A stretch of DNA of 52,111 bases from an uncultured Gammaproteobacteria bacterium (lineage in GTDB: Bacteria > Patescibacteriota > Microgenomatia > UBA12405 > UBA6130): NCBI GenBank assembly GCA_964540975.1, contig CAZIOQ010000021.1, forward strand, positions 1-52,111. Reading direction: 5' to 3'. Positions 1-52,111 of the stretch are shown here, one piece after another (the stretch's first letter is position 1; each line of letters starts with the position of its first letter). The translations under genes and the position numbers were made by a program. Under the pieces are notes generated by a model. That model made no database searches, was not told the DNA's origin, and saw nothing but the letters and a program-made list of their open reading frames with translations.

Positions 1-693
1 GTGGATATTGTCAAGGCAATCAAAAGATCAAATGACATTTATTTTTATAAATTAGGAGAAAAAATTGGCGTGGAAGAGATAGTGAAATGGGCAAGCCGTT
101 TTGGGGTGGGAAAGACTTTGGGGATTGATTTGCCAGCCGAAGTGACTGGGATTTTGCCTTCGCCTGAGTGGAAAAGGGAAGTTAAAAAAGAAGAGTGGTT
201 TTTGGGTAACACTTATCATTTGGCTATTGGCCAGGGTGATTTAACAATGACGCCTTTACAAGTGGCCGTGGCCACAGCAGCGATTGCCAACGGAGGAAAA
301 ATTTGTCGGCCCCATTTGATTTTAGAAGACAAAGTAAAAGAGCAGAGTAAGTCGGAAAGAGACTGCTTCCAGTTGTCAATTAAACCAGAAAATTTAAATT
401 TGGTTAAAAAGGGGATGATTGAGGCCTGTTCAACCGGAGGGACTGGTTTTCCTTTTTTTGATTTTCAGCCCCAGGTCGGTTGTAAGACCGGGACTGCGGA
501 GATCGACGATGATAGCAATAACACCCATGCTTGGTTTACTGCCTTTGTTCCTGCCGATGAACCCCAGATGGTGATGACAGTTTTTTTGGAAAAAGGCGGC
601 TCTGGTGCTTATCAAGCAGCGCCGGTGGCGAAAGCAATTCTTGAGAAATATTTTCAGCTGATTAGCAGAGAGGCAGGAGAGGAAACAAAATGA
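1..693 (+). CDS. Class B penicillin-binding protein (PBP2/FtsI-type transpeptidase), C-terminal fragment; 5' end lies outside the window
   Basis: The ORF is open from the window edge. It carries the KTG box (CKTGTAE) and an HAWFTAF...GGSGAYQAAPVAK tail typical of PBP transpeptidase domains. Its stop overlaps the next start (ATGA). Confidence 0.85.
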   Translation: MDIVKAIKRSNDIYFYKLGEKIGVEEIVKWASRFGVGKTLGIDLPAEVTGILPSPEWKREVKKEEWFLGNTYHLAIGQGDLTMTPLQVAVATAAIANGGKICRPHLILEDKVKEQSKSERDCFQLSIKPENLNLVKKGMIEACSTGGTGFPFFDFQPQVGCKTGTAEIDDDSNNTHAWFTAFVPADEPQMVMTVFLEKGGSGAYQAAPVAKAILEKYFQLISREAGEETK

Positions 694-2006
694 AAAACAA
701 AAAATGGTTGGTTAACCAGATAGCGATCATTGGGGGAGGATTAGCTGGTTTAAGTTTAGCTGATCACTTGGCTGACAAAGGTTTTCAAGTAACAATTTTT
801 GAAAAAGAAAAATTTTTAGGCGGACTGGCGGCTGGGTTTAAAAAAAGAGGTTGGTTGTGGTATGGTGATTTTTTTTATCATCATCTTTTTTGGGGTGACA
901 AGTCATTTTTAGACTGGTTGGCTAAATTAGGCTTAAGAAAAGAAATTAATTTTTATTCTCCCAAAACTTCGGTTTTGTCGGAAGGAAAAGTCTTGCCTTT
1001 CTCAACTGCGATTGATGTTTTGCGATTTCCCCACCTGGATTTTCTTTCAAGAATTCGTTTCGGTTTAGGAACAGTTCTTTTAAAATCGATTTGTTGGTTG
1101 TCTAAAATGGATGAGGTAACTGCAGCTAGCTGGCTCCCAAAATTGGTAGGCAATAAAGCTTTTGTTACCCTTTTAAAACCGCTGCTTTTGGCTAAATTTG
1201 GTCAAGATTATTGGGATAAAGTCTCTTTAAGCTGGTTTTGGGCCAGGTTTAAGTCAAGGAGTTTCAAATTGGGATATCCCAAGACTGGTTTTTTTGGTTT
1301 AAGTTTGGCCATTGGCGAAAAACTGGAACAAAAAGGAGTAAAAATCAAATTTTTAACTCAATTGACTAAAATTGCCAAAACCAGCGAGGGCTGGGAATTA
1401 ATCTTCAAAAATGGGGAAAAATTTGTTTTTCCAAAAGTGGTTCTTGCCTTGCCTTTTCCTCAAAGTTTTAAATTAGTAAAACCATTTTTAAAAAGCGAGG
1501 ATCAACGACGTTTTTCTCAAATCAAAACCATTGCTGGTCTAAATTTAGTCTTAAGATTAAAGGAAAAATTCCTTACCGATAATACTTATTGGTTAAACAT
1601 TTTGAATCCTGCCTCGCCTTTTGTGGTGGTAGTAGAACAAACAAATTTTGTTCCCAGCAAATTTTATGGCGATGAACATCTGGTTTATGTCGGTGGTTAT
1701 TATTCTTTAGCCAATCCAATTTTGAAAAAAACCAAATTGGGGGTTTTTAGACTTTTTGCTCCCTGGTTAAGAAAAATTAACTTGGATTTTGAAAAAGACC
1801 TGATCGATTTTGAAGTTTTTCAATCGCAATTCGCCCAACCAGTGATGACAACTGGCTATCGCCAGTTAAAGCCTAACTTTTTGGTTGGCCCCCCTGATCT
1901 TTATTGGCTTTCTCCTCATCATATTTACCCTTGGGATCGGGGAGTGAACTTTGCTGTTAAATACGGCAAGATGCTTGCTGACCAGATAATATCTTCTTTT
2001 TTTTAG
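690..2006 (+). CDS. FAD/NAD(P)-binding oxidoreductase (amine-oxidase / phytoene-desaturase superfamily)
   Basis: N-terminal Rossmann fingerprint IAIIGGGLAGLSLA...VTIFEKEKFLGG. C-terminal YPWDRGVNFAV motif resembles the flavin amine-oxidase fold. Appears translationally coupled to the PBP gene. Confidence 0.7.
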   Translation: MKNKKWLVNQIAIIGGGLAGLSLADHLADKGFQVTIFEKEKFLGGLAAGFKKRGWLWYGDFFYHHLFWGDKSFLDWLAKLGLRKEINFYSPKTSVLSEGKVLPFSTAIDVLRFPHLDFLSRIRFGLGTVLLKSICWLSKMDEVTAASWLPKLVGNKAFVTLLKPLLLAKFGQDYWDKVSLSWFWARFKSRSFKLGYPKTGFFGLSLAIGEKLEQKGVKIKFLTQLTKIAKTSEGWELIFKNGEKFVFPKVVLALPFPQSFKLVKPFLKSEDQRRFSQIKTIAGLNLVLRLKEKFLTDNTYWLNILNPASPFVVVVEQTNFVPSKFYGDEHLVYVGGYYSLANPILKKTKLGVFRLFAPWLRKINLDFEKDLIDFEVFQSQFAQPVMTTGYRQLKPNFLVGPPDLYWLSPHHIYPWDRGVNFAVKYGKMLADQIISSFF

Positions 2007-3185
2007 TTGGTCAGGCAACAAATTTTTGTTTTTCTCAGGATATGGTTGATAGCCTTTACCATAACCAATCTCTTTCATTAATCTGGTTACCGGATTTCTC
2101 AAATTAAGGGGAATTGGCAGATTGCCATATCTTTCTACATCTTCTTGAGCTGCCCGAAGACCATTATAAGCTGATCTGTCTTTGGGAGCTTTAGCAAGAT
2201 AAACAGCGCCGTGGGCGAGATTAATAGCACATTCAGGATAACCGATAGTTTCGCAAGCACGAAAGACCTCATTAGCGACAACTAAAGCTGTTGGTTGAGC
2301 CATACCGATGTCTTCTGAGGCAAAAATAACCATTCTTCTGGCAATAAATAAAGGATCTTCACCGGCTTTAATCATTCTGGCAAGATAGTACAACGCGGCA
2401 TCAACATCTGAGGCCCTCATACTTTTGATAAAAGCAGAAATAGTGTTGTAATGCTCCTCGCCGGTTCTGTCATAACGAAGAGTGGTTGAAGAGACAATTT
2501 TTGCAATAATTTTGGCCTGAATTATTTGTTTGGGGGCAATAAGTTGGCTTGCTTGTTCAATTAGATTAAGAGCAATTCTGGCATCACCATTACTGATTTG
2601 AATTAGCCGTTCTTTGGCCTTTGGCTCGATTTTTTTGGCTAATTTTTTTACCCCTCTTTGGATAATTGTTCTAAGTTCATCGCTGGTTAAAGGGTTAAAA
2701 ATTAAGGTTTGGCAACGGGAAAGCAGGGGAGAAATAACGGTAAAAGAGGGATTTTCTGTGGTGGCAGCAATAAGAATGATTTTTCCCTGTTCAACTGGCG
2801 CCAGCAAGATGTCTTGTTGGGCTTTGGTAAAGCGATGAATTTCATCAATAAAAACCAAAATTGGTTTTTGAGAGGAAGGGCTAAAAAAATCTTTTTGGGC
2901 TTTTTCCTTTTTTTCAAAAATGTCTTCCAGTTGTGATTTTTTGGTCGAAACAGCGGAAAATTCTTTAAACTCAATTGCCAATGCTTTAGCAATAATTCGA
3001 GCTAAGGTAGTTTTACCACAACCAGGTGGACCCCAGAAAATTAGAGAAGGAAAATGTTGAATTCTGCTCTCCAAAAGTTTGCGGATAAAACCACCTGGAC
3101 CGACAAGGTGATTTTGGCCAACAAATTCAGCCAAAAATTGAGGCCTAATTAGATCAGCTAAAGGTTTCATAGGTTTAAAAATCAT
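1866..3185 (-). CDS. rarA: Replication-associated recombination protein A (AAA+ ATPase RarA/MgsA)
   Basis: Walker A GPPGCGKTTLA, Walker B VFIDEIHRF, sensor ATTENPSF, and a MgsA C-terminal domain (DAALYYLARM, GEDPLFIARR). The last ~47 codons are antisense to the preceding gene. Confidence 0.9.
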   Translation of the reverse strand: MIFKPMKPLADLIRPQFLAEFVGQNHLVGPGGFIRKLLESRIQHFPSLIFWGPPGCGKTTLARIIAKALAIEFKEFSAVSTKKSQLEDIFEKKEKAQKDFFSPSSQKPILVFIDEIHRFTKAQQDILLAPVEQGKIILIAATTENPSFTVISPLLSRCQTLIFNPLTSDELRTIIQRGVKKLAKKIEPKAKERLIQISNGDARIALNLIEQASQLIAPKQIIQAKIIAKIVSSTTLRYDRTGEEHYNTISAFIKSMRASDVDAALYYLARMIKAGEDPLFIARRMVIFASEDIGMAQPTALVVANEVFRACETIGYPECAINLAHGAVYLAKAPKDRSAYNGLRAAQEDVERYGNLPIPLNLRNPVTRLMKEIGYGKGYQPYPEKNKNLLPDQLKKRRYYLVSKHLAVFNSKVHSPIPRVNMMRRKPIKIRGANQKVRL

Positions 3186-3276
3186 TCAGGGATGTTATTT
3201 ATTTTAACATTTCTCTTTAAGGCGCGAAAACAAGGAGAAGATTAAAATCAAGCAAGATACTAAATAGGAGGACAAT

Positions 3277-5025
3277 TTGTTGTATAATATGCTAATGCTT
3301 TACTCGCAATTATTTGCCAAAACCACAAAAACTGTGCCGGCTGAAGCCAAAATTGCCAGTCACAAGTTTTTATACAAAGCTGGATTTATTAGGCGAATTT
3401 CCACCGGACGCTGGGCTTTTTTGCCGTTGGGGATGAGGGTTTGGGAAAAAATTTATGAAGTGATTGATGAAGAAATGCGGGCCATTGGCTGTCAAAAAGT
3501 AGTTGTTCCCACTTTACACCCGATCGAAATCTGGCAAGCAACAAACCGTGATAAAGCTTTTGGTGAGGAAATGCTCGTGGTTTCCGACCATCATGGAGCA
3601 AAATTTGCTATTGGGTCAACCGCCGAAGGTTTGATGGTTGAGCTGGTAAAAATGTTTCGGCCTTCTTATAAAGATCTGCCGATTTTGATTTATCAGTTTT
3701 CCCAAAAATTTCGTGATGATAAAAGACCGCGGGGAGGAATTATGCGAGTCAGAGAATTTATGATGAAAGATGCCTATAGTTTTGCGGAGAGTGAAAAACA
3801 GGCTTTTGAAGTTTATTGGAAATTTTATAATGCCTATTTGAAAATTGCTCACCGGTTGGAGTTGCCAGTGATTCCGGTCGAAGCCGATTCTGGGGCGATT
3901 GGAGGCACCCTTTCTCACGAATTTCAATTGGAATCGGCGGCGGGTGACCAGACTTTTTTTGTTTGCGATAAATGCGGCTATGCCGCTAATATCGAAAAAG
4001 CCGAGTTTGAAAGGGTAGCGATAAATCCTCAAGAGAAGATAAAGCCTTTTCGGATTATTTCCCAGCCCGAATGGGTTTGTACGATGGAAGACAATCTTAA
4101 ACATTACCGCCAGCCTTTGTGGAGGTATTTGAAAAATGTCGCTTTCAAGGATGAAAAAGGCCGAATTATTATTGCTTCTTTGCGGGGAGACCAGAATGTT
4201 AATGAAGTAAAATTAAAAAGAGTTTTGGGGGCAGAAACTTTAACGCCTGCAGATGAAAATGACTTGCGTTGCCTTGGCACCAAACCCGGTTGGGTTCATT
4301 CTTGGGGAATTAAGGGGGTGACTTTTGTTGGCGATTTGGGATTGCCTGCTGTTAAAAATTATATTGGTGGGCAGAAAGAAAAAACAACCGATGCGATAAA
4401 TGTCAATTACGGTCGAGACTTTAAATATAAGATGCTGAGCGATATCGCCGAGGCAAAAGATGGCGATTTGTGCGCCCGCTGCAAAAAGGGAAGACTTCGC
4501 CAAAAAACCGGCTTTGAATGGGGGCATTGTTTCAAACAAGATCATTTTTACACAAAACCCCAGGGTGGTTATTATACCGATAAGTCTGGCCGGCAAAAGC
4601 TTTTGTGGATGGGAGCTTATGGAATTAGTATCGAGCGGACAATGGCCTGTCTCGTTGAGGCTCACCATGATCAGCGGGGAATTATTTGGCCAAAATCGGT
4701 AGCACCGTTTATTGCCCATTTGGTTTTAATTCCTAATTTGCCATTCCGAAGGAATCCCGCGAAGCGGGCATCCGCGACTAAGAAATTTGCTGATAAAGTT
4801 TACAAAGAGTTGCTAAAAGCCGGGGTGGAGGTATTTTATGATGACCGGGAGGATGTTTCTGCTGGAGAAAAATTTGCTGATGCTGATTTGATCGGAATTC
4901 CAGTTCGCCTGGTAGTTTCTGAAAAGACCAAAGACAAAGTTGAATGGAAAGAACGCCCCCAGAGAAAAATAGAGTGGTTAAAATTAGAAGAGGTAATTAA
5001 AAGATTAGCCATACCAAAGGTATAA
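3277..5025 (+). CDS. proS: Prolyl-tRNA synthetase (bacterial type)
   Basis: Class II aaRS motifs (FRDDKRPRGGIMRVREFMMKDAYSF; GAYGISIERT) and a C-terminal anticodon-binding domain (FADADLIGIPVRLVV). AGGAGG lies 5 nt upstream of the TTG at 3277; in-frame ATGs at 3289 and 3295 are alternative starts. Confidence 0.92.
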   Translation: MLYNMLMLYSQLFAKTTKTVPAEAKIASHKFLYKAGFIRRISTGRWAFLPLGMRVWEKIYEVIDEEMRAIGCQKVVVPTLHPIEIWQATNRDKAFGEEMLVVSDHHGAKFAIGSTAEGLMVELVKMFRPSYKDLPILIYQFSQKFRDDKRPRGGIMRVREFMMKDAYSFAESEKQAFEVYWKFYNAYLKIAHRLELPVIPVEADSGAIGGTLSHEFQLESAAGDQTFFVCDKCGYAANIEKAEFERVAINPQEKIKPFRIISQPEWVCTMEDNLKHYRQPLWRYLKNVAFKDEKGRIIIASLRGDQNVNEVKLKRVLGAETLTPADENDLRCLGTKPGWVHSWGIKGVTFVGDLGLPAVKNYIGGQKEKTTDAINVNYGRDFKYKMLSDIAEAKDGDLCARCKKGRLRQKTGFEWGHCFKQDHFYTKPQGGYYTDKSGRQKLLWMGAYGISIERTMACLVEAHHDQRGIIWPKSVAPFIAHLVLIPNLPFRRNPAKRASATKKFADKVYKELLKAGVEVFYDDREDVSAGEKFADADLIGIPVRLVVSEKTKDKVEWKERPQRKIEWLKLEEVIKRLAIPKV

Positions 5026-5175
5026 ATAGAGTTGCCTTGCCACCCTTCAACCCCGGCCAGACAAAACTTATCGACCCCACCGATCCTAGAAGGAGGAAGT
5101 TATTTCCTCCTAACGAGAGATTAAAAAATAATTACTTGATAATTTGTCAAAATTTGTCAAAATTTTTTAATCCCG

Positions 5176-6450
5176 ATGGAGCATTTAGAAAGTATTAATC
5201 AAGAAAAAGACTTGCCCTACTGGATTGGGTTTAATTTTTTTGAAGGAATTGGACCATTAAGATTTAAACTCCTTTTGGAATATTTTGGCAGTGCTCAGAA
5301 AGCTTGGTTAGCCTCTAAAAAGGATTTGTTGACAATTGGTTTAGGGGAAAAAATAGTGGACAAATTTTGGCAGTTTAAAGATTTTTTTAACCCTCAAAGT
5401 TTAAAAATGGCTGGGCATTTTTTAATTAGTTTACCTGATTTTTTGTCGAGAATTGATGATTTTTTAGCCGACGAAGAAAGAAAAAAACAATTTTGGTGGG
5501 TGACCAAAACCGGCAGATATAAAAAAATACCTGATCAACCAATACTAGTTTTAACTTGGATGGACAAGATTTACCCGGAAAGTTTAAAAAATATCCCGGC
5601 AAGTCCACCAGTGATTTATCTTGCTGCCGGTTTTTTAAAATCTGACAAAAAAACACTTGAGGCTCAAATTAAAAGATTATTTGACAAACCGGCAATTGCG
5701 GTGGTGGGAACAAGAAAAATTTCTTCTTATGGTCGGTTAGTCACTGAAAAACTGGTTGCCCAATTGGTGGAAGCAAATTTGGTCATTGTTTCGGGAATAG
5801 CCAGGGGAGTAGATGGAGTGGCCCATCGGACTGCTTTAGCCAATAATGGGCAAACAATCGCTGTTTTGGGATCAGGAGTGGATGTTGTTTATCCGGCAGA
5901 AAATCGAGACATTTATGAAAAAATTAGCTGGTCAAAAAAGAACCTTCTTGGTTTAGTTTTATCCGAGTTTCCTCCTGGCTTTCCGCCCCTTCCTGGTAAT
6001 TTCCCGGCTCGCAATCGGCTTATTGCCGGTTTGGCTAAGGCGGTTTTGGTTACCGAGGCTGCCCAAGATTCTGGTTCTCTGATTACTGCCAGATTAGCAC
6101 TTGAACAAGGAAAAGACATTTTTGCTGTCCCTGGGCCAATCACTTCACCGCTAAGTTCTGGGACTTCTTTTTTAATCAAACAAGGAGCAAAATTAGTAAC
6201 AGAAATCACCGATATTCTAGAAGAGTTAGGAGTAAAAAACTTTAAGACCCAGATGGTGGATTTCAAATTGGAAGACTTAAGCGAAGAAGAGAGAAAGATT
6301 TGGGAGCTTTTTAATCAGGGAGAAAAATATATTGATGATATAATTCGGGAGACTGGACTGGAAACAGCCAAAGTCGGCAGTATATTGTCTTTAATGACGC
6401 TTAAAGGACTAATTAAGGATTTGGGTGGAGGTAAGTGGGGGAGGAATTAA
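5176..6450 (+). CDS. dprA: DNA processing protein DprA/Smf
   Basis: Rossmann-like DprA core: AVVGTRKISSYG, SGIARGVDGVAH, LGSGVDVVYP, FPARNRLIAGL, SGSLITA. Confidence 0.85.
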   Translation: MEHLESINQEKDLPYWIGFNFFEGIGPLRFKLLLEYFGSAQKAWLASKKDLLTIGLGEKIVDKFWQFKDFFNPQSLKMAGHFLISLPDFLSRIDDFLADEERKKQFWWVTKTGRYKKIPDQPILVLTWMDKIYPESLKNIPASPPVIYLAAGFLKSDKKTLEAQIKRLFDKPAIAVVGTRKISSYGRLVTEKLVAQLVEANLVIVSGIARGVDGVAHRTALANNGQTIAVLGSGVDVVYPAENRDIYEKISWSKKNLLGLVLSEFPPGFPPLPGNFPARNRLIAGLAKAVLVTEAAQDSGSLITARLALEQGKDIFAVPGPITSPLSSGTSFLIKQGAKLVTEITDILEELGVKNFKTQMVDFKLEDLSEEERKIWELFNQGEKYIDDIIRETGLETAKVGSILSLMTLKGLIKDLGGGKWGRN

Positions 6451-6452
6451 AA

Positions 6453-8465
6453 ATGAAAAAACTATTTGTTGTTGAATCGCCAACCAAGGCCAGAACAATC
6501 AGTAATTTTTTAAAAGACCAGGCTCAAATTTTGGCCACCATGGGTCATATTAGAGATTTGCCAAAATCAAGATTCGGAATTAAGGTAATAGAAAATGGCG
6601 AGATTAAATTTGAACCACAATATAAAATTATTCCCCAAAAACGAGAAATTGTCGCCAAAGTCAAAGAAGCAGTCAAAAAAGCTGACCAAGTAATTTTGGC
6701 CACCGATCCTGATCGGGAAGGCGAGGCCATTGCTTATCATTTGGTTGTTTTAACCCAGAAAAAAGCTTTTCAGGAGGAGAAAAGGGAAAATGAGAAATTT
6801 GTCCGGATAGTTTTTTATGAAATTACTCCTCAGGCAATTCAAAAGGCCTTAGAAAATCCACGGTCTTTAGATTTGAATTTGGTTAATGCTCAACAAGCAA
6901 GACGGGTTTTGGATAGAATTGTTGGTTATAAGCTGTCACCACTTTTGTGGCGAAAAGTCCGCCGGGGGTTATCAGCGGGCAGGGTTCAGTCAATTGCCTT
7001 AAGGTTAATCGTTGAGAGGGAAAGAGAAATTTTAAGATTTAAAGGCGAAAAATTTTACCGAATTTTTGCTGGTTTTGAAAAACAAGAGAAAGATTTTACT
7101 GCTGAATTGGTGAAAATTAAAGATGAATCAGTAGAAAAAACTGAATCAAAAAAACTTTTCGCTGGTCAACATAAAGTGGTGAAAACTATTTTTGACACTG
7201 CCGATAAAGCTTTGGTGGTAATTAAAAGCTTGTCGGTAACCCCTTTTGTCGAAAACTTAGAAGAAAAGGAAATTTTCAAACAGCCTTTACCACCGTTTAC
7301 TACTTCAACCTTGCAACAAACAGCGGCCAGAAAATTTTCTTGGAGTTCAAAGTTAACAATGCAGATCGCCCAAGGACTTTATGAACAAGGTTTAATCACT
7401 TATCATCGCACTGATTCGACCAACTTAAATTTTGCCGCCATTGGTCAACTGAGAAAAGTGATTGAATTAAAGTTCGGCAAGAATTACTTGCCTTTAAAGC
7501 CGCGAATATATAAAACAAAATCAAAATTAGCCCAAGAAGCCCATGAAGCAATCAGGCCAACAAAACCAGATCTGGAAAAGCCAACAAATCTTGATCAGAG
7601 AGCCAGCCGTCTTTATCGCTTAATTTGGCAAAGAGCTTTAGCTTGTCAAATGCAACCAGCAAAACTAGCAATTACCAATGTTTGGATTAAGGATGGTGAT
7701 TATCTTTTTAAAACGAGCGGGACAAGATTACTCTTTGATGGCTTTACTAAAATATATCCAGTATTTTTTCTTAAGATCGAACTGCCAAAACTGGTTAAAG
7801 GAGAAAGATTAGATTATTTGGCTTTAGGTATTAGTGAATATCAAACTCAACCGCCACCGCGTTACCACGAAGCAAGCTTAATTGCTGTTTTAGAAAAAGA
7901 AGGAATTGGTCGGCCTTCAACCTATGCGCCCATTATTTCGATTATTCAACAACGGCTGTATGTGGAAAAAGAAGAAGGTAAATTTAAACCAACCAAATTG
8001 GGGGTGGCAGTCAACGATTTTTTGGTTGAATATTTCCCCAAAATCATTGATCTTCCATTTACTGCTCAAATGGAAGACGATCTCGATCTGATTGCTCAAG
8101 GGAAAAAGGAGTGGACAAAGACAGTAGCTGAATTTTGGCGGCCTTTTATTAATGAAATTGAAAAGACAAAAGAAAATTCAAAGCGGGTAAAAGTCGAAGA
8201 AGAGAAAGTTGACGAAAGATGTCCGGAGTGTCAAAAGGGAGAATTAGTGGTTAGAATAGGCAAGTTTGGCAAATTTATTGCCTGTTCCCGATTTCCTGAT
8301 TGTCGCTACACCCGGCCTTATCTTCAACAAACAAATTTTAGCTGTCCAGATTGTGGGGCGCCGGCGGTGATCAGAAAAACGAAAAAAGGCAAGATGTTTT
8401 ATGGTTGCAGTCGTTGGCCTTCTTGTAAATGGGCTTCTTGGCGAAAGCCAAAAAATAACCAGTGA
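6453..8465 (+). CDS. topA: DNA topoisomerase I
   Basis: TOPRIM N-terminus (LFVVESPTKA, ATDPDREGEAIA), active-site region GLITYHRTDS, and two C-terminal C4 zinc ribbons. The ATG at 6453 is preceded by GGGGGAGGA; the track's 6435 start overlaps the dprA end. Confidence 0.93.
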   Translation: MKKLFVVESPTKARTISNFLKDQAQILATMGHIRDLPKSRFGIKVIENGEIKFEPQYKIIPQKREIVAKVKEAVKKADQVILATDPDREGEAIAYHLVVLTQKKAFQEEKRENEKFVRIVFYEITPQAIQKALENPRSLDLNLVNAQQARRVLDRIVGYKLSPLLWRKVRRGLSAGRVQSIALRLIVEREREILRFKGEKFYRIFAGFEKQEKDFTAELVKIKDESVEKTESKKLFAGQHKVVKTIFDTADKALVVIKSLSVTPFVENLEEKEIFKQPLPPFTTSTLQQTAARKFSWSSKLTMQIAQGLYEQGLITYHRTDSTNLNFAAIGQLRKVIELKFGKNYLPLKPRIYKTKSKLAQEAHEAIRPTKPDLEKPTNLDQRASRLYRLIWQRALACQMQPAKLAITNVWIKDGDYLFKTSGTRLLFDGFTKIYPVFFLKIELPKLVKGERLDYLALGISEYQTQPPPRYHEASLIAVLEKEGIGRPSTYAPIISIIQQRLYVEKEEGKFKPTKLGVAVNDFLVEYFPKIIDLPFTAQMEDDLDLIAQGKKEWTKTVAEFWRPFINEIEKTKENSKRVKVEEEKVDERCPECQKGELVVRIGKFGKFIACSRFPDCRYTRPYLQQTNFSCPDCGAPAVIRKTKKGKMFYGCSRWPSCKWASWRKPKNNQ

Positions 8466-8555
8466 TTGTTCCTGAGGGCAAATGGCCAATTAGGTTAATT
8501 GACAATTCAGCTAATTTTAATTTTGTCCTCGCTATATTATAATTTAAAAGGAAAA

Positions 8556-9614
8556 ATGAAAATTAAACGGAATGTTCTTCTTGCTCCATATACAACTTTC
8601 AGAATTGGTGGGCCGGCTGATTTTTTGGTCGAAGCAAGCGGAGAAAATGATTTGATTTGGGCGATTAATTGGGCAAAAGAAAAAGATATTCCTTTTATTG
8701 TTTTAGGCGGAGGGAGTAATGTTTTGATTTCTGATAAAGGGGTGAGGGGAGTGGTGATAATTAATAGAGTTCAGGATTCAGGGTTCAAGGTTCAAAGTTA
8801 CAGTCCAAAATTTAAAGTTGAGCAAGAAAAAGAAATAATTTTTCCCCGGCTTAAACCATTAAGAAAAAAAGAAATAACCTTTAAGGATTTTGATTATGAC
8901 GAAAGTCATTGTCCAAAAATTGAAGTTGAGGTGGCCTCCGGGGTGACCCTTGGACGCTTAATCGATCAACTTTTACGAAGAGGGATTACCGGGTTGCAAT
9001 GGTTTGTGGCAATTCCAGGGACAATCGGCGGAGCAGTTTTTGGCAATATCCACGGTGGCAGCCATTTTTTCAGTGAGGTAGTCAAAGAGGTAAAAGTTCT
9101 TAATCCTGAAGGTGAAATAAAAACTGTTGTTAACAACGAGTGCCAGTTTGATTATGATCAATCGCGATTTCAAACTAGTGGTGAAATTATTTTGTCGGTA
9201 GTTTTGTCTTTGTACCTGGGTGAAGTGAAAAAAGCTTGCTGGGTAATTAAAGAGTGGGGTGGATTTAAGATCAAAAATCAACCACAAAACTCTGCCGGTT
9301 GTGTTTTTAAAAATCTAGATCAAGAAACTTGTCGCCGACTGGGGTTGCCAACCCCGAGTATGAGTTGGGTAATTGACAAAGTTTTGGGTTTAAAAGGAAA
9401 AAGGATTGGTGGAGCAAAAATTTCCGAAAAGCATGCCGGATTTATTGTTAATGAGAAAAATGCTCAAGCAGAAGATGTTTTAAACCTGATTCGGTTGGTG
9501 CGTAAAAAAGCAAAGGCAAGATTAGGGATTGAGCCAGATTTAGAAATCTGCTTGATTAAAGAAAACGGAATTTGTCATCACCTCTCGGATAATGAAAAAA
9601 ACGAAGAGGGATAA
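8556..9614 (+). CDS. murB: UDP-N-acetylenolpyruvoylglucosamine reductase
   Basis: APYTTFRIGGPADF, LGGGSNVLISD, GIPGTIGGAVFGNIHGG, RIGGAKISEKHAGFIVN. The start is set at the ATG at 8556 because the upstream part of the track ORF contains a TATAAT (8537-8542). There is an apparent ~45-aa insertion after the FAD-binding N-terminus. Confidence 0.88.
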   Translation: MKIKRNVLLAPYTTFRIGGPADFLVEASGENDLIWAINWAKEKDIPFIVLGGGSNVLISDKGVRGVVIINRVQDSGFKVQSYSPKFKVEQEKEIIFPRLKPLRKKEITFKDFDYDESHCPKIEVEVASGVTLGRLIDQLLRRGITGLQWFVAIPGTIGGAVFGNIHGGSHFFSEVVKEVKVLNPEGEIKTVVNNECQFDYDQSRFQTSGEIILSVVLSLYLGEVKKACWVIKEWGGFKIKNQPQNSAGCVFKNLDQETCRRLGLPTPSMSWVIDKVLGLKGKRIGGAKISEKHAGFIVNEKNAQAEDVLNLIRLVRKKAKARLGIEPDLEICLIKENGICHHLSDNEKNEEG

Positions 9615-9625
9615 TTTTTGTCATT

Positions 9626-10450
9626 ATGATTGAGAAAGAAAAGCCGTTAACAAGGATAGCCGAGACTTTCAGCAATTGGGTGGAAAAAGGATTTAATCTT
9701 GAGGCGGTCGCTGTCTATGGAGGAAGCGAGGAACTTTTAAGGCGGATGTTAGTTTCAAATCTGATTCCCTCTTTTTCAGGGGAAAAGACTATTTACCAGC
9801 GATGGTTAACTGCCAAAGGAAAACACTTATATTATTTGCTTCCTTTTTTCGAGAGAATCCCTCCAGGGCAAGAAAAATTGCGCCAAAACATTCTTGCCTC
9901 TTACCAGGCGGATTTTTCCAGGGTTAAACCCCAAGGGGTGAACTGGGAGGAAGAGGTGCTTAAAACGATGTCTCTGGGAAAACAGCTTCTTAAAGCAAGA
10001 TATTATGCCTTAAGAAAAGCAATCAGAGATAGCTTTTGGACCCTAACAGGAATTCTCGCCGCTGAAGACGAGGTTTTTACTTTGGCTAAAAATTTTGCCC
10101 CTTTAGAGTTTGATTTTTATCGGGCCAAGATTTTGGCTAGGCTTGCTCAGGGGGTGACTGATTGGGATGTGACTGAAGATCTTGACCCAGATGAAGAAAA
10201 GATAAAAGAAATAAAAAAAAGATTCCAACCAGAAGAGTTAAAAAAAATCCTGAGTACCTGTTTGGAGCAAAGAGGAGTTTTGTTCTTTTTTAACCAAGGA
10301 GTGTACAATTACTTGACCCTGGTTGGGGGAGAAGAAACCAGTGAAATTGTTATTTTAACTGACAAACCGCTCCCTTTAAGAGTGATTTCAGGAATTGAGA
10401 TATTATCTGGCTCATCCTTTAGTCAGAGATTGGAGAAATTCGCCTGTTAG
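9626..10450 (+). CDS. Hypothetical cytoplasmic protein
   Basis: Long ORF in the operon-like spacing between murB and pyrG. No signal peptide and no motif I recognise. Confidence 0.5.
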   Translation: MIEKEKPLTRIAETFSNWVEKGFNLEAVAVYGGSEELLRRMLVSNLIPSFSGEKTIYQRWLTAKGKHLYYLLPFFERIPPGQEKLRQNILASYQADFSRVKPQGVNWEEEVLKTMSLGKQLLKARYYALRKAIRDSFWTLTGILAAEDEVFTLAKNFAPLEFDFYRAKILARLAQGVTDWDVTEDLDPDEEKIKEIKKRFQPEELKKILSTCLEQRGVLFFFNQGVYNYLTLVGGEETSEIVILTDKPLPLRVISGIEILSGSSFSQRLEKFAC

Positions 10451-10582
10451 CCGAGGGATTAAAAAATTTGCCAGTTGACAAATTAAGTTAAACATCTTAA
10501 TTTTAAAATAAGATTTGTTTCTTCTACCTGCTCCTGGAAAAAAATCAGGAGAGCTGGTAGTAGCCTGCCCAAAGATTTTTCA

Positions 10583-12238
10583 ATGTCAAAAGAAAGACCG
10601 ATTTTTATCTTTGTTTCTGGGGGAGTAATTTCCGGATTAGGAAAGGGGATCACCACCGCTTCTTTAGCCCTTCTTTTTAAATCCGCTGGTTTTAGGGTCT
10701 CGGTGATGAAGGTTGATATGTATCTTAATCAAGACGCAGGAACAATGAATCCGATGGAGCATGGAGAAGTTTTTGTAACTCAAGACGGGATAGAGACTGA
10801 TGAGGATTTGGGTCATTATGAGAGATTCTTAAATCAAAATTTGAATTTTAAAAATTATATGACTGCTGGTCAGATCTACAAATTGGTTTTGGAAAAGGAG
10901 AGACGGTTAGAATATCAAGGAAGATCAATCGATGCTTATTTAGAAATTCCTCAGGAGGTGATTAAAAAATGGGAAACAGCTGCTCGGAATCAGGACTTTT
11001 TCTTTATTGAGATGGGTGGCACTGTTGGCGAGTATCAAAATATTTTGTTTTTTGAAGCAGCCAGGAGATTAAAGATTAAATATCCCAACAGAGTTTTTTT
11101 CGTCCATATTGTTTATTTGCCGATTCCTGCTTCCTTAGGTGAGATGAAATCCAAGCCAGCCCAACAGTCAGTTCTAACCTTAAACACCTTAGGAATTTTT
11201 CCAGATTTTATTGTTTGTCGAGCAGAAAAGCCAGTTGATGCCAAAAGAAGAGAAAAAATTGCTCTGGCAGCAGCTTTACCTAAAGAAAGGGTCTTTTCCG
11301 CCCCCGATGCTAATATAATTTATGAGGTGCCGTTGATTTTGGCTCAACAGAAGATGCCTCAGGTGATGTTGAAAGTGATGGGAATCAAAAGAAAGTTGAA
11401 GAGAAACTTAAAACATTGGCAGGCAATTGTCAATAAAGTGTCTTTAACCAAAAAGAAAATTAGAGTGGCAATTGTGGCAAAATACTATGCTAGTGGCGAA
11501 TTTTCTTTAAGTGACTCTTATGTGAGCGTGGTTGAGGCGATTAAACATGGGGCATGGTGTTACAATTTGCAACCAGAAATTGTCTGGATCAATAGTGAAG
11601 AATTAGAAGAAGGAAAAGATCCAAAAGCAGTTTTTGAAAATATTTCAGCCATGGTTGTTCCCGGCGGCTTTGGCTCAAGAGGGATAGAGGGTAAAATAAA
11701 GGCCATTCGTTGGGCAAGAGAAAACAAAATACCTTTTTTGGGTTTGTGTTATGGGATGCAATTAGCAGTCATCGAATTTGCGAGAAATGTTTTAGGGCTG
11801 AAAGATGCCCAGACCACTGAGATTGATCTCCAAACTAATAATCCGGTGATTCATCTGATGCCTGAACAGGAGAAAAAGATGCTTAAACAAGATTATGGGG
11901 GAACAATGAGATTGGGTGATTGGTCTTGCTGGTTAAGACCGAAAACCCAAGCAGCTTATTTTTATCACAAATTTGGTTGGATAGGCAAAAGAGGAAAAAG
12001 AATCATTAAAGAACGGCACCGGCATCGCTATGAATTTAATAACCAATATCGGCAACGCTTTGAGAAAGCAGGGATGATAATTTCCGGGACAACAGTTGAT
12101 AACAAATTAGTCGAAATCATCGAGCTTAAGAAAAACAAACATCCATTTTTTATCGGCGTTCAATTTCATCCTGAATTTCAGTCAAGATTTGAAAAACCCC
12201 ATCCTTTATTTTTAGGCTTAATAAGCTTTTGTCTCTGA
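10583..12238 (+). CDS. pyrG: CTP synthase
   Basis: N-terminal synthetase domain (IFVSGGVISGLGKG, DAGTMNPMEHGEVFVT) and a C-terminal GATase with the catalytic GLCYGMQ and HRHRYEFN. Confidence 0.95.
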   Translation: MSKERPIFIFVSGGVISGLGKGITTASLALLFKSAGFRVSVMKVDMYLNQDAGTMNPMEHGEVFVTQDGIETDEDLGHYERFLNQNLNFKNYMTAGQIYKLVLEKERRLEYQGRSIDAYLEIPQEVIKKWETAARNQDFFFIEMGGTVGEYQNILFFEAARRLKIKYPNRVFFVHIVYLPIPASLGEMKSKPAQQSVLTLNTLGIFPDFIVCRAEKPVDAKRREKIALAAALPKERVFSAPDANIIYEVPLILAQQKMPQVMLKVMGIKRKLKRNLKHWQAIVNKVSLTKKKIRVAIVAKYYASGEFSLSDSYVSVVEAIKHGAWCYNLQPEIVWINSEELEEGKDPKAVFENISAMVVPGGFGSRGIEGKIKAIRWARENKIPFLGLCYGMQLAVIEFARNVLGLKDAQTTEIDLQTNNPVIHLMPEQEKKMLKQDYGGTMRLGDWSCWLRPKTQAAYFYHKFGWIGKRGKRIIKERHRHRYEFNNQYRQRFEKAGMIISGTTVDNKLVEIIELKKNKHPFFIGVQFHPEFQSRFEKPHPLFLGLISFCL

Positions 12239-12270
12239 AAAGCTTGGTATCTTAATGAACAAAATCAAAG

Positions 12271-12768
12271 ATGAAAGACAAAATTCATTCTGAAAAACCA
12301 AGAAAAAAAGTGAGCCGTCCCTGTTGGGATGATTATTTTATGGGGCTAGCCAAATTAGTCGCTACTAGAAGCACTTGTTTGCGTCATGCTGTTGGGGCAG
12401 TTTTGGTCAAAAACAAAAGAATTTTGTCAACTGGTTATAATGGTGCTCCTCAAGGAATGGCTCATTGTTTAGACATTGGTTGTTTGCGAGACAAATTAAA
12501 AATTCCCTCAGGAACCAGGGCGGAGATTTGCCGGGCAGTTCATGCCGAACAAAATGCGATCATTCAATGTGCAGTTTATGGAGTTTCTTCCCAAAAAAGC
12601 ACCCTTTATACCACCCATCAACCTTGTACTGTCTGCACCAAAATTTTAATCGCTGCCCAAGTGAAAAGGATTGTTTTTGAAAAACCATATCCTGATGAAT
12701 TTGCCCAAACCTTATTAAAAGAGGCAGGGGTGAAACTAGAAAAATGGCAGAAAAGCAAAAAAGATTGA
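12271..12768 (+). CDS. comEB: dCMP deaminase (ComEB-type cytidine/deoxycytidylate deaminase)
   Basis: Zinc motifs HAEQNAI and PCTVCTK. Confidence 0.88.
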   Translation: MKDKIHSEKPRKKVSRPCWDDYFMGLAKLVATRSTCLRHAVGAVLVKNKRILSTGYNGAPQGMAHCLDIGCLRDKLKIPSGTRAEICRAVHAEQNAIIQCAVYGVSSQKSTLYTTHQPCTVCTKILIAAQVKRIVFEKPYPDEFAQTLLKEAGVKLEKWQKSKKD

Positions 12769-13337
12769 TTATTGGTTTAACCGGGCCAATCGCAGGCGGC
12801 AAAGGGGTTGTCGCCGATTATTTAAAAAATCAGGGATTTTTTTATTGTTCTTTGTCTGAACGAATTAGAGAAGAGATAAGACGACGGGGTGAGGAAATTA
12901 GCCGGGAAAAGCTTCAAAAAGTGGCGGATAAATTAAGAAAAAAATTTGGACCAGCAGTTTTAGCCCAAAGGACTTGGAATTTAATTTTAAAACAAAAATC
13001 TTTAAGAATTGTTATTGATTCTATCAGAGGTGAATCAGAAGTTGATTTTTTAAAGTCAAAACCAGAATTTTTTTTGCTTGGAGTGACAGCGCCAAGAAAA
13101 TTAAGATATCAAAGAGTAGTGGCAAGAAACAGAGAGTCAGACCCCCCCAGTTGGGAGGAATTTTTAAGAATAGATAAAAAGGATTTTAAAAGTGGCCAGG
13201 GGAAATTGGGGAGAGATATTAAAAAGTGTCTTGAAAAAACAGATTTTTTGATCGTTAATGATGGAACAGTGGGAGAGTTAAAGAGGAAAATTAAAAAAAT
13301 TTTGTCAATCATTATTAGTGAAAAAAAGAAAGGTTAA
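12744..13337 (+). CDS. P-loop nucleotide kinase (dephospho-CoA-kinase-like / UPF0200-like)
   Basis: Walker A GLTGPIAGGKG close to the N-terminus. Its size and its position between the dCMP deaminase and tmk suggest a nucleotide kinase. Exact specificity is unknown. Confidence 0.6.
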   Translation: MAEKQKRLIIGLTGPIAGGKGVVADYLKNQGFFYCSLSERIREEIRRRGEEISREKLQKVADKLRKKFGPAVLAQRTWNLILKQKSLRIVIDSIRGESEVDFLKSKPEFFLLGVTAPRKLRYQRVVARNRESDPPSWEEFLRIDKKDFKSGQGKLGRDIKKCLEKTDFLIVNDGTVGELKRKIKKILSIIISEKKKG

Positions 13338-13941
13338 GATAGCTGCTGTGATCAAGAGAAAAGCCAAATTTGTCGTTCTTGAGGGGATTGATGGTTGTGG
13401 TAAATCATTGCAAATCAGATCACTGAAAAAAAATTTGCCGGCTGAACATTTTGTTTTTACTAAAGAACATACTTCAGGAGTAGTTGGGAGATTAATCGAG
13501 AAAGTTTTATATCGTCAACTCAATCTGAATCAGCTTAGTTTGCAATTGCTTTTTGTGGCCGATCGGCTTGATCATTTAGAAAAAGTCATCAAACCAGCTT
13601 TAGAAAAAGGCAAAATCGTAATTTCTGACCGATATTTTTGGGCCACGGTAGCTTATGGTTCTTTAGTTGTTGATAAAAATTGGCTTTTAAAAATTAATGA
13701 GGTTTGTCTGGTGCCTGATCTGATCATTCTTATTGATTTAGAACCAAAGATTGCTTTGGCAAGAATTACAAAAGCAAGAGAGAGAAAAACCATTTTTGAA
13801 AAAGAAGAAAAATTAAAAAAAGTGAGAGAAACTTATCTTGAGCTGGCGAAAAAATTTAAAGCCTCAACGGTGGTAATTAATGGTGACCGAAAACCAGAAG
13901 AGATTTCTAAAGAGATCAAAAAAGCAATCTTGTCTTGTTGA
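13318..13941 (+). CDS. tmk: Thymidylate kinase
   Basis: FVVLEGIDGCGKS P-loop and the DRY motif (ISDRYFWAT). The GTG start at 13318 overlaps the preceding gene; the exact start is uncertain. Confidence 0.85.
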   Translation: MKKRKVKIAAVIKRKAKFVVLEGIDGCGKSLQIRSLKKNLPAEHFVFTKEHTSGVVGRLIEKVLYRQLNLNQLSLQLLFVADRLDHLEKVIKPALEKGKIVISDRYFWATVAYGSLVVDKNWLLKINEVCLVPDLIILIDLEPKIALARITKARERKTIFEKEEKLKKVRETYLELAKKFKASTVVINGDRKPEEISKEIKKAILSC

Positions 13942-13956
13942 GGAGTGAACGGTGTT

Positions 13957-13985
13957 TTGAGTTGCTAATTATCTTATGCTATAAT
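13957..13985 (+). promoter_or_regulatory. Sigma70-like promoter for rpsB (TTGAGT-17-TGcTATAAT)
   Basis: -35 TTGAGT at 13957-13962, a 17-nt spacer, and an extended -10 TGC-TATAAT at 13977-13985. It lies ~70 nt upstream of the rpsB ATG. Confidence 0.5.
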
Positions 13986-14057
13986 CTTGTTAGTTTAATC
14001 ACACACATCCAGGCTACCATCCTGAAGAAAATTCTTTTCCTGGGTGGAGGAGGAAGG

Positions 14058-14828
14058 ATGGACAAAAAAGTTCAAAATTTAGAAAAAACAAAAAAAACCA
14101 AGACAGAAGACAAATTTACCCCCTCTATTAGCTTGCAAGATTTATTGGAAGCAGGTTGCCATTTTGGTCATACAGTTTCCAAGACTCATCCCAAGATTAA
14201 ACCCTATCTTTATCTCAGTCGAGATGGGGGGCAAATTTTTGATTTGATCAAAACGAAAGAACTTTTAGAAAAAGCTTGTCAATTTCTCTATCGTCTGAGT
14301 AAAGAAGGCAAACCAATAGTTTTTGTTGGGACCAAAAAACAAGCAAAAGCAATTATTGAAAAAACAGCTAGAGAAAGTGGTGCTTGGGCAGTTTTCGAAA
14401 GATGGTTGGGAGGAACATTGACCAATTGGCCAGAAATTCAAAAAAGATTAAAAGTACTTGCCAAATTAAAAGAGGAGTGGGAAAAAGGCGTTTATAGCAA
14501 AAGACCAAAAAAAGAGCAGTCACAAGTTAAGAAAGAGATTAATCGTTTAGGAAAATTATTTGGGGGACTTGAGGGTTTGACCCGATTACCAGCAGCGTTA
14601 GTGATTGTTGACGTCAAAAAAGAAATGACCGCAGTCAAAGAAGCTTTAAAGGAAAAAGTGGCCTTAGTGGCGATTACTGATAGCAATGTTGATCCTACTT
14701 TAGTTGACTATCCAGTGCCTGCCAATGATGATGCTTTAAAAAGTATTAATTTATTAATTACTGAAATGGGTCGGGCGGTGAAAAAAGGTTATGCCGAAGC
14801 AAGAAAAAATGGACAAGACAAATCTTGA
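14058..14828 (+). CDS. rpsB: 30S ribosomal protein S2
   Basis: LLEAGCHFGH, VFVGTKKQA, and ITDSNVDPTLVDYPVPANDDA. The ATG at 14058 is preceded by GGAGGAGGAAGG. The track's upstream extension (from 13935) covers the promoter. Confidence 0.92.
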   Translation: MDKKVQNLEKTKKTKTEDKFTPSISLQDLLEAGCHFGHTVSKTHPKIKPYLYLSRDGGQIFDLIKTKELLEKACQFLYRLSKEGKPIVFVGTKKQAKAIIEKTARESGAWAVFERWLGGTLTNWPEIQKRLKVLAKLKEEWEKGVYSKRPKKEQSQVKKEINRLGKLFGGLEGLTRLPAALVIVDVKKEMTAVKEALKEKVALVAITDSNVDPTLVDYPVPANDDALKSINLLITEMGRAVKKGYAEARKNGQDKS

Positions 14829-15264
14829 AATCATCAAAAAACTAAGATTAGCGACAGGAGCGGGCATTATTGATTGTAAAAATGCTTTTCAAGAGGCAAA
14901 AGGTGATTTTGCCAAAGCAAAAAAAATTTTAGAAAAAAAAGCCCTGAAAAAAGCAAAAGAAAAAATTAACCGGCCAACTGCCCAAGGTTTCATTGCTACC
15001 TATACTCATTCAACAGGTAAAATAGGAGCAATGGTAGAAATTTTGTCTGAAACTGATTTTGTGGCCAGAAATGAGGAATTTAGACAATTTGCTAAAGAAA
15101 TATGTTTACAGATAGCGGCGATGAATCCAAAAAATCTTAAAGAACTTCTTAAGCAAGAATATATCCGTGATCCGGCAAAGACAATTAATGAATTGATGAA
15201 AAGTAATATTGTTAAGTTTGGAGAAAATATTAAGATTGGTCGGTTTGCCAGATTTGAAATATAA
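14791..15264 (+). CDS. tsf: Elongation factor Ts, short form (~150 aa)
   Basis: N-terminal UBA-like IKKLRLATGAGIIDCKNAFQEA, a core TDFVARNEEF, and QIAAMNP. An alternative start is the ATG at 14809. The gene overlaps the rpsB end. Confidence 0.85.
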   Translation: MPKQEKMDKTNLEIIKKLRLATGAGIIDCKNAFQEAKGDFAKAKKILEKKALKKAKEKINRPTAQGFIATYTHSTGKIGAMVEILSETDFVARNEEFRQFAKEICLQIAAMNPKNLKELLKQEYIRDPAKTINELMKSNIVKFGENIKIGRFARFEI

Positions 15265-15351
15265 ATTAAATTTTTTCAAATCCCTTATTGACCCCTTGAA
15301 TTTGTTGCCAGCATCGCTAATAATCAAATAATATTTTGGAAGATAAAAGCA

Positions 15352-15906
15352 ATGGATGAAAATCAAATAAGAGAGCGGATGCAAGCAGCAATTAATAATT
15401 TTCAGCAAGAAGTTCTTTCTTTGCGGACAGGTAGAGCCAATCCTGGATTGATAGAAAAGATCGAGGTTGAGGTTTATGGTGGTCAACAAAAAATGAGGCT
15501 AGTTGAACTAGGAACAATTGGGGTGGCCGACCCTCGGACTTTGACTTTTCAGCCTTGGGATGTTTCTATTATTAATGAAATCAAAAATAGTCTTGTTAAA
15601 GCCAATTTAGGCTTTAATCCTGTGGTTGACCAAAATGTGATTAGAATTGGTTTGCCGGTTTTAACCACAGAACAGCGAGCAGAGTATATCAAGCTTTTAG
15701 CCAAAAAAACAGAAGAGGCGAAAGTGATGGTGAGAAATGTAAGGGCTGAAGCAAGACATCAGCTTCAGGAACAGTTGAGAAACAGTCAGATTGGCAAAGA
15801 CGAGTTTCGTTTAAAAGAAGAAAGATTACAAAAAATTACTGATCAATACATTGGCGAGATTGAAAAGATAGCTTTAGCAAAAGAAAAAGATATCCAAGGA
15901 GAATAA
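15352..15906 (+). CDS. frr: Ribosome recycling factor
   Basis: LSLRTGRANPGLIEKIEVEVYG, PLTEERR-like LTTEQRAEYIK, and VRNVRAEA. Confidence 0.93.
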   Translation: MDENQIRERMQAAINNFQQEVLSLRTGRANPGLIEKIEVEVYGGQQKMRLVELGTIGVADPRTLTFQPWDVSIINEIKNSLVKANLGFNPVVDQNVIRIGLPVLTTEQRAEYIKLLAKKTEEAKVMVRNVRAEARHQLQEQLRNSQIGKDEFRLKEERLQKITDQYIGEIEKIALAKEKDIQGE

Positions 15907-15945
15907 ATTGTTAGAGTACTTAAAGAAAGATTAATTTTGACCAAA

Positions 15946-17091
15946 ATGCTATCCCTAATTTTCTTCATTATTGCTCTTTCGGTTTTGATTATCTTCCACG
16001 AGTTAGGTCATTTTTTGGCGGCGAAAAAATTTGGCATTTGGGTCCAAGAGTTTGGTTTAGGCTATCCACCACGACTTTTAGCCAAAAAAGTTGGCGAGAC
16101 GATTTATTCTCTTAATTGGATTCCTGCCGGTGGCTTTGTCAGAATTTTTGGCGATGTGACAGAAAAAATTAAGCAAATTAAGAAAAAATTAAGAAAAAGA
16201 TCGTTATATTATCAGCCAAAAAAAGTGAGACTGCTGGTTTCAGTTGCTGGAGTAATGATGAATTTGTTTTTAGCAATAATCATCTTTGCTCTTGTCTATT
16301 CAGTTTTGGGCATTCCAAAAAGGATAGGAGTGGTAAAAGTCGTGGGAGTAAGCCAAGATTCGCCAGCTTATCAAGGAGGTTTGCAGGACCAAGATATGAT
16401 TTTGGTAGTAGAAACAGCAGAGGAAAAAGTGTTGCTGAGAAAAACTGATGAGTTGATTAAGATTACGGCTAAAAATGCTGGTCGGTTGATCAATTTAATC
16501 ATTGCGAGGAAAGATAAAGATGATCAAAAATTAACTTTAGTTGACTGTCCTAGACCAGTTAAAGATCAAGAATGCTTTTTGGTTTCTTTAACCCCACGGG
16601 AAAATCCACCCCAAGATGAAGGACCTTTGGGGGTAATCATTACTGATACAGAAATTACCAAACCAGTTTGGTGGCAAAGACCATTTTTGGGGATTTGGGC
16701 AGGTTTTCAAGAAGCATTTTTCTGGGGTAAGCTAATTGTGAAAAGCCTCGGCCAGATGCTTGGCGATTGGGTTTTTCAAGGCAAGGTCCCGACTAACGTG
16801 GCTGGACCGGTAGGAATTTATCAAGCGACTTCTGCGATTCAAAAAGAATCAGGTTTTTGGGCAGTTTTTCATTTCTTTGGCATTCTCTCAGTTAATTTTG
16901 CGATTGTTAATTTTTTGCCTTTTCCTGCTTTGGATGGTAGCCGGTTGATTTTTTTGTTTTGGGAAATGATCGCCAGAAAAAAACCTTCACCAAAAGTAGA
17001 ATTGATTGTTAACCAGCTAGGAATGGCGATTTTGATTTTTTTGTTATTTTTGGTGACTATTGGCGATATTAGAAGGTTGCTTGGAAGATAA
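15946..17091 (+). CDS. rseP: RIP metalloprotease RseP (site-2 protease, M50) with PDZ
   Basis: HELGHF zinc motif in the first TM segment and a C-terminal NFLPFPALDGSR motif. The ATG is at 15946; the track's TTG is at 15937. Confidence 0.85.
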   Translation: MLSLIFFIIALSVLIIFHELGHFLAAKKFGIWVQEFGLGYPPRLLAKKVGETIYSLNWIPAGGFVRIFGDVTEKIKQIKKKLRKRSLYYQPKKVRLLVSVAGVMMNLFLAIIIFALVYSVLGIPKRIGVVKVVGVSQDSPAYQGGLQDQDMILVVETAEEKVLLRKTDELIKITAKNAGRLINLIIARKDKDDQKLTLVDCPRPVKDQECFLVSLTPRENPPQDEGPLGVIITDTEITKPVWWQRPFLGIWAGFQEAFFWGKLIVKSLGQMLGDWVFQGKVPTNVAGPVGIYQATSAIQKESGFWAVFHFFGILSVNFAIVNFLPFPALDGSRLIFLFWEMIARKKPSPKVELIVNQLGMAILIFLLFLVTIGDIRRLLGR

Positions 17092-17106
17092 AATTAAAAC
17101 GCCAGA

Positions 17107-18480
17107 TTAGAGAGGTTCAATGCTGATGATTACCGCTTCATTTGGTTCGAGGGCCACCCGGAAAAACAAACTGTTGTCGGTAGTATTACCAGTTAATCTC
17201 GTATCCTGACCAAAAAGATAATCAAGGTTAATTTTGTATTTACCAGGGGAAAGAGGGAAAACTTTGATTGGTGGCGATTCAAAATGTTTATTTTCAGGAT
17301 CATAATTAACCAACATAATCATTACTAAAGACTTGTCTTGGCTGGCTATGCCGTAAACCCAACTGCCTTCGCCGGTAAGAAAAGTTCTTGTTCCTGTTAA
17401 TTGGTTTAAAAATTGATAGGCTAACCAGCGTGGTTTTGCCCTGATTCCACCTTTTGCTTGATGAGTTAGTAATCCCCAACCTTGGTTGTCATCAGGACCA
17501 TCCTTTATTTCGAAAGCAAAAACTTTATGGACCCGGTCCATTACTTGGGTGATGACCGCCAAATCATGAGCGGCGCCAATATTGTTTTGATACCAAATTG
17601 ATTTTTGGGTCTCTGGTCCAAATTCAGAAATAATTCTTTCAATTGCGAGCCACTCAGGATAATCGGTTAAAATTTGGTTGAAAGCTTCCAAGTCCTGAAC
17701 ATAATCTTGGGGGAGCAAAGAGTATTGGTGCCAGGAGATAAAATCTAATCTTAGTTTTTGCTCGCTAGCAAATTTTAAAAGCGCCTTGACCCAATTTGGA
17801 TAAAAACCAGTAGTGGCCGGACCACCAATTTTGAATGGCTGACATTCAGGTTGAATTTCTTGAGCCGCCTTGGCTGAGTAGTAATAGAGCTTTAAATAAT
17901 TAGGTGATTTGTGGTAATGCCACTGGCCAAAAAGATCTGGCTCGTTAAAAACTTCGTAATATACATTATTTATATTAAGATCATTTTTACCGCTGTAATG
18001 TTTGATGGTTACCTTGACTAGATTTTGCCACAAGGACCAGTTAATCGGCGGAGAAGTAATATTTTTATCTTGGGTCATTTGAGGGGGGATATAAGATAAA
18101 GATAACATTGGCGTCGCTCCGGTTTGCAAAATACTGACGACTACTCGATCTAATTTTGAAAAATCAAAGCTGCCGTCTGATTTTAAAACTTCATAATAAT
18201 CGTAAAGATGGTCAATTCTGATGAATTTTGGCTGAAGTGGGGTAAGCCAGGGCAGCGCTGGTTTAATCATCTCATTTCTTTCTTCTCCGCCTTGGGTAAA
18301 ATTTTGCCAGAGATTAGGATTTATCGGCTGTCCGGTTTGATTAAGGTCAACCGTGATGTTAGCTAATCTCCCCAGAGCTGTTTTCCTCAGCTCAATAATT
18401 TTTTTGACCGCCACTAACAAAAACGGTAGCAGGAATAAAGAAATGAAAAAATATAATGTTTTGTGATTCAATTTATTCAT
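17107..18480 (-). CDS. Secreted or membrane-anchored clan GH-A glycoside hydrolase (GH39/GH5-like TIM barrel)
   Basis: N-terminal TM/signal anchor. Acid/base motif YYEVFNEPD, a DFISWHQY motif, and a candidate nucleophile in IISEFGPE. The family assignment is tentative. Confidence 0.7.
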   Translation of the reverse strand: MNKLNHKTLYFFISLFLLPFLLVAVKKIIELRKTALGRLANITVDLNQTGQPINPNLWQNFTQGGEERNEMIKPALPWLTPLQPKFIRIDHLYDYYEVLKSDGSFDFSKLDRVVVSILQTGATPMLSLSYIPPQMTQDKNITSPPINWSLWQNLVKVTIKHYSGKNDLNINNVYYEVFNEPDLFGQWHYHKSPNYLKLYYYSAKAAQEIQPECQPFKIGGPATTGFYPNWVKALLKFASEQKLRLDFISWHQYSLLPQDYVQDLEAFNQILTDYPEWLAIERIISEFGPETQKSIWYQNNIGAAHDLAVITQVMDRVHKVFAFEIKDGPDDNQGWGLLTHQAKGGIRAKPRWLAYQFLNQLTGTRTFLTGEGSWVYGIASQDKSLVMIMLVNYDPENKHFESPPIKVFPLSPGKYKINLDYLFGQDTRLTGNTTDNSLFFRVALEPNEAVIISIEPL

Positions 18481-18660
18481 TTGCCAAATAATGATTAGTC
18501 TTTTTGGTTGACTTTTTGATCAGAATCCATTTTTTCAAAATCCCTTGTTGACAAAATTAATTGAAAGATATTTACTGATATTAATTAACTCTAAAAGAAA
18601 TTTGACTATTTTGCAATTTTTAAAGATGAGACTTGACAGACCCCAAAAAATTTTGTTTAA

Positions 18661-19620
18661 ATGAAAATAAGTCTTTTAAAATTTTTTAAAATGAAATTAA
18701 AGTTTTCTAGGAAAATTGCTTTTGGTTTTTCCGATCTGATTTTGCTAATTGCTTTAGGTTTACTCGCCTTAATTTTGCCTTTAGGAGTAAGATTGGTTCA
18801 AGAGACTTCCCAACTAGAAAAACAAGCGGTCAGTGCTCTCCCCACGCCTCTTGTCTTAACCCCTCCTTTTCTTGCCGAAGATTATTGTCAAAGTGATTCT
18901 GATTGTCCTTTTGATAAAGCCTGTCTAGATAATCGCTGTCAACCGCCTTCTTGTTTCACGACCATCGGTGGAGAATGCGAAGAATATCTTTATACTGATC
19001 ATTCCTGTTGGTTAGTGGCTAAACCAGATGGGACTGCTTGTGGAGAAGGAGGAAGATGCCGCCATGGAACTTGTCTAGAACCGACGACAGAAGCGGTGAT
19101 TAATTTTAAAATAAGATTTGATGGGGTAACCGAGAAAGTTCCTGATCAAAAAGTAAAGATAAAACTTGTTGGGTTTGAGGAGAGTAAAACATTTGAAGAT
19201 GTTCACGTCACTGCCGACGCCAATGGCGTTTTCAGCGGCACATTTGTTGCTCAAGGAATAAAACCTAGTGGTTGGGCATTTGTGATCAAAGGCCCAAAGC
19301 ATTTGGCAATGAAATTTTGCCATAACAACCAGACTAATATTTGTCTTGGGCAAGGCAATTTGACCATTTTAAAAGGGGAGAACAATTTTGATTTTACTGG
19401 ACTAAAACTGTTAGCCGGTGATATTCCTGATCTTAATGGGATTCAAGATGGAGTAGCTGATAGTAGTGATTTTGCTATTTTGGTTAAAGCCTTAGATGAG
19501 CAAGATCGGTTAAGAATGAATTCTCAACGAGCAGACCTTAATTTTGATCGCTTAAATACAGGAGCAGATATTCAATTGTTCCTCAAGACAGTGGCTGAAA
19601 AATATGCTGATGATTTCTAA
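18661..19620 (+). CDS. Membrane-anchored Cys-rich protein with a C-terminal dockerin-like double Ca-loop
   Basis: N-terminal hydrophobic anchor. 12 Cys in ~70 aa (CQSDSDCPFDKACLDNRCQ...). The C-terminus has GDIPDLNGIQDGVADSSDF and DLNFDRLNTGAD (DxNxDxxxxxxD) repeats. The start may instead be the ATG at 18691. Confidence 0.6.
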   Translation: MKISLLKFFKMKLKFSRKIAFGFSDLILLIALGLLALILPLGVRLVQETSQLEKQAVSALPTPLVLTPPFLAEDYCQSDSDCPFDKACLDNRCQPPSCFTTIGGECEEYLYTDHSCWLVAKPDGTACGEGGRCRHGTCLEPTTEAVINFKIRFDGVTEKVPDQKVKIKLVGFEESKTFEDVHVTADANGVFSGTFVAQGIKPSGWAFVIKGPKHLAMKFCHNNQTNICLGQGNLTILKGENNFDFTGLKLLAGDIPDLNGIQDGVADSSDFAILVKALDEQDRLRMNSQRADLNFDRLNTGADIQLFLKTVAEKYADDF

Positions 19621-19650
19621 AAATTTGTTACTTTTTAGCCAGGAGCAAAA

Positions 19651-20343
19651 ATGCTAGATTTTTCTAAAAAGGCAAAAAAAATAGAAAAAGATAGCTATTT
19701 CTTTTGGGCAATTTTGATTTTGTGTTTTCTAATTATTGGAGAAAGTATTTGGGTAGTAGATAAATTTGTGAGCAAGAGACAACTTATCAGCCCAACCGAG
19801 AAATTTAAAGAAATTATTACTCAACAAGGAGAGACAAAAAAAGCAAAAGAGGTAGAAGTTTGGCTTGAGGGAGAGCAGAATTTAGTGGTTAATGAGTTAT
19901 CAGAAATTGAAATGGGAATAACTGGGCTTGAGGATACCCAAACTTTGGGAGCAGATTTTGTTTTACTTTATGATCCTCGCTTGGTAAAAATTGTTGATCA
20001 AGATACTATTAAAACTGGAGTCCAGATTAAAACATTACCCAACGAGTTAGGCGAGGTGGCCAGAAATTTGGTCGAAGAAGAAAAAGGAAGAATAATTGTT
20101 TCTTTAGTCAATTTAGACAAAAAAGGTGTTTTAATTCAGAAAGACAAGAAGATTCCTTTAGCGCAAATTAGTTTTGTTCCTTTATCTTTGGGCGAAATTA
20201 AATTTAGCTTTCAATTGGCTAGCCAAGAAGAACCAGGAACTAAAATCACAAAAGTAGATCAGATACCAAGTTTGGCCACTTTAGTTGCTAAGGACTATAA
20301 GGTTTCCGTAGTTGAATTACCAAAGAATTTTCCCGAGCAATGA
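19651..20343 (+). CDS. Membrane-anchored cohesin-like domain protein
   Basis: TM segment YFFWAILILCFLIIG. The beta-rich domain contains GADFVLLYDPRLVKIVD, a cohesin-like signature. Its stop overlaps the next start (ATGA). Confidence 0.55.
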   Translation: MLDFSKKAKKIEKDSYFFWAILILCFLIIGESIWVVDKFVSKRQLISPTEKFKEIITQQGETKKAKEVEVWLEGEQNLVVNELSEIEMGITGLEDTQTLGADFVLLYDPRLVKIVDQDTIKTGVQIKTLPNELGEVARNLVEEEKGRIIVSLVNLDKKGVLIQKDKKIPLAQISFVPLSLGEIKFSFQLASQEEPGTKITKVDQIPSLATLVAKDYKVSVVELPKNFPEQ

Positions 20344-21005
20344 AAAAATTAATTCTTTTTCTACTGCTTCTGTTTGTTTTTTTGAGCCTGCCGGGGAAGG
20401 TCCAAGCGGCTAATTTCTATTTGGAACCAAGCACAAGTACTGTTCAAGTGGGGAGCGAATTTGAGGTGGCGGTCTGGATTGATCCAGGGGGAGAAGATAT
20501 TCAGGCAATGGATATTTTTATTAATTATGATGCTACTAGATTGCAAACGAGTCAAGAGCAAATTAAAGATGAACAATATTTTGGGAGTTATGGTAGTTCA
20601 GTCTTTAATGTTTCTGATCCTCCTGGTAAGCTAAGCCTTTATGTTTTTTCTAACCAAGGAACTTATTCTAGAAATACTGAAGGAAAAGTGGTGACGATCA
20701 CTTTTAAAGCCAAAGTTACGGGCACTGCCTCGGTTAATTTCATTTGCGGTGGTGAATCTGGCAGCGCTATTTGGGATTCGGCGGTGACTAATCTGATTGT
20801 CTGTGGGGCCAATGGGTCGGGGAGTTATACTTTGATTGAATCTGGGACAACGCCAACTTTGACTCCCACCGAGATCGAACCAACAGTTGAGGAAACCGCC
20901 ACCTCAACAGCCCTCCCAGAAACTGGTTTTTCTCCTTTTGGTTGGGGAGCAGTGTTATTGGGAGGAATCCTGATCAGTACTAGTTTATTGATATTATTGT
21001 TTTAG
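20340..21005 (+). CDS. Cohesin-like surface protein with an LPXTG sortase sorting signal
   Basis: Signal peptide ending VQA. Cohesin-like VAVWIDPGGEDIQAMDIFINYDATRLQ, a Thr/Pro linker, and LPETG (nt 20913-20927) followed by a 25-aa hydrophobic tail. Confidence 0.7.
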   Translation: MKKLILFLLLLFVFLSLPGKVQAANFYLEPSTSTVQVGSEFEVAVWIDPGGEDIQAMDIFINYDATRLQTSQEQIKDEQYFGSYGSSVFNVSDPPGKLSLYVFSNQGTYSRNTEGKVVTITFKAKVTGTASVNFICGGESGSAIWDSAVTNLIVCGANGSGSYTLIESGTTPTLTPTEIEPTVEETATSTALPETGFSPFGWGAVLLGGILISTSLLILLF

Positions 21006-21016
21006 ACAGGAAAACA

Positions 21017-21610
21017 ATGAAAAAGAATTTAAAAATAATTTTTATTGTGATTATTCTTTTTTCTGCCGGGATAGCAGCGGTTTTTGGGGTGAAAATGGTT
21101 AAGACATATTTAAGTGGCGCCCAAACCGGAACAGCGCCAAAAAATGTCCGGATTCAAGTCGAGACTAATTCCGCCACCATTTCTTGGCAGACAGATAAAG
21201 AATCACAAGGAGTAGTAGAATATGGTGCCAATCAAGCAAGTTTGCTTTTAAGGGTGCCAGAAACAGCGCCGTCAATTAATCACAAAGTGATTTTATCTCC
21301 TTTGAAAGCAGAAACAAATTATTATTTTCGGATTAGAGTTGGCGAGCTAATTTATGATAATAATGGTATTCCTTATACATTCAAAACAAAACCGGTTGAG
21401 GGAGCAGCGGCGACAGCGATACCATCACCTCAAGCGACAATTACTCCAATTACCAAGAAAGAATCAACTCCTTCCGCCAGATTAGTAAAAACCTGTCAGG
21501 CCGAGGAATTTAAAATGAAAATGGGTGGGAGCGATCAGGCTTATGATTTCGATGCCAATGGAGTGGTTAATGCCAAAGACTGGTTGGAATGCCTTAAAAC
21601 AAACAAATAG
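21017..21610 (+). CDS. Membrane-anchored FN3-like protein with a C-terminal dockerin/EF-hand-like loop
   Basis: N-terminal TM segment. FN3-like NVRIQVETNSATISWQTDKESQGVVEYG...YYFRIRV. The C-terminus has DFDANGVVNAKD (DxDxNGxxxxxD) flanked by Cys. Confidence 0.6.
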   Translation: MKKNLKIIFIVIILFSAGIAAVFGVKMVKTYLSGAQTGTAPKNVRIQVETNSATISWQTDKESQGVVEYGANQASLLLRVPETAPSINHKVILSPLKAETNYYFRIRVGELIYDNNGIPYTFKTKPVEGAAATAIPSPQATITPITKKESTPSARLVKTCQAEEFKMKMGGSDQAYDFDANGVVNAKDWLECLKTNK

Positions 21611-21749
21611 CTTCTGATAGTGAAGACATTTTTCCTATTGTCAACTGCTTTTTTTTAAGTTAAACTATAAAATGATCAAGACCCTTGATTGGGCTGGATC
21701 AAGTTTAAGAGGCCAAAATTTTTCCAGTTGGGAAAGGGGGTGTTTTTTA

Positions 21750-21953
21750 ATGGCAATTGTAGTTAAAAAGAAAAGAGGTGAAAGCAAAATTGAACTTATT
21801 AATAGATTTAGAAAAATTTTTTTAGAAGAGGGGATTATTGATCAAATTAAAGAAAAAGTTCATTATGTGAAACCCTCAAGAAAACGCTATGAAAGGAAAA
21901 AGGAGATTGATTATAAGAATAAATTAGATCAAAGGAGATTAGCCAATGGTTAA
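21750..21953 (+). CDS. rpsU: 30S ribosomal protein S21
   Basis: Small basic protein: ELINRFRKIFLEEGIIDQIKEKVHYVKPSRKRYERKKE matches the S21 pattern (RRFKR...YEKPS..RKRK). The ATG at 21750 follows GGAAAGGGGG. Confidence 0.8.
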   Translation: MAIVVKKKRGESKIELINRFRKIFLEEGIIDQIKEKVHYVKPSRKRYERKKEIDYKNKLDQRRLANG

Positions 21954-22392
21954 AAATATTGAGGAACAGTTAAAGGTTGATTTTAGGCAATCTCTTCTTG
22001 CCGGGAGGAGCAAGGAGGCAGAGGCTTTGCGTTACTTGATCTCCATTCTCCAAAAACAAGCCTCAAGAAAGCCGGATGGCAAATTAAGCGAAGTGGAAAA
22101 AATTAATCTTTTACAAAAAGAGTTAAAAACAAAACAAGAGGCTTTGACGCTTTTTCAGAAAGCTGGTCGAGAGGAATTGGTGAAACAAGAAGAATTTGAA
22201 ATTAAGGTCTTGAAAAGATATTTGCCCAAAATGCTCAGCCCCCAAAAAATCAATCAGATAATTCAAAAAGTGCTTCTTCAAGAACAAGATTTTGGTAAGG
22301 TGATGGCTAAGGTAATGGTTAAGCTAAAGGGAAAAGCGGCCGCAGACCAAGTAGTTGAATTGGTTAAACAAGCCTTAAGTCAGCAAAAATGA
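21946..22392 (+). CDS. yqeY: GatB/YqeY domain protein
   Basis: ~148 aa with YqeY-like repeats and the motif LKRYLPKMLS. It occupies the conserved position downstream of rpsU. Confidence 0.75.
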   Translation: MVKNIEEQLKVDFRQSLLAGRSKEAEALRYLISILQKQASRKPDGKLSEVEKINLLQKELKTKQEALTLFQKAGREELVKQEEFEIKVLKRYLPKMLSPQKINQIIQKVLLQEQDFGKVMAKVMVKLKGKAAADQVVELVKQALSQQK

Positions 22393-22769
22393 GAATTTTG
22401 ATTAGTAAAGATCCGCGTTATCCTCTTGAGAACAAAAAAATAAAAGCAGCGGTGAAAAAAATTTTAAAACAATTAGGGATAAAGGATAATTTTGAAGTCA
22501 GTATTGCCTTTGTGGGCAAAAGAAAAGCGCTCAGGATGAACAAAATTTATCGACAGATGGATTACATTCCTGAAGTTTTAAGTTTTTCTCAAGATGGTGA
22601 TCAGGCGGGAGAGCAAAAACTTTTAGGCGATATTTTGATCTGTTTTCCTCAAGTTCGAGAAAGGGCGATTACCGAAAACCGCTTAGTTGATGAAGTGATA
22701 GAAGAGTTGCTGGCTTGGGGTCTACGAAACTTAGTGACAGATCTGTCTTGGCAGGCGAAGCTTAAGTGA
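22389..22769 (+). CDS. YbeY-like protein lacking the catalytic His triad
   Basis: YbeY-like core (VSIAFVGKRKALRMNKIYRQMDYIPEVLSF, LLGDILICFPQV). Where HGxLHLxGYDH is expected, the sequence reads AWGLRNLVTDL. Confidence 0.6.
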   Translation: MRILISKDPRYPLENKKIKAAVKKILKQLGIKDNFEVSIAFVGKRKALRMNKIYRQMDYIPEVLSFSQDGDQAGEQKLLGDILICFPQVRERAITENRLVDEVIEELLAWGLRNLVTDLSWQAKLK

Positions 22770-22821
22770 AATAAATTAACTTAAGGGGAAAAATAATTAA
22801 ATGGAGAGGATTTAAGAAATA

Positions 22822-24336
22822 ATGGATGCTTTTTACCTAAAATACCGCCCGCGATTAATTTCTGAGCTGGAACATATCCCGGCCAGGGAGATGTTAAAAA
22901 AAATTATTGCTCAGGGAGAAATTCCTCATAGCTTTTTATTTGTTGGGCCGAAAGGAATAGGGAAGACCTCAGCGGCAAGGATTTTAGCCAAAATCCTTGG
23001 TTGTCTTGACCAAAAAGGAGTGGATCCCTGTAGCAAGTGTGAGGTTTGTCAGGCAACTGATCAGGGGACTAATTTAGATATTATCGAGATCGATGCCGCT
23101 TCTAATCGGGGAATTGATGATATAAGAGAACTCCGAGATAAAATTAATCTAAGACCAATAAAAGCGAGAAACAAGATTTATATTGTTGACGAGGTTCATA
23201 TGTTGACCCAAGAGGCATTTAATGGCATTCTAAAAACCTTAGAAGAGCCGCCAGAACATGCTTATTTTATTTTTTGCACCACTAATAGAGAGAAAATTCC
23301 TGAGACAGTTTTGTCAAGATTAACAATAATTAATTTTTCCCGGGCAACCGATGGGGAAATCATTACTTCTCTTAAACGAGTAGTCAAAGGTGAGGCAATC
23401 AAGATTGATGATGAAAGTTTAAAGTTAATTGCCCAAAGTGCTGATGGTAGTTTTCGGGACGGCCAAAAAATTTTGTATCAACTTTATTTGGCCGAAGGAA
23501 AAAAAATAAGCAAAAAAGCAACCAGACAACTTGTTGGTCGCTGGCTAATGTTTTTGCCCCGCGAATTAGTGAAATTAATTCTTATGAACAAACAAAAAAA
23601 AGCCTTAAAAATTAGTCAAGATTTAGAAAAAGAAGCAATTGATTTTGGCGATTATCTAAAACGGTGTTTGGAATGGGTCCAAAAATTAATTTTCTTTAAA
23701 TTAGGGATAGAAGATGAACAATTAATTGAAGAAGAATATCTTAACCATATTAAATTGGATCAGTTGGTTCACCTGGCAAACAGATTTTCTCAGGCCCTTC
23801 AGGAACAAAAAACAACTCCAATTGCCGCCTTACCTTTACAACTTTTGATTGCTTCCTGGTCGCCAAAGCAGCCAGAAAGGGAGACAATTAAAAAGGCAGA
23901 GAAAAAAACAACAATTGGGGCTAAAAACCAAATTTTAGAAAAGCAAAAAGAGGAGAAATCTTTAGCTAAAGAAAACAAGATTAGTTTTAAGTTAATTCAA
24001 GAGAGGTGGAGTGAACTTTTAAAGACAATCAAGCCAATGAATCATTCAGTTGAAGCTTTACTGCGAGCTTGTCGGCCTTTAAGTCTTAATGGCAATCGCT
24101 TAACAATTGAGGTTTTTTATCAATTCCATAAAGAAAAACTTGAAGAAGAAAGACACCGTCAAATTGTAGAAGAAGGGATTAAAAAAATTTTTGGCATCAG
24201 GCAAGAAGTATTTTGTGTTTTGGCTAAAAAAAGACAAGAGCACTTTTCAGTCTCAACTAACGATAACCAAGAAAAAAAAGATAAAAGCCCGGAAGATGAA
24301 CTTTTTGAGGCAGCCAAAGAAATTTTTGGCAGTTAA
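22822..24336 (+). CDS. dnaX: DNA polymerase III subunit tau/gamma
   Basis: GPKGIGKTSAAR Walker A, a zinc module CSKCEVCQ, DEVHML, SRLT sensor, and GSFRDG. Confidence 0.92.
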   Translation: MDAFYLKYRPRLISELEHIPAREMLKKIIAQGEIPHSFLFVGPKGIGKTSAARILAKILGCLDQKGVDPCSKCEVCQATDQGTNLDIIEIDAASNRGIDDIRELRDKINLRPIKARNKIYIVDEVHMLTQEAFNGILKTLEEPPEHAYFIFCTTNREKIPETVLSRLTIINFSRATDGEIITSLKRVVKGEAIKIDDESLKLIAQSADGSFRDGQKILYQLYLAEGKKISKKATRQLVGRWLMFLPRELVKLILMNKQKKALKISQDLEKEAIDFGDYLKRCLEWVQKLIFFKLGIEDEQLIEEEYLNHIKLDQLVHLANRFSQALQEQKTTPIAALPLQLLIASWSPKQPERETIKKAEKKTTIGAKNQILEKQKEEKSLAKENKISFKLIQERWSELLKTIKPMNHSVEALLRACRPLSLNGNRLTIEVFYQFHKEKLEEERHRQIVEEGIKKIFGIRQEVFCVLAKKRQEHFSVSTNDNQEKKDKSPEDELFEAAKEIFGS

Positions 24337-24412
24337 GCTTCATTTAGCCAATTTTTGCCATAATGGTAAAATATTGAAATTATAAGTTATAAATTGATTT
24401 TCAAGGAGGTTG

Positions 24413-24679
24413 ATGGCAATTTTTGATAACTTAAAACAAGCAAAAAAATTAATGGAATTAAGAAGTCAACAAAAAAAACTTGCCCAATTAGAAGTTACTT
24501 TTGAGGAACAAGGAATAAAAGTCATTGTTAGTGGCGATCAAAAGATAAAATTTTTGTCAATCAATGGTCAGGAAGACAAGCGCTTGGTTGAGGTTTTGAA
24601 TAAAGCTTTGAAAAAGAGTCAAAAAATGGTGGCGAAACAAGCCCAGGATGTTTTAGGAGATTTATTGGGTCTTAAATGA
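24413..24679 (+). CDS. ybaB: Nucleoid-associated protein YbaB/EbfC
   Basis: ~88 aa in the conserved dnaX-ybaB-recR order. AAGGAGG lies just upstream. Confidence 0.8.
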   Translation: MAIFDNLKQAKKLMELRSQQKKLAQLEVTFEEQGIKVIVSGDQKIKFLSINGQEDKRLVEVLNKALKKSQKMVAKQAQDVLGDLLGLK

Positions 24680-25287
24680 GAGAAACATTACCTAGGGCGT
24701 TAAAAAAGCTTATTGCTTTTTTCGATCAGCTGCCGGGGATTGGCCCAAAAAGCGCTGCTCGATTAGCCCTTTATCTTTTTCAAACCCCACAATCTTTTTT
24801 AACCGACTTTGGTAAGACAATTGGGGAACTCAAAAACCAGGTGAAAGCTTGTTCAATTTGTTTTAATCTTGATGATCAGGATCCTTGTCGAATTTGTCAA
24901 TCTGAAACAAGGGATAGAAAAAAAATTTGTGTTGTGGAAAAAGTTTTGGATGTCATTGCTTTGGAAAATACTGGCAAATATGATGGTCTTTATCATATTT
25001 TGGGTGGAGCAATTAACCCTTTAGCACAAATTGGCCCAGAAGAATTAAATATTGGACCTCTTTTGGCAAGATTAAAGACCGACACCAAAATTAAAGAAGT
25101 GATTTTAGCCACTAATCCGACCTTAGAGGGAGAAGCAACGGCGATGTATTTGAAAAAAAAGATTGATAGCTTAGGGAAAAATTTAATCATTACCAGAATC
25201 GGTCATGGTTTGCCTTTAGGTGCTGATTTGGATTATGCTGATCCTGGTACCTTAATCCAAGCTTTAATAGGGAGAAGAAGAGTATAA
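24676..25287 (+). CDS. recR: Recombination protein RecR
   Basis: HhH LPGIGPKSAARLA, a C4 zinc finger CSICFNL...CRICQ, and Toprim VVEKVLDVIALE ... ATNPTLEGEATAMY. Confidence 0.93.
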   Translation: MRETLPRALKKLIAFFDQLPGIGPKSAARLALYLFQTPQSFLTDFGKTIGELKNQVKACSICFNLDDQDPCRICQSETRDRKKICVVEKVLDVIALENTGKYDGLYHILGGAINPLAQIGPEELNIGPLLARLKTDTKIKEVILATNPTLEGEATAMYLKKKIDSLGKNLIITRIGHGLPLGADLDYADPGTLIQALIGRRRV

Positions 25288-25301
25288 AGAAAATTTTTTT
25301 C

Positions 25302-25330
25302 TGGTCAAATAATTAATGTGATATTATAAT
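25302..25330 (+). promoter_or_regulatory. Candidate promoter giving a leaderless mRNA (TGGTCA-17-TATAAT)
   Basis: TATAAT at 25325-25330 is preceded by TGTGATAT. The ATG at 25338 is only 7 nt downstream and has no Shine-Dalgarno sequence. Confidence 0.4.
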
Positions 25331-25337
25331 CTTAATT

Positions 25338-25820
25338 ATGGATCAAAAAGGGATTACGAAAGGAGTGGTTAAAGGATTAGGGGAAATTGTGAGGAGTGAA
25401 ACTGGCAAAAGAGCGGTCAAAGAACCGATCAAGATTGCTTCTCAGGTTTTAGAAACTACTCTCTTTCCCTCCAAAGAAGATAAAACTGACAAAAAAATTG
25501 CTCAACTTAAGCAACAGGATCAACAAGAAATTGCCAAAATAAAAGAACAACTAAAATCGTTACCAAAAAAACAACCAGCTTTTAAGCCAAGAGATATCGA
25601 GACAGAGATTCAACAGGTTAGAAAGCAAAAACAAATTCAATTAGGGGCAAAAGAAGAGGAATTTCTAAGAGAGATTCAACAAAAACGAGAAGAGGAGAGA
25701 AAACAAGCAGAATGGCCGGAGCCAATTACACCGCCGGCTAAAAGACCGCGAGGATTGCCGCCCTGGTTTATGAAGGAGAAACAAGGAACAAAAGAAACCA
25801 AAGTGAGAACAGGAGAATAA
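25338..25820 (+). CDS. Hypothetical highly charged (Lys/Glu/Gln-rich) protein
   Basis: ORF with coiled-coil-like low complexity. No recognisable motif. Confidence 0.45.
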   Translation: MDQKGITKGVVKGLGEIVRSETGKRAVKEPIKIASQVLETTLFPSKEDKTDKKIAQLKQQDQQEIAKIKEQLKSLPKKQPAFKPRDIETEIQQVRKQKQIQLGAKEEEFLREIQQKREEERKQAEWPEPITPPAKRPRGLPPWFMKEKQGTKETKVRTGE

Positions 25821-25834
25821 CCAATCATCTTAAG

Positions 25835-27277
25835 ATGAAGAGAATAATTTTGTTTAATACCCTTGGGAGAAAAAAACAAGTCTTTAGACCGCTCAAATCC
25901 GATTTTGTCCGGATGTACGACTGCGGTCCAACTGTTTACCAATATGCTCATATTGGTAATATGTGGCGTTATCTTGTTTCTGATTTTTTGCGCCGAATTT
26001 TGGAATACAATGGCTTTAGGGTTAAACAGGTAATGAATATTACCGATGTCGGCCATTTAACTGAAGATGATTTACTCGCGGCTGATACCGGCGAAGACAA
26101 GATTGAATTAGCGGCAAAAAGAGAAAAGAAAACTCCCCAAGAAATAGCTAAATTCTATACTCAGGCATATTTTAAAGACAGACAGCGACTAAACATTTTG
26201 CCTCCGACAGTGGTTTGTAAAGCAACAGACCATATTCCCGAGATGATCAAAATGATTAAAGCTTTGGAGAAAAAAGGTTATGCTTACAAATTGGCAGACA
26301 GAATTTGTTTTGACGTTGCCAAATTTAAAAGATATGGAATTTTATCAGGGAAAAAGTTGTCTGAATTAAAAATTGGGGTTAGATTAGAACCGATTAAGGG
26401 AAAAAAGAATCCTTATGATTTTTCTTTATGGATTATTGATCCGAATCATTTGATGAAATGGGATTCTTGTTGGGGAGTTGGCTATCCTGGTTGGCATATC
26501 GAATGTTCAGCGATGAGTATGAAATATCTTGGGCAGACTTTAGATATTCATACTGGCGGAGAAGATAATATTTTTCCTCACCATGAAAATGAAATCGCCC
26601 AATCCGAAGCCTACACTGGGAAAAAATTTGTCAGATTTTGGGTTCATATCCGGTTTAATTTGGTCAGAGGAGAAAAGATGAGCAAGTCAAAAGGCAATGT
26701 CTATCTAATTACTGATCTGATCAAAAGAGGCTTTGACCCTTTAGCTTTTAGATATTTATCTTTGACTAATCATTATCGCCAACCACTAAACTTTACTTTT
26801 GATTCTTTAAAAGCAGCCCAAAAAGCTCTAAACAAATTGAGACTGATTGTTTGGCAGCTAAAAAAAGAAGTTAAAAGATTGCCTCGGGAAAAAACTTTGG
26901 CGGTTAATCAATGGCAAGAAAAATTTTTGTTGGCAATTAACAATGATATCGGTACTCCCCAAGGGTTAGCCGTAGTTTGGCAGATGCTAGAGAGTAATTT
27001 AGCGCCGGAGATGAAATTGAGGCTTTTGCTCGATTTTGACCAGGTTTTTGGTTTGGATTTGGGGCGATGGTGGTTTAAAGTGCCAAAAGAAATCAAAAGA
27101 CTAGTCAAAGAGCGAGAAAGATTAAGGCGAGAGAAAAAATTTGTCGCCGCGGACAGCATTAGGAAGACTCTTAAAAAGCAAGGTTGGATAGTGGAAGATA
27201 CATCCCAAGGGCCATTGGTCATTCCTGGTGGCGAAGAAAAAATACTTGACGGTGATAAATTAAGATCGTATAATTAG
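25835..27277 (+). CDS. cysS: Cysteinyl-tRNA synthetase
   Basis: Class I HIGN (YAHIGNMW) and KMSKS motifs, plus GYPGWHIECSAM. Confidence 0.93.
   Translation: MKRIILFNTLGRKKQVFRPLKSDFVRMYDCGPTVYQYAHIGNMWRYLVSDFLRRILEYNGFRVKQVMNITDVGHLTEDDLLAADTGEDKIELAAKREKKTPQEIAKFYTQAYFKDRQRLNILPPTVVCKATDHIPEMIKMIKALEKKGYAYKLADRICFDVAKFKRYGILSGKKLSELKIGVRLEPIKGKKNPYDFSLWIIDPNHLMKWDSCWGVGYPGWHIECSAMSMKYLGQTLDIHTGGEDNIFPHHENEIAQSEAYTGKKFVRFWVHIRFNLVRGEKMSKSKGNVYLITDLIKRGFDPLAFRYLSLTNHYRQPLNFTFDSLKAAQKALNKLRLIVWQLKKEVKRLPREKTLAVNQWQEKFLLAINNDIGTPQGLAVVWQMLESNLAPEMKLRLLLDFDQVFGLDLGRWWFKVPKEIKRLVKERERLRREKKFVAADSIRKTLKKQGWIVEDTSQGPLVIPGGEEKILDGDKLRSYN
27246..27274 (+). promoter_or_regulatory. Near-consensus sigma70 promoter for rpsF-ssb-rpsR (TTGACG-17-TATAAT)
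   Basis: TTGACG at 27246-27251, a 17-nt spacer, and TATAAT at 27269-27274. It is embedded in the last codons of cysS, ~54 nt upstream of rpsF. Confidence 0.6.
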
Positions 27278-27327
27278 CCTGTTAGCAATTAAAAACAGAA
27301 GAACAGGAAGAAAATAATTTAAGTCCA

Positions 27328-27615
27328 ATGAGTGCAACAAGCTATGAGTTTGTAGTTGTTCTTGATCCGCAGCTGAAAGAAAAAGATCAAGATTCTCTTC
27401 TTAAAGACATCCAAGCTAAACTTGAGAAAGCCGGGGGTCAAGATGTTAAAATTGATTTCTTTGGCAGGAGGGAATTTGTTTATCCAATAAAAAAACAAAC
27501 ACAAGGCAATTATTGGATTTTTAATTTTTGGGCCAATCATCTTAAGATGGAAGAAGTAAATTTGTTTTTAAATCGGGAGACAAAAATCCTGCGTTATTTA
27601 TTACTTAAGATTTAA
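27328..27615 (+). CDS. rpsF: 30S ribosomal protein S6
   Basis: YEFVVVLDP start and RREFVYPIKK motif, within the rpsF-ssb-rpsR synteny. Confidence 0.85.
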   Translation: MSATSYEFVVVLDPQLKEKDQDSLLKDIQAKLEKAGGQDVKIDFFGRREFVYPIKKQTQGNYWIFNFWANHLKMEEVNLFLNRETKILRYLLLKI

Positions 27616-27627
27616 AAAGGAGGAATA

Positions 27628-28176
27628 ATGGCTGGTCGTTGTCTTAATAAAGTAATGTTAATTGGTAATTTAACTCGAGACCCAGAGTTAAGATATACGC
27701 CGGCGGGAACAGCGGTGGCCACCTTTGGTCTAGCCACCAATAGAAGATGGAAAACCCAATCAGGCGAACTAAAAGATGAGGCCCAATTTCATCGGATTGT
27801 TGTTTGGAACAGATTAGCAGAATTGTGCGCTCAACTTTTGACTAAAGGAACAAGGATTTATCTTGAAGGCAGACTCCAGTATCGAGAATGGACCGGTAAT
27901 GACAATGTGAAGCATCAGACAACTGAAATTGTGGCCGAAGATATGATTGTTTTAGCCAGAGGCAAGGCCGAAGAAGAGTCTTTAGAAAAAGTAGAACCAG
28001 AAGTTGATTTTGAAGAAATTCCTCCGGCAGAAACAACAGTTACTCCGCCAAAAGAGGAAGAATTGAAAGCAGAAGAAGTGGATGATCAAGAGACGACTCC
28101 TGTTTCGGTAGATCAGGGTGAGTCAAAGACTGACCAAGAGGATAAAAAGGAAGATAAAGAAGAAATACCTTTTTAA
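27628..28176 (+). CDS. ssb: Single-stranded DNA-binding protein
   Basis: OB fold LNKVMLIGNLTRDPELRYTPAGTAVATF, an acidic disordered tail, and a terminal EEIPF tip. Confidence 0.92.
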   Translation: MAGRCLNKVMLIGNLTRDPELRYTPAGTAVATFGLATNRRWKTQSGELKDEAQFHRIVVWNRLAELCAQLLTKGTRIYLEGRLQYREWTGNDNVKHQTTEIVAEDMIVLARGKAEEESLEKVEPEVDFEEIPPAETTVTPPKEEELKAEEVDDQETTPVSVDQGESKTDQEDKKEDKEEIPF

Positions 28177-28215
28177 AACTTTTTAGGCGATCAGCAAAAA
28201 CCTGTTTTCTAAAAA

Positions 28216-28449
28216 ATGATTAAGAAAAGAAAAAAAGAATTAAGAAAAAAGGTGCTCAAGAATTGCCTTTTTTGTCAGGAAAAGAAGCGTCCTGAGTGGC
28301 GGCAATCAAGTCAGTTGGCCAAATTTCTTTCTCCACGAGGAAGAATTCTGTCTCGATCAATGACCGGACTTTGTGCCAAACACCAGAAGCAATTAACTTT
28401 AGCGATTAAACACGCAAGGCATCTGGCCCTCTTGCCTTTTGTGATTTGA
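28216..28449 (+). CDS. rpsR: 30S ribosomal protein S18
   Basis: [40 protein letters not shown]. Confidence 0.88.
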
Positions 28450-28542
28450 GTGAGCCTCTTTGTCCAGCCGGGCTTGCTTTAAAGCAGGTTAATGAATCAG
28501 GGATTGTTTTTATCCTTTTTCTATTCTAAACTTTAGTTAATA

Positions 28543-29277
28543 ATGAAAAGTTTAAGCCAGATTAGTTCTTTTTGGGTTTTAAATTTTAATCAGCCAAAGG
28601 TAAAGTTGTTAGTGAAACCAGGAGCAGAAATTAAAAAAGGAGTAATTTTGTCCAAGATTGAAAAGACAAAAGAGATTTGGCTGGATTTATCAGCTGCTTT
28701 ATCGGTAAGGCCAACAAAAATCAATAAATTCTTAAAAATTCCTTTTGGTTGTGATCTTAAAAAAGGCGATTTGGTGGCTGGAAAAAAGAATTTTTGGGGC
28801 AAAAGAAAAGAAATTTTTTCACCTTGCACTGGAGTTTTTAAAGAAATTGATCAAGCAAGAGGAAGGATAAAAATCCTGAAGAAAAAAGTTAAAAAAATAA
28901 ATTCACCAATAAGGGGAAGAGTTATTGAGGCTGATCAAACAAAAATTAAGATCGAATTTCAGGCAAAGATTTTTCCCGGTGAGGGGAAAGGCAAAGAAAG
29001 AATTTGGGGAGAGTTAAAAGCTTTAGATTCCCGACTGCCTTATTTTCAGCTTAATATCAGTTTTAAGAATAAAATAGTTTTAGTTCCAAAAATAGACGAG
29101 ATGCTTTTATCAAAAGCAAAGGCTTTGGGAGTCAAGGCAATGGTAACCAGGAAGCTTAAGGCAAAAAAGATCTTCTTGCCAGTATTTATCGTCAAGGATT
29201 ATAATGACCTGGTAAGTTTTTCAGGGAAAGAGGTGTTACTCGATTTTCCTGAAAAAAGAATTTTAGTCTGCGATTAA
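28543..29277 (+). CDS. Hypothetical protein (possible barrel-sandwich hybrid repeats)
   Basis: Lys-rich ORF with repeated V.PGAEIKKGVIL / GDLVAGKK / SPIRGRVIE segments that resemble lipoyl/hybrid-barrel motifs. No firm family assignment. Confidence 0.45.
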   Translation: MKSLSQISSFWVLNFNQPKVKLLVKPGAEIKKGVILSKIEKTKEIWLDLSAALSVRPTKINKFLKIPFGCDLKKGDLVAGKKNFWGKRKEIFSPCTGVFKEIDQARGRIKILKKKVKKINSPIRGRVIEADQTKIKIEFQAKIFPGEGKGKERIWGELKALDSRLPYFQLNISFKNKIVLVPKIDEMLLSKAKALGVKAMVTRKLKAKKIFLPVFIVKDYNDLVSFSGKEVLLDFPEKRILVCD

Positions 29278-29278
29278 A

Positions 29279-30535
29279 ATGAGTAAAATAAAAAAAATCA
29301 CCCATCAACAGTTACTTTTCTTCACCCGGGCTTTTTTCTTCGCCCTTTTCTTTTTATTACTGGGAGGGATAGTTGGTTTTCAATTAGCCAAAAAAGATTT
29401 GGTAACGCCAATTTCTTTCCCCTCTCAAGAAAAAACAGATATGTCCTTGTTTTGGTATACTTGGAATCTTTTAGAGGAAAAATATCTTAAAAAAACATCG
29501 TTGGATCCGCAAAAAATGATTTATGGAGCAATTTCAGGAATGGTTTCTTCCCTCGAAGATCCTTATACTATTTTTTTACCTCCTGAGGAAAATAAGATTA
29601 CCAAAGAAGATTTAAATGGCGAATTTGGGGGAGTAGGAATTCAGTTAGGCTATAAAGAGAAGATGTTAGCGGTTATTTCTCCTTTAGAAAATACACCAGC
29701 CCAAAAAGCAGGCATCAAAGCCGGCGATATTATTCTAAAAATTCAAGATGAGTCAAAAAAATTAGATATTAGCACCGAAAAAATTTCCTTACCAGAAGCG
29801 ATCCAGGCAATTAGAGGTCCAGAAGGAACCAAAATTCAATTAACAATTTTAAGAGAAGGAATAGAAAAGCCTTTTAGCGTAGAAATTGTCAGAGCAAAAA
29901 TTACTCTTCCCACCGTTGTTTGGCGGCAAATTGATTATCAAGGAAGAAAAATCGCCTATGTTCAAGTTTTAAGATTTGCCCAAATAATGGAAAAACAATG
30001 GTTTGATTGGTTAAAAACAGTGGCGGTTTTGAAAAAAGATCCTCAATTTGCCGGAGTGATTTTGGATTTAAGAAATAATCCGGGTGGTTATCTGAATGGG
30101 GCAGTGTTTTTAGCCAGTGAGTTTTTAAAAGAAGGCGTGGTTGTGGAACAAGAATACAGTTCCGGGAAGAAAGATTATTATCGGGTAACCAGAAAAGGTA
30201 GTTTGCTGGACGTTCCTTTGGTAGTCTTGATTAATCAAGGGTCAGCCTCGGCCTCAGAGATTTTAGCCGGGGCATTGCAGTATTACCAAAGAGCAATTTT
30301 GATTGGAGAAAAAACTTTTGGTAAAGGAACAGTCCAGGAACCACAAGAATTACCCCGGGGAGCTGGTTTACATATTACTATTTCCCGTTGGCTTTTGCCC
30401 GGAGAAGGAGACATTGATCAAAAGGGAGTTTTTCCTGATATTGAAGTGAAATCAACTGATATTGAAAACAACCAGGATGACTTGGTGCTTGAAAAAGCCA
30501 AAGAAGAGATTATAAAATTAAAAGGGATAGAGTAA
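29279..30535 (+). CDS. ctpA: Carboxy-terminal processing peptidase (S41, Ctp/Prc family) with PDZ
   Basis: FGGVGIQL, PDZ PAQKAGIKAGDIILKI, LDLRNNPGGYL, catalytic GSASASEILAGAL, and GEKTFGKGTVQ. Confidence 0.88.
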   Translation: MSKIKKITHQQLLFFTRAFFFALFFLLLGGIVGFQLAKKDLVTPISFPSQEKTDMSLFWYTWNLLEEKYLKKTSLDPQKMIYGAISGMVSSLEDPYTIFLPPEENKITKEDLNGEFGGVGIQLGYKEKMLAVISPLENTPAQKAGIKAGDIILKIQDESKKLDISTEKISLPEAIQAIRGPEGTKIQLTILREGIEKPFSVEIVRAKITLPTVVWRQIDYQGRKIAYVQVLRFAQIMEKQWFDWLKTVAVLKKDPQFAGVILDLRNNPGGYLNGAVFLASEFLKEGVVVEQEYSSGKKDYYRVTRKGSLLDVPLVVLINQGSASASEILAGALQYYQRAILIGEKTFGKGTVQEPQELPRGAGLHITISRWLLPGEGDIDQKGVFPDIEVKSTDIENNQDDLVLEKAKEEIIKLKGIE

Positions 30536-30546
30536 TGACATTCTCT

Positions 30547-30592
30547 CCGTCCCAGGATCGGCGGGGTTATTTTAAGGCGCGAAAATAAAACC
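30547..30592 (+). repeat. GC-rich hairpin + T-run + AAGGCGCGAAAA element, copy 1 (also a plausible ctpA terminator)
   Basis: CCGTCCCAGGATCGGCGGGGTTATTTTAAGGCGCGAAAATAAAACC. It is near-identical to the reverse complement of 34160-34204. Confidence 0.75.
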
Positions 30593-30665
30593 GAAATAAA
30601 ACAAGTTAAAAGGCGAAACCTTTTCCTTAAAAGATAGTATTTAAAGGGCGAAAAAAAGAAAAAAA

Positions 30666-31829
30666 ATGACAAAATTTAAATTATTTTTAATTGGTTTTGC
30701 CGGAGGAATGTTTTTTATTTTTGCCATTTTAGTTGGCGGAGTGATGGAGAGAATTTATGGTTTACCTTTGTTAAATAAATTACCCCAAAGAGTGTCGTCA
30801 GGCCAAAGTACCCAGATTGTTGAAGAAAAAATTGTCAACGAGGATTCGGTAGTGATTCAAGTAGTAGAAAAAGCAGCCCCTTCAGTAGTCACCGTAAGTA
30901 TTAGTAAAACTCAGGTAATTTCTGACATTTTTGGTCTTTCTCCTTTTGATATTTTTGGTTTTTTTAATCTTCAGCCAGAAAAAAAGAAGATCGAACAGGA
31001 CATTGGAACCGGGTTTGTGGTTGATAAAGATGGTTTAGTTGTAACCAATAAACATGTGGTGAGTGATACTGAGGCAAAATATAAAGTGATTACTAAAGAT
31101 AATCAGATCTACGAAGTGGTTAACATCTATCGTGATCCAGCCAATGATTTGGCAATTTTAAAAGTTAATGCTCAATTGCCACCAATTGAATTGGGAGATT
31201 CTGATAAACTTAAAGTTGGGCAAAAGGCAATTGCGATTGGGACCGCTTTAGGCGAATTTCGGCACACTGTTACCACTGGTGTTATTTCTGGTTTAGGAAG
31301 AGGAATTACTGCTGGTTCTCCCTTTGAGGGTTATGTTGAAAGACTTGATAATGTGATTCAAACGGATGCCGCTATTAATCCCGGCAACTCTGGTGGCCCA
31401 CTGCTAAATTCTGCCGGTCAGGTGATTGGAATCAATGTGGCTGTTGCTCAAGAAGGCCAAAATATTGGCTTTGCTATTCCAATCAATGTAGTTAAAGAGT
31501 CTTTAAGAGAGTTTAAAGAAACTGGCCAATTTGAACGTCCTTTTTTGGGAGTGCGCTATCAAATAATTTCCCGCCAAGCAGCTTTACTTAATGAGGTGCC
31601 CCAAGGAGCACTAATCAGAGAAGTAGTGGTTGGTTCTCCTGCTGATAAAGCCGGTCTTAAAGAAGGAGACATTATTGTTAAGTTCGATGGTAAAAAAATA
31701 GATGAAAAAGATAATGAATTGGGCAAATTAGTCAACAAAAAAAAGATCAACGAAACAGTTAAGATTGAAATCTGGCGTGACGGAAAAACAATGGAGTTGG
31801 AAGTTAAGCTTCAAAAGAGAAACGAATAA
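30666..31829 (+). CDS. htrA: HtrA/DegP-family serine protease (S1C) with one PDZ domain
   Basis: N-terminal TM segment. Catalytic triad contexts TNKHVV, DLAILK and GNSGGPL. PDZ PADKAGLKEGDIIVKFDG. Confidence 0.9.
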   Translation: MTKFKLFLIGFAGGMFFIFAILVGGVMERIYGLPLLNKLPQRVSSGQSTQIVEEKIVNEDSVVIQVVEKAAPSVVTVSISKTQVISDIFGLSPFDIFGFFNLQPEKKKIEQDIGTGFVVDKDGLVVTNKHVVSDTEAKYKVITKDNQIYEVVNIYRDPANDLAILKVNAQLPPIELGDSDKLKVGQKAIAIGTALGEFRHTVTTGVISGLGRGITAGSPFEGYVERLDNVIQTDAAINPGNSGGPLLNSAGQVIGINVAVAQEGQNIGFAIPINVVKESLREFKETGQFERPFLGVRYQIISRQAALLNEVPQGALIREVVVGSPADKAGLKEGDIIVKFDGKKIDEKDNELGKLVNKKKINETVKIEIWRDGKTMELEVKLQKRNE

Positions 31830-32502
31830 TTCTTTCTAGTTCTCCATCTAAAACTGCTTTTATTCCGTGGATAGTTTTTTTTGTTCGGTGGTCGGTAATT
31901 CTGTCTTGGGGAAAGTTATAGGTTCTAATTTTTTCTACTCTTTTGCCAATACCTGCTTGAGATTGAAATTGAGAAATTAGTTGAGATTTTTTTTCTTTTT
32001 CCAATTGCCAAAGCTTACTTCTTAAGCAAGATAAGGCGAGTTCTTTATTTCTTTCTTGATATCTTTCTTGTTGGGAAGAGGCGACAATTCCGGTTGGTTT
32101 ATGAATAATTCTGACCGCACTTTCTACTTTTTGAACATTTTGTCCTCCCTGAGTCGAAGCGCGAAAAAATTGCAATTCAAGATCTTGGGGATTAATTTTT
32201 ATTTCTTTTTCCGTAATTTCTGGCATTACCACCACCACCGCGGTGGAAGTGTGGATTCTGCCTCTTTTTTCTGTGATCGGGATTCTTTGGACCCGATGGA
32301 CACCACTTTCTCTTTCCAAAAGCTGATAAGCGCGAGGGCCAACAATTTTTAAGGTATCCTGGTTGATTTGACTAACTTTAAAACCCCTTTTTAGGCCAAA
32401 TCGAAGATACATTCTTAAAATTTCTTGGGCCCAAAGTTTGGCTTCTAAACCACCGGTACCAGCCCTGACTTCAACGAGAGCAACATTAGGATTATTAATC
32501 AT
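31804..32502 (-). CDS. prfA: Peptide chain release factor 1-like, lacking the N-terminal domain 1 (232 aa)
   Basis: VEVRAGTGGLEA, an RF1-type PxT region VHRVQRIPITEKRGRIHTS, and GGQ (STQGGQNVQKVESAVRIIH). It begins where canonical RF1 is at about residue 100. The 3' end overlaps the htrA end by 26 nt. Confidence 0.8.
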   Translation of the reverse strand: MINNPNVALVEVRAGTGGLEAKLWAQEILRMYLRFGLKRGFKVSQINQDTLKIVGPRAYQLLERESGVHRVQRIPITEKRGRIHTSTAVVVVMPEITEKEIKINPQDLELQFFRASTQGGQNVQKVESAVRIIHKPTGIVASSQQERYQERNKELALSCLRSKLWQLEKEKKSQLISQFQSQAGIGKRVEKIRTYNFPQDRITDHRTKKTIHGIKAVLDGELERIIRFSFEA

Positions 32503-32561
32503 TTTTTGGCCTTAAGTTCATTAACAATGGGTAGAGAGGCTTCATTTTCGCACCAGCAAAA

Positions 32562-32810
32562 TTATGTCCTTCCACGGCCACGACCGGAGAGGACGTCATT
32601 AAATTCTTTCGCTTTAGCCACCTTAGCTTGAAATTTTTCAATTCGGCCTTTGGTATCTACATATTTGTTTTGGCCAGTGTAAGCCGGATGGCAAACAGCA
32701 CAAATTTCAACATTAATCATTTCTCTGGTTGAACCAGTGGTGAAGGTGTTACCACATTGGCAAACCACCTTTGTCTGAGGATAGTATTTTGGCTGGATGG
32801 CTTTTCTCAT
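32562..32810 (-). CDS. rpmE: 50S ribosomal protein L31 (Cys-containing type)
   Basis: MRKAIQPKYYP...CQCGNTFTTGST...CAVCHPAYTG. The ATG at 32810 is preferred over the track's TTG at 32819. Confidence 0.88.
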   Translation of the reverse strand: MRKAIQPKYYPQTKVVCQCGNTFTTGSTREMINVEICAVCHPAYTGQNKYVDTKGRIEKFQAKVAKAKEFNDVLSGRGRGRT

Positions 32811-32830
32811 AAGTAACAATTATAACCTGG

Positions 32831-34111
32831 CTAAGCTTTTTTTGCAATTTTGGCTACAATTTTTTCTATTGCTTTTTTTAGAGTTAACCTTGCTTGCGTT
32901 TTTTGGCTCATATCTTTCAAAACAACGAGATTTTCTTTTACCTCCTCAGGACCAAGAATAATTACCCAGGGAATTTTTTGACGGTCGGCATATTTTAATT
33001 GTTTGTCAATTTTTTTCTCCTCAAGGAATAGTTCGGTCTTGATATTATTTTTTCTCAAAAGATCGGCGATTTTTGCTGAATTATCGAAAAACTTTGGCGA
33101 AAAAACGGTGACCAAAACTTGACTGGGTAGGGGATTGCAAGAGGGGTATTTTTTTAATGATTTCAACAATTCCTCAATGACCATATCGCCCATCGCAAAA
33201 CCTACGCCGGGAATTGTTTTCTTGCTTCCTACTGCGGCTAACAAATTATCATATCTTCCACCGCCCCAAAGAGCGCGTAAATTTTGGCCAATAGCCCAAG
33301 CCTCAAAAACAGTGCTTGTATAATAATCAAGTCCCCGAACAATCCGCGGATCATATTCAACATATTCTGCGATGTTCATTGTCTTAAGGATTGTCATTAA
33401 TTGTTGGAGCCGATTGGCAGTTTTGGGAGGCGTTTTGTTATTCAAAAACTTTTCTAGACTTTCTATTTGTTGTTGATTAAGACCAATTTCTTTTAACATC
33501 AAAAACTCTTTTTGTTTGACTTTATCATTTTTGTCAATGATTCTGACAAGGGGAAGAAATTTTTTGACCCTTATTTTGATTTCCTGAAGAAAGCGAAAGA
33601 GAATTTGTCTGTCATTAATTTTAATTTTTACTTGTTTTGGACTAATCGCTAGCTTTTTTAAAAATTCAGCCGAGATAGATATTACCTCGGCATCAGCCAC
33701 CAAAGAATTGCTGCCAATAATATCTAAATTCCATTGAAAAAATTCTCTCCCCCGAGCTTTTTGGGGTTTTTCATAACGGAAAAATCTGCCAAAAGAGAAC
33801 CAACGAAGAGGAAAGACTAGCTGATTTTCTTTTTGAGCGATCATTCTGGCCAAAGTTGGGGTTAGCTCTGGTCTTAAAACAATTTTTTTACCGCTTTTGT
33901 CTCGCCAACAAAAAGCCTGTTTTTTGACCAAGGTGGCACCTGATTTAGCAGCATAAAGTTCTAACGGCTCGATGATTGGCCCCTCATATTCTTGATAGCC
34001 AAAATTTTCTGACAGTTCTTTGACATTTTGATAAAGCCAGTTTAAAAAAGCCTGCTTTTCAGGATAAAAATCCCGCATCCCTTTAACCGGTAAGATTATT
34101 TTTCGCCTCAT
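32831..34111 (-). CDS. hisS: Histidyl-tRNA synthetase
   Basis: GMRDFYPE, motif 2 FRYEKPQKARGREFFQWNLDIIG, DYYTSTVFE, GGGRYDNL, and GVGFAMG. Confidence 0.92.
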   Translation of the reverse strand: MRRKIILPVKGMRDFYPEKQAFLNWLYQNVKELSENFGYQEYEGPIIEPLELYAAKSGATLVKKQAFCWRDKSGKKIVLRPELTPTLARMIAQKENQLVFPLRWFSFGRFFRYEKPQKARGREFFQWNLDIIGSNSLVADAEVISISAEFLKKLAISPKQVKIKINDRQILFRFLQEIKIRVKKFLPLVRIIDKNDKVKQKEFLMLKEIGLNQQQIESLEKFLNNKTPPKTANRLQQLMTILKTMNIAEYVEYDPRIVRGLDYYTSTVFEAWAIGQNLRALWGGGRYDNLLAAVGSKKTIPGVGFAMGDMVIEELLKSLKKYPSCNPLPSQVLVTVFSPKFFDNSAKIADLLRKNNIKTELFLEEKKIDKQLKYADRQKIPWVIILGPEEVKENLVVLKDMSQKTQARLTLKKAIEKIVAKIAKKA

Positions 34112-34159
34112 TTAATTAATATTTTACCCTAAATTGGGAAGAAAGTATATTTTTCAAAT

Positions 34160-34204
34160 GGTTTATTTCGCGCCTTAAAATAACCCCCCGATCCTAAGGC
34201 GGGG
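34160..34204 (-). repeat. GC-rich hairpin + T-run + AAGGCGCGAAA element, copy 2 (inverted relative to copy 1)
   Basis: The minus strand reads CCCCGCCTTAGGATCGGGGGGTTATTTTAAGGCGCGAAATAAACC. It lies between the end of the 34257 gene and the hisS start. Confidence 0.75.
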
Positions 34205-34256
34205 ATGAATAAGGCAAGAAAAGACGGCCGAGGCCACCTAAGGGGTGAGGAGGACG

Positions 34257-34973
34257 TCATAGTCTGCTTTCATTAGCAGGAGTTGGTGTCAGGATAGGGA
34301 AGAGGACCATAATTAACAAAGCTTTTTTCTCACCATTAACCTCTTGATAAATTGTGGCAATTTTGTTGCCAATACTTAAATCTTGATAATCAAGATTATT
34401 CTGATCAATTGATCTTATTCGAGTCTGATTATTAATAGTTAATTGGAACGGATTATCCTTGTTTTTTATTGGGGTGAGGGTAACAATTTTTTCATTCACT
34501 GATTTGTCAGAAATGATCCCCACCAGGCAAAAACGGTTTTTTGGTTTTGGTTGATTAAGAATTTGAATCCTTTTGCCTAAGAGTAAATCATCACTGTTTA
34601 AATATCCCATAGCCAAAATTCTTTTGCCAACAATAAGGTCTTCAAGATTAACAGGCTTTCTTTGTTCAGAAATTACAGTTGTTTGGGTGTCGAGCAAAAT
34701 TTCTCTTACTTGATTAGTGGCGGTTTCAATTTTGATACTGGTTTCATCTTTAGCGGTAATAATTCCTACCCAGCCTCTTTTCTTTTTCGCTTCAATAATA
34801 TTTTTAATCTTATCGGCAACCATTTCTTTTAAATTCTGTTTAAATTGTTGGTTTAATTGATTACTCTCGGTCGCATTTTCTGCTCTTACCAAAAAATTGT
34901 TAGGGCTTTTTGTTTGAGGGACTAATATTGTCAAGAGGAAAATAAGTCTGACTAAAAATGTTTTTATTTTCAT
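34257..34973 (-). CDS. Secreted hypothetical protein
   Basis: N-terminal signal/anchor (FLVRLIFLLTILV) and repeated beta-rich segments. No recognised catalytic motif. Confidence 0.5.
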   Translation of the reverse strand: MKIKTFLVRLIFLLTILVPQTKSPNNFLVRAENATESNQLNQQFKQNLKEMVADKIKNIIEAKKKRGWVGIITAKDETSIKIETATNQVREILLDTQTTVISEQRKPVNLEDLIVGKRILAMGYLNSDDLLLGKRIQILNQPKPKNRFCLVGIISDKSVNEKIVTLTPIKNKDNPFQLTINNQTRIRSIDQNNLDYQDLSIGNKIATIYQEVNGEKKALLIMVLFPILTPTPANESRL

Positions 34974-34991
34974 TTTTGATTTTTTGATCCA

Positions 34992-35438
34992 CTAAAATTT
35001 AGCCGTCGAATAAGTAATAGTTAAAAGTTGTTTAGTTTCATTATTCTGCTCATCATAAGCAGCAATTTCAATTTCATTAACTCCGCCAGTTAATTCTAAC
35101 CCTGTTTCAAAATTGCCATTTTCGTCTGCTTGAAGAATAAGTTCGTCCTCTTCGCCAATCAAGATTACTGTTGCTTTTGGGGCCGTTGCCCCTTTTATTG
35201 TTACTGGTGATTTGTTAACCAGACTTTCATTTTCTGGTTCTAAAATAATTAATTTTAATTTTTCTTCAGGCTGAGGGGTGGGAGTTGGTTCAGCGAGGGG
35301 AGTAGTTAAAGATTCTGTTTTCTGGCCCGAGGTTAAAAAAGCCATTTTTGTTTTGAGATTTTGGTAACGACTGACTCCAGCAATTGTCAATCCTAAAATA
35401 GTACCAATAAAAATTGCTAGAAAAACCTCTTTTCTCAT
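34992..35438 (-). CDS. Secreted/anchored protein with an Ig-like domain
   Basis: The ATG at 35438 gives MRKEVFLAIFIGTILGLTIAG (a TM segment), followed by a Pro/Thr linker and an Ig-like segment: VTIKGATAPKATVILIGEEDELILQADENGNFETGLELTGGVNEIEI. Confidence 0.5.
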   Translation of the reverse strand: MRKEVFLAIFIGTILGLTIAGVSRYQNLKTKMAFLTSGQKTESLTTPLAEPTPTPQPEEKLKLIILEPENESLVNKSPVTIKGATAPKATVILIGEEDELILQADENGNFETGLELTGGVNEIEIAAYDEQNNETKQLLTITYSTAKF

Positions 35439-35627
35439 TACTGATAATATAATTTGGTAGAAGGAAAAAGTCAATAACAGAAATTTGGAACACCTCTAAG
35501 GTGTTTTTCCCTTAACACCTTGGGTATTTTTGTCGTCCCAGATAGCGGCTTCTTAAAAAACAGGCGATGATCTGTTGGCTAAGACATAATTTGGATATTG
35601 AAATTCATTTATGTTATATTTGGGAAA

Positions 35628-36245
35628 ATGGAAATAAAATATTTAGGTTGGCAATCATTTAAAATTAGGGGAAAAGAGGCGATTGTTTTAACTCAGCCAT
35701 TTGAGAAGAATAAAACGGGCATTCTTTTTCCAAAAACCAAGGCGGAAATAATCTTAAGCAAAAATCAGTTAAGTCAGGAGGTAAAAACAAGAATTTCTTC
35801 TAGGAAAAGAAAAACTGGCCCAGTATTTTTTTCCGGTCCCGGAGAATATGAAGCCGAGAGAGTGGAGATTATTGGCAGTGGGCAAAGTTTTTGGTTTAGA
35901 TTAGAGAACAGAGGAATTTGTTGGCTAAATGAGAAAAATATAGCGGATCTGAAATCAATTCCTGCTTCTCAGACAGATATTCTATTGATTGGTTTGGAAA
36001 AAACAAGATCTGGTTGGAGCAATAATGTCAAACAGCTGATAGATTATTTTTCTCCCTTTTTTATAATTCCTTTTCCCAATTTTTCTTTATCTGAAAAAGA
36101 ATTGCTTGTTGGTCATTGGTCAAAAGATTTTTTAGATTTAGTTGATGAAGAAAGTTTAAAGCCTGCTGATAGTCTTAAGATCCCAGAAAACGAAATTTTA
36201 GAAGAAGAAAAAGAGGTAGTAATTTTAAAGCCGTTAGCAAAATAA
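35628..36245 (+). CDS. Hypothetical protein (weak resemblance to the N-terminus of MBL-fold / UPF0173 hydrolases, without the His motif)
   Basis: MEIKYLGWQSFKIRGKEAIVLTQPF resembles the first strand pattern of the MBL fold, but no HxHxDH motif was seen. Confidence 0.4.
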   Translation: MEIKYLGWQSFKIRGKEAIVLTQPFEKNKTGILFPKTKAEIILSKNQLSQEVKTRISSRKRKTGPVFFSGPGEYEAERVEIIGSGQSFWFRLENRGICWLNEKNIADLKSIPASQTDILLIGLEKTRSGWSNNVKQLIDYFSPFFIIPFPNFSLSEKELLVGHWSKDFLDLVDEESLKPADSLKIPENEILEEEKEVVILKPLAK

Positions 36246-36261
36246 TTAACAGAATAAGAAA

Positions 36262-37599
36262 ATGACTATGGGGAATCAACAAACTAAAGCTTCTAATGTA
36301 ATGAAAATTCCGCCCCATTCCGAGGAAGCAGAGACTTCTGTTTTAGGAGCGCTGTTAATAGATAAAGATGCCATTTATACAGTGGCGGAATTGTTGTTGC
36401 CTGATCATTTTTATAATCCAGCTCATAGCCAAATTTTTTCTGCCATTTTAAATCTTTATGAAGAGAGGATACCAATTGATATCGTTACTGTTTCTGAACG
36501 GCTGAAAAAAAATAAGGCTTTAAGAAAAGTGGGTGGAATGACTTACTTAACCCAGTTGGCTAATCAAGTACCAACTGCTTCCCACTGTGAATACTATGCC
36601 CAAATTGTGAGAGATTTGGCAAGCAAAAGAGAGCTAATTACCGCAGCCGCGAGAATCAACGAATTAGCTTTTGAAGAATCTTTAAGTGCGGATGATGTTT
36701 TAGATAAAGCCGAACAATCTATTTTTTCTTTATCGCAAAGATACCTTAAGGGAGTGCCTCTGCCCCTTAAAGACATTTTAGCCGAGAGTTTTGACAGATT
36801 AGATGAACTCCAGAAAAGAGGAGACGAATTAAGAGGCTTACCTACTGGTTTTACTGACCTTGATAATATTTTAGCCGGTCTTCAGGATAGCAACTTGATT
36901 ATTTTAGCTGCCAGACCTGGGATAGGCAAGAGCGCTTTTGCTCTTAATGTTGCTCGTTGGGTGGCGGTTGAAAAAAAACAGCCGGTTTGTTTTTTTTCTT
37001 TAGAAATGAGTAAGGAAGAATTGGTTGATAGATTATTGATTCGTCAAGCAGATATTGATGCTTGGAAAATGAAAATTGGTAAACTCGTTGATGAAGATTT
37101 TTCTAAGCTTTCTGATGCAATGGGAATCCTTGCTGAAGCACCATTATATCTTGATGACACCCCAGCGCTTTCAGTTTTAGAAATGAGGACTAAAGCAAGA
37201 AGATTGCAGGTTGAGGCCGGATTAAGACTAATCATTGTTGACTATCTCCAATTGATTCAAGGAAGAAGATTAGAGAATCGGGTTCAAGAAGTGGCAGAAA
37301 TTTCTCAAGGATTGAAAAATTTGGCCAAAGAATTAAAAGTGCCGGTTTTAGCCATTTCTCAACTCTCAAGAGCAGTTGAAGCAAGGGGAACCTCAAGACC
37401 AAGATTGGCTGATTTAAGAGAAAGCGGCTCGATCGAGCAAGACGCCGATGTGGTAATATTTTTATATCGGGAGGACGAAGATAATAATGAGATTGTTTGT
37501 TGCGAGGTGGCTAAGCATCGTAATGGTCCACCAGGAATTTTAAATCTGTATTTTAACCCCAAAAGAATTAGTTTTTACGGAATAGAGAAGAAAAGATAA
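36262..37599 (+). CDS. dnaB: Replicative DNA helicase DnaB
   Basis: PPHSEEAETSVLGALL, Walker A ARPGIGKSAFALN, IVDYLQLI, SQLSRAVE, and ESGSIEQDADVV. Confidence 0.93.
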   Translation: MTMGNQQTKASNVMKIPPHSEEAETSVLGALLIDKDAIYTVAELLLPDHFYNPAHSQIFSAILNLYEERIPIDIVTVSERLKKNKALRKVGGMTYLTQLANQVPTASHCEYYAQIVRDLASKRELITAAARINELAFEESLSADDVLDKAEQSIFSLSQRYLKGVPLPLKDILAESFDRLDELQKRGDELRGLPTGFTDLDNILAGLQDSNLIILAARPGIGKSAFALNVARWVAVEKKQPVCFFSLEMSKEELVDRLLIRQADIDAWKMKIGKLVDEDFSKLSDAMGILAEAPLYLDDTPALSVLEMRTKARRLQVEAGLRLIIVDYLQLIQGRRLENRVQEVAEISQGLKNLAKELKVPVLAISQLSRAVEARGTSRPRLADLRESGSIEQDADVVIFLYREDEDNNEIVCCEVAKHRNGPPGILNLYFNPKRISFYGIEKKR

Positions 37600-37608
37600 A
37601 AGTTTCTG

Positions 37609-37696
37609 TGCCGTGGGTCGGAGTCGAACCGACACCCCCGTTTTAGTGGGGACTGGTTTTTGAGACCAGCCTGTCTACCAATTCCAGCACCACGGC
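37609..37696 (-). tRNA. tRNA-Leu (anticodon CAA), class II with a long variable arm
   Basis: The minus strand folds by hand as follows. Acceptor GCCGTGG/CCACGGC. D-arm CTGGAATTGGTAGACAG. Anticodon stem CTGGT/ACCAG with loop CTCAAAA. Variable stem CCCC/GGGG. T-arm GTCGG-TTCGACT-CCGAC. Discriminator A. No encoded CCA. Confidence 0.9.
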
Positions 37697-37800
37697 TAAT
37701 TTTTTAAGTTTAGCGAATTCTTTTAGCAAAATCAATTGCTTGTTTCCAACTTTCCGCATCCACAGTTCCAAATCTTCTCAGCTAATGTTAAAATTGAAAA

Positions 37801-38517
37801 ATGAAACCAAATTTTCTTTTCAACTGGTGGCAAAAACAAATTTTTTTCTCTTTAGCTGGTTTAAAAATTACCCCTCTGGCTTTTTTGGCGGTTTTTGCTT
37901 TATTTTTTTGGCTTTTTGCCTCCTGGCGCCACTTAAAGCAAGATTATGAAGAAGAAAGAATAATTTCTTTTAGCTTAATCTCGGTATTAGTTTTTTTATT
38001 TTTTTCAAGACTTGGTTTTATTATCTTAAATTTTTCCTCTTTCCAACTAGATTTGAAAAAATGGCTTGATTGGCAGAGTTTTTTTGGTTTTAATCTTTGG
38101 TTTGGGTTTTTAAGTTTTCTGTTCTTCGCTTATTTTTTTTCCCAAAAACACAATTGGTTTTTCTTCGATACTTTAGAAAAATTGACTTTTACTTTAGTCC
38201 AAGTCTTTTTTTTGCTCTTTTTAGGCACTTTTTTTTCTTATCCTAATTTTTTTTCTTTTTTAATGATTTTAATTATCAGTTTAGTTTGGCTGATGGCTAA
38301 TTATTTTAAGAATTATCGCTCATTTCTTTGGTATCCTTCCGGGAAAGTTGGCTTTTTGTTTTTAGCTACCTTTGGTTTTGCTTCTTTATTCTATACCTTG
38401 ACAAAGAATTTTATTTTTGGATTAGATATGATAGAGTTGACAATAGGGTTATTGACAACCGGTTTCTGTCTATTTAAAATTTACTTGTTATCAGGGAGAA
38501 AGAGGAGTAAACTTTAG
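37801..38517 (+). CDS. Polytopic Phe-rich integral membrane protein
   Basis: Multiple hydrophobic segments. No Lgt or other signature recognised. Confidence 0.55.
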   Translation: MKPNFLFNWWQKQIFFSLAGLKITPLAFLAVFALFFWLFASWRHLKQDYEEERIISFSLISVLVFLFFSRLGFIILNFSSFQLDLKKWLDWQSFFGFNLWFGFLSFLFFAYFFSQKHNWFFFDTLEKLTFTLVQVFFLLFLGTFFSYPNFFSFLMILIISLVWLMANYFKNYRSFLWYPSGKVGFLFLATFGFASLFYTLTKNFIFGLDMIELTIGLLTTGFCLFKIYLLSGRKRSKL

Positions 38518-38534
38518 CCATTTTCATTAATGAT

Positions 38535-38945
38535 ATGGAAGAAAAAAAATCTCAAGACAAAAAGAGCGAGTTAAGGTTTCCAGCTGAAGTTTTAAGGCCA
38601 GTTAGAGAGTTTCTTCAACTGGAGTTAAAAAAACTAATTTCTAAAAAAAAGCAGGTAGAAGCAGAGGATCCTTTTGCTGACCCGGATCGAATTAGTGACA
38701 ATGCGGCTGAGGATACCGATGCTGCTGAACAGTTTGGTCATGCAAGATCAGAGGCGATAAAAGCCCATATTAATAGGAGAATTATCGAGATTAGAAAAGC
38801 GTTGGCGCGAGTAAAAATAGGCAAGTATGGAATTTGTACCAGTTGTGGTCACCTGATTGACACGAAAAGGCTAATGGCTTTTCCGGAAACCACTTTATGT
38901 ATTGATTGTCAAAGAAAAAAAACAGAAGAAAAAACTTCTTATTAA
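38535..38945 (+). CDS. DksA/TraR-family C4 zinc-finger protein
   Basis: Coiled-coil N-terminal region plus CTSCGHLIDTKRLMAFPETTLCIDCQ. Confidence 0.8.
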   Translation: MEEKKSQDKKSELRFPAEVLRPVREFLQLELKKLISKKKQVEAEDPFADPDRISDNAAEDTDAAEQFGHARSEAIKAHINRRIIEIRKALARVKIGKYGICTSCGHLIDTKRLMAFPETTLCIDCQRKKTEEKTSY

Positions 38946-38998
38946 AGATTTTTCCTTCTTTGATTCGTCTTTTGCTTGATATTATACTAGATTGAAAA

Positions 38999-39982
38999 AT
39001 GGTAGTAAAACGAACTAGAAAGGCTCAAAATAGTTGGCTAATTTCAAAACACTTCAAGAAAGGATTAATTTTGAGTGTTCTTTTATTATTTTTTCTTGGT
39101 GGGGTAAAAAAATTCATTATTCAATGGCAAAAAGGGTGGAATATAAGTTCGCAAATTAATTTAATTTTAATCACCCAGAAAGAGTCATATCTAGTTAATA
39201 TCTCGCCAGCTGAAAATCAGAGCAGAATATGGATTTTCCCTGAAAATTGGCAATTAGAAGTATTTGGTGGTTACGGGAAATTTTGGGCTAAAGGAGTAGC
39301 TAAGTTTGCCCAGGATGAACAAAATTCCAATTTATTGACCAATACTTTGGCTGTGGAATTAGGATTACCAATTGATTATTGGCTTTTTGTTAATGACAAA
39401 AGTTGCCAAGATCAAAACAAACTTAAGAATTGTCTTATTGCTCTTAGTTGGTATCAGGGATTTTTAAAGAAGGCTAAGGTTTATAAAGGCGAGCGCCTGG
39501 ATTTCTTAAAAATTATTTTTTTCTTAAAGAAAAATAATTTTAACTGGCAAATTCATAATGCCCTTCAAGAAGGGTTTTTTGAAGAGGTAAAGACTTTGGA
39601 TGGTTTTAATGCTTTGGTTTTGAAAAAGGATAGTTGGGATAAACTTTCATTAAGTTTTTTTGTCGATCCTTTAATTAGGAATGAAGCCATCCCTATTGGG
39701 GTTTACAATTTTTCTAATTCTCCTGGATTAGCGAGTATTTTTAGCCGAATTCTGGTTAATTCCGGCGCTTTAGTTGTTTCTGTCTCCAATAAAGAAGAAG
39801 AGGGCCCAGAAACTTGTTTAATCAAGATTAAAAATCCTAATCTAATTAAAAGCAGGATTATAAAAAGAATGACTCATAATTTTGACTGTCCAATTAGGGT
39901 AGGGGAGGCGAAAGAATTTTCTGATTTTACGGACATCAATCTCTACTTAAACGATGGCTTGTTTAATTTGACCAAAAACTAG
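38999..39982 (+). CDS. Membrane-anchored envelope protein with a LytR_C-like C-terminal domain (possibly LCP-related)
   Basis: N-terminal TM segment. The C-terminal IPIGVYNFSNSPGLASIFSRILVNSGALVVSVSN resembles the LytR_C pattern. The LCP core is not clearly recognisable. Confidence 0.45.
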   Translation: MVVKRTRKAQNSWLISKHFKKGLILSVLLLFFLGGVKKFIIQWQKGWNISSQINLILITQKESYLVNISPAENQSRIWIFPENWQLEVFGGYGKFWAKGVAKFAQDEQNSNLLTNTLAVELGLPIDYWLFVNDKSCQDQNKLKNCLIALSWYQGFLKKAKVYKGERLDFLKIIFFLKKNNFNWQIHNALQEGFFEEVKTLDGFNALVLKKDSWDKLSLSFFVDPLIRNEAIPIGVYNFSNSPGLASIFSRILVNSGALVVSVSNKEEEGPETCLIKIKNPNLIKSRIIKRMTHNFDCPIRVGEAKEFSDFTDINLYLNDGLFNLTKN

Positions 39983-40014
39983 CAAAAACAGGTTTATGAG
40001 AGTAAAATAAGGGC

Positions 40015-40728
40015 ATGTCAGGACATTCAAAATGGGCTAATATTAAACGACGCAAAGAAAGCCAGGACAAGAAAAGAGGTCAACTCTTTAGTAAATTTGC
40101 AAAAGCAATTGCCGTTGCCGTGAAAACAGGAGGCTCGGCCAATCCTGAAGCAAATGCTCATTTAAGGATGATCATTGAGCAGGCAAGGGCAATCAATATG
40201 CCAAAGGAAAATATTCAGCGGGCTTTAAAGGCAGGCGAACGGAAGGATGTTGTGCTGGAAAGTTTTATTTTGGAAGGCTACGGCCCTTTTGGGGTCGCTG
40301 TCTTGATTCAAGTGGCGACTGATAATCGGCAAAGAAGTATTCAGGAAATTAAAAATATTTTTCAACATAATGATGGCAGTTTAGTCGAGCCAGGTTCCGT
40401 TGCTTTTCAATTTGAAAGGCAAGGAATGGTTGTAACCAAGAAAATAGAGGAGGATAAAATTCTTAAGCTTATGGATTGGGGAATTAATGATTTTGAGGAG
40501 AAAGAAGGACAGTCAATTTTTTATTTTGCTCCGGAGAAGATTGAAGAATTCAAAAGATTTGCTCAGGAGAAACAGATAGAAATCATTTTTGTCAAATTAA
40601 TAATGAGGCCCAAAACTCCTCTTTGCCTTAGGGAAAAACAGCAGATAGAAAGGATTAAAAACTTTCTTCGGGAACTAGAGTCTCAGGAAGATGTCCAAGA
40701 GGTTTTTACTAACGTTAGTTTGGGCTAA
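40015..40728 (+). CDS. yebC: YebC/PmpR-family transcriptional regulator
   Basis: MSGHSKWANIKRRKESQDKKRG and INMPKENIQRALK. Confidence 0.92.
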   Translation: MSGHSKWANIKRRKESQDKKRGQLFSKFAKAIAVAVKTGGSANPEANAHLRMIIEQARAINMPKENIQRALKAGERKDVVLESFILEGYGPFGVAVLIQVATDNRQRSIQEIKNIFQHNDGSLVEPGSVAFQFERQGMVVTKKIEEDKILKLMDWGINDFEEKEGQSIFYFAPEKIEEFKRFAQEKQIEIIFVKLIMRPKTPLCLREKQQIERIKNFLRELESQEDVQEVFTNVSLG

Positions 40729-40747
40729 AGCCAAAATTTTTACCTAA

Positions 40748-41530
40748 ATGAGTAAGCAAAAAAAATTTATCTTATCCTCTTTTCTTTTAACAATAGTCTT
40801 TATTCTAGCCCAAATTAGCAAGTCTTTTTTATCTCCTTTTTTTATTTCGTTTTTTTTGATTTTTCTTGCTAGTTTAATTTTGTTTTTTGTTTTTTATTCT
40901 TTAGTTTCTTCGGTGAAAAGGCTAATCCTTTTGATCACCCTGCCTCTGGGACTTCTTCTGGCAGTAAATTTTTTTTATAATTTATGGCCTTCGGCTTTAG
41001 TTTGGCGAGCAATTTTAATTTTATTTCTTTTTGATGGGATATACGCTTCAGTTTTAGTCACCAATATTTTTTTGGTTTCTTTAGAATTCAAAAAAGTGCC
41101 CCTTTATCGAGCTGCCTTTACGATTGGATTCATTTTAATCCTTTTGGAGTTATTTCTTTTTTATAATTTTATCTTTTCTTTCAAATTTTACCCTTGGACT
41201 AATGCCTTCTTGATTTTTCTGGTTTCTTGGCCTTTATTATTCCATTTCTTTTGGTCTGCTGCTATTTCTGAAAAGGAGGCTGATAACCAGCAGCTAATAA
41301 TGTTTAGTTCAGTAGGCAGTTGGTTTTTAAGTCAGCTTGGTTTGGCGATTTCTTTTTGGCCGGTGAATGTTGGTTTGGCTTCTTTGTATCTGGTTAGTTT
41401 TGCCTATGTTTTGGGAGGAATGATTCAAGCAGCAATAAAAGGCAAGCTTTTTCAACGGACATTTTGGGAATATTTTTGGGTAGGAGTAGGTTCTTTGGTT
41501 GCTCTTTTTCTCCTGACAACCATTTTTTAA
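40748..41530 (+). CDS. Polytopic integral membrane protein, unknown function
   Basis: 6-8 hydrophobic segments and Phe/Leu-rich composition. No recognised motif. Confidence 0.55.
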   Translation: MSKQKKFILSSFLLTIVFILAQISKSFLSPFFISFFLIFLASLILFFVFYSLVSSVKRLILLITLPLGLLLAVNFFYNLWPSALVWRAILILFLFDGIYASVLVTNIFLVSLEFKKVPLYRAAFTIGFILILLELFLFYNFIFSFKFYPWTNAFLIFLVSWPLLFHFFWSAAISEKEADNQQLIMFSSVGSWFLSQLGLAISFWPVNVGLASLYLVSFAYVLGGMIQAAIKGKLFQRTFWEYFWVGVGSLVALFLLTTIF

Positions 41531-42496
41531 TTTAATAATTTTTTTAAGTTATTAATTTAAAATAATTTTTTTGGAATTAAAGATGGTTGGTCCGAGAAGC
41601 TTTAAAGATCAGGATGGGTGAGAGGGGATAGGGGAATAAGATTAAGCCTATAGTGTTAAGCTTATATCCTATAATGTAAATAAAGTTTCACGAAAACTAT
41701 AGGCCACTTTTCACGAAAACTGATATTTAGCGATTGGCATCTTTAATCGCTAATGATCCCTCAAGTTTATGTTTTTCCCTAAAAATAGGCATAATCTTAA
41801 TTAATATTTTTGATATAGTTTGACTATGTCGTCTCCTTGCCGATCCTCTGGAAAATTGTTTTTGTGGAAAACCTTTTTTATTTATATGGAGATGGGGTGT
41901 TTTTAAGAAGAGATGGTTAGAATCAATATTGCTTATAAAAACTTCGCTTTTTAGGAACGGAAAGGCTTCATTTTTGTCTCTTAGAATGCTCCACCCTTCC
42001 AGAGGACAAGATAAGACAGACGAGAAGGGGGAGAGGGTTTTTCAGAGAGTCGCATAATGTTCCTTTTACGACGTCAAGTTGGCGATCAAAAAAGAGGAGT
42101 AGTTTTTTCAAGTTTAAAATAATTTTTAAATAAATTTTTGAATAAAAATTATTTTTAATATTTGAGTTAATTTTATTTCCTTTTTAGCTAAAACCTTATA
42201 TTCTTATGTTTCTTATATTTTGAAATTTAAAGATTAATTATCAAGATTGTTTTTGGTTCTACTCCCCTTTCTGAGTTTTTGCTAGAAGAAGAGCAAAAGG
42301 TTTATTGATATCGACCTCACCAAAGGCCGCTTAAGACGTTTTTAGACCTAAGGCTTATATTATAAAAATGTTTTTTGATGTTATTTTTTCGAGGAAAAAG
42401 CAGATTTTTGTCTATCCTTAATTCCTTGTTGTTGATCTTTGCTTTATTTTGCATTTCTCAATTTCTCATTTTACTCATTACTTAATTTTTTATAAA

Positions 42497-42526
42497 CTGG
42501 CAAATTATTTTTGAATTATTTGGCAG
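42497..42526. other. Candidate dif-like core site (11-8-11 imperfect palindrome)
   Basis: CTGGCAAATTA-TTTTTGAA-TTATTTGGCAG. The arms match 9/11 as inverted repeats. The site lies 81 nt upstream of the xer-type recombinase gene. Assignment is by architecture only. Confidence 0.25.
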
Positions 42527-42565
42527 GGTTTAAAGTTCTAATCTAATAAAAAATTAAACTGAGGC

Positions 42566-42594
42566 TTGACAAAAGAAAAATTAACAATTAAACT
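42566..42594 (+). promoter_or_regulatory. Candidate promoter of the recombinase gene (TTGACA-17-TAAACT)
   Basis: Consensus -35 at 42566-42571, a 17-nt spacer, and -10 TAAACT at 42589-42594. The ATG is 12 nt further on with no Shine-Dalgarno sequence, so the leader is very short. Confidence 0.45.
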
Positions 42595-42606
42595 CTTAAA
42601 AGCTTA

Positions 42607-43566
42607 ATGTCGCACAATATCGGGGAAAAAATGAATAATTCAATTGATTTTTGGCGAGACAAATTTTTATCTTATTTAGAAATTGAAAAAAATCGTTCTC
42701 CTTTAACTAGCCGTAACTATAACCTTTATCTTAAAAGATTTATCCGATTTTTAGAGCAAGAATTAGGCCACTCCCCCACCCTACAAGATATCCAGATTGA
42801 AAATATCCGGAAATTTAGACTTTTTTTATCAAGAAAAAAAAATCACAAAGGAAATTTTTTAAAAAAAATTACCCAAGCTTATCATTTGATTGCCTTACGT
42901 TCATTTTTAAGATGGTTAATAAAAAATGATTTGAAGGTATTAGCACCAGAGAAAATCGAATTGCCAAAAACAGAAACCAGGTCCTTAAAATTTTTGACTT
43001 TAGAACAGGTAGAAAGATTACTTAATCAGCCAACGATTTCTAATATTATTGGTTTAAGAGATAGAGCGATTTTAGAGACGCTTTTTTCTACTGGATTGCG
43101 GGTTAGCGAGTTAGTCTCTTTGAATCGTGATCAGATCAATTTTAAATCAGGAGAATTGGGAGTGATTGGTAAAGGAGGAAGACCGCGATTAGTTTTTTTA
43201 AGTAAAAGAGCCCGCTATTGGCTTGAGAGATATTTTGTTAGTCGAAATGAGAAATACTCTCCTTGTTTTATTCGTTATTCTGGCAAAAAAGAGGAGATTA
43301 CTAATCCAGAGTCGTTAAGATTAACTCCTAGGTCAATTCAAAGAATGATTGAAAAATACAGCCGACGGGCTGGTATTCCAATTAAAGTCACTCCTCATGT
43401 TTTAAGACATAGTTTTGCCACTGATTTACTTTTTTCAGGAGCAGATCTCCGTTCAGTGCAAGAGCTTTTGGGCCACAAAAATATTGCCACCACCCAAGTT
43501 TATACCCATGTGACGAATAAGCATTTAAGAGAAATTCATCAAAAGTTTCATAGTGGGAATAAATAA
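42607..43566 (+). CDS. Tyrosine site-specific recombinase, XerC/XerD family
   Basis: N-terminal SAM-like domain (YLEIEKNRSPLTSRNY). Catalytic residue contexts: TGLRVSEL (R), GKGGRPR (K), HVLRHSFAT (HxxR), LLGHKNIATTQVYTHV (H...Y). Confidence 0.88.
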   Translation: MSHNIGEKMNNSIDFWRDKFLSYLEIEKNRSPLTSRNYNLYLKRFIRFLEQELGHSPTLQDIQIENIRKFRLFLSRKKNHKGNFLKKITQAYHLIALRSFLRWLIKNDLKVLAPEKIELPKTETRSLKFLTLEQVERLLNQPTISNIIGLRDRAILETLFSTGLRVSELVSLNRDQINFKSGELGVIGKGGRPRLVFLSKRARYWLERYFVSRNEKYSPCFIRYSGKKEEITNPESLRLTPRSIQRMIEKYSRRAGIPIKVTPHVLRHSFATDLLFSGADLRSVQELLGHKNIATTQVYTHVTNKHLREIHQKFHSGNK

Positions 43567-46155
43567 TTATTTCGTTGTCATTGCCGCCACTTTATCATTA
43601 TTTCGTTTATCTAAACGCATCAAAATTACTCCTTGAGTAGCCCTTCCTAATCGAGGAATGTTTCTTAAAGGAAGTCTAATTACCTGAGCTTGTTTGGAGG
43701 TGATAATTACTTGTTGTACCTTTTGATTAACTACTTTGGCATCGGCAAGGTCACCTGTTTTGGGAGTTAAATTGACTGCTTTAACTCCAACACCACCTCT
43801 CTTTTGGAGCGGAAAAAGATAGACACTAGTTCTTTTACCAATCCCATTTTCTGTGACGACTAATAAATCCCTGAAAACCTTTTTTCTTTTGTCCTTAGGC
43901 TTTGGCAGTTTTGTGGGAATAACATCAGCGGTGACTACTACATCGCCGCTTTTTAGGGTAATCCCTTTTACTCCTCTAGCGCTTCTACCCATTGGTCTTA
44001 GGTCATTTTCCCCAAATCTGATACATTTCCCCTTTTTGGTCACCAAAAAGATTTGATTCGTGCCATCAGTGAGTTGGGCATCAATTAGCTTATCGCTAGG
44101 TCTGATATCAATGGCAATAATTCCTGAGGTGCGGATATGAGTAAACTGGTCTAAAGGTGTTTTTTTAATCGTTCCTTTTTTTGTCACCATAAAAACATAT
44201 TTTTTTTGACTCTGTTTTTTCTTAATTAAAACAGTTTTGATATTTTCTTGTTGATCAATGTTAATTAGATTAATAATTGCCTGTCCTTTGGCAATTCTGC
44301 TTCCTTCGGGCAACTCCCAAACTCGGAGTTGGAAAACTTTACCTTTGTCAGTAAAAACCAAAAGATAATCGTGAGTGTTAGCGAGAAGGAGATGTTCAAT
44401 CTCATCGGTTTCTTTTTTGATCATTCCCATTGTTCCTTTTCCGCCTCTCCTTTGAATTCGGAAAGTATCCTTTGGTACACGTTTAATATAACCGGTTTTC
44501 GTGATTACAATGATATTCTCTTCATTGGGGATCAGATCTTCTTCGGAAAATTCACCAATCTTTTGATTAAAAACGCGTGTTTTTCTTAAATCACCATAAG
44601 TAGTTTTTAATTTCTTCAATTCCTCTTGCATTGTTTCTAGCATTTTTTCTGGATTAGTTAAAATTACTGTTAATTCATCAATCTGCTTTTTTATTTCCTC
44701 ATACTCGGCTTCGATTTTTTGCCTTTCTAAAGCAGCCAGTCTTCTTAATTGCATATCCAAAATTGCCGTTGCTTGGAGACTGGTAAGATTAAATCTTGAC
44801 ATCAAATTTTCTTTAGCCACTTCTGCATCTTTTGATTTTTTGATTGTTTCTATTACCGCATCTAAATTATCAAGGGCAATTTTTAAACCCTCTAAAATAT
44901 GGGCTCTTAATTTTGCTTCTTTTAATTCAAAAATAGTCCTTTTTCTGACAATTTCATGGCGGAATCTTAAGAAATAAAGCAAAATTTGTCTTAAATTAAG
45001 TGTTTGAGGAACTCCATCAACTAAAGCAACGATATTGATCGGATAGCTGGTTTGGAGTTCGGTGAGCTTATAAAGTTTGTTTAAAACAGCCTTTGGCACA
45101 GCTGATTTTTTCAATTCAACAACCACCCGAATCCCCTGCCGATCTGATTCATCTCTTAAATCAGAGATACCAATAATTTTCTTTTCTTTGACTAATTCGG
45201 CAATTTTTGCTACCAGATTGGCTTTATTAACTTGGTAGGGGGTTTCCGAAATAATAATTTGGAATTTACCGCCTTTGGTTTCTTCGATATCAGCTTTTCC
45301 CCGGACTGGAATTTTGCCTTTCCCAGTTAGATATGCTTGATTAATTGCTTCTTTATCAAAAATTATTCCTCCGGTAGGAAAATCTGGCCCTTGGATAATT
45401 TTTAGTAGCTCTTCTCCGCTGATAGTTGTTTCAAAATTCAATTTTTCTTTTTCTAAAAGATAAACATCTTTTAAAATCATTTCTTTTTCATCTAATTTGT
45501 CAACGACTTGAATTTTTGGTAGTTCAAAATCTTGTTCTTCTTTTTCTAATTTTCCTTTTTTGAGCATTGCTAAAGTGGCATCGATTATTTCTGAAAGATT
45601 ATGGGGAGGAATTTTAGTTGCCATTCCTACAGCAATACCATCGGCTCCGTTTAAAAGCAGATTGGGGATTTTTGCCGGCAGTACAGTTGGTTCTTTTAAA
45701 GTACCATCGAAATTATCCAAAAAATTGACCGTTTCTTTTTTAAGATCTTCCAACAATTCTCGGCTAATTTTTGCTAATCGGACTTCAGTATAACGCATTG
45801 CTGCTGGGGGATCGCCATCAACTGAACCAAAATTTCCTTGACCATCTATTAAGGGATATCTTGTTGAGAAAATTTGGGCCATTCTGACCAAAGCATCGTA
45901 AACAGGCATATCGCCGTGGGGATGATATTTGCCTAATACCTCTCCGACCACTTTTGCGGATTTGGTATACCTGCCTCCCGGAGACAAACCCATTTGTTCC
46001 ATGGCAAACAAAATTCGGCGATGAACAGGTTTTAGACCATCTCTGACATCAGGCAAAGCTCTCATCACAATGACACTCATTGCATAATCAAGATAAGATT
46101 TTTTTGCCTCTTGGGTAATTTCTGTTGGTTTTATTTTGCCAATAGGAATGATCAT
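43567..46155 (-). CDS. gyrA: DNA gyrase subunit A
   Basis: [17 protein letters not shown], active-site [21 protein letters not shown], and C-terminal beta-pinwheel repeats. Confidence 0.95.
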
Positions 46156-46157
46156 TT

Positions 46158-48101
46158 TTATAAATCTAACTCAGCAGACTTAGCATGAGTTTGGATAAAT
46201 TTTTTCCGGGGAGCAACCTCCTTGCCCATTAAAACATTGAAGATTTCATCTGCTTTTTGAGCATCGGTGATAGAAATTTGTTTTAAGATTCTATTTTTTG
46301 GGTTCATTGTTGTTTCCCAAAGTTGTTCAGGATTCATTTCTCCTAAACCTTTATATCTTTGGATTTCCGCCGACCTATCTGACAGCTGTTTGACTATTTG
46401 CTCTTTTTCTTCTTCGGTATAAGCATAAAATATCTTTTTGTTTTGGGTGATTTTATAAAGTGGTGGTTGAGCAATATAAAGATAGCCTTTTTGAATAATC
46501 TGGGGTAAGTGTCTATAGAAAAAAGTCAGAAGAAGAGTGGCTATATGAGCACCATCAACATCGGCGTCGGTCATTATAATTACCCGATGATAGCGGCATT
46601 CTTTAACATTAGTTGTTTCTCCAATTCCCATTCCTAAAGCAATAATCAGATCTTTAAGTTCGACAAATTCAATGATTTTGTCCAAACGAGCTTTCTCTGT
46701 ATTTAAAATTTTGCCCCTTAAAGGAAGAATTGCTTGGAATCTTCTATCTCGACCTTGTTTGGCACTGCCACCGGCTGAATCACCTTCAACAATATAAAGT
46801 TCGGATTCTTCTGGATTTTTGGTTTGACAATCAGCTAATTTTCCTGGTAAACCCAAAGAATCAAAAACACCTTTTCTTAAAATTGCCTCTTTGGCTGCCC
46901 GAGCTGCTTTTCTGGCCTTAACCGCAAGCAAAACTCTCGCTAAAATTGTTTTTGCCTGAGGAGGATGCTCTTCAAAATACATATCAAGATTATTTTTAAC
47001 AATTTTGGCCACCAGGGGTTGGATCTCACTATTACCTAGCTTTGCCTTTGTTTGGCCTTCAAATTGCAAATCAGTGGCTGGCATTTTTACCGAGATGACC
47101 GCGGTTAATCCTTCACGGACATCGTCTCCAGAGATTTCTTCTCCGTCTTTCAAATTTTCCATTTTTAAGGCATAATCTTTAATTGCTCGGGTCAGAGCAC
47201 TCCGGAAACCAATCAGGTGGGTTCCGCCTTCAGTGGTACTGATCACATTAACAAAAGAGAGAGTAGTTTCTTTAGTTTCATTTGTATATTGAAGAGCAAC
47301 TTCGATTAGTTTATTTTCCTCTTCTCCCCGGATATAGATTAAAGGATGAACAACTTCTTTGTTTTGATTTAAGGAATTTAAAAGAGAAACAATCCCGCCT
47401 TCAAAATAATAATGATATTCTTCTTTTTTCTTAGGATTTCTTAGATCATAAAAGTGGAAGAAGATTCCTGAAGTTAAATAAGCCCGATTTTTCAAGGATT
47501 TTTTAATTATTTCTGAGTTAAATTGGGTTGTCTGTTTAAAAATTTTTTTGTCTGGTTTAAAGGTAGTAGTAGTGCCAGAAACTTCTTTTCCTATGATTTG
47601 AGATAGAAACTGATGATTGGTTTTTTTAATCTTGATTACTTCGGTTTTAGGAATTCCTTTTTCATATCTTTGGTAATAAATTTTTTTATCCCTTCTGACT
47701 TCTACCCAAAGCCACAAAGAAAGCGCATTCACTACACTTGAGCCAACTCCGTGAAGTCCGCCAGAAATTTTATAGGCTTTGCTATCGAATTTGCCGCCAG
47801 CGTGAAGTTTGGTCATTACAATTTCCAAGGCGCTCTTTTTGTATTGAGGCATTATATCAACAGGAATACCTCGGCCATCATCAGCCACCGTTGCCGAACC
47901 ATCTTCATTTAAAACTACCCAGATGTTTTTGGCAAAACCACTTAAGGCTTCATCAATAGAGTTGTCAATAATTTCATAAAGACAGTGGTGAAGACCGGTG
48001 CTATCGGTTGAACCAATATACATTGCCGGTCTTTTTCTCACTGGTTTTAAGCCTTCGAGAACCACAATTTGTTTTCCGGTATAGTCAGTTTTGGTTATCA
48101 T
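46158..48101 (-). CDS. gyrB: DNA gyrase subunit B
   Basis: [40 protein letters not shown], Toprim [22 protein letters not shown], and [12 protein letters not shown]. Confidence 0.95.
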
Positions 48102-48396
48102 TTCGAAAAACGATTAAAGTTTTAAGAAATCTAATCCCCTCTCGTTTTGAAGAATTTCTCTGGTGAGAAGTTTTTGGGAATTCAAGTTTAGAGTACCCAT
48201 TATTTACTTTTGCTTTTCTTAATGATTAATTTTAGCCTGTTTTCAATCTAATTGCAACTATCAACCCTGCCTTTTTTAGTTTTTTAGTTGAGGATATTGT
48301 TTGTTTTGCCTGGTAAAATTTTGGTTATAGATTCCAAGATTAGTCGAGAATGAGGTATAATAATGCTAGATACCATTTAATAATTATTTTTAGTTT

Positions 48397-48467
48397 GGGC
48401 CTATAGTTTAACGGGAGAATACTGCATTCGCATTGCAGAGATCCGAGTTCGATTCTCGGTAGGTCCA
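48397..48467 (+). tRNA. tRNA-Ala (anticodon CGC)
   Basis: Hand fold: acceptor GGGCCTA/TAGGTCC including the G3:U70 alanine identity pair. Anticodon stem CTGCA/TGCAG with loop TTCGCAT. T-arm CCGAG-TTCGATT-CTCGG. Discriminator A followed by CC. A TATAAT lies ~36 nt upstream. Confidence 0.85.
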
Positions 48468-48731
48468 CCTAAGGTCGTCCGGGCGTTCCAGGTTTTCCTG
48501 CTTCTGGTTTACCTGTACTACCAGAAGTTTCTGATTCTACTTCAGGAACTTTTGGCGCTTCCACTTCTCGTTCTTGAGTTTCAGGTTTTCCGGTTTCTGG
48601 TCGAGCAGGAATTCTTTGCTCAATCTCCTCTCTGGTTGGAGTCGTTGAAATTGGTATTCCTTTATCCCTTAATTTTTCAAGTTTTTGCTCAACCTCTTGT
48701 CTTTTTTGCCTGACTTGTTCCGGGAGGTGAG

Positions 48732-51026
48732 CTAGAACGATAGCGAACCCCGCAATTGATATCTTTTCATCGAAAGTGCATTCAAAACAACATTGACCGA
48801 TGAAAATGCCATTGCGGCAGCGGCAATTGCTGGATTCAAAAGCCAGCCGGTAAAAGGGTACAAAACACCAGCAGCCACAGGAATACCGACAATATTGTAA
48901 AAGAAAGCCCAAAAAAGATTTTGCTTGATTTTATTCAAAGTGTAGTTGCTTAAATCAATGGCGGTTACCACATCTCTCAAATCATCTTTGATTAAAACTA
49001 TTTCCCCGGTTTCCATTGCTACATCGGTACCAGACCCCAAAGCAATCCCTAAATCAGCTTGAGCTAAAGCCGGAGCGTCATTTATCCCATCACCAACCAT
49101 CGCCACAATATTTCCTTCGCTCTGTAGTTTTTTGATTTCGGCCGATTTTTCTTGCGGCAATACCTCAGCTAAAACTTTATCTATACCAACGAGCTTCGCA
49201 ATAGCTTGCCCAACTCTTTTATTATCTCCCGTAATTATCGCCACTTTCTTTCCCATTTTATGGAGCATCTTAACTGCTTCTTTTGAAAAATCTTTAAGAG
49301 TATCAGCCACCGCAATGATGCCAATAATCTCTTTATCCTGTGCTAAAATCATTGCTGTTTTGCCTTGATTTTCTAAAACAATCATTTTTTCTTCAATTAA
49401 GCTCGGGTCAATTTGATTATCAGCCATTAGTTTTCTTGTTCCCAAAAGTATTTTTTTGTTTTCTAAATCGGCTGAAACACCGTGGCCGGGTATGGCTTGA
49501 AAATTTTTTACTTCTGAAAAATCAACCTTTTCTTCTCTCGCCTTGTTAACAATCGCTTGAGCCAAAGGATGTTCGGAATTTTTTTCCACCGACGCGGCGA
49601 TTTGCAAAATAGAATTTTCACTAACCTCATTTTTAACTTTAATAATATCTGTAACGCTGGGTTCTCCTTTAGTTAGCGTGCCCGTTTTATCAAAGATAAC
49701 AATATTTACATCTCTGGCAATTTCTAAGGCCTTGCCGCTTTTAATTAAAATGCCATATTTTGCCGCCAAACCCGTGCCCATCATTACAGCGGTTGGTGTT
49801 GCCAAACCTAAAGCGCAAGGACAAGCAATAATTAAAACAGCGACAAAGACCGTTAAGGCAAAAGCAAGGGGTTGGCCCAACAAAAGCCAAATAATAAAAG
49901 ATAAAATAGCAGTACCAATTACAGTGGGTACAAAATAAAAAGAAACCTTATCAGCCAAAAGTTGAATTGGCGCTTTAGAACCCATTGCTTCCTCAACTAT
50001 TTTTATAATTTGGGCCAGCATTGTGTCCTTACCAACCCGCGTTGCCCTAAATCTCAAAATCCCGGTTTTATTGATGGTTGCGCCGATTACTTCGTCTCCT
50101 TTTTTCTTTTCAACAGGAATACTTTCACCGGTAATCGCTTTCTCGTCAACGCCGGAATAGCCGTCAATAACAATTCCATCAACAGGAATTTTTTCACCGG
50201 GCTTTACCAAAATAATATCTCCGACTTTTACTTCGGAAATAGGAATTTTTATTTCCTCATTGTCTTTTAATTCCGAGCGAAGCGAGGAATCAAGGTTCTG
50301 CGAATGAAGTGAGCGGGATCTTATAATCGTTGCTTCCTTCGGTTGAAGACCGATTAATTTTTTAATTGCTTCACTGGTTTTTCCTTTAGTGATAGCTTCA
50401 AGATATTTACCCAAAGAAATAAAAACCAAAATTAAAGCCGCGCTTTCATAATAAAGATGTGCTTCAGTTTTTGTTCCCAAAGACATTAAAACAGAAATAA
50501 TTAAACTATAAAAATAAGCAACAGCCGTACCAATAAAAATAAGCGAATCCATATTGGGAGAAAGCCGCAGTAAATTTTTAAAACCAGAAGTCCAAATGTT
50601 TAAACAAGAAACAATAACAGCCGTTGCCAAAACAAACTGAATAATAGTTCCATAATTTTCAAAAATTGTTGGCATTGGCAGTCCAATCATTTCGCCCATT
50701 ACCATATAAATAATTGGCAAACTAAAAATCAAGGCAAAAATAAACCGCCTTTTTAATTTTTGAATTTCTTGCACCTTTGCCTCTTTATGGTGGTCGTGCA
50801 TTTCTTCCTCAAAAGTTTCCTCTGTTGTCTTATACCCCAGCTTTTCAATAATCTTTTGAATTCTAGCAATACTTATTTCTATCGGGTCAAATTCTAAATA
50901 TAACTTTTCTGCCGCGAAGTTAACATTGGCGGATTTAATCCCTTCCTCTTTTCTTAGAGTGTTTTCAATATTTGCCGCGCACGAAGCGCAGTGCATACCC
51001 GAAATTTTTAAAATTGTTTTTTCCAT
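48732..51026 (-). CDS. copA: Copper-translocating P1B-type ATPase
   Basis: N-terminal [22 protein letters not shown] ([11 protein letters not shown]), DKTGTLT, and [10 protein letters not shown]. Confidence 0.93.
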
Positions 51027-51035
51027 ATGTTTTTA

Positions 51036-51196
51036 TTACTTAATTTTTATTGCGTGTTTAATAATTTCTAAATTACAGCTCTTGTGTTTTTTACACCATT
51101 CTTCGCATTTTTTAGCCCATTCTTTTTCTTTGTACCAGAGTTTACAAACTGGGCATTGATACTTTTTAATTTGATATTTTTTAATTTGTCTTTGCA
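51036..51196 (-). CDS. Small Cys-rich metal-cluster-like protein with an apparent frame break near the start
   Basis: A stop-free frame (51179 down to the TAA at 51036-51038) encodes KYQIKKYQCPVCKLWYKEKEWAKKCEEWCKKHKSCNLEIIKHAIKIK. It contains no ATG, GTG or TTG. The only ATG (51196) is in another frame, upstream of an A5 run. The ORF is below the 60-aa cut-off of the track. Confidence 0.4.
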
Positions 51197-51202
51197 TAAG
51201 TT

Positions 51203-51997
51203 TTAGAATAAATCAGAAACCTGTTCTAAATCTGTTTGTTTAATAATAATTTGACTGTTTTTTACTTCTAAATTCGGATTAATCGGTCCGGGATTACAAC
51301 CGCCTTTTTCCGTGGCAATTTTTTCTATAGGATAACGATTACCACAGTTATTACAAACAATTTCATCTCCTTCTTGGCGAAAACCTTTATATGTTTTAAA
51401 ACAGACCTGACAGGCATTAGCCGCCGCTCTGTAGACTCCATTTTTGTCTTTAAGCACAAAAAAATAAATTGTTTTTCCGCTCGGCATTTTCACATTATAA
51501 AACCTTGCTTGATTGTCATCAAAAATTGAAGCAGCCAACTTAACTTCGCCATTTTCTAAATTTACGGCTTCGCCTTTCTCGCCGAAAAACTGAATTTCAG
51601 ATAAGAATTGGGACTGATTTTGATTCTCGGAAAATTGACTTTCTGCTTTTTGACACCCAAGCAATTCACTTAATTCTTCAAAAGTTTTATAACCGGAATA
51701 TACTTTATCATTAATAACAAAAGTTGGGACGCCCTCAAATTGATGTCGGACTGGACCAACCGCCGCGTTAATTTGTTTTACCCTTACCCCCAATTGTTCA
51801 ATCTTTGAAATTGTCCCTTCATTTTTAACTTTTTGACACCAGCTACAAGTATCAAGATAATAAAATATCATTTCTTTAGTTTGACACTGAGTATTTGGCA
51901 AAACACTCTGATCCTTTTTGGAAAAATAGTTCATAGAAAAACCACCGACAATCGTTAAACCAATAACAATGGGAATGGCAAAATATTTTTTTGACAT
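51203..51997 (-). CDS. Membrane-anchored thioredoxin/glutaredoxin-fold + DUF2318-like Cys-rich domain protein
   Basis: N-terminal TM segment, a CSWC redox motif in an FYYLDTCSWCQKV context, and a C-terminal CQVCFKT...CNNCGNRYP...GGCNP pattern like DUF2318 metal-associated proteins. The ATG at 51997 is preferred over the track's TTG at 52015. Confidence 0.65.
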   Translation of the reverse strand: MSKKYFAIPIVIGLTIVGGFSMNYFSKKDQSVLPNTQCQTKEMIFYYLDTCSWCQKVKNEGTISKIEQLGVRVKQINAAVGPVRHQFEGVPTFVINDKVYSGYKTFEELSELLGCQKAESQFSENQNQSQFLSEIQFFGEKGEAVNLENGEVKLAASIFDDNQARFYNVKMPSGKTIYFFVLKDKNGVYRAAANACQVCFKTYKGFRQEGDEIVCNNCGNRYPIEKIATEKGGCNPGPINPNLEVKNSQIIIKQTDLEQVSDLF

Positions 51998-51998
51998 A

Positions 51999-52111
51999 TT
52001 ATTTGAGTTCGTCAATGAGATTAATAATTTTTTCCTTGATTTTGTTTCTTATTTCTCGAGCTTGGTCTAACTCCATTTCTGCTGGATTAGGAAATCGCCA
52101 ATATTCAATAT
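51999..52111 (-). CDS. C-terminal fragment of an unidentified protein (5' end outside the window)
   Basis: Open frame from the window edge: ...IEYWRFPNPAEMELDQAREIRNKIKEKIINLIDELK. The TAA at 51999-52001 lies 1 nt before the next ATG. Function unknown. Confidence 0.35.
   Translation of the reverse strand, partial: IEYWRFPNPAEMELDQAREIRNKIKEKIINLIDELK

Follow-up and report, generated by a model that had tools for sequence, protein, structure and literature searches.

The four adjacent genes described here probably form a cohesin-dockerin cassette that is conserved among CPR bacteria of Microgenomates type, is not cellulosomal and fixes proteins to the cell envelope. Most likely, the cassette holds surface cargo rather than building a classical cellulose-degrading cellulosome. 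In the whole stretch of DNA that we analyzed (52 kb, hereafter the window), the four ORFs lie on the plus strand at exactly the coordinates given in an initial annotation, which had described them as co-directional and tightly spaced. ORF1 and ORF2 are separated by 30 bp containing AGGAG, ORF2 and ORF3 overlap by 4 bp (ATGA), and 11 bp lie between ORF3 and ORF4. Hydrophobic segments, called by the Kyte-Doolittle scale with a 19-residue window, occur once at the N-terminus of each of the four proteins, in agreement with the signal or transmembrane anchor proposed for all of them, and also at the N-terminus of the neighboring GH39 protein. A second such segment was found only in ORF3, at its C-terminus. 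The sequence motifs originally quoted for ORF1, ORF3 and ORF4 are all present. The features of the cassette and its surroundings are:

17107–18480, minus strand: GH39-family glycosidase, predicted to be membrane-anchored, 457 aa (Pfam Glyco_hydro_39)
18481–18660, no strand: AT-rich intergenic region between the GH39 gene and ORF1, 180 bp, with presumed divergent promoters
18661–19620, plus strand: ORF1, predicted cargo-XDoc protein, 319 aa (309 aa from 18691)
18886–19074, plus strand: Cys-rich cargo module of ORF1, residues 76–138, 10 Cys, at the variable position of the family
19093–19410, plus strand: predicted X-module-like β-sandwich of ORF1, residues ~145–250 (alignments, AlphaFold, Foldseek)
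19417–19614, plus strand: predicted dockerin of ORF1, residues 253–318 (family profile, Dockerin_1 in relatives, model)
19651–20343, plus strand: ORF2, predicted membrane-anchored cohesin, 230 aa
19702–19758, plus strand: predicted N-terminal transmembrane helix of ORF2, residues 18–36, with a conserved IGESIW motif
19852–20313, plus strand: predicted cohesin β-sandwich of ORF2, residues 68–221
20340–21005, plus strand: ORF3, predicted secreted cohesin with a sortase-type sorting signal, 221 aa
20913–20927, plus strand: LPETG of ORF3, residues 192–196
20946–21002, plus strand: hydrophobic tail of ORF3, residues 203–221
21017–21610, plus strand: ORF4, FN3 protein, 197 aa
21134–21388, plus strand: FN3 domain of ORF4, residues 40–124
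21494–21607, plus strand: Cys-bracketed tail of ORF4, C160...C192
21545–21580, plus strand: single Ca loop of ORF4, DFDANGVVNAKD

ORF3 matches the Pfam Cohesin family (PF00963) over residues 32–130 with 43.5 bits (cut-off 24.1), and its family profile matches solved cohesins, for example 4ums at 2.6e-6. The order of its parts is as first described, with a signal peptide (residues 1–23, VQA-A at the cleavage site), a cohesin domain (~25–165), a Thr/Pro linker and the LPETG motif; a hydrophobic tail follows. In 33 of 35 homologues, [LIVA]P.[TSA]G lies within the last 45 residues; the proline and glycine of LPxTG, together with C136 and C155, are invariant across all 35. The C-terminus ends in ...LLILLF and lacks the positive charge with which classical LPXTG signals terminate; a lysine or arginine occurs among the last eight residues in just 17 of 33 homologues. 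By these sequence features, ORF3 is predicted to be a secreted cohesin with a sorting signal of the sortase type at its end. A search for the sortase itself (TLxTC-type ORF), as the initial annotation had suggested, found none in the 52-kb window or any fetched flank; the sortase family is reported to be near ubiquitous in Microgenomates (PMC6744442).

ORF2, which had been proposed to carry a membrane anchor and a cohesin-like domain, had no Pfam matches at E ≤ 1 with its own sequence and is thus below the Cohesin gathering cut-off. A homologue with 58% identity reaches 30 bits against Pfam Cohesin, above the cut-off, and 16 of 32 members of the ORF2 family match it. The family profile matches solved cohesins (3l8q at 6e-8), and ORF2 and ORF3 align to each other in hhalign with 96.3% probability. 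A linker of ~30 residues connects the transmembrane helix of ORF2 to the cohesin. For the AlphaFold model (pLDDT 89.2), all top 50 Foldseek matches in the PDB are cohesins. Profile and structure both support cohesin homology and a nine-strand jelly-roll fold, and together they show ORF2 as a predicted cohesin held in the membrane by its N-terminal helix.

ORF1 would provide the ligand. From its N-terminus, it comprises a hydrophobic anchor or signal, the Cys-rich module already noted in the initial annotation, an X-module-like β-sandwich and a dockerin. The true start is probably at 18691 (Met11), giving a product of 309 aa, since Met11 is nearly invariant in homologues and the 309-aa form was called on three of the four contigs with the locus (L001, L002 and the NCBI record). 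Homologues align only to the C-terminal ~55% of ORF1. The Cys-rich module has sub-threshold Pfam matches only (Dumpy_DPY 18.7 bits, EB 15.9 bits), and the position that it occupies in front of the X-module-dockerin (XDoc) is taken in relatives by a cohesin (12), a β-helix (3), an M4 peptidase (2), RCC1, LamG or PKD.

A conserved β-sandwich of ~105 residues, absent from the initial description, separates the Cys-rich module from the dockerin. Within the sandwich, family alignments show an invariant IKGPKHL motif and a conserved cysteine pair (C220, C228). AlphaFold models the sandwich and the dockerin as one 180-residue body (pLDDT 93.8, pTM 0.89), in which the strands of the sandwich span model residues 6–111 with pLDDT >94 and the dockerin helices lie at model residues 129–139, 146–151 and 162–179, so that the dockerin takes the form loop-helix, linker, loop-helix. 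The top five PDB matches of this model in Foldseek are XDoc chains from type II complexes (175–181 columns, E 5e-5 to 2.5e-4); the XDoc chains aligned over the whole model include 4u3s_B, 5m0y_B, 2b59_B and 5g5d_B. The matches that follow are unrelated, with E ≥ 3e-3.

The C-terminus of ORF1 had been described as a dockerin-like duplicated segment. At the family level this stands: Dockerin_1 (PF00404) is matched by 39 of 49 family members (best 1.2e-13), and the family profile matches more than 20 solved dockerins, best 2y3n_B at 1.5e-7. The window protein itself misses the Dockerin_1 gathering cut-off, with 18.2 versus 22.9 bits over residues 262–306. Two motifs near the C-terminus, GDIPDLNGIQDGVADSSDF and DLNFDRLNTGAD, had been read as Ca loops, but only the second is a canonical 12-residue loop (taken as D-x-[DN]-x-[DN]-G-x-[IV]-x-x-x-D), save for an arginine at position 6. 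The first is non-canonical through an insertion of four to five residues, and in relatives with a short first loop (GDLPPQDGVVN) there is no acidic residue or asparagine at the canonical positions 1 and 3. Taken together, the profiles and the model predict that ORF1 ends in an XDoc dyad, preceded by a cargo module that varies between lineages.

For ORF4, the proposed anchor, FN3-like domain and single Ca loop are all borne out. The hydrophobic anchor (residues 7–25) is followed by a conserved TYLSGA motif, the FN3 domain, a Pro/Thr linker and the tail. In Pfam, the FN3 domain matches Pur_ac_phosph_N with 35.3 bits (cut-off 30) and fn3 with 25.0 (cut-off 25), and these families are found in 31 and 26 of 33 homologues, respectively. 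In the family alignment, about 12 of 33 members have two loops bracketed by cysteines, those resembling the window protein have one, and four have none; Dockerin_1 is matched by 18 of the 33. The window protein has one loop, not two repeats, and does not match Dockerin_1 at E ≤ 0.1; among solved structures, its tail matches EF-hands as well as the second repeats of dockerins. Because there is a single loop here, and relatives have two loops and in part match Dockerin_1, we consider the tail derived from a dockerin and not a full one. By its sequence, ORF4 can be described as an FN3 protein with a putative N-terminal anchor and, at its other end, a Ca-loop module that resembles a reduced dockerin; a tail with a single repeat may be incapable of cohesin binding.

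The arrangement of these genes extends well beyond the window, as a comparison of related genomes, also suggested initially, makes clear. Among 47 loci in GTDB species genomes, 27 have the full order of XDoc protein, transmembrane cohesin, LPXTG cohesin and FN3 protein, and 12 further loci have it in part, a recurrence that rules out a chance arrangement. The same order is found in the independent metagenome contigs L006, L008 and L009. All named records are of Microgenomates type or unclassified Patescibacteria. The order is retained across dozens of related species, between which the cassette proteins share just 25–50% identity.

The proposal that anchored cohesins recruit dockerin-tagged partners fits both this conserved synteny and the XDoc fold. 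In such a scheme, a sortase whose gene lies elsewhere in the genome would attach ORF3 covalently to the peptidoglycan, and the XDoc of ORF1 and the tail of ORF4 would each plug into one of the two cohesins in a Ca-dependent manner. The cargo of ORF1 would thereby be shown on the surface: in the window a disulfide-rich module, in relatives a further cohesin able to recruit dockerin proteins, or a protease, β-helix or lectin-like domain. ORF4 might act as a membrane-proximal strut or as a tether between membrane and wall. Conserved extracytoplasmic cysteine pairs occur in the X-module of ORF1, the cohesin of ORF3 and the tail of ORF4.

The same parts could be read as a device of envelope architecture, in which membrane-bound ORF4 binds wall-bound ORF3 and ORF1 binds ORF2, yielding membrane-to-wall tethers that organize or stabilize the envelope, with the variable N-terminal modules of ORF1 being secondary. 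Four single-copy partners that look stoichiometric, encoded in a compact, translationally coupled operon and with membrane anchors on three of the four proteins, would suit such a role, as would the location of MurJ, which adjoins the cassette in two loci (L006, L008). A mirror-tree analysis tends slightly towards these pairings of the ORF1 dockerin with ORF2 and of the ORF4 tail with ORF3, but the differences are small (r 0.69 vs 0.63 and 0.54 vs 0.48) and leave the possible cohesin-dockerin pairings unseparated. Further, the strong diversification of the ORF1 N-terminus is typical of outward-facing, interaction-driven proteins and not of a structural strut, and the Ca loop of ORF4 has been lost in some lineages that retain the remaining cassette. 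We therefore regard a purely architectural role as unlikely and favor the holding of surface cargo.

The divergently transcribed neighbor, initially assigned to the secreted clan GH-A glycosidases, can be placed more precisely in GH39 (Pfam Glyco_hydro_39, E 4.6e-21, 75.6 bits, cut-off 26). Its closest solved relatives are GH39 β-xylosidases (E 1e-18), and its sequence contains both a NEP motif (YYEVFNEPD) and an ISEFG motif, which would provide the acid/base and the nucleophile, respectively. The intergenic region that separates it from ORF1 contains three TTGAC(A/T) motifs. Divergent promoters presumably lie there; a promoter consensus scan of 18481–18660 found no site above threshold, so this role is put forward only as an inference. 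In fetched flanks, an orthologue of the GH39 gene lies downstream of the cassette on the same strand in L006/L007, L008 and L019, and upstream and divergent in L030, L034 and L053. It is a recurrent but facultative neighbor of the cassette, and only about 5 of the 47 genome loci have it within reach.

This association, in two arrangements, is one reason to consider a minimal true cellulosome, in which the cohesins would scaffold glycoside hydrolases such as GH39 and degrade plant or microbial polysaccharide for nutrition. The frequent cohesin in front of the XDoc in relatives of ORF1, which resembles an adaptor scaffoldin, points the same way, as do the large dockerin-bearing proteins close to the cassette in L005 and the pectate lyase close to it in L010. 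Against this, the GH39 protein has its own N-terminal hydrophobic anchor (residues 11–29) and no dockerin in Pfam searches, and because of these two properties we do not consider it docked. A cellulosome would be expected to have a CBM and a multi-cohesin protein; neither is encoded in the window. A search for other dockerin-bearing proteins, proposed in the initial annotation, found no dockerin-type Ca loop outside ORF1 and ORF4 anywhere in the 52 kb. The window's own cargo is no enzyme but a small Cys-rich module, and that of relatives includes a protease, RCC1 and a β-helix. A cellulosome is quite improbable on these grounds, in line with the initial annotation, which had set classical cellulosome function aside. 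Alongside the cassette, the GH39 enzyme probably works on a surface or host glycan.

That there is no binding at all between the cohesin-like and the dockerin-like modules, the four being merely co-regulated surface proteins that act independently, for instance as Ig-like spacers, Ca-binding stabilizers or carbohydrate binders, could draw on the single loop of ORF4, the atypical first loop of ORF1 and the reportedly wide occurrence of such modules outside cellulosomes, mostly without known partners, but is very doubtful given that two cohesins and two dockerin-type tails have been kept together in the same order between such divergent proteins, and that the fold of the XDoc dyad is known solely as a cohesin ligand.

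The closest analogue of a cassette that anchors cargo through cohesin and dockerin is the binding of XDoc proteins such as CttA by ScaE of Ruminococcus flavefaciens. XDoc dyads are bound by ScaE, a cohesin that is anchored through a sortase (PMC12484212), and its complex with the XDoc of CttA, which joins the cell wall to the substrate, withstands 600–750 pN (PMC4266597). Like ORF3, ScaE has one cohesin, which a linker connects to an LPXTG sortase signal, and like ORF1, its ligands carry a C-terminal XDoc dyad behind variable N-terminal modules: CttA has CBMs in this position, ScaB has cohesins and the cysteine peptidase ligand has a peptidase. The genes are clustered in both, and the wall-anchoring role is shared, although only predicted here (PMC12484212, PMC4266597).

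The systems also differ. R. flavefaciens belongs to the Firmicutes and not to the Microgenomates/CPR, and identity between the window cassette and solved cohesins and XDocs is merely ~12–19%. Two further components of the cassette, its membrane-anchored second cohesin (ORF2) and the FN3 protein whose dockerin is reduced (ORF4), have no counterpart in the sca cluster that we know of. In addition, the window lacks CBMs and dockerin-bearing enzymes, and the first dockerin loop of ORF1 is non-canonical.

In fold, the predicted last 180 residues of ORF1 are closest to the XDocs of clostridial type II systems (2b59_B, 5g5d_B, 5m0y_B, 4u3s_B), represented by the CipA XDoc of C. thermocellum with SdbA, OlpB and Orf2p, and by ScaA and ScaB of A. 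cellulolyticus. In both cases, a cohesin bound to the cell would be the expected partner of the XDoc. The clostridial anchoring cohesins, however, are fixed by SLH modules and not by LPXTG or an N-terminal transmembrane helix, and their XDoc ligand is part of a primary scaffoldin that has several cohesins and a CBM and is loaded with enzymes. Non-cellulolytic assembly of secreted and surface proteins is known from Clostridium perfringens, with the cohesin-like module of its GH84 enzyme NagJ and its FIVAR-dockerin toxins, and the ORF2 family profile matches the NagJ cohesin (E 2.5e-5). The C. perfringens modules reside on large, mutually associating glycosidases, whereas those of the window make up small proteins dedicated to anchoring, encoded by a fixed cassette of four genes.

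The roles that the initial annotation had put forward for such a system, attachment to a host or the harvesting of glycans, are conjecture. By analogy with the R. flavefaciens pair of the CttA XDoc and ScaE, the cassette would likely provide an episymbiont with strong attachment or display at its cell surface.

The four co-directional genes and their divergently transcribed neighbour lie on the window sequence as the initial annotation had placed them:

17107-18480, - strand: GH39 glycosidase (457 aa), divergent to ORF1
18661-19620, + strand: ORF1, cargo protein with a predicted X-module-dockerin dyad (XDoc)
19651-20343, + strand: ORF2, cohesin with a transmembrane helix
20340-21005, + strand: ORF3, cohesin with an LPXTG motif
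21017-21610, + strand: ORF4, FN3 protein with a one-loop dockerin-like tail

A spacer of 30 bp containing AGGAG separates ORF1 from ORF2, an ATGA overlap joins ORF2 to ORF3, and 11 bp lie between ORF3 and ORF4. Each cassette protein has one N-terminal hydrophobic segment, and ORF3 additionally has a C-terminal one. For ORF1, a start at 18691 (Met11, yielding 309 aa) is more likely than that of the annotated frame, since Met11 is nearly invariant in homologues and gene callers returned 309 aa on three of the four contigs with the locus. A promoter and terminator scan gave no signal above chance. The window contig was found in at least four metagenome assemblies.

The cohesin domain proposed for ORF3 matches Pfam Cohesin with 43.5 bits (cut-off 24.1), and its family profile matches solved cohesins. 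Across 35 orthologues, which are 22-52% identical to window ORF3, the proline and glycine of LPxTG and a Cys pair within the cohesin are invariant. In 33 of the 35, a hydrophobic stretch comes after [LIVA]P.[TSA]G; of these 33, only 17 have a basic residue close to the C-terminal end, and window ORF3 has none. No sortase was detected by its TLxTC motif in the 52-kb window or the fetched locus flanks; in Microgenomates, the sortase family has been reported to be near ubiquitous (PMC6744442). Three Ca. Woesebacteria loci (L037, L044, L045; ~8400-9600) encode, after the XDoc gene, a single cohesin protein of ~350 aa that has, in place of LPXTG, a transmembrane helix and a Pro-rich, presumably cytoplasmic tail; here the same cassette is anchored in a different way.

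ORF2, also read initially as a membrane-anchored cohesin, is not itself matched by any Pfam profile and shows no similarity to ORF3 in BLASTP, but its assignment is borne out by its relatives, its family profile and an AlphaFold model. The sole close homologue is 58% identical to ORF2 and reaches 30 bits with Pfam Cohesin. A full HMMER search (1.8 billion representatives, E ≤ 0.001) yielded 49 relatives, the majority of ~200 aa with a transmembrane helix and a β-domain, and Cohesin is matched by 16 of 32 relatives. The family profile matches the solved cohesins of ScaB (6e-8) and NagJ (2.5e-5) and, in hhalign, ORF3 with a probability of 96%. In the model (pLDDT 89.2), an N-terminal helix precedes a β-sandwich, for which the best 50 PDB matches were all cohesins. 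This evidence, indirect but consistent, identifies ORF2 as a cohesin. Its transmembrane helix (window 19702-19758; family alignment A3) carries a nearly invariant Ile-x-Glu (LIIGESIW), and a conserved glutamate placed within the helix or at its outer boundary suggests an intramembrane or interfacial partner. PDB searches with the single sequences of ORF1, ORF2 and ORF3 were uninformative; the domains of all three were resolved by profiles and structure only, not by direct comparison.

The duplicated Ca loops at the C-terminus of ORF1 had been taken for a dockerin-like segment. Window ORF1 scores 18.2 bits on Dockerin_1, below the cut-off of 22.9, while 39 of 49 family members match this profile (best 1.2e-13) and the family profile matches more than 20 solved dockerins. 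The part common to ORF1 homologues is the C-terminal ~175 residues only. We modelled residues 140-319 with an alignment of database proteins and obtained, at very high confidence, a β-sandwich packed on a three-helix dockerin (pLDDT 93.8, pTM 0.89). Its best five PDB matches, all end-to-end and followed by a clear gap, were 4u3s_B, 5m0y_B, 2b59_B, 5g5d_B and 4fl4_L, which are X-module-dockerin chains of type II cohesin-dockerin complexes. Due to the family profile, the confident model and these top matches, we assign the ORF1 C-terminus as an XDoc dyad, the X-module of which had been overlooked.

The module preceding the XDoc is variable. Within the ORF1 family, 12 of 49 members have a cohesin there, 3 a β-helix and 2 an M4 peptidase; other members carry RCC1, Laminin_G_3 or PKD/Big domains. 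In window ORF1 this cargo is a 10-Cys module, for which a search detected no homologues. Many unrelated secreted proteins in Microgenomates loci share the motif Q-x2-Q-E-[IL]-R-[KR]-K-A after an N-terminal transmembrane helix (family alignments A2 and A6). It is degenerate in window ORF1; a role as a signal for processing or sorting that is specific to the lineage is conceivable. N-termini of this type in the ORF1 family are:

window 18733-18830
locus L008, 433-1323
locus L010, 3019-3888
locus L005, 9960-10970

Loci of relatives also contain a second dockerin flavour, GDLNCDxxIDExDL...W.P.GPVPTP.P...AD...D.KVDExDL, of which there is none in the window. Its carriers (L005 2621-4939 and 4936-7977; L006 383-895; L008 433-1323; L009 1754-2059) stand beside the cassette and comprise large proteins (772 aa, and 1013 aa with NHL repeats), small Cys-rich proteins and a cohesin protein. 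These dockerins might bind the ORF1-borne cohesins of the relatives.

ORF4 contains the anticipated FN3 domain (Pur_ac_phosph_N 35.3 bits, fn3 25.0 bits). Its tail in the window has a single canonical Ca loop between two cysteines. Two loops, bracketed by Cys, are present in about 12 of 33 orthologues; members resembling the window protein have a decayed first repeat, and four members have lost both. Dockerin_1 is matched by 18 of the 33 orthologues, and the family profile resembles the second repeats of solved dockerins as well as EF-hands. In hhalign comparisons of the ORF4 and ORF1 families, only irrelevant N-terminal regions aligned.

With the XDoc module as query (a trimmed alignment of five ORF1 sequences), a scan of the GTDB species, each represented by one genome, gave 47 loci, in which every ORF was scored with five family HMMs. 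Of the 47, 27 have the full order XDoc protein, TM-cohesin, LPXTG-cohesin, FN3 protein and 12 more have part of it, some of them being cut by contig ends; the same order occurs on three independent metagenome contigs. This conserved synteny, which the initial annotation had proposed to examine, excludes a chance cluster of β-sandwich proteins. All named records among the loci are of Microgenomates type (Ca. Shapirobacteria, Roizmanbacteria, Woesebacteria) or unclassified Patescibacteria MAGs, and the "uncultured Gammaproteobacteria" TPA labels look like placeholder names. We also rejected an origin from a mobile element or recent transfer, because the GC content of the cassette (0.36-0.38) is that of the surrounding housekeeping genes (S2, EF-Ts, RRF, RseP, S21, YqeY, YbeY, DnaX, RecR).

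Elsewhere in the window, further features were observed:

34257-35474, - strand: neighbouring genes for two envelope proteins, a TM protein of 160 aa with an Ig-like domain of type Glucodextran_B/Big_6 (E 6e-9) and a secreted protein of 238 aa for which no family match was found
~42000-44000: cumulative GC skew peak and switch of gene orientation from + to -
42607-43566, + strand: XerC/D-like tyrosine recombinase exactly at this switch; gyrA/gyrB come next, on the - strand
51203-52015, - strand: membrane-anchored protein with a Cys-rich domain that is clearly FtrD-like (E 1e-26) and a thioredoxin-like match that is weak and below threshold (E 0.0026)

The region at ~42000-44000 resembles a replication terminus. 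If the protein at 51203-52015 takes part in extracytoplasmic redox chemistry, it might be related to the conserved disulfides of the cassette.

The neighbouring gene, expected to encode a secreted glycosidase, belongs to GH39 (75.6 bits; GH39 β-xylosidases match at 1e-18) and has both catalytic Glu motifs and its own membrane anchor. Orthologues occur in the fetched flanks of four to five of the 47 loci, also in L006/L007, L008 and the window, placed immediately downstream in the same orientation or divergently oriented upstream. As less than one locus would be expected by chance (a rough estimate for loci of 16 kb and genomes of ~1 Mb with a single GH39 each), we consider GH39 a recurrent but not obligatory partner of the cassette. 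On two unrelated contigs, MurJ/Polysacc_synt_3 flippase genes immediately follow the cassette and GH39 (L006 5536-8815, L008 6884-8578), with PilN/PilO after them in L006. GH39 has no dockerin, and the window has neither a CBM nor a multi-cohesin scaffoldin; by definition, the cassette is therefore not a cellulosome. Cohesin and dockerin modules are known outside cellulosomes.

The analysis establishes the identity of the modules, the anchors, the conserved motifs and the synteny. In the mechanism we propose, a sortase would link ORF3 to the wall, and ORF2 would be retained by the membrane. The XDoc of ORF1 and the tail of ORF4 would each bind one cohesin in a Ca-dependent manner, and the ORF1 cargo would thereby be displayed on the surface. 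Neither an ORF2-type cohesin nor the Ca loop of ORF4 is present in locus L026, and loci L027 and L042 have the cohesin but not the loop. Mirror-tree correlations of module distances across 30 loci differed too little to assign cohesin-dockerin pairs. The closest characterised system is ScaE of Ruminococcus flavefaciens, a single cohesin with an LPXTG anchor, whose ligands are the XDoc dyads of a peptidase and of CttA and ScaB (PMC12484212). Between the cell wall and the substrate, the CttA-XDoc:ScaE bond forms a link that holds at forces of 600-750 pN (PMC4266597). By this analogy, attachment or display is the most likely use of the cassette.

A more far-reaching reading, which we put forward tentatively and regard as rather doubtful, is that of a Microgenomates-wide plug-and-display device, in which a sortase-fixed and a membrane cohesin would hold rapidly exchanged XDoc-tagged cargo (adhesins, proteases, adaptor cohesins) by a mechanically ultrastable Ca-dependent bond, so that ultrasmall cells stay attached to, and work on, their host cells; the one-loop dockerin of ORF4 would then be a new minimal cohesin ligand. 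The cassette is a well-supported, widely conserved surface system, accessible to experiment, in a phylum of which little is understood, but it is built of known modules, and we infer its function. The literature that we searched in full text contains no account of the cassette, nor of a cohesin-dockerin operon from any CPR bacterium.

XDoc-type, sortase-anchored cohesin-dockerin attachment, so far characterised in cellulolytic Firmicutes, would reach into a distant phylum and beyond cellulolysis. The new, strongly diverged pairs may offer orthogonal parts for protein-assembly engineering, and the modules of the four small proteins could be expressed for pairwise tests of Ca-dependent binding and mechanical strength. 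To our knowledge, host attachment in CPR/Patescibacteria is largely unexplained beyond a few cultured Saccharibacteria. The cassette is a concrete, widely conserved and readily testable candidate for it, and its variable cargo position points to the outward-facing molecules of each lineage.

Follow-up and report, generated by a model that had tools for sequence, protein, structure and literature searches.

The ORF-free stretch upstream of the tyrosine recombinase gene (xer) is very probably the chromosome dimer-resolution (dif) locus of a Patescibacterium of the Microgenomates group, the source organism of the 52,111 nucleotides that were analysed (the window). A dif-type core, composed of two 9-bp inverted arms around a 6-bp centre, is found in the middle of the gap. 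It is kept beside xer in about 100 related loci and is used as an att site by inovirus-like elements, which supports the suggestion, made earlier from the sequence alone, of a dif or recombination region for the Xer-type enzyme next to it. The locus is taken to be a Xer/dif module of a known kind, with unusual conserved flanks, that is apparently undescribed for the lineage. A literature search found no work combining Patescibacteria with chromosome dimer resolution, and no description of the latter for Microgenomates.

The region between 41531 and 42606 had been described as free of ORFs, and no ORF of 60 aa or more is indeed found there on either strand; the longest are 42-47 aa and have TTG or ATG starts. 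The right-hand edge of the non-coding stretch is probably 42630 rather than 42606. The alignments of recombinase homologues begin only at residue 9 of the protein, the first eight codons from the ATG at 42607 coincide with a conserved DNA motif, and GGGGA is found six bases 5' of the ATG at 42631, and for these reasons the latter is taken as the probable start of xer. The gap is also as singular in the window as had been claimed, since the sole other ORF-free stretch of more than 200 nt (using an 80-aa threshold), 28177-28542, contains a 77-aa S18-like ORF. Its mosaic composition is real, with a GC content of 45-52% at 41580-41640, 41980-42060, and 42300-42360, and of 2.5-20% at 42100-42260. 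In relatives, too, 9-mers made up of A and T alone are found at positions +70 to +150 relative to dif. In many relatives an ORF-free interval of 0.8-1.8 kb separates the upstream gene, encoding a membrane protein of about 260 aa, from xer, and because this arrangement recurs the gap is taken to be more than a product of chance. The product of the upstream gene is a polytopic membrane protein, assigned to DUF5656 in relatives, and displays no recognisable DNA-binding domain. A simple scan of the gap for terminators found none. The features of the region are collected in Table 1.

Table 1. Features of the ORF-free region and of the adjoining recombinase gene, numbered as in the window.
Feature	Position	Strand	Description
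Whole ORF-free region	41531..42630	.	From the DUF5656-like membrane-protein gene (40748-41530) to the probable true xer start (42631)
Purine-rich block GGATGGGTGAGAGGGGATAGGG	41612..41633	+	Consensus GGGGAAGAGGGGAGAGG; alignments A1 and A2; directly after the upstream gene
Module A	41615..41815	+	Cluster of strand-specific DNA motifs; nhmmer profile (alignment A1), 36 loci
CCTATAGT ... ATATCCTATAAT motifs	41647..41677	+	Consensus ATATCCTATAAT; alignments
Direct repeat TTTCACGAAAACT (41686, 41709) flanking CTATAGG	41684..41721	+	Consensus TTTTCACGAAAAyTATAGG-N4-TTTTCACGA
Palindrome TTAGCGATT-N9-AATCGCTAA	41727..41753	.	Consensus TTAGCA-N12-14-TGCTAA
TTGATATAGTTTGAC	41810..41824	+	Family motif TTTGATATAGTT; in relatives often doubled, 11 nt apart
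DnaA-box-like 9-mer TTTTCCACA	41863..41871	-	One mismatch from TTATCCACA; 186 nt upstream of dif
dif core	42049..42072	+	Left arm GTCGCATAA (42049-42057), centre TGTTCC (42058-42063), right arm TTTTACGAC (42064-42072)
Extremely AT-rich tract	42085..42260	.	GC 2.5-20%; immediately 3' of dif
Candidate sigma-70-type xer promoter	42566..42594	+	TTGACA - 17 nt - TAAACT, 10/12 matches
Xer-arm half-site GTCGCACAAT	42609..42618	+	Left arm and first centre base; 3' of the promoter and 5' of the xer start codon
xer	42631..43566	+	Tyrosine recombinase resembling XerD, XerC, and XerA; 311 aa when counted from the probable true start

The geometry of the core, with its two arms and a centre of 6 bp, is by all appearances that of dif sites. 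Over related loci the consensus of the site is GTCGCACAATGTATCTTTTGCGAC, the arms and centre reading GTCGCAyAA / TrwwnC / TTTTrCGAC, and the full-site pattern for genome scans is GTCGYAMAATNNNNCTTTTRCGAC. Positions 1-10 and 15-24 are near-invariant among 93 unique loci and the four central positions vary (R-W-W-N); a logo of these loci displays a steep fall in information beyond the 24-bp core. The copy in the window departs from the family consensus at four positions, two of them in the variable centre, while the other two, a T at position 7 and an A at position 20, are variants found in other loci as well. It is the single match in 52 kb, even when three mismatches are allowed, and no match was obtained in 100 shuffles. 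Among the related loci, 51 of 80 from genomes and 51 of 80 from metagenomes have the site, about 100 in total, and it lies 1-3500 nt upstream of xer. Within the 52 kb of this genome and the 4-8 kb flanks of relatives there is one site per locus, the exception being a weak extra match with six mismatches in L053. The site is on the xer strand in all loci except for one borderline match, which also has six mismatches (L029). The GC-richer island that the sequence-only reading had placed at 41950-42075 includes the site, but none of the short repeats listed in that reading is the site itself.

The core, CGCAcAATGTATcTTtTG, is similar to that of E. coli dif, CGCAtAATGTATaTTaTG. A by-eye alignment to E. 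coli dif, GGTGCGCATAATGTATATTATGTTAAAT, gave matches at 12 of 15 core positions and at approximately 16-17 of 28 positions overall. Archaeal dif sites have been accepted at 14-18 matches out of 28 (PMC2958812).

The product of xer contains a Phage_integrase domain (PF00589) and a SAM-like N domain (PF02899). When scored with the NCBIfam models it obtains 259 bits for XerD and 257 bits for XerC, both below the equivalog cut-offs, and 224 bits for XerA_Arch, where it passes the cut-off of 220. The XerS model gave 129 bits against a cut-off of 267, and the protein is accordingly not of the XerS family. The best PDB matches are E. coli XerD (1a0p, E=4e-45) and P. abyssi XerA (4a8e, 151 bits), while XerH (5jjv) reaches only E=3e-11. 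The C-terminal LREIHQ of the protein aligns with the LRQLHQ region of XerD that contacts FtsK-gamma. No ftsK was seen among the window ORFs that were scanned; TM7x, a cultivated Patescibacterium, has an annotated ftsK. Archaeal XerA works without FtsK. A metagenome scan for closer relatives found no Xer of more than 75% identity.

Monomers of the adjacent Xer would be expected to bind the two near-identical inverted arms of dif, and strand exchange catalysed across the 6-bp centre would then resolve dimeric chromosomes into monomers at the terminus of replication. A single Xer arm is further placed, at the 5' end of xer, where bound Xer could autoregulate the gene. With one mismatch or fewer, this 10-mer has no other match than dif in the 52 kb. 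Of 138 unique loci, 94 have the corresponding motif GTCG[CT]A[CA]A[AT]T in the 320 nt that precede xer (background 0.15 per kb), and in 38 of these 94 it is followed after 0-4 nt by TTGA. In relatives the half-site often adjoins a TTGACA -35 box, the box following the half-site, and half-sites are also found in Saccharibacteria-type loci that have no full dif nearby. The remainder of the gap is made up of the candidate xer promoter, the AT-rich tract 3' of dif, and a conserved module of 200 nt with motifs of the protein-binding type, which has a DnaA box at its end, about 180 bp from dif.

The full site is also found on 38 IMG/VR contigs. No close Xer homologue was detected in the fetched stretch of any of them, and one displays a distant match (26% identity) resembling a tyrosine recombinase. 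As counted by tblastn with two representative Zot-like proteins, both matching phrog_197 and scoring above the cut-off for Pfam PF05707, an inovirus assembly ATPase of the Zot type is encoded on 20 of the 38 contigs. Seven contigs, 9-11 kb long, have their Zot region between two directly oriented sites 5.1-5.9 kb apart. Each pair consists of a full site and of one that is identical to it over the left arm and the centre (GTCGCACAATATATC) but has an unrelated right arm. Such a pair of a full and a hybrid site is, to judge from the sequences, the attL/attR pattern of Xer-mediated IMEX integration, and the seven inovirus-like prophages are comparative evidence suggesting that recombination occurs at the site. 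In the gap of the window no second full or hybrid site is present, and besides dif only the half-site at the 5' end of xer is found.

Another candidate explanation was that the gap encodes one or more structured non-coding RNAs. The 24-mer would then be a hairpin with a 6-bp stem and a 12-nt loop inside an RNA that is closed by pairing of a pyrimidine-rich tract (CTCCCT) upstream with a purine-rich one (GGGGAGG) downstream and that ends in a U-run. The 24-mer is able to fold as such a hairpin, and in many loci it is preceded at 60-100 nt by a CTCCCT-type tract and followed at 20-40 nt by one of the GGGAGG type. In several lineages, the window included (42094-42110), the latter tract is followed by a T-run, and some relatives have a CTTCGG motif between the tracts. 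Against this, Rfam searches of the whole window and of nine related loci returned tRNAs only; the gap gave no match at gathering or at permissive thresholds, where hits with E up to 10 were noise, and there is no consensus structure or covariation on either strand. RNAalifold assigned -7.7 kcal/mol to dif with 100 nt on each side, all of it from the invariant palindrome, with a covariation term of 0 and no compensatory pairs. The upstream and downstream flanks of one locus show no stronger pairing than flanks combined across loci (-26.4 vs -25.7 kcal/mol, p=0.19). Substitutions in the arms are independent and leave many C.A mismatches on either strand. For pair 5/20 the counts are C-G 62, C.A 19, T.G 9, and T-A 3, where 2.8 T-A would be expected if the arms varied independently. 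The C/T asymmetry at pair 7/18 is kept in 84 of 93 loci, and a conserved C/U mismatch falls within the would-be extended stem. The arms thus behave like protein sites rather than like an RNA stem. A lone arm is also found beside -35 boxes, and it is only as a DNA recombination site, not as an RNA, that the bracketing of prophages by full and hybrid copies can be explained. The RNA explanation may be regarded as already weakly refuted, and the probability left to it is very small.

The location of dif is terminus-like. The cumulative GC skew of the window has its maximum at 43-44 kb, and gene orientation converges on the site: in about 50 loci, + strand ORFs make up 84% of the ORF length on the left, and - strand ORFs 73% of that on the right. 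The skew of the + strand is higher to the left of the site in 36 of 37 loci, and it falls by approximately 0.08 across the site once gene strand is controlled for. When pooled and strand-controlled, the + strand skew passes, from left to right, from 0.09 to 0.019 for genes on the - strand and from 0.20 to 0.11 for genes on the + strand. Since it thus keeps its sign, the assignment as terminus is based mainly on the convergence of gene orientation and on the skew peak of the window itself. Reading the G-rich tracts beside dif as KOPS was also considered, and was rejected because these tracts are oriented away from dif.

An oriC-like origin would account for a long conserved non-coding region near gyrB/gyrA and dnaB that combines DnaA boxes with an AT-rich tract for unwinding. 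In 67 of 93 unique loci there is a DnaA-box-like 9-mer, TGTGGAWAA, with a fixed spacing to the site (56 of the 67 have it at -193 to -156 relative to dif), Beckwithbacteria-like relatives have two additional perfect TTATCCACA boxes, inverted and 74 nt apart, in the xer leader, and the window has both its AT-rich tract and replication genes nearby. However, the genes on both sides face the gap and the cumulative GC skew has a maximum there, not a minimum, which is the polarity of a terminus; an origin at this position would leave most genes head-on. In addition, no dnaA or dnaN is found among the 30 largest ORFs of the window (Pfam), tblastn with a dnaA query found no dnaA in the window or in any of 160 loci, and the window has one DnaA box only, with a mismatch. 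On this polarity and the absence of dnaA from these loci the origin was rejected, and only a very low probability is accorded to it.

It is hardly credible, either, that the gap is what remains of a decayed integrated element, as was also proposed, or a pseudogene. It is true that dif regions are hot spots for integration, that variable cargo genes are found between dif and xer in relatives, and that inovirus-like elements integrate at the dif site. However, tblastx of the gap against 160 related loci gave no hits, the conserved blocks lack a coding-type pattern, and the architecture, with its ordered motifs, is kept in genomes where Xer is only 52-75% identical. The gap has no second full or hybrid site of the kind that brackets the prophages, and the position of the half-site 5' of xer is itself conserved. 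That the palindrome and the half-sites are operators of an ordinary transcription factor for xer and its neighbours has a similarly negligible probability, for although half-sites adjoin -35 boxes and a palindrome with single arms by promoters is typical of repressors too, the 9 + 6 + 9 geometry, the variable 4-nt centre, and the likeness to dif cores are typical of tyrosine-recombinase core sites, and an operator does not predict a site on integrase-less inovirus-like elements with full/hybrid pairs that diverge exactly past the centre.

The dif reading being preferred, the conserved flanks of the site call for a description of their own. In the 36 loci the module A profile matches only the + strand, some 250-400 nt 5' of dif. 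RNAalifold indicates no RNA structure for the module (-1.5 kcal/mol on the + strand, -2.6 on the - strand). The palindrome within it is unconvincing as an RNA helix, as only a 4-bp core is conserved and mismatches are found on both strands. A by-eye search of alignments A2 and A4 for a promoter in the module found no consistent -35/-10 pair on either strand. The motifs are specific for the locus. TTTCACGAA is found in 49 copies within 500 nt upstream of dif vs 7 in 970 kb elsewhere, and TGATATAGT, present in 65 of 87 loci, occurs on the + strand 68 times within 500 nt upstream of dif vs 27 times elsewhere; TCCTATAAT recurs in 34 of 87 loci, at a position of about -329 relative to dif. In some relatives, three perfect DnaA boxes are found within approximately 800 bp. 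A dif site requires about 30 bp, not 1.1 kb, and the upstream module and the DnaA box are unexplained by dimer resolution as known.

It is doubtful, and on balance rather unlikely, that the motif modules flanking dif are a functional part of the system and not ordinary promoter clutter. The modules in question are the DnaA box that most Microgenomates have some 180 bp left of dif, the inverted boxes in the xer leader of Beckwithbacteria-like relatives, and the co-occurring TTGATATAGTT, CCTATAAT, and TTTTCACGAAAA. If they should be functional, a DnaA-binding locus at the terminus, which is duplicated last, could couple completion of replication and dimer resolution to the control of initiation by a logic like that of datA/DARS. 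Alternatively, the flanking DnaA boxes could put xer under the control of DnaA, or the flanking motifs could be accessory sequences that assemble the Xer synapse, as in cer and psi. The modules would, together with the Xer half-site operator, constitute a regulatory architecture around dif that is specific to Patescibacteria. TTTTCACGAAAA has some likeness to parS and to a CodY box, but it would match just half of a parS, and CodY is not known to be a regulator in Patescibacteria.

The short repeats that had been pointed out in the gap are for the most part real. Of four AGATGG[TG][TG] copies claimed, those at 41581, 41890, and 41911 are exact, while the fourth, at about 41612, reads GGATGGGT. 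CTTATAT does occur four times (41661, 42195, 42212, and 42354), where 0.19 would be expected from its density in the window. Four palindromes had been listed, and the form TTTC-N2-3-GAAA was found at 41686, 41709, and 42387. The motifs said to be common to other intergenic spots, CCGATCCT and CCACCCTTC, are indeed found at 5040/5080, 30554, and 34188. No function is assigned to the AGATGGKK and CTTATAT repeats, because although enriched in the gap they are absent from the blocks conserved among relatives.

The locus gives the Microgenomates, a branch of the candidate phyla radiation, a concrete and testable dif site together with its putative cognate Xer. The site might serve as a terminus marker when MAG assemblies of Microgenomates are to be checked or oriented, and as an anchor for locating integrated filamentous-phage-like elements, which carry the site without having a Xer homologue of their own. 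The textbook picture of Xer/dif includes neither a conserved half-site by the xer promoter nor DnaA-box modules at a set distance from dif, and these could show how ultra-small bacteria link the end of replication to dimer resolution.

In the XerS/difSL system of streptococci and lactococci and the XerH/difH system of Helicobacter and Campylobacter, dif adjoins the recombinase gene "as a single module" (PMC5357621). The locus in the window resembles these systems in that the site is linked to the recombinase gene, in its terminus-like position, and in its near-symmetrical arms, which are as expected if one protein binds both. It differs from them in that the 311-aa Xer is of neither protein type and in that dif lies 0.3-3.5 kb away from xer instead of abutting it; the centre is moreover 6 bp, while that of difSL is 11 bp.

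With E. coli XerCD/dif the locus shares inverted arms, a 6-bp centre, and a close core (CGCAyAATGTAT...TTG), and the best protein matches are XerD and XerC. However, the two arms are near-identical here, whereas those for XerC and XerD differ from each other in E. coli; the outer right arm reads GCGAC and not TTAAAT, and the recombinase falls below the XerC/XerD equivalog cut-offs and has its gene linked to dif. The half-site at the xer promoter and the conserved DnaA-box modules that flank dif are further differences. A highly symmetrical site and a protein that passes the XerA_Arch cut-off are in common with archaeal XerA/dif, a system with a single recombinase, where the dif of Thermococcales has conserved AT-rich flanks, as in the window, but is not beside xerA (PMC2958812). 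Here the host is bacterial, and dif lies beside xer.

The elements found at the site are similar to the IMEX, such as CTX-phi, VGJ-phi, TLC-phi, and further filamentous phages whose integration at dif relies on the host Xer, in being Zot-encoding elements of 5-6 kb that bear the site without encoding a Xer homologue, and in that the integrated copies are bracketed by a full and a hybrid site. The implied attP, having a good left arm and centre and a degenerate right arm, is as in the TLC-type attP. Unlike those of the known IMEX, the hosts of the elements found here are probably not proteobacteria, and the window is without such an element.

Module A, being about 200 bp long, on one side of the core and at a constrained distance from it, recalls the accessory sequences of cer and psi, which are about 180 bp long and situated at the XerC arm. 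It differs from these in that it is found 160-430 bp from the core and not contiguous with it, on the left-arm side only, and in that its motifs (the DnaA box, TTGATATAGTT, TTTTCACGAAAA, and CCTATAAT) are other than the sites for ArgR, PepA, and ArcA. Isolated single arms near the terminus, finally, resemble the XDS sites, the XerD-binding half-sites of the B. subtilis terminus, but in this lineage the half-sites are found at the xer promoter and are not dispersed.

The gap between the genes encoding a 260-aa hydrophobic protein and a tyrosine recombinase (xer) is best interpreted as a dif/xer control locus at a probable replication terminus. It had been described from the sequence alone as a mosaic region free of ORFs, and both descriptions hold, as no ORF of 60 aa or more is found on either strand and GC-rich islands accompany a very AT-rich stretch. 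Most, not all, of the short repeats listed in that reading are found in the gap, and they are overrepresented there compared with the remaining window sequence. The claim that no other truly non-coding gap of this size exists in the window also stands, since the only other ORF-free stretch above 200 nt (80-aa threshold) contains a 77-aa ORF. This ORF, downstream of an SSB-like gene, resembles ribosomal protein S18 when its translation is inspected by eye. The right edge of the gap is probably better placed at 42630, because the recombinase homologues align only from residue 9 onward (MNNSIDFW) and the eight codons starting at ATG 42607 overlap a conserved DNA motif, codons 1-4 coinciding with the Xer half-site ATGTCGCACAAT (a single Xer arm plus the first centre base). 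The mechanically assigned start at ATG 42607 is thus probably wrong; ATG 42631 has GGGGA upstream. The recombinase gene is followed by gyrA and gyrB on the opposite strand.

Features of the window, with positions on the contig
Feature	Position	Strand	Sequence or remark
Partial intergenic element	5040-5087 (region 5035-5095)	+	CCACCCTTC ... CCCCACCGATCCT; upstream of dprA
Second ORF-free stretch	28177-28542		
S18-like ORF	28216-28449		77 aa
Intergenic element	30554 (region 30530-30600)	-	ATTTCGCGCCTTAAAATAACCCCnCCGATCCT, then short G-rich complement
Intergenic element	34188 (region 34150-34215)	+	ATTTCGCGCCTTAAAATAACCCCnCCGATCCT, then short G-rich complement
Hydrophobic protein gene	40748-41530		260 aa; left border of gap
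ORF-free gap	41531-42606		
GC-rich islands	41580-41640, 41980-42060, 42300-42360		GC 45-52%
Module A	41615-41815	+	~200 nt
DnaA box	41863-41871		TTTTCCACA
dif core	42049-42072	+	GTCGCATAATGTTCCTTTTACGAC
AT-rich tract	42100-42260		GC 2.5-20%
Candidate xer promoter	42566-42594		TTGACA-17-TAAACT; good promoter match
Xer half-site	42609-42618		GTCGCACAAT
Gene strand switch	43566/43567		+ to -

Relatives of the recombinase among GTDB species genomes all belong to the Patescibacteria, mostly to the Microgenomates group (Shapirobacteria, Beckwithbacteria, Curtissbacteria, Gottesmanbacteria, and Woesebacteria). The highest identity is 75%, and a metagenome scan gave nothing closer. In a large share of the loci a gene of ~260 aa on the + strand, which in the relatives matches DUF5656, is followed by 0.8-1.8 kb without ORFs and then by xer, and this shared order marks the gap as a conserved feature and no accident of one genome.

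When the gaps were compared all-against-all by blastn, a block of ~30 nt (GTCGCACAATGTATCTTTTGCGAC) with 86-96% identity was found in nearly all loci. Its 24-nt core has no second match in the 52 kb even when three mismatches are allowed, and none was obtained in 100 shuffles. The core is present in 51 of the 80 genome loci and in equally many of the 80 metagenome loci, with one copy per locus except for a weak extra match with six mismatches in L053. It lies 1 to ~3500 nt upstream of xer and on the same strand, the only exception being a borderline match, also with six mismatches (L029). Counts from 93 non-identical loci show that positions 1-10 (GTCGCACAAT) and 15-24 (CTTTTGCGAC) are near-invariant, that positions 11-14 vary (R-W-W-N), and that the information drops steeply beyond the 24-mer. 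It can be read as a recombinase core with left arm GTCGCACAA, centre T-RWWN-C and right arm TTTTGCGAC. The arms form 9-bp inverted repeats with a single conserved difference, C at position 7 against T at 18 (84/93 loci). The inner part closely resembles the core of dif in E. coli (CGCAcAATGTATcTTtTG vs. CGCAtAATGTATaTTaTG). Archaeal dif sites have been accepted at 14-18 matches out of 28 to the bacterial consensus (PMC2958812). Of the three explanations proposed from the sequence, the dif region is the one borne out by this conserved core and the adjacent Xer gene.

A structured RNA was another of the three, and the 24-mer could indeed be folded as a hairpin. In many loci, too, dif is preceded by a pyrimidine-rich tract and followed by a purine-rich one, and the two might pair around it, so that the hairpin could sit inside an RNA closed by these tracts. 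However, Rfam gave no match at any threshold in the gap of the window, nor any in the gaps of nine relatives, and RNAalifold on 21 sequences returned the invariant palindrome only, with no compensatory changes. The only arm pair that varies appreciably, 5/20, is C-G in 62 loci, C.A in 19, T.G in 9, and T-A in 3; the double change occurs as often as independence predicts (expected 2.8), and many C.A mismatches would result here whichever strand is transcribed. Upstream and downstream flanks pair no more strongly within a locus than between loci (-26.4 vs. -25.7 kcal/mol, p=0.19). A pair of arms bound by protein would fit these results, and an RNA stem would not.

The recombinase proposed to bind these arms contains a Phage_integrase catalytic domain and a SAM-like N-terminal domain. 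It scores 259 bits with the NCBIfam XerD model and 257 bits with XerC, both under the equivalog cut-offs, and 224 bits with the archaeal XerA model, just over the cut-off; the closest solved structures are E. coli XerD and P. abyssi XerA. The left arm plus first centre base, a 10-mer, occurs twice in the window, once in dif and once between the promoter match and ATG 42631. The relatives share this half-site: 94 of 138 unique loci have it in the last 320 nt before xer (background 0.15 per kb). In 38 of these TTGA follows after 0-4 nt, and a TTGACA box is often directly adjacent to the half-site. Saccharibacteria-type loci (L061-L080) carry the arm variant GTCGCAAAAT right at the xer start (0-12 nt before it), with a TATGAT-type -10 box after the arm, and have no full dif within 8 kb; the putative half-site operator is thus more widely conserved than the linkage of dif and xer. 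The simplest reading would be that one Xer monomer bound at the promoter half-site autoregulates xer.

In L002, a Shapirobacteria MAG, 2.95 kb encoding a glycosyltransferase/zeta-toxin-like kinase fusion and a radical-SAM protein are inserted between dif and xer. At its edges the half-site and -35 box are directly repeated (GCGTCGCACAATCTTGACAG, at 1020-1055 and 3975-4010), an arrangement suggestive of cargo being taken up at Xer half-sites in the manner of cassettes. Different ordinary genes occupy this interval in L012, L020, and L023. L024 has a perfect duplication there (7640-7700 and 7844-7904, 204 nt apart) of a segment with an Xer half-site (CAAATAGATAATGTCGTACAATATTATATAAGAACCTATCGTTTAAGACGAC).

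Module A, a cluster of motifs, has homologues in 36 loci at a distance of ~250-400 nt upstream of dif. It keeps to the + strand in all of them and stays beside dif even where cargo genes place xer 2.6-3.5 kb away (L002, L020). No RNA structure was predicted for it on either strand. It consists of short, strand-specific and locus-specific blocks: GGGGAAGAGGGGAGAGG, ATATCCTATAAT, TTTTCACGAAAAyTATAGG..TTTTCACGA, TTAGCA-N13-TGCTAA, TTTGATATAGTT (68 copies in the 500 nt upstream of dif vs. 27 elsewhere), and TTGTGGATAAC or TGTGGAAAAC, a DnaA box (TTATCCACA or TTTTCCACA) read on the opposite strand. The motif TTTCACGAA, counted for the third of these blocks, has 49 copies in the same 500 nt vs. seven in 970 kb elsewhere. 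The left DnaA box is shared by 67 of 93 loci, in 56 of them 156-193 nt from dif. Beckwithbacteria-like loci (L016, L019, L027, L031-L033, L042, L058, L094, L100, L103, L108, L114, L117, L124, and others) have two extra perfect boxes (TTATCCACA) in the xer leader, 30-135 nt before the gene and spaced by exactly 74 nt. Each adjoins CCTATAGT or TTGATATATCAA, the vocabulary of the module in inverted orientation; the window lacks this pair. These modules may put xer under the control of DnaA, form a DnaA-binding locus at the terminus, or provide accessory sequences for the recombination synapse.

The cumulative GC skew of the window has its maximum at 43-44 kb and then declines. In ~50 loci centred on dif, 84% of the ORF length is on the + strand at the left and 73% on the - strand at the right, and the + strand skew is higher left of dif in 36 of 37 loci. 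The drop of ~0.08 across dif persists with gene strand held constant (pooled, the skew declines without changing sign). Gene orientation and skew thus have the polarity of a replication terminus, which is the probable location. A replication origin is rejected because the polarity is the opposite, the window holds a single, imperfect DnaA box, and tblastn found dnaA neither in the window nor in any of the 160 loci. Within 1866-48101, the 40 kb left of dif hold unusually many genes for DNA metabolism (MgsA, DprA, topoisomerase I, DnaX, DnaB, a DksA/TraR zinc-finger protein, and YebC), and the run continues past dif with xer, gyrA, and gyrB; neither dnaA nor dnaN was found there among the 30 largest ORFs of the window, checked with Pfam.

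The remaining suggestion, a decayed element or pseudogene, found no support, as tblastx of the gap against all loci gave no match. The motifs CCGATCCT and CCACCCTTC, said to be shared with other intergenic regions, do derive from a repeated intergenic element, of which the gap has short pieces only (41840, 41991). Its copies at 30554 and 34188 are antisense to the flanking genes, and it may be a small RNA, a terminator or a REP-like element.

Scanning IMG/VR with the degenerate 24-mer returned 38 viral contigs with one full dif-type site each. The fetched stretches encode no close Xer homologue; one contig has a distant tyrosine-recombinase-like match (26% identity). A Zot-like assembly ATPase, a hallmark of filamentous phages, is encoded in 20 of the 38, as counted by tblastn with two representatives that match phrog_197 and score over the cut-off of Pfam PF05707. 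In seven contigs of 9-11 kb (L173, L185, L187, L192, L194, L196, and L198) the Zot region lies between two directly oriented sites 5.1-5.9 kb apart, one full (GTCGCACAATATATCTTTTACGAC) and one with identical left arm and centre (GTCGCACAATATATC) followed by unrelated sequence. Recombination of a dif-like attP with the host dif gives such full and hybrid junctions in integrative elements exploiting Xer (IMEX), for example the Vibrio filamentous phages. The pairs match this junction pattern and are independent, comparative evidence of recombination at dif. The phage-side flanks are paired differently among the seven contigs, and the varied combinations of left flanks suggest that different IMEX elements sit in tandem at a single dif. 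Inoviruses have earlier been predicted in the candidate phyla radiation (PMC6813254).

The system works like Xer/dif. As in XerS/difSL and XerH/difH, which are single-recombinase modules, dif is linked to the recombinase gene and the arms are near-symmetrical (PMC5357621). However, the protein is XerD/XerC/XerA-like and the centre is 6 bp, against 11 bp in difSL, and the system is therefore not to be classed with the XerS or XerH family. A literature search of limited scope found no paper joining Patescibacteria with chromosome dimer resolution, and the top Xer/dif papers do not mention the candidate phyla radiation. The system is of a known kind and seems undescribed in this lineage. It goes beyond the textbook system in the conserved Xer half-site at the xer promoter, in the conserved modules carrying DnaA boxes at a fixed distance from dif, and in the population of integrase-less inovirus-like elements, known here from the IMG/VR contigs, that exploit the site.
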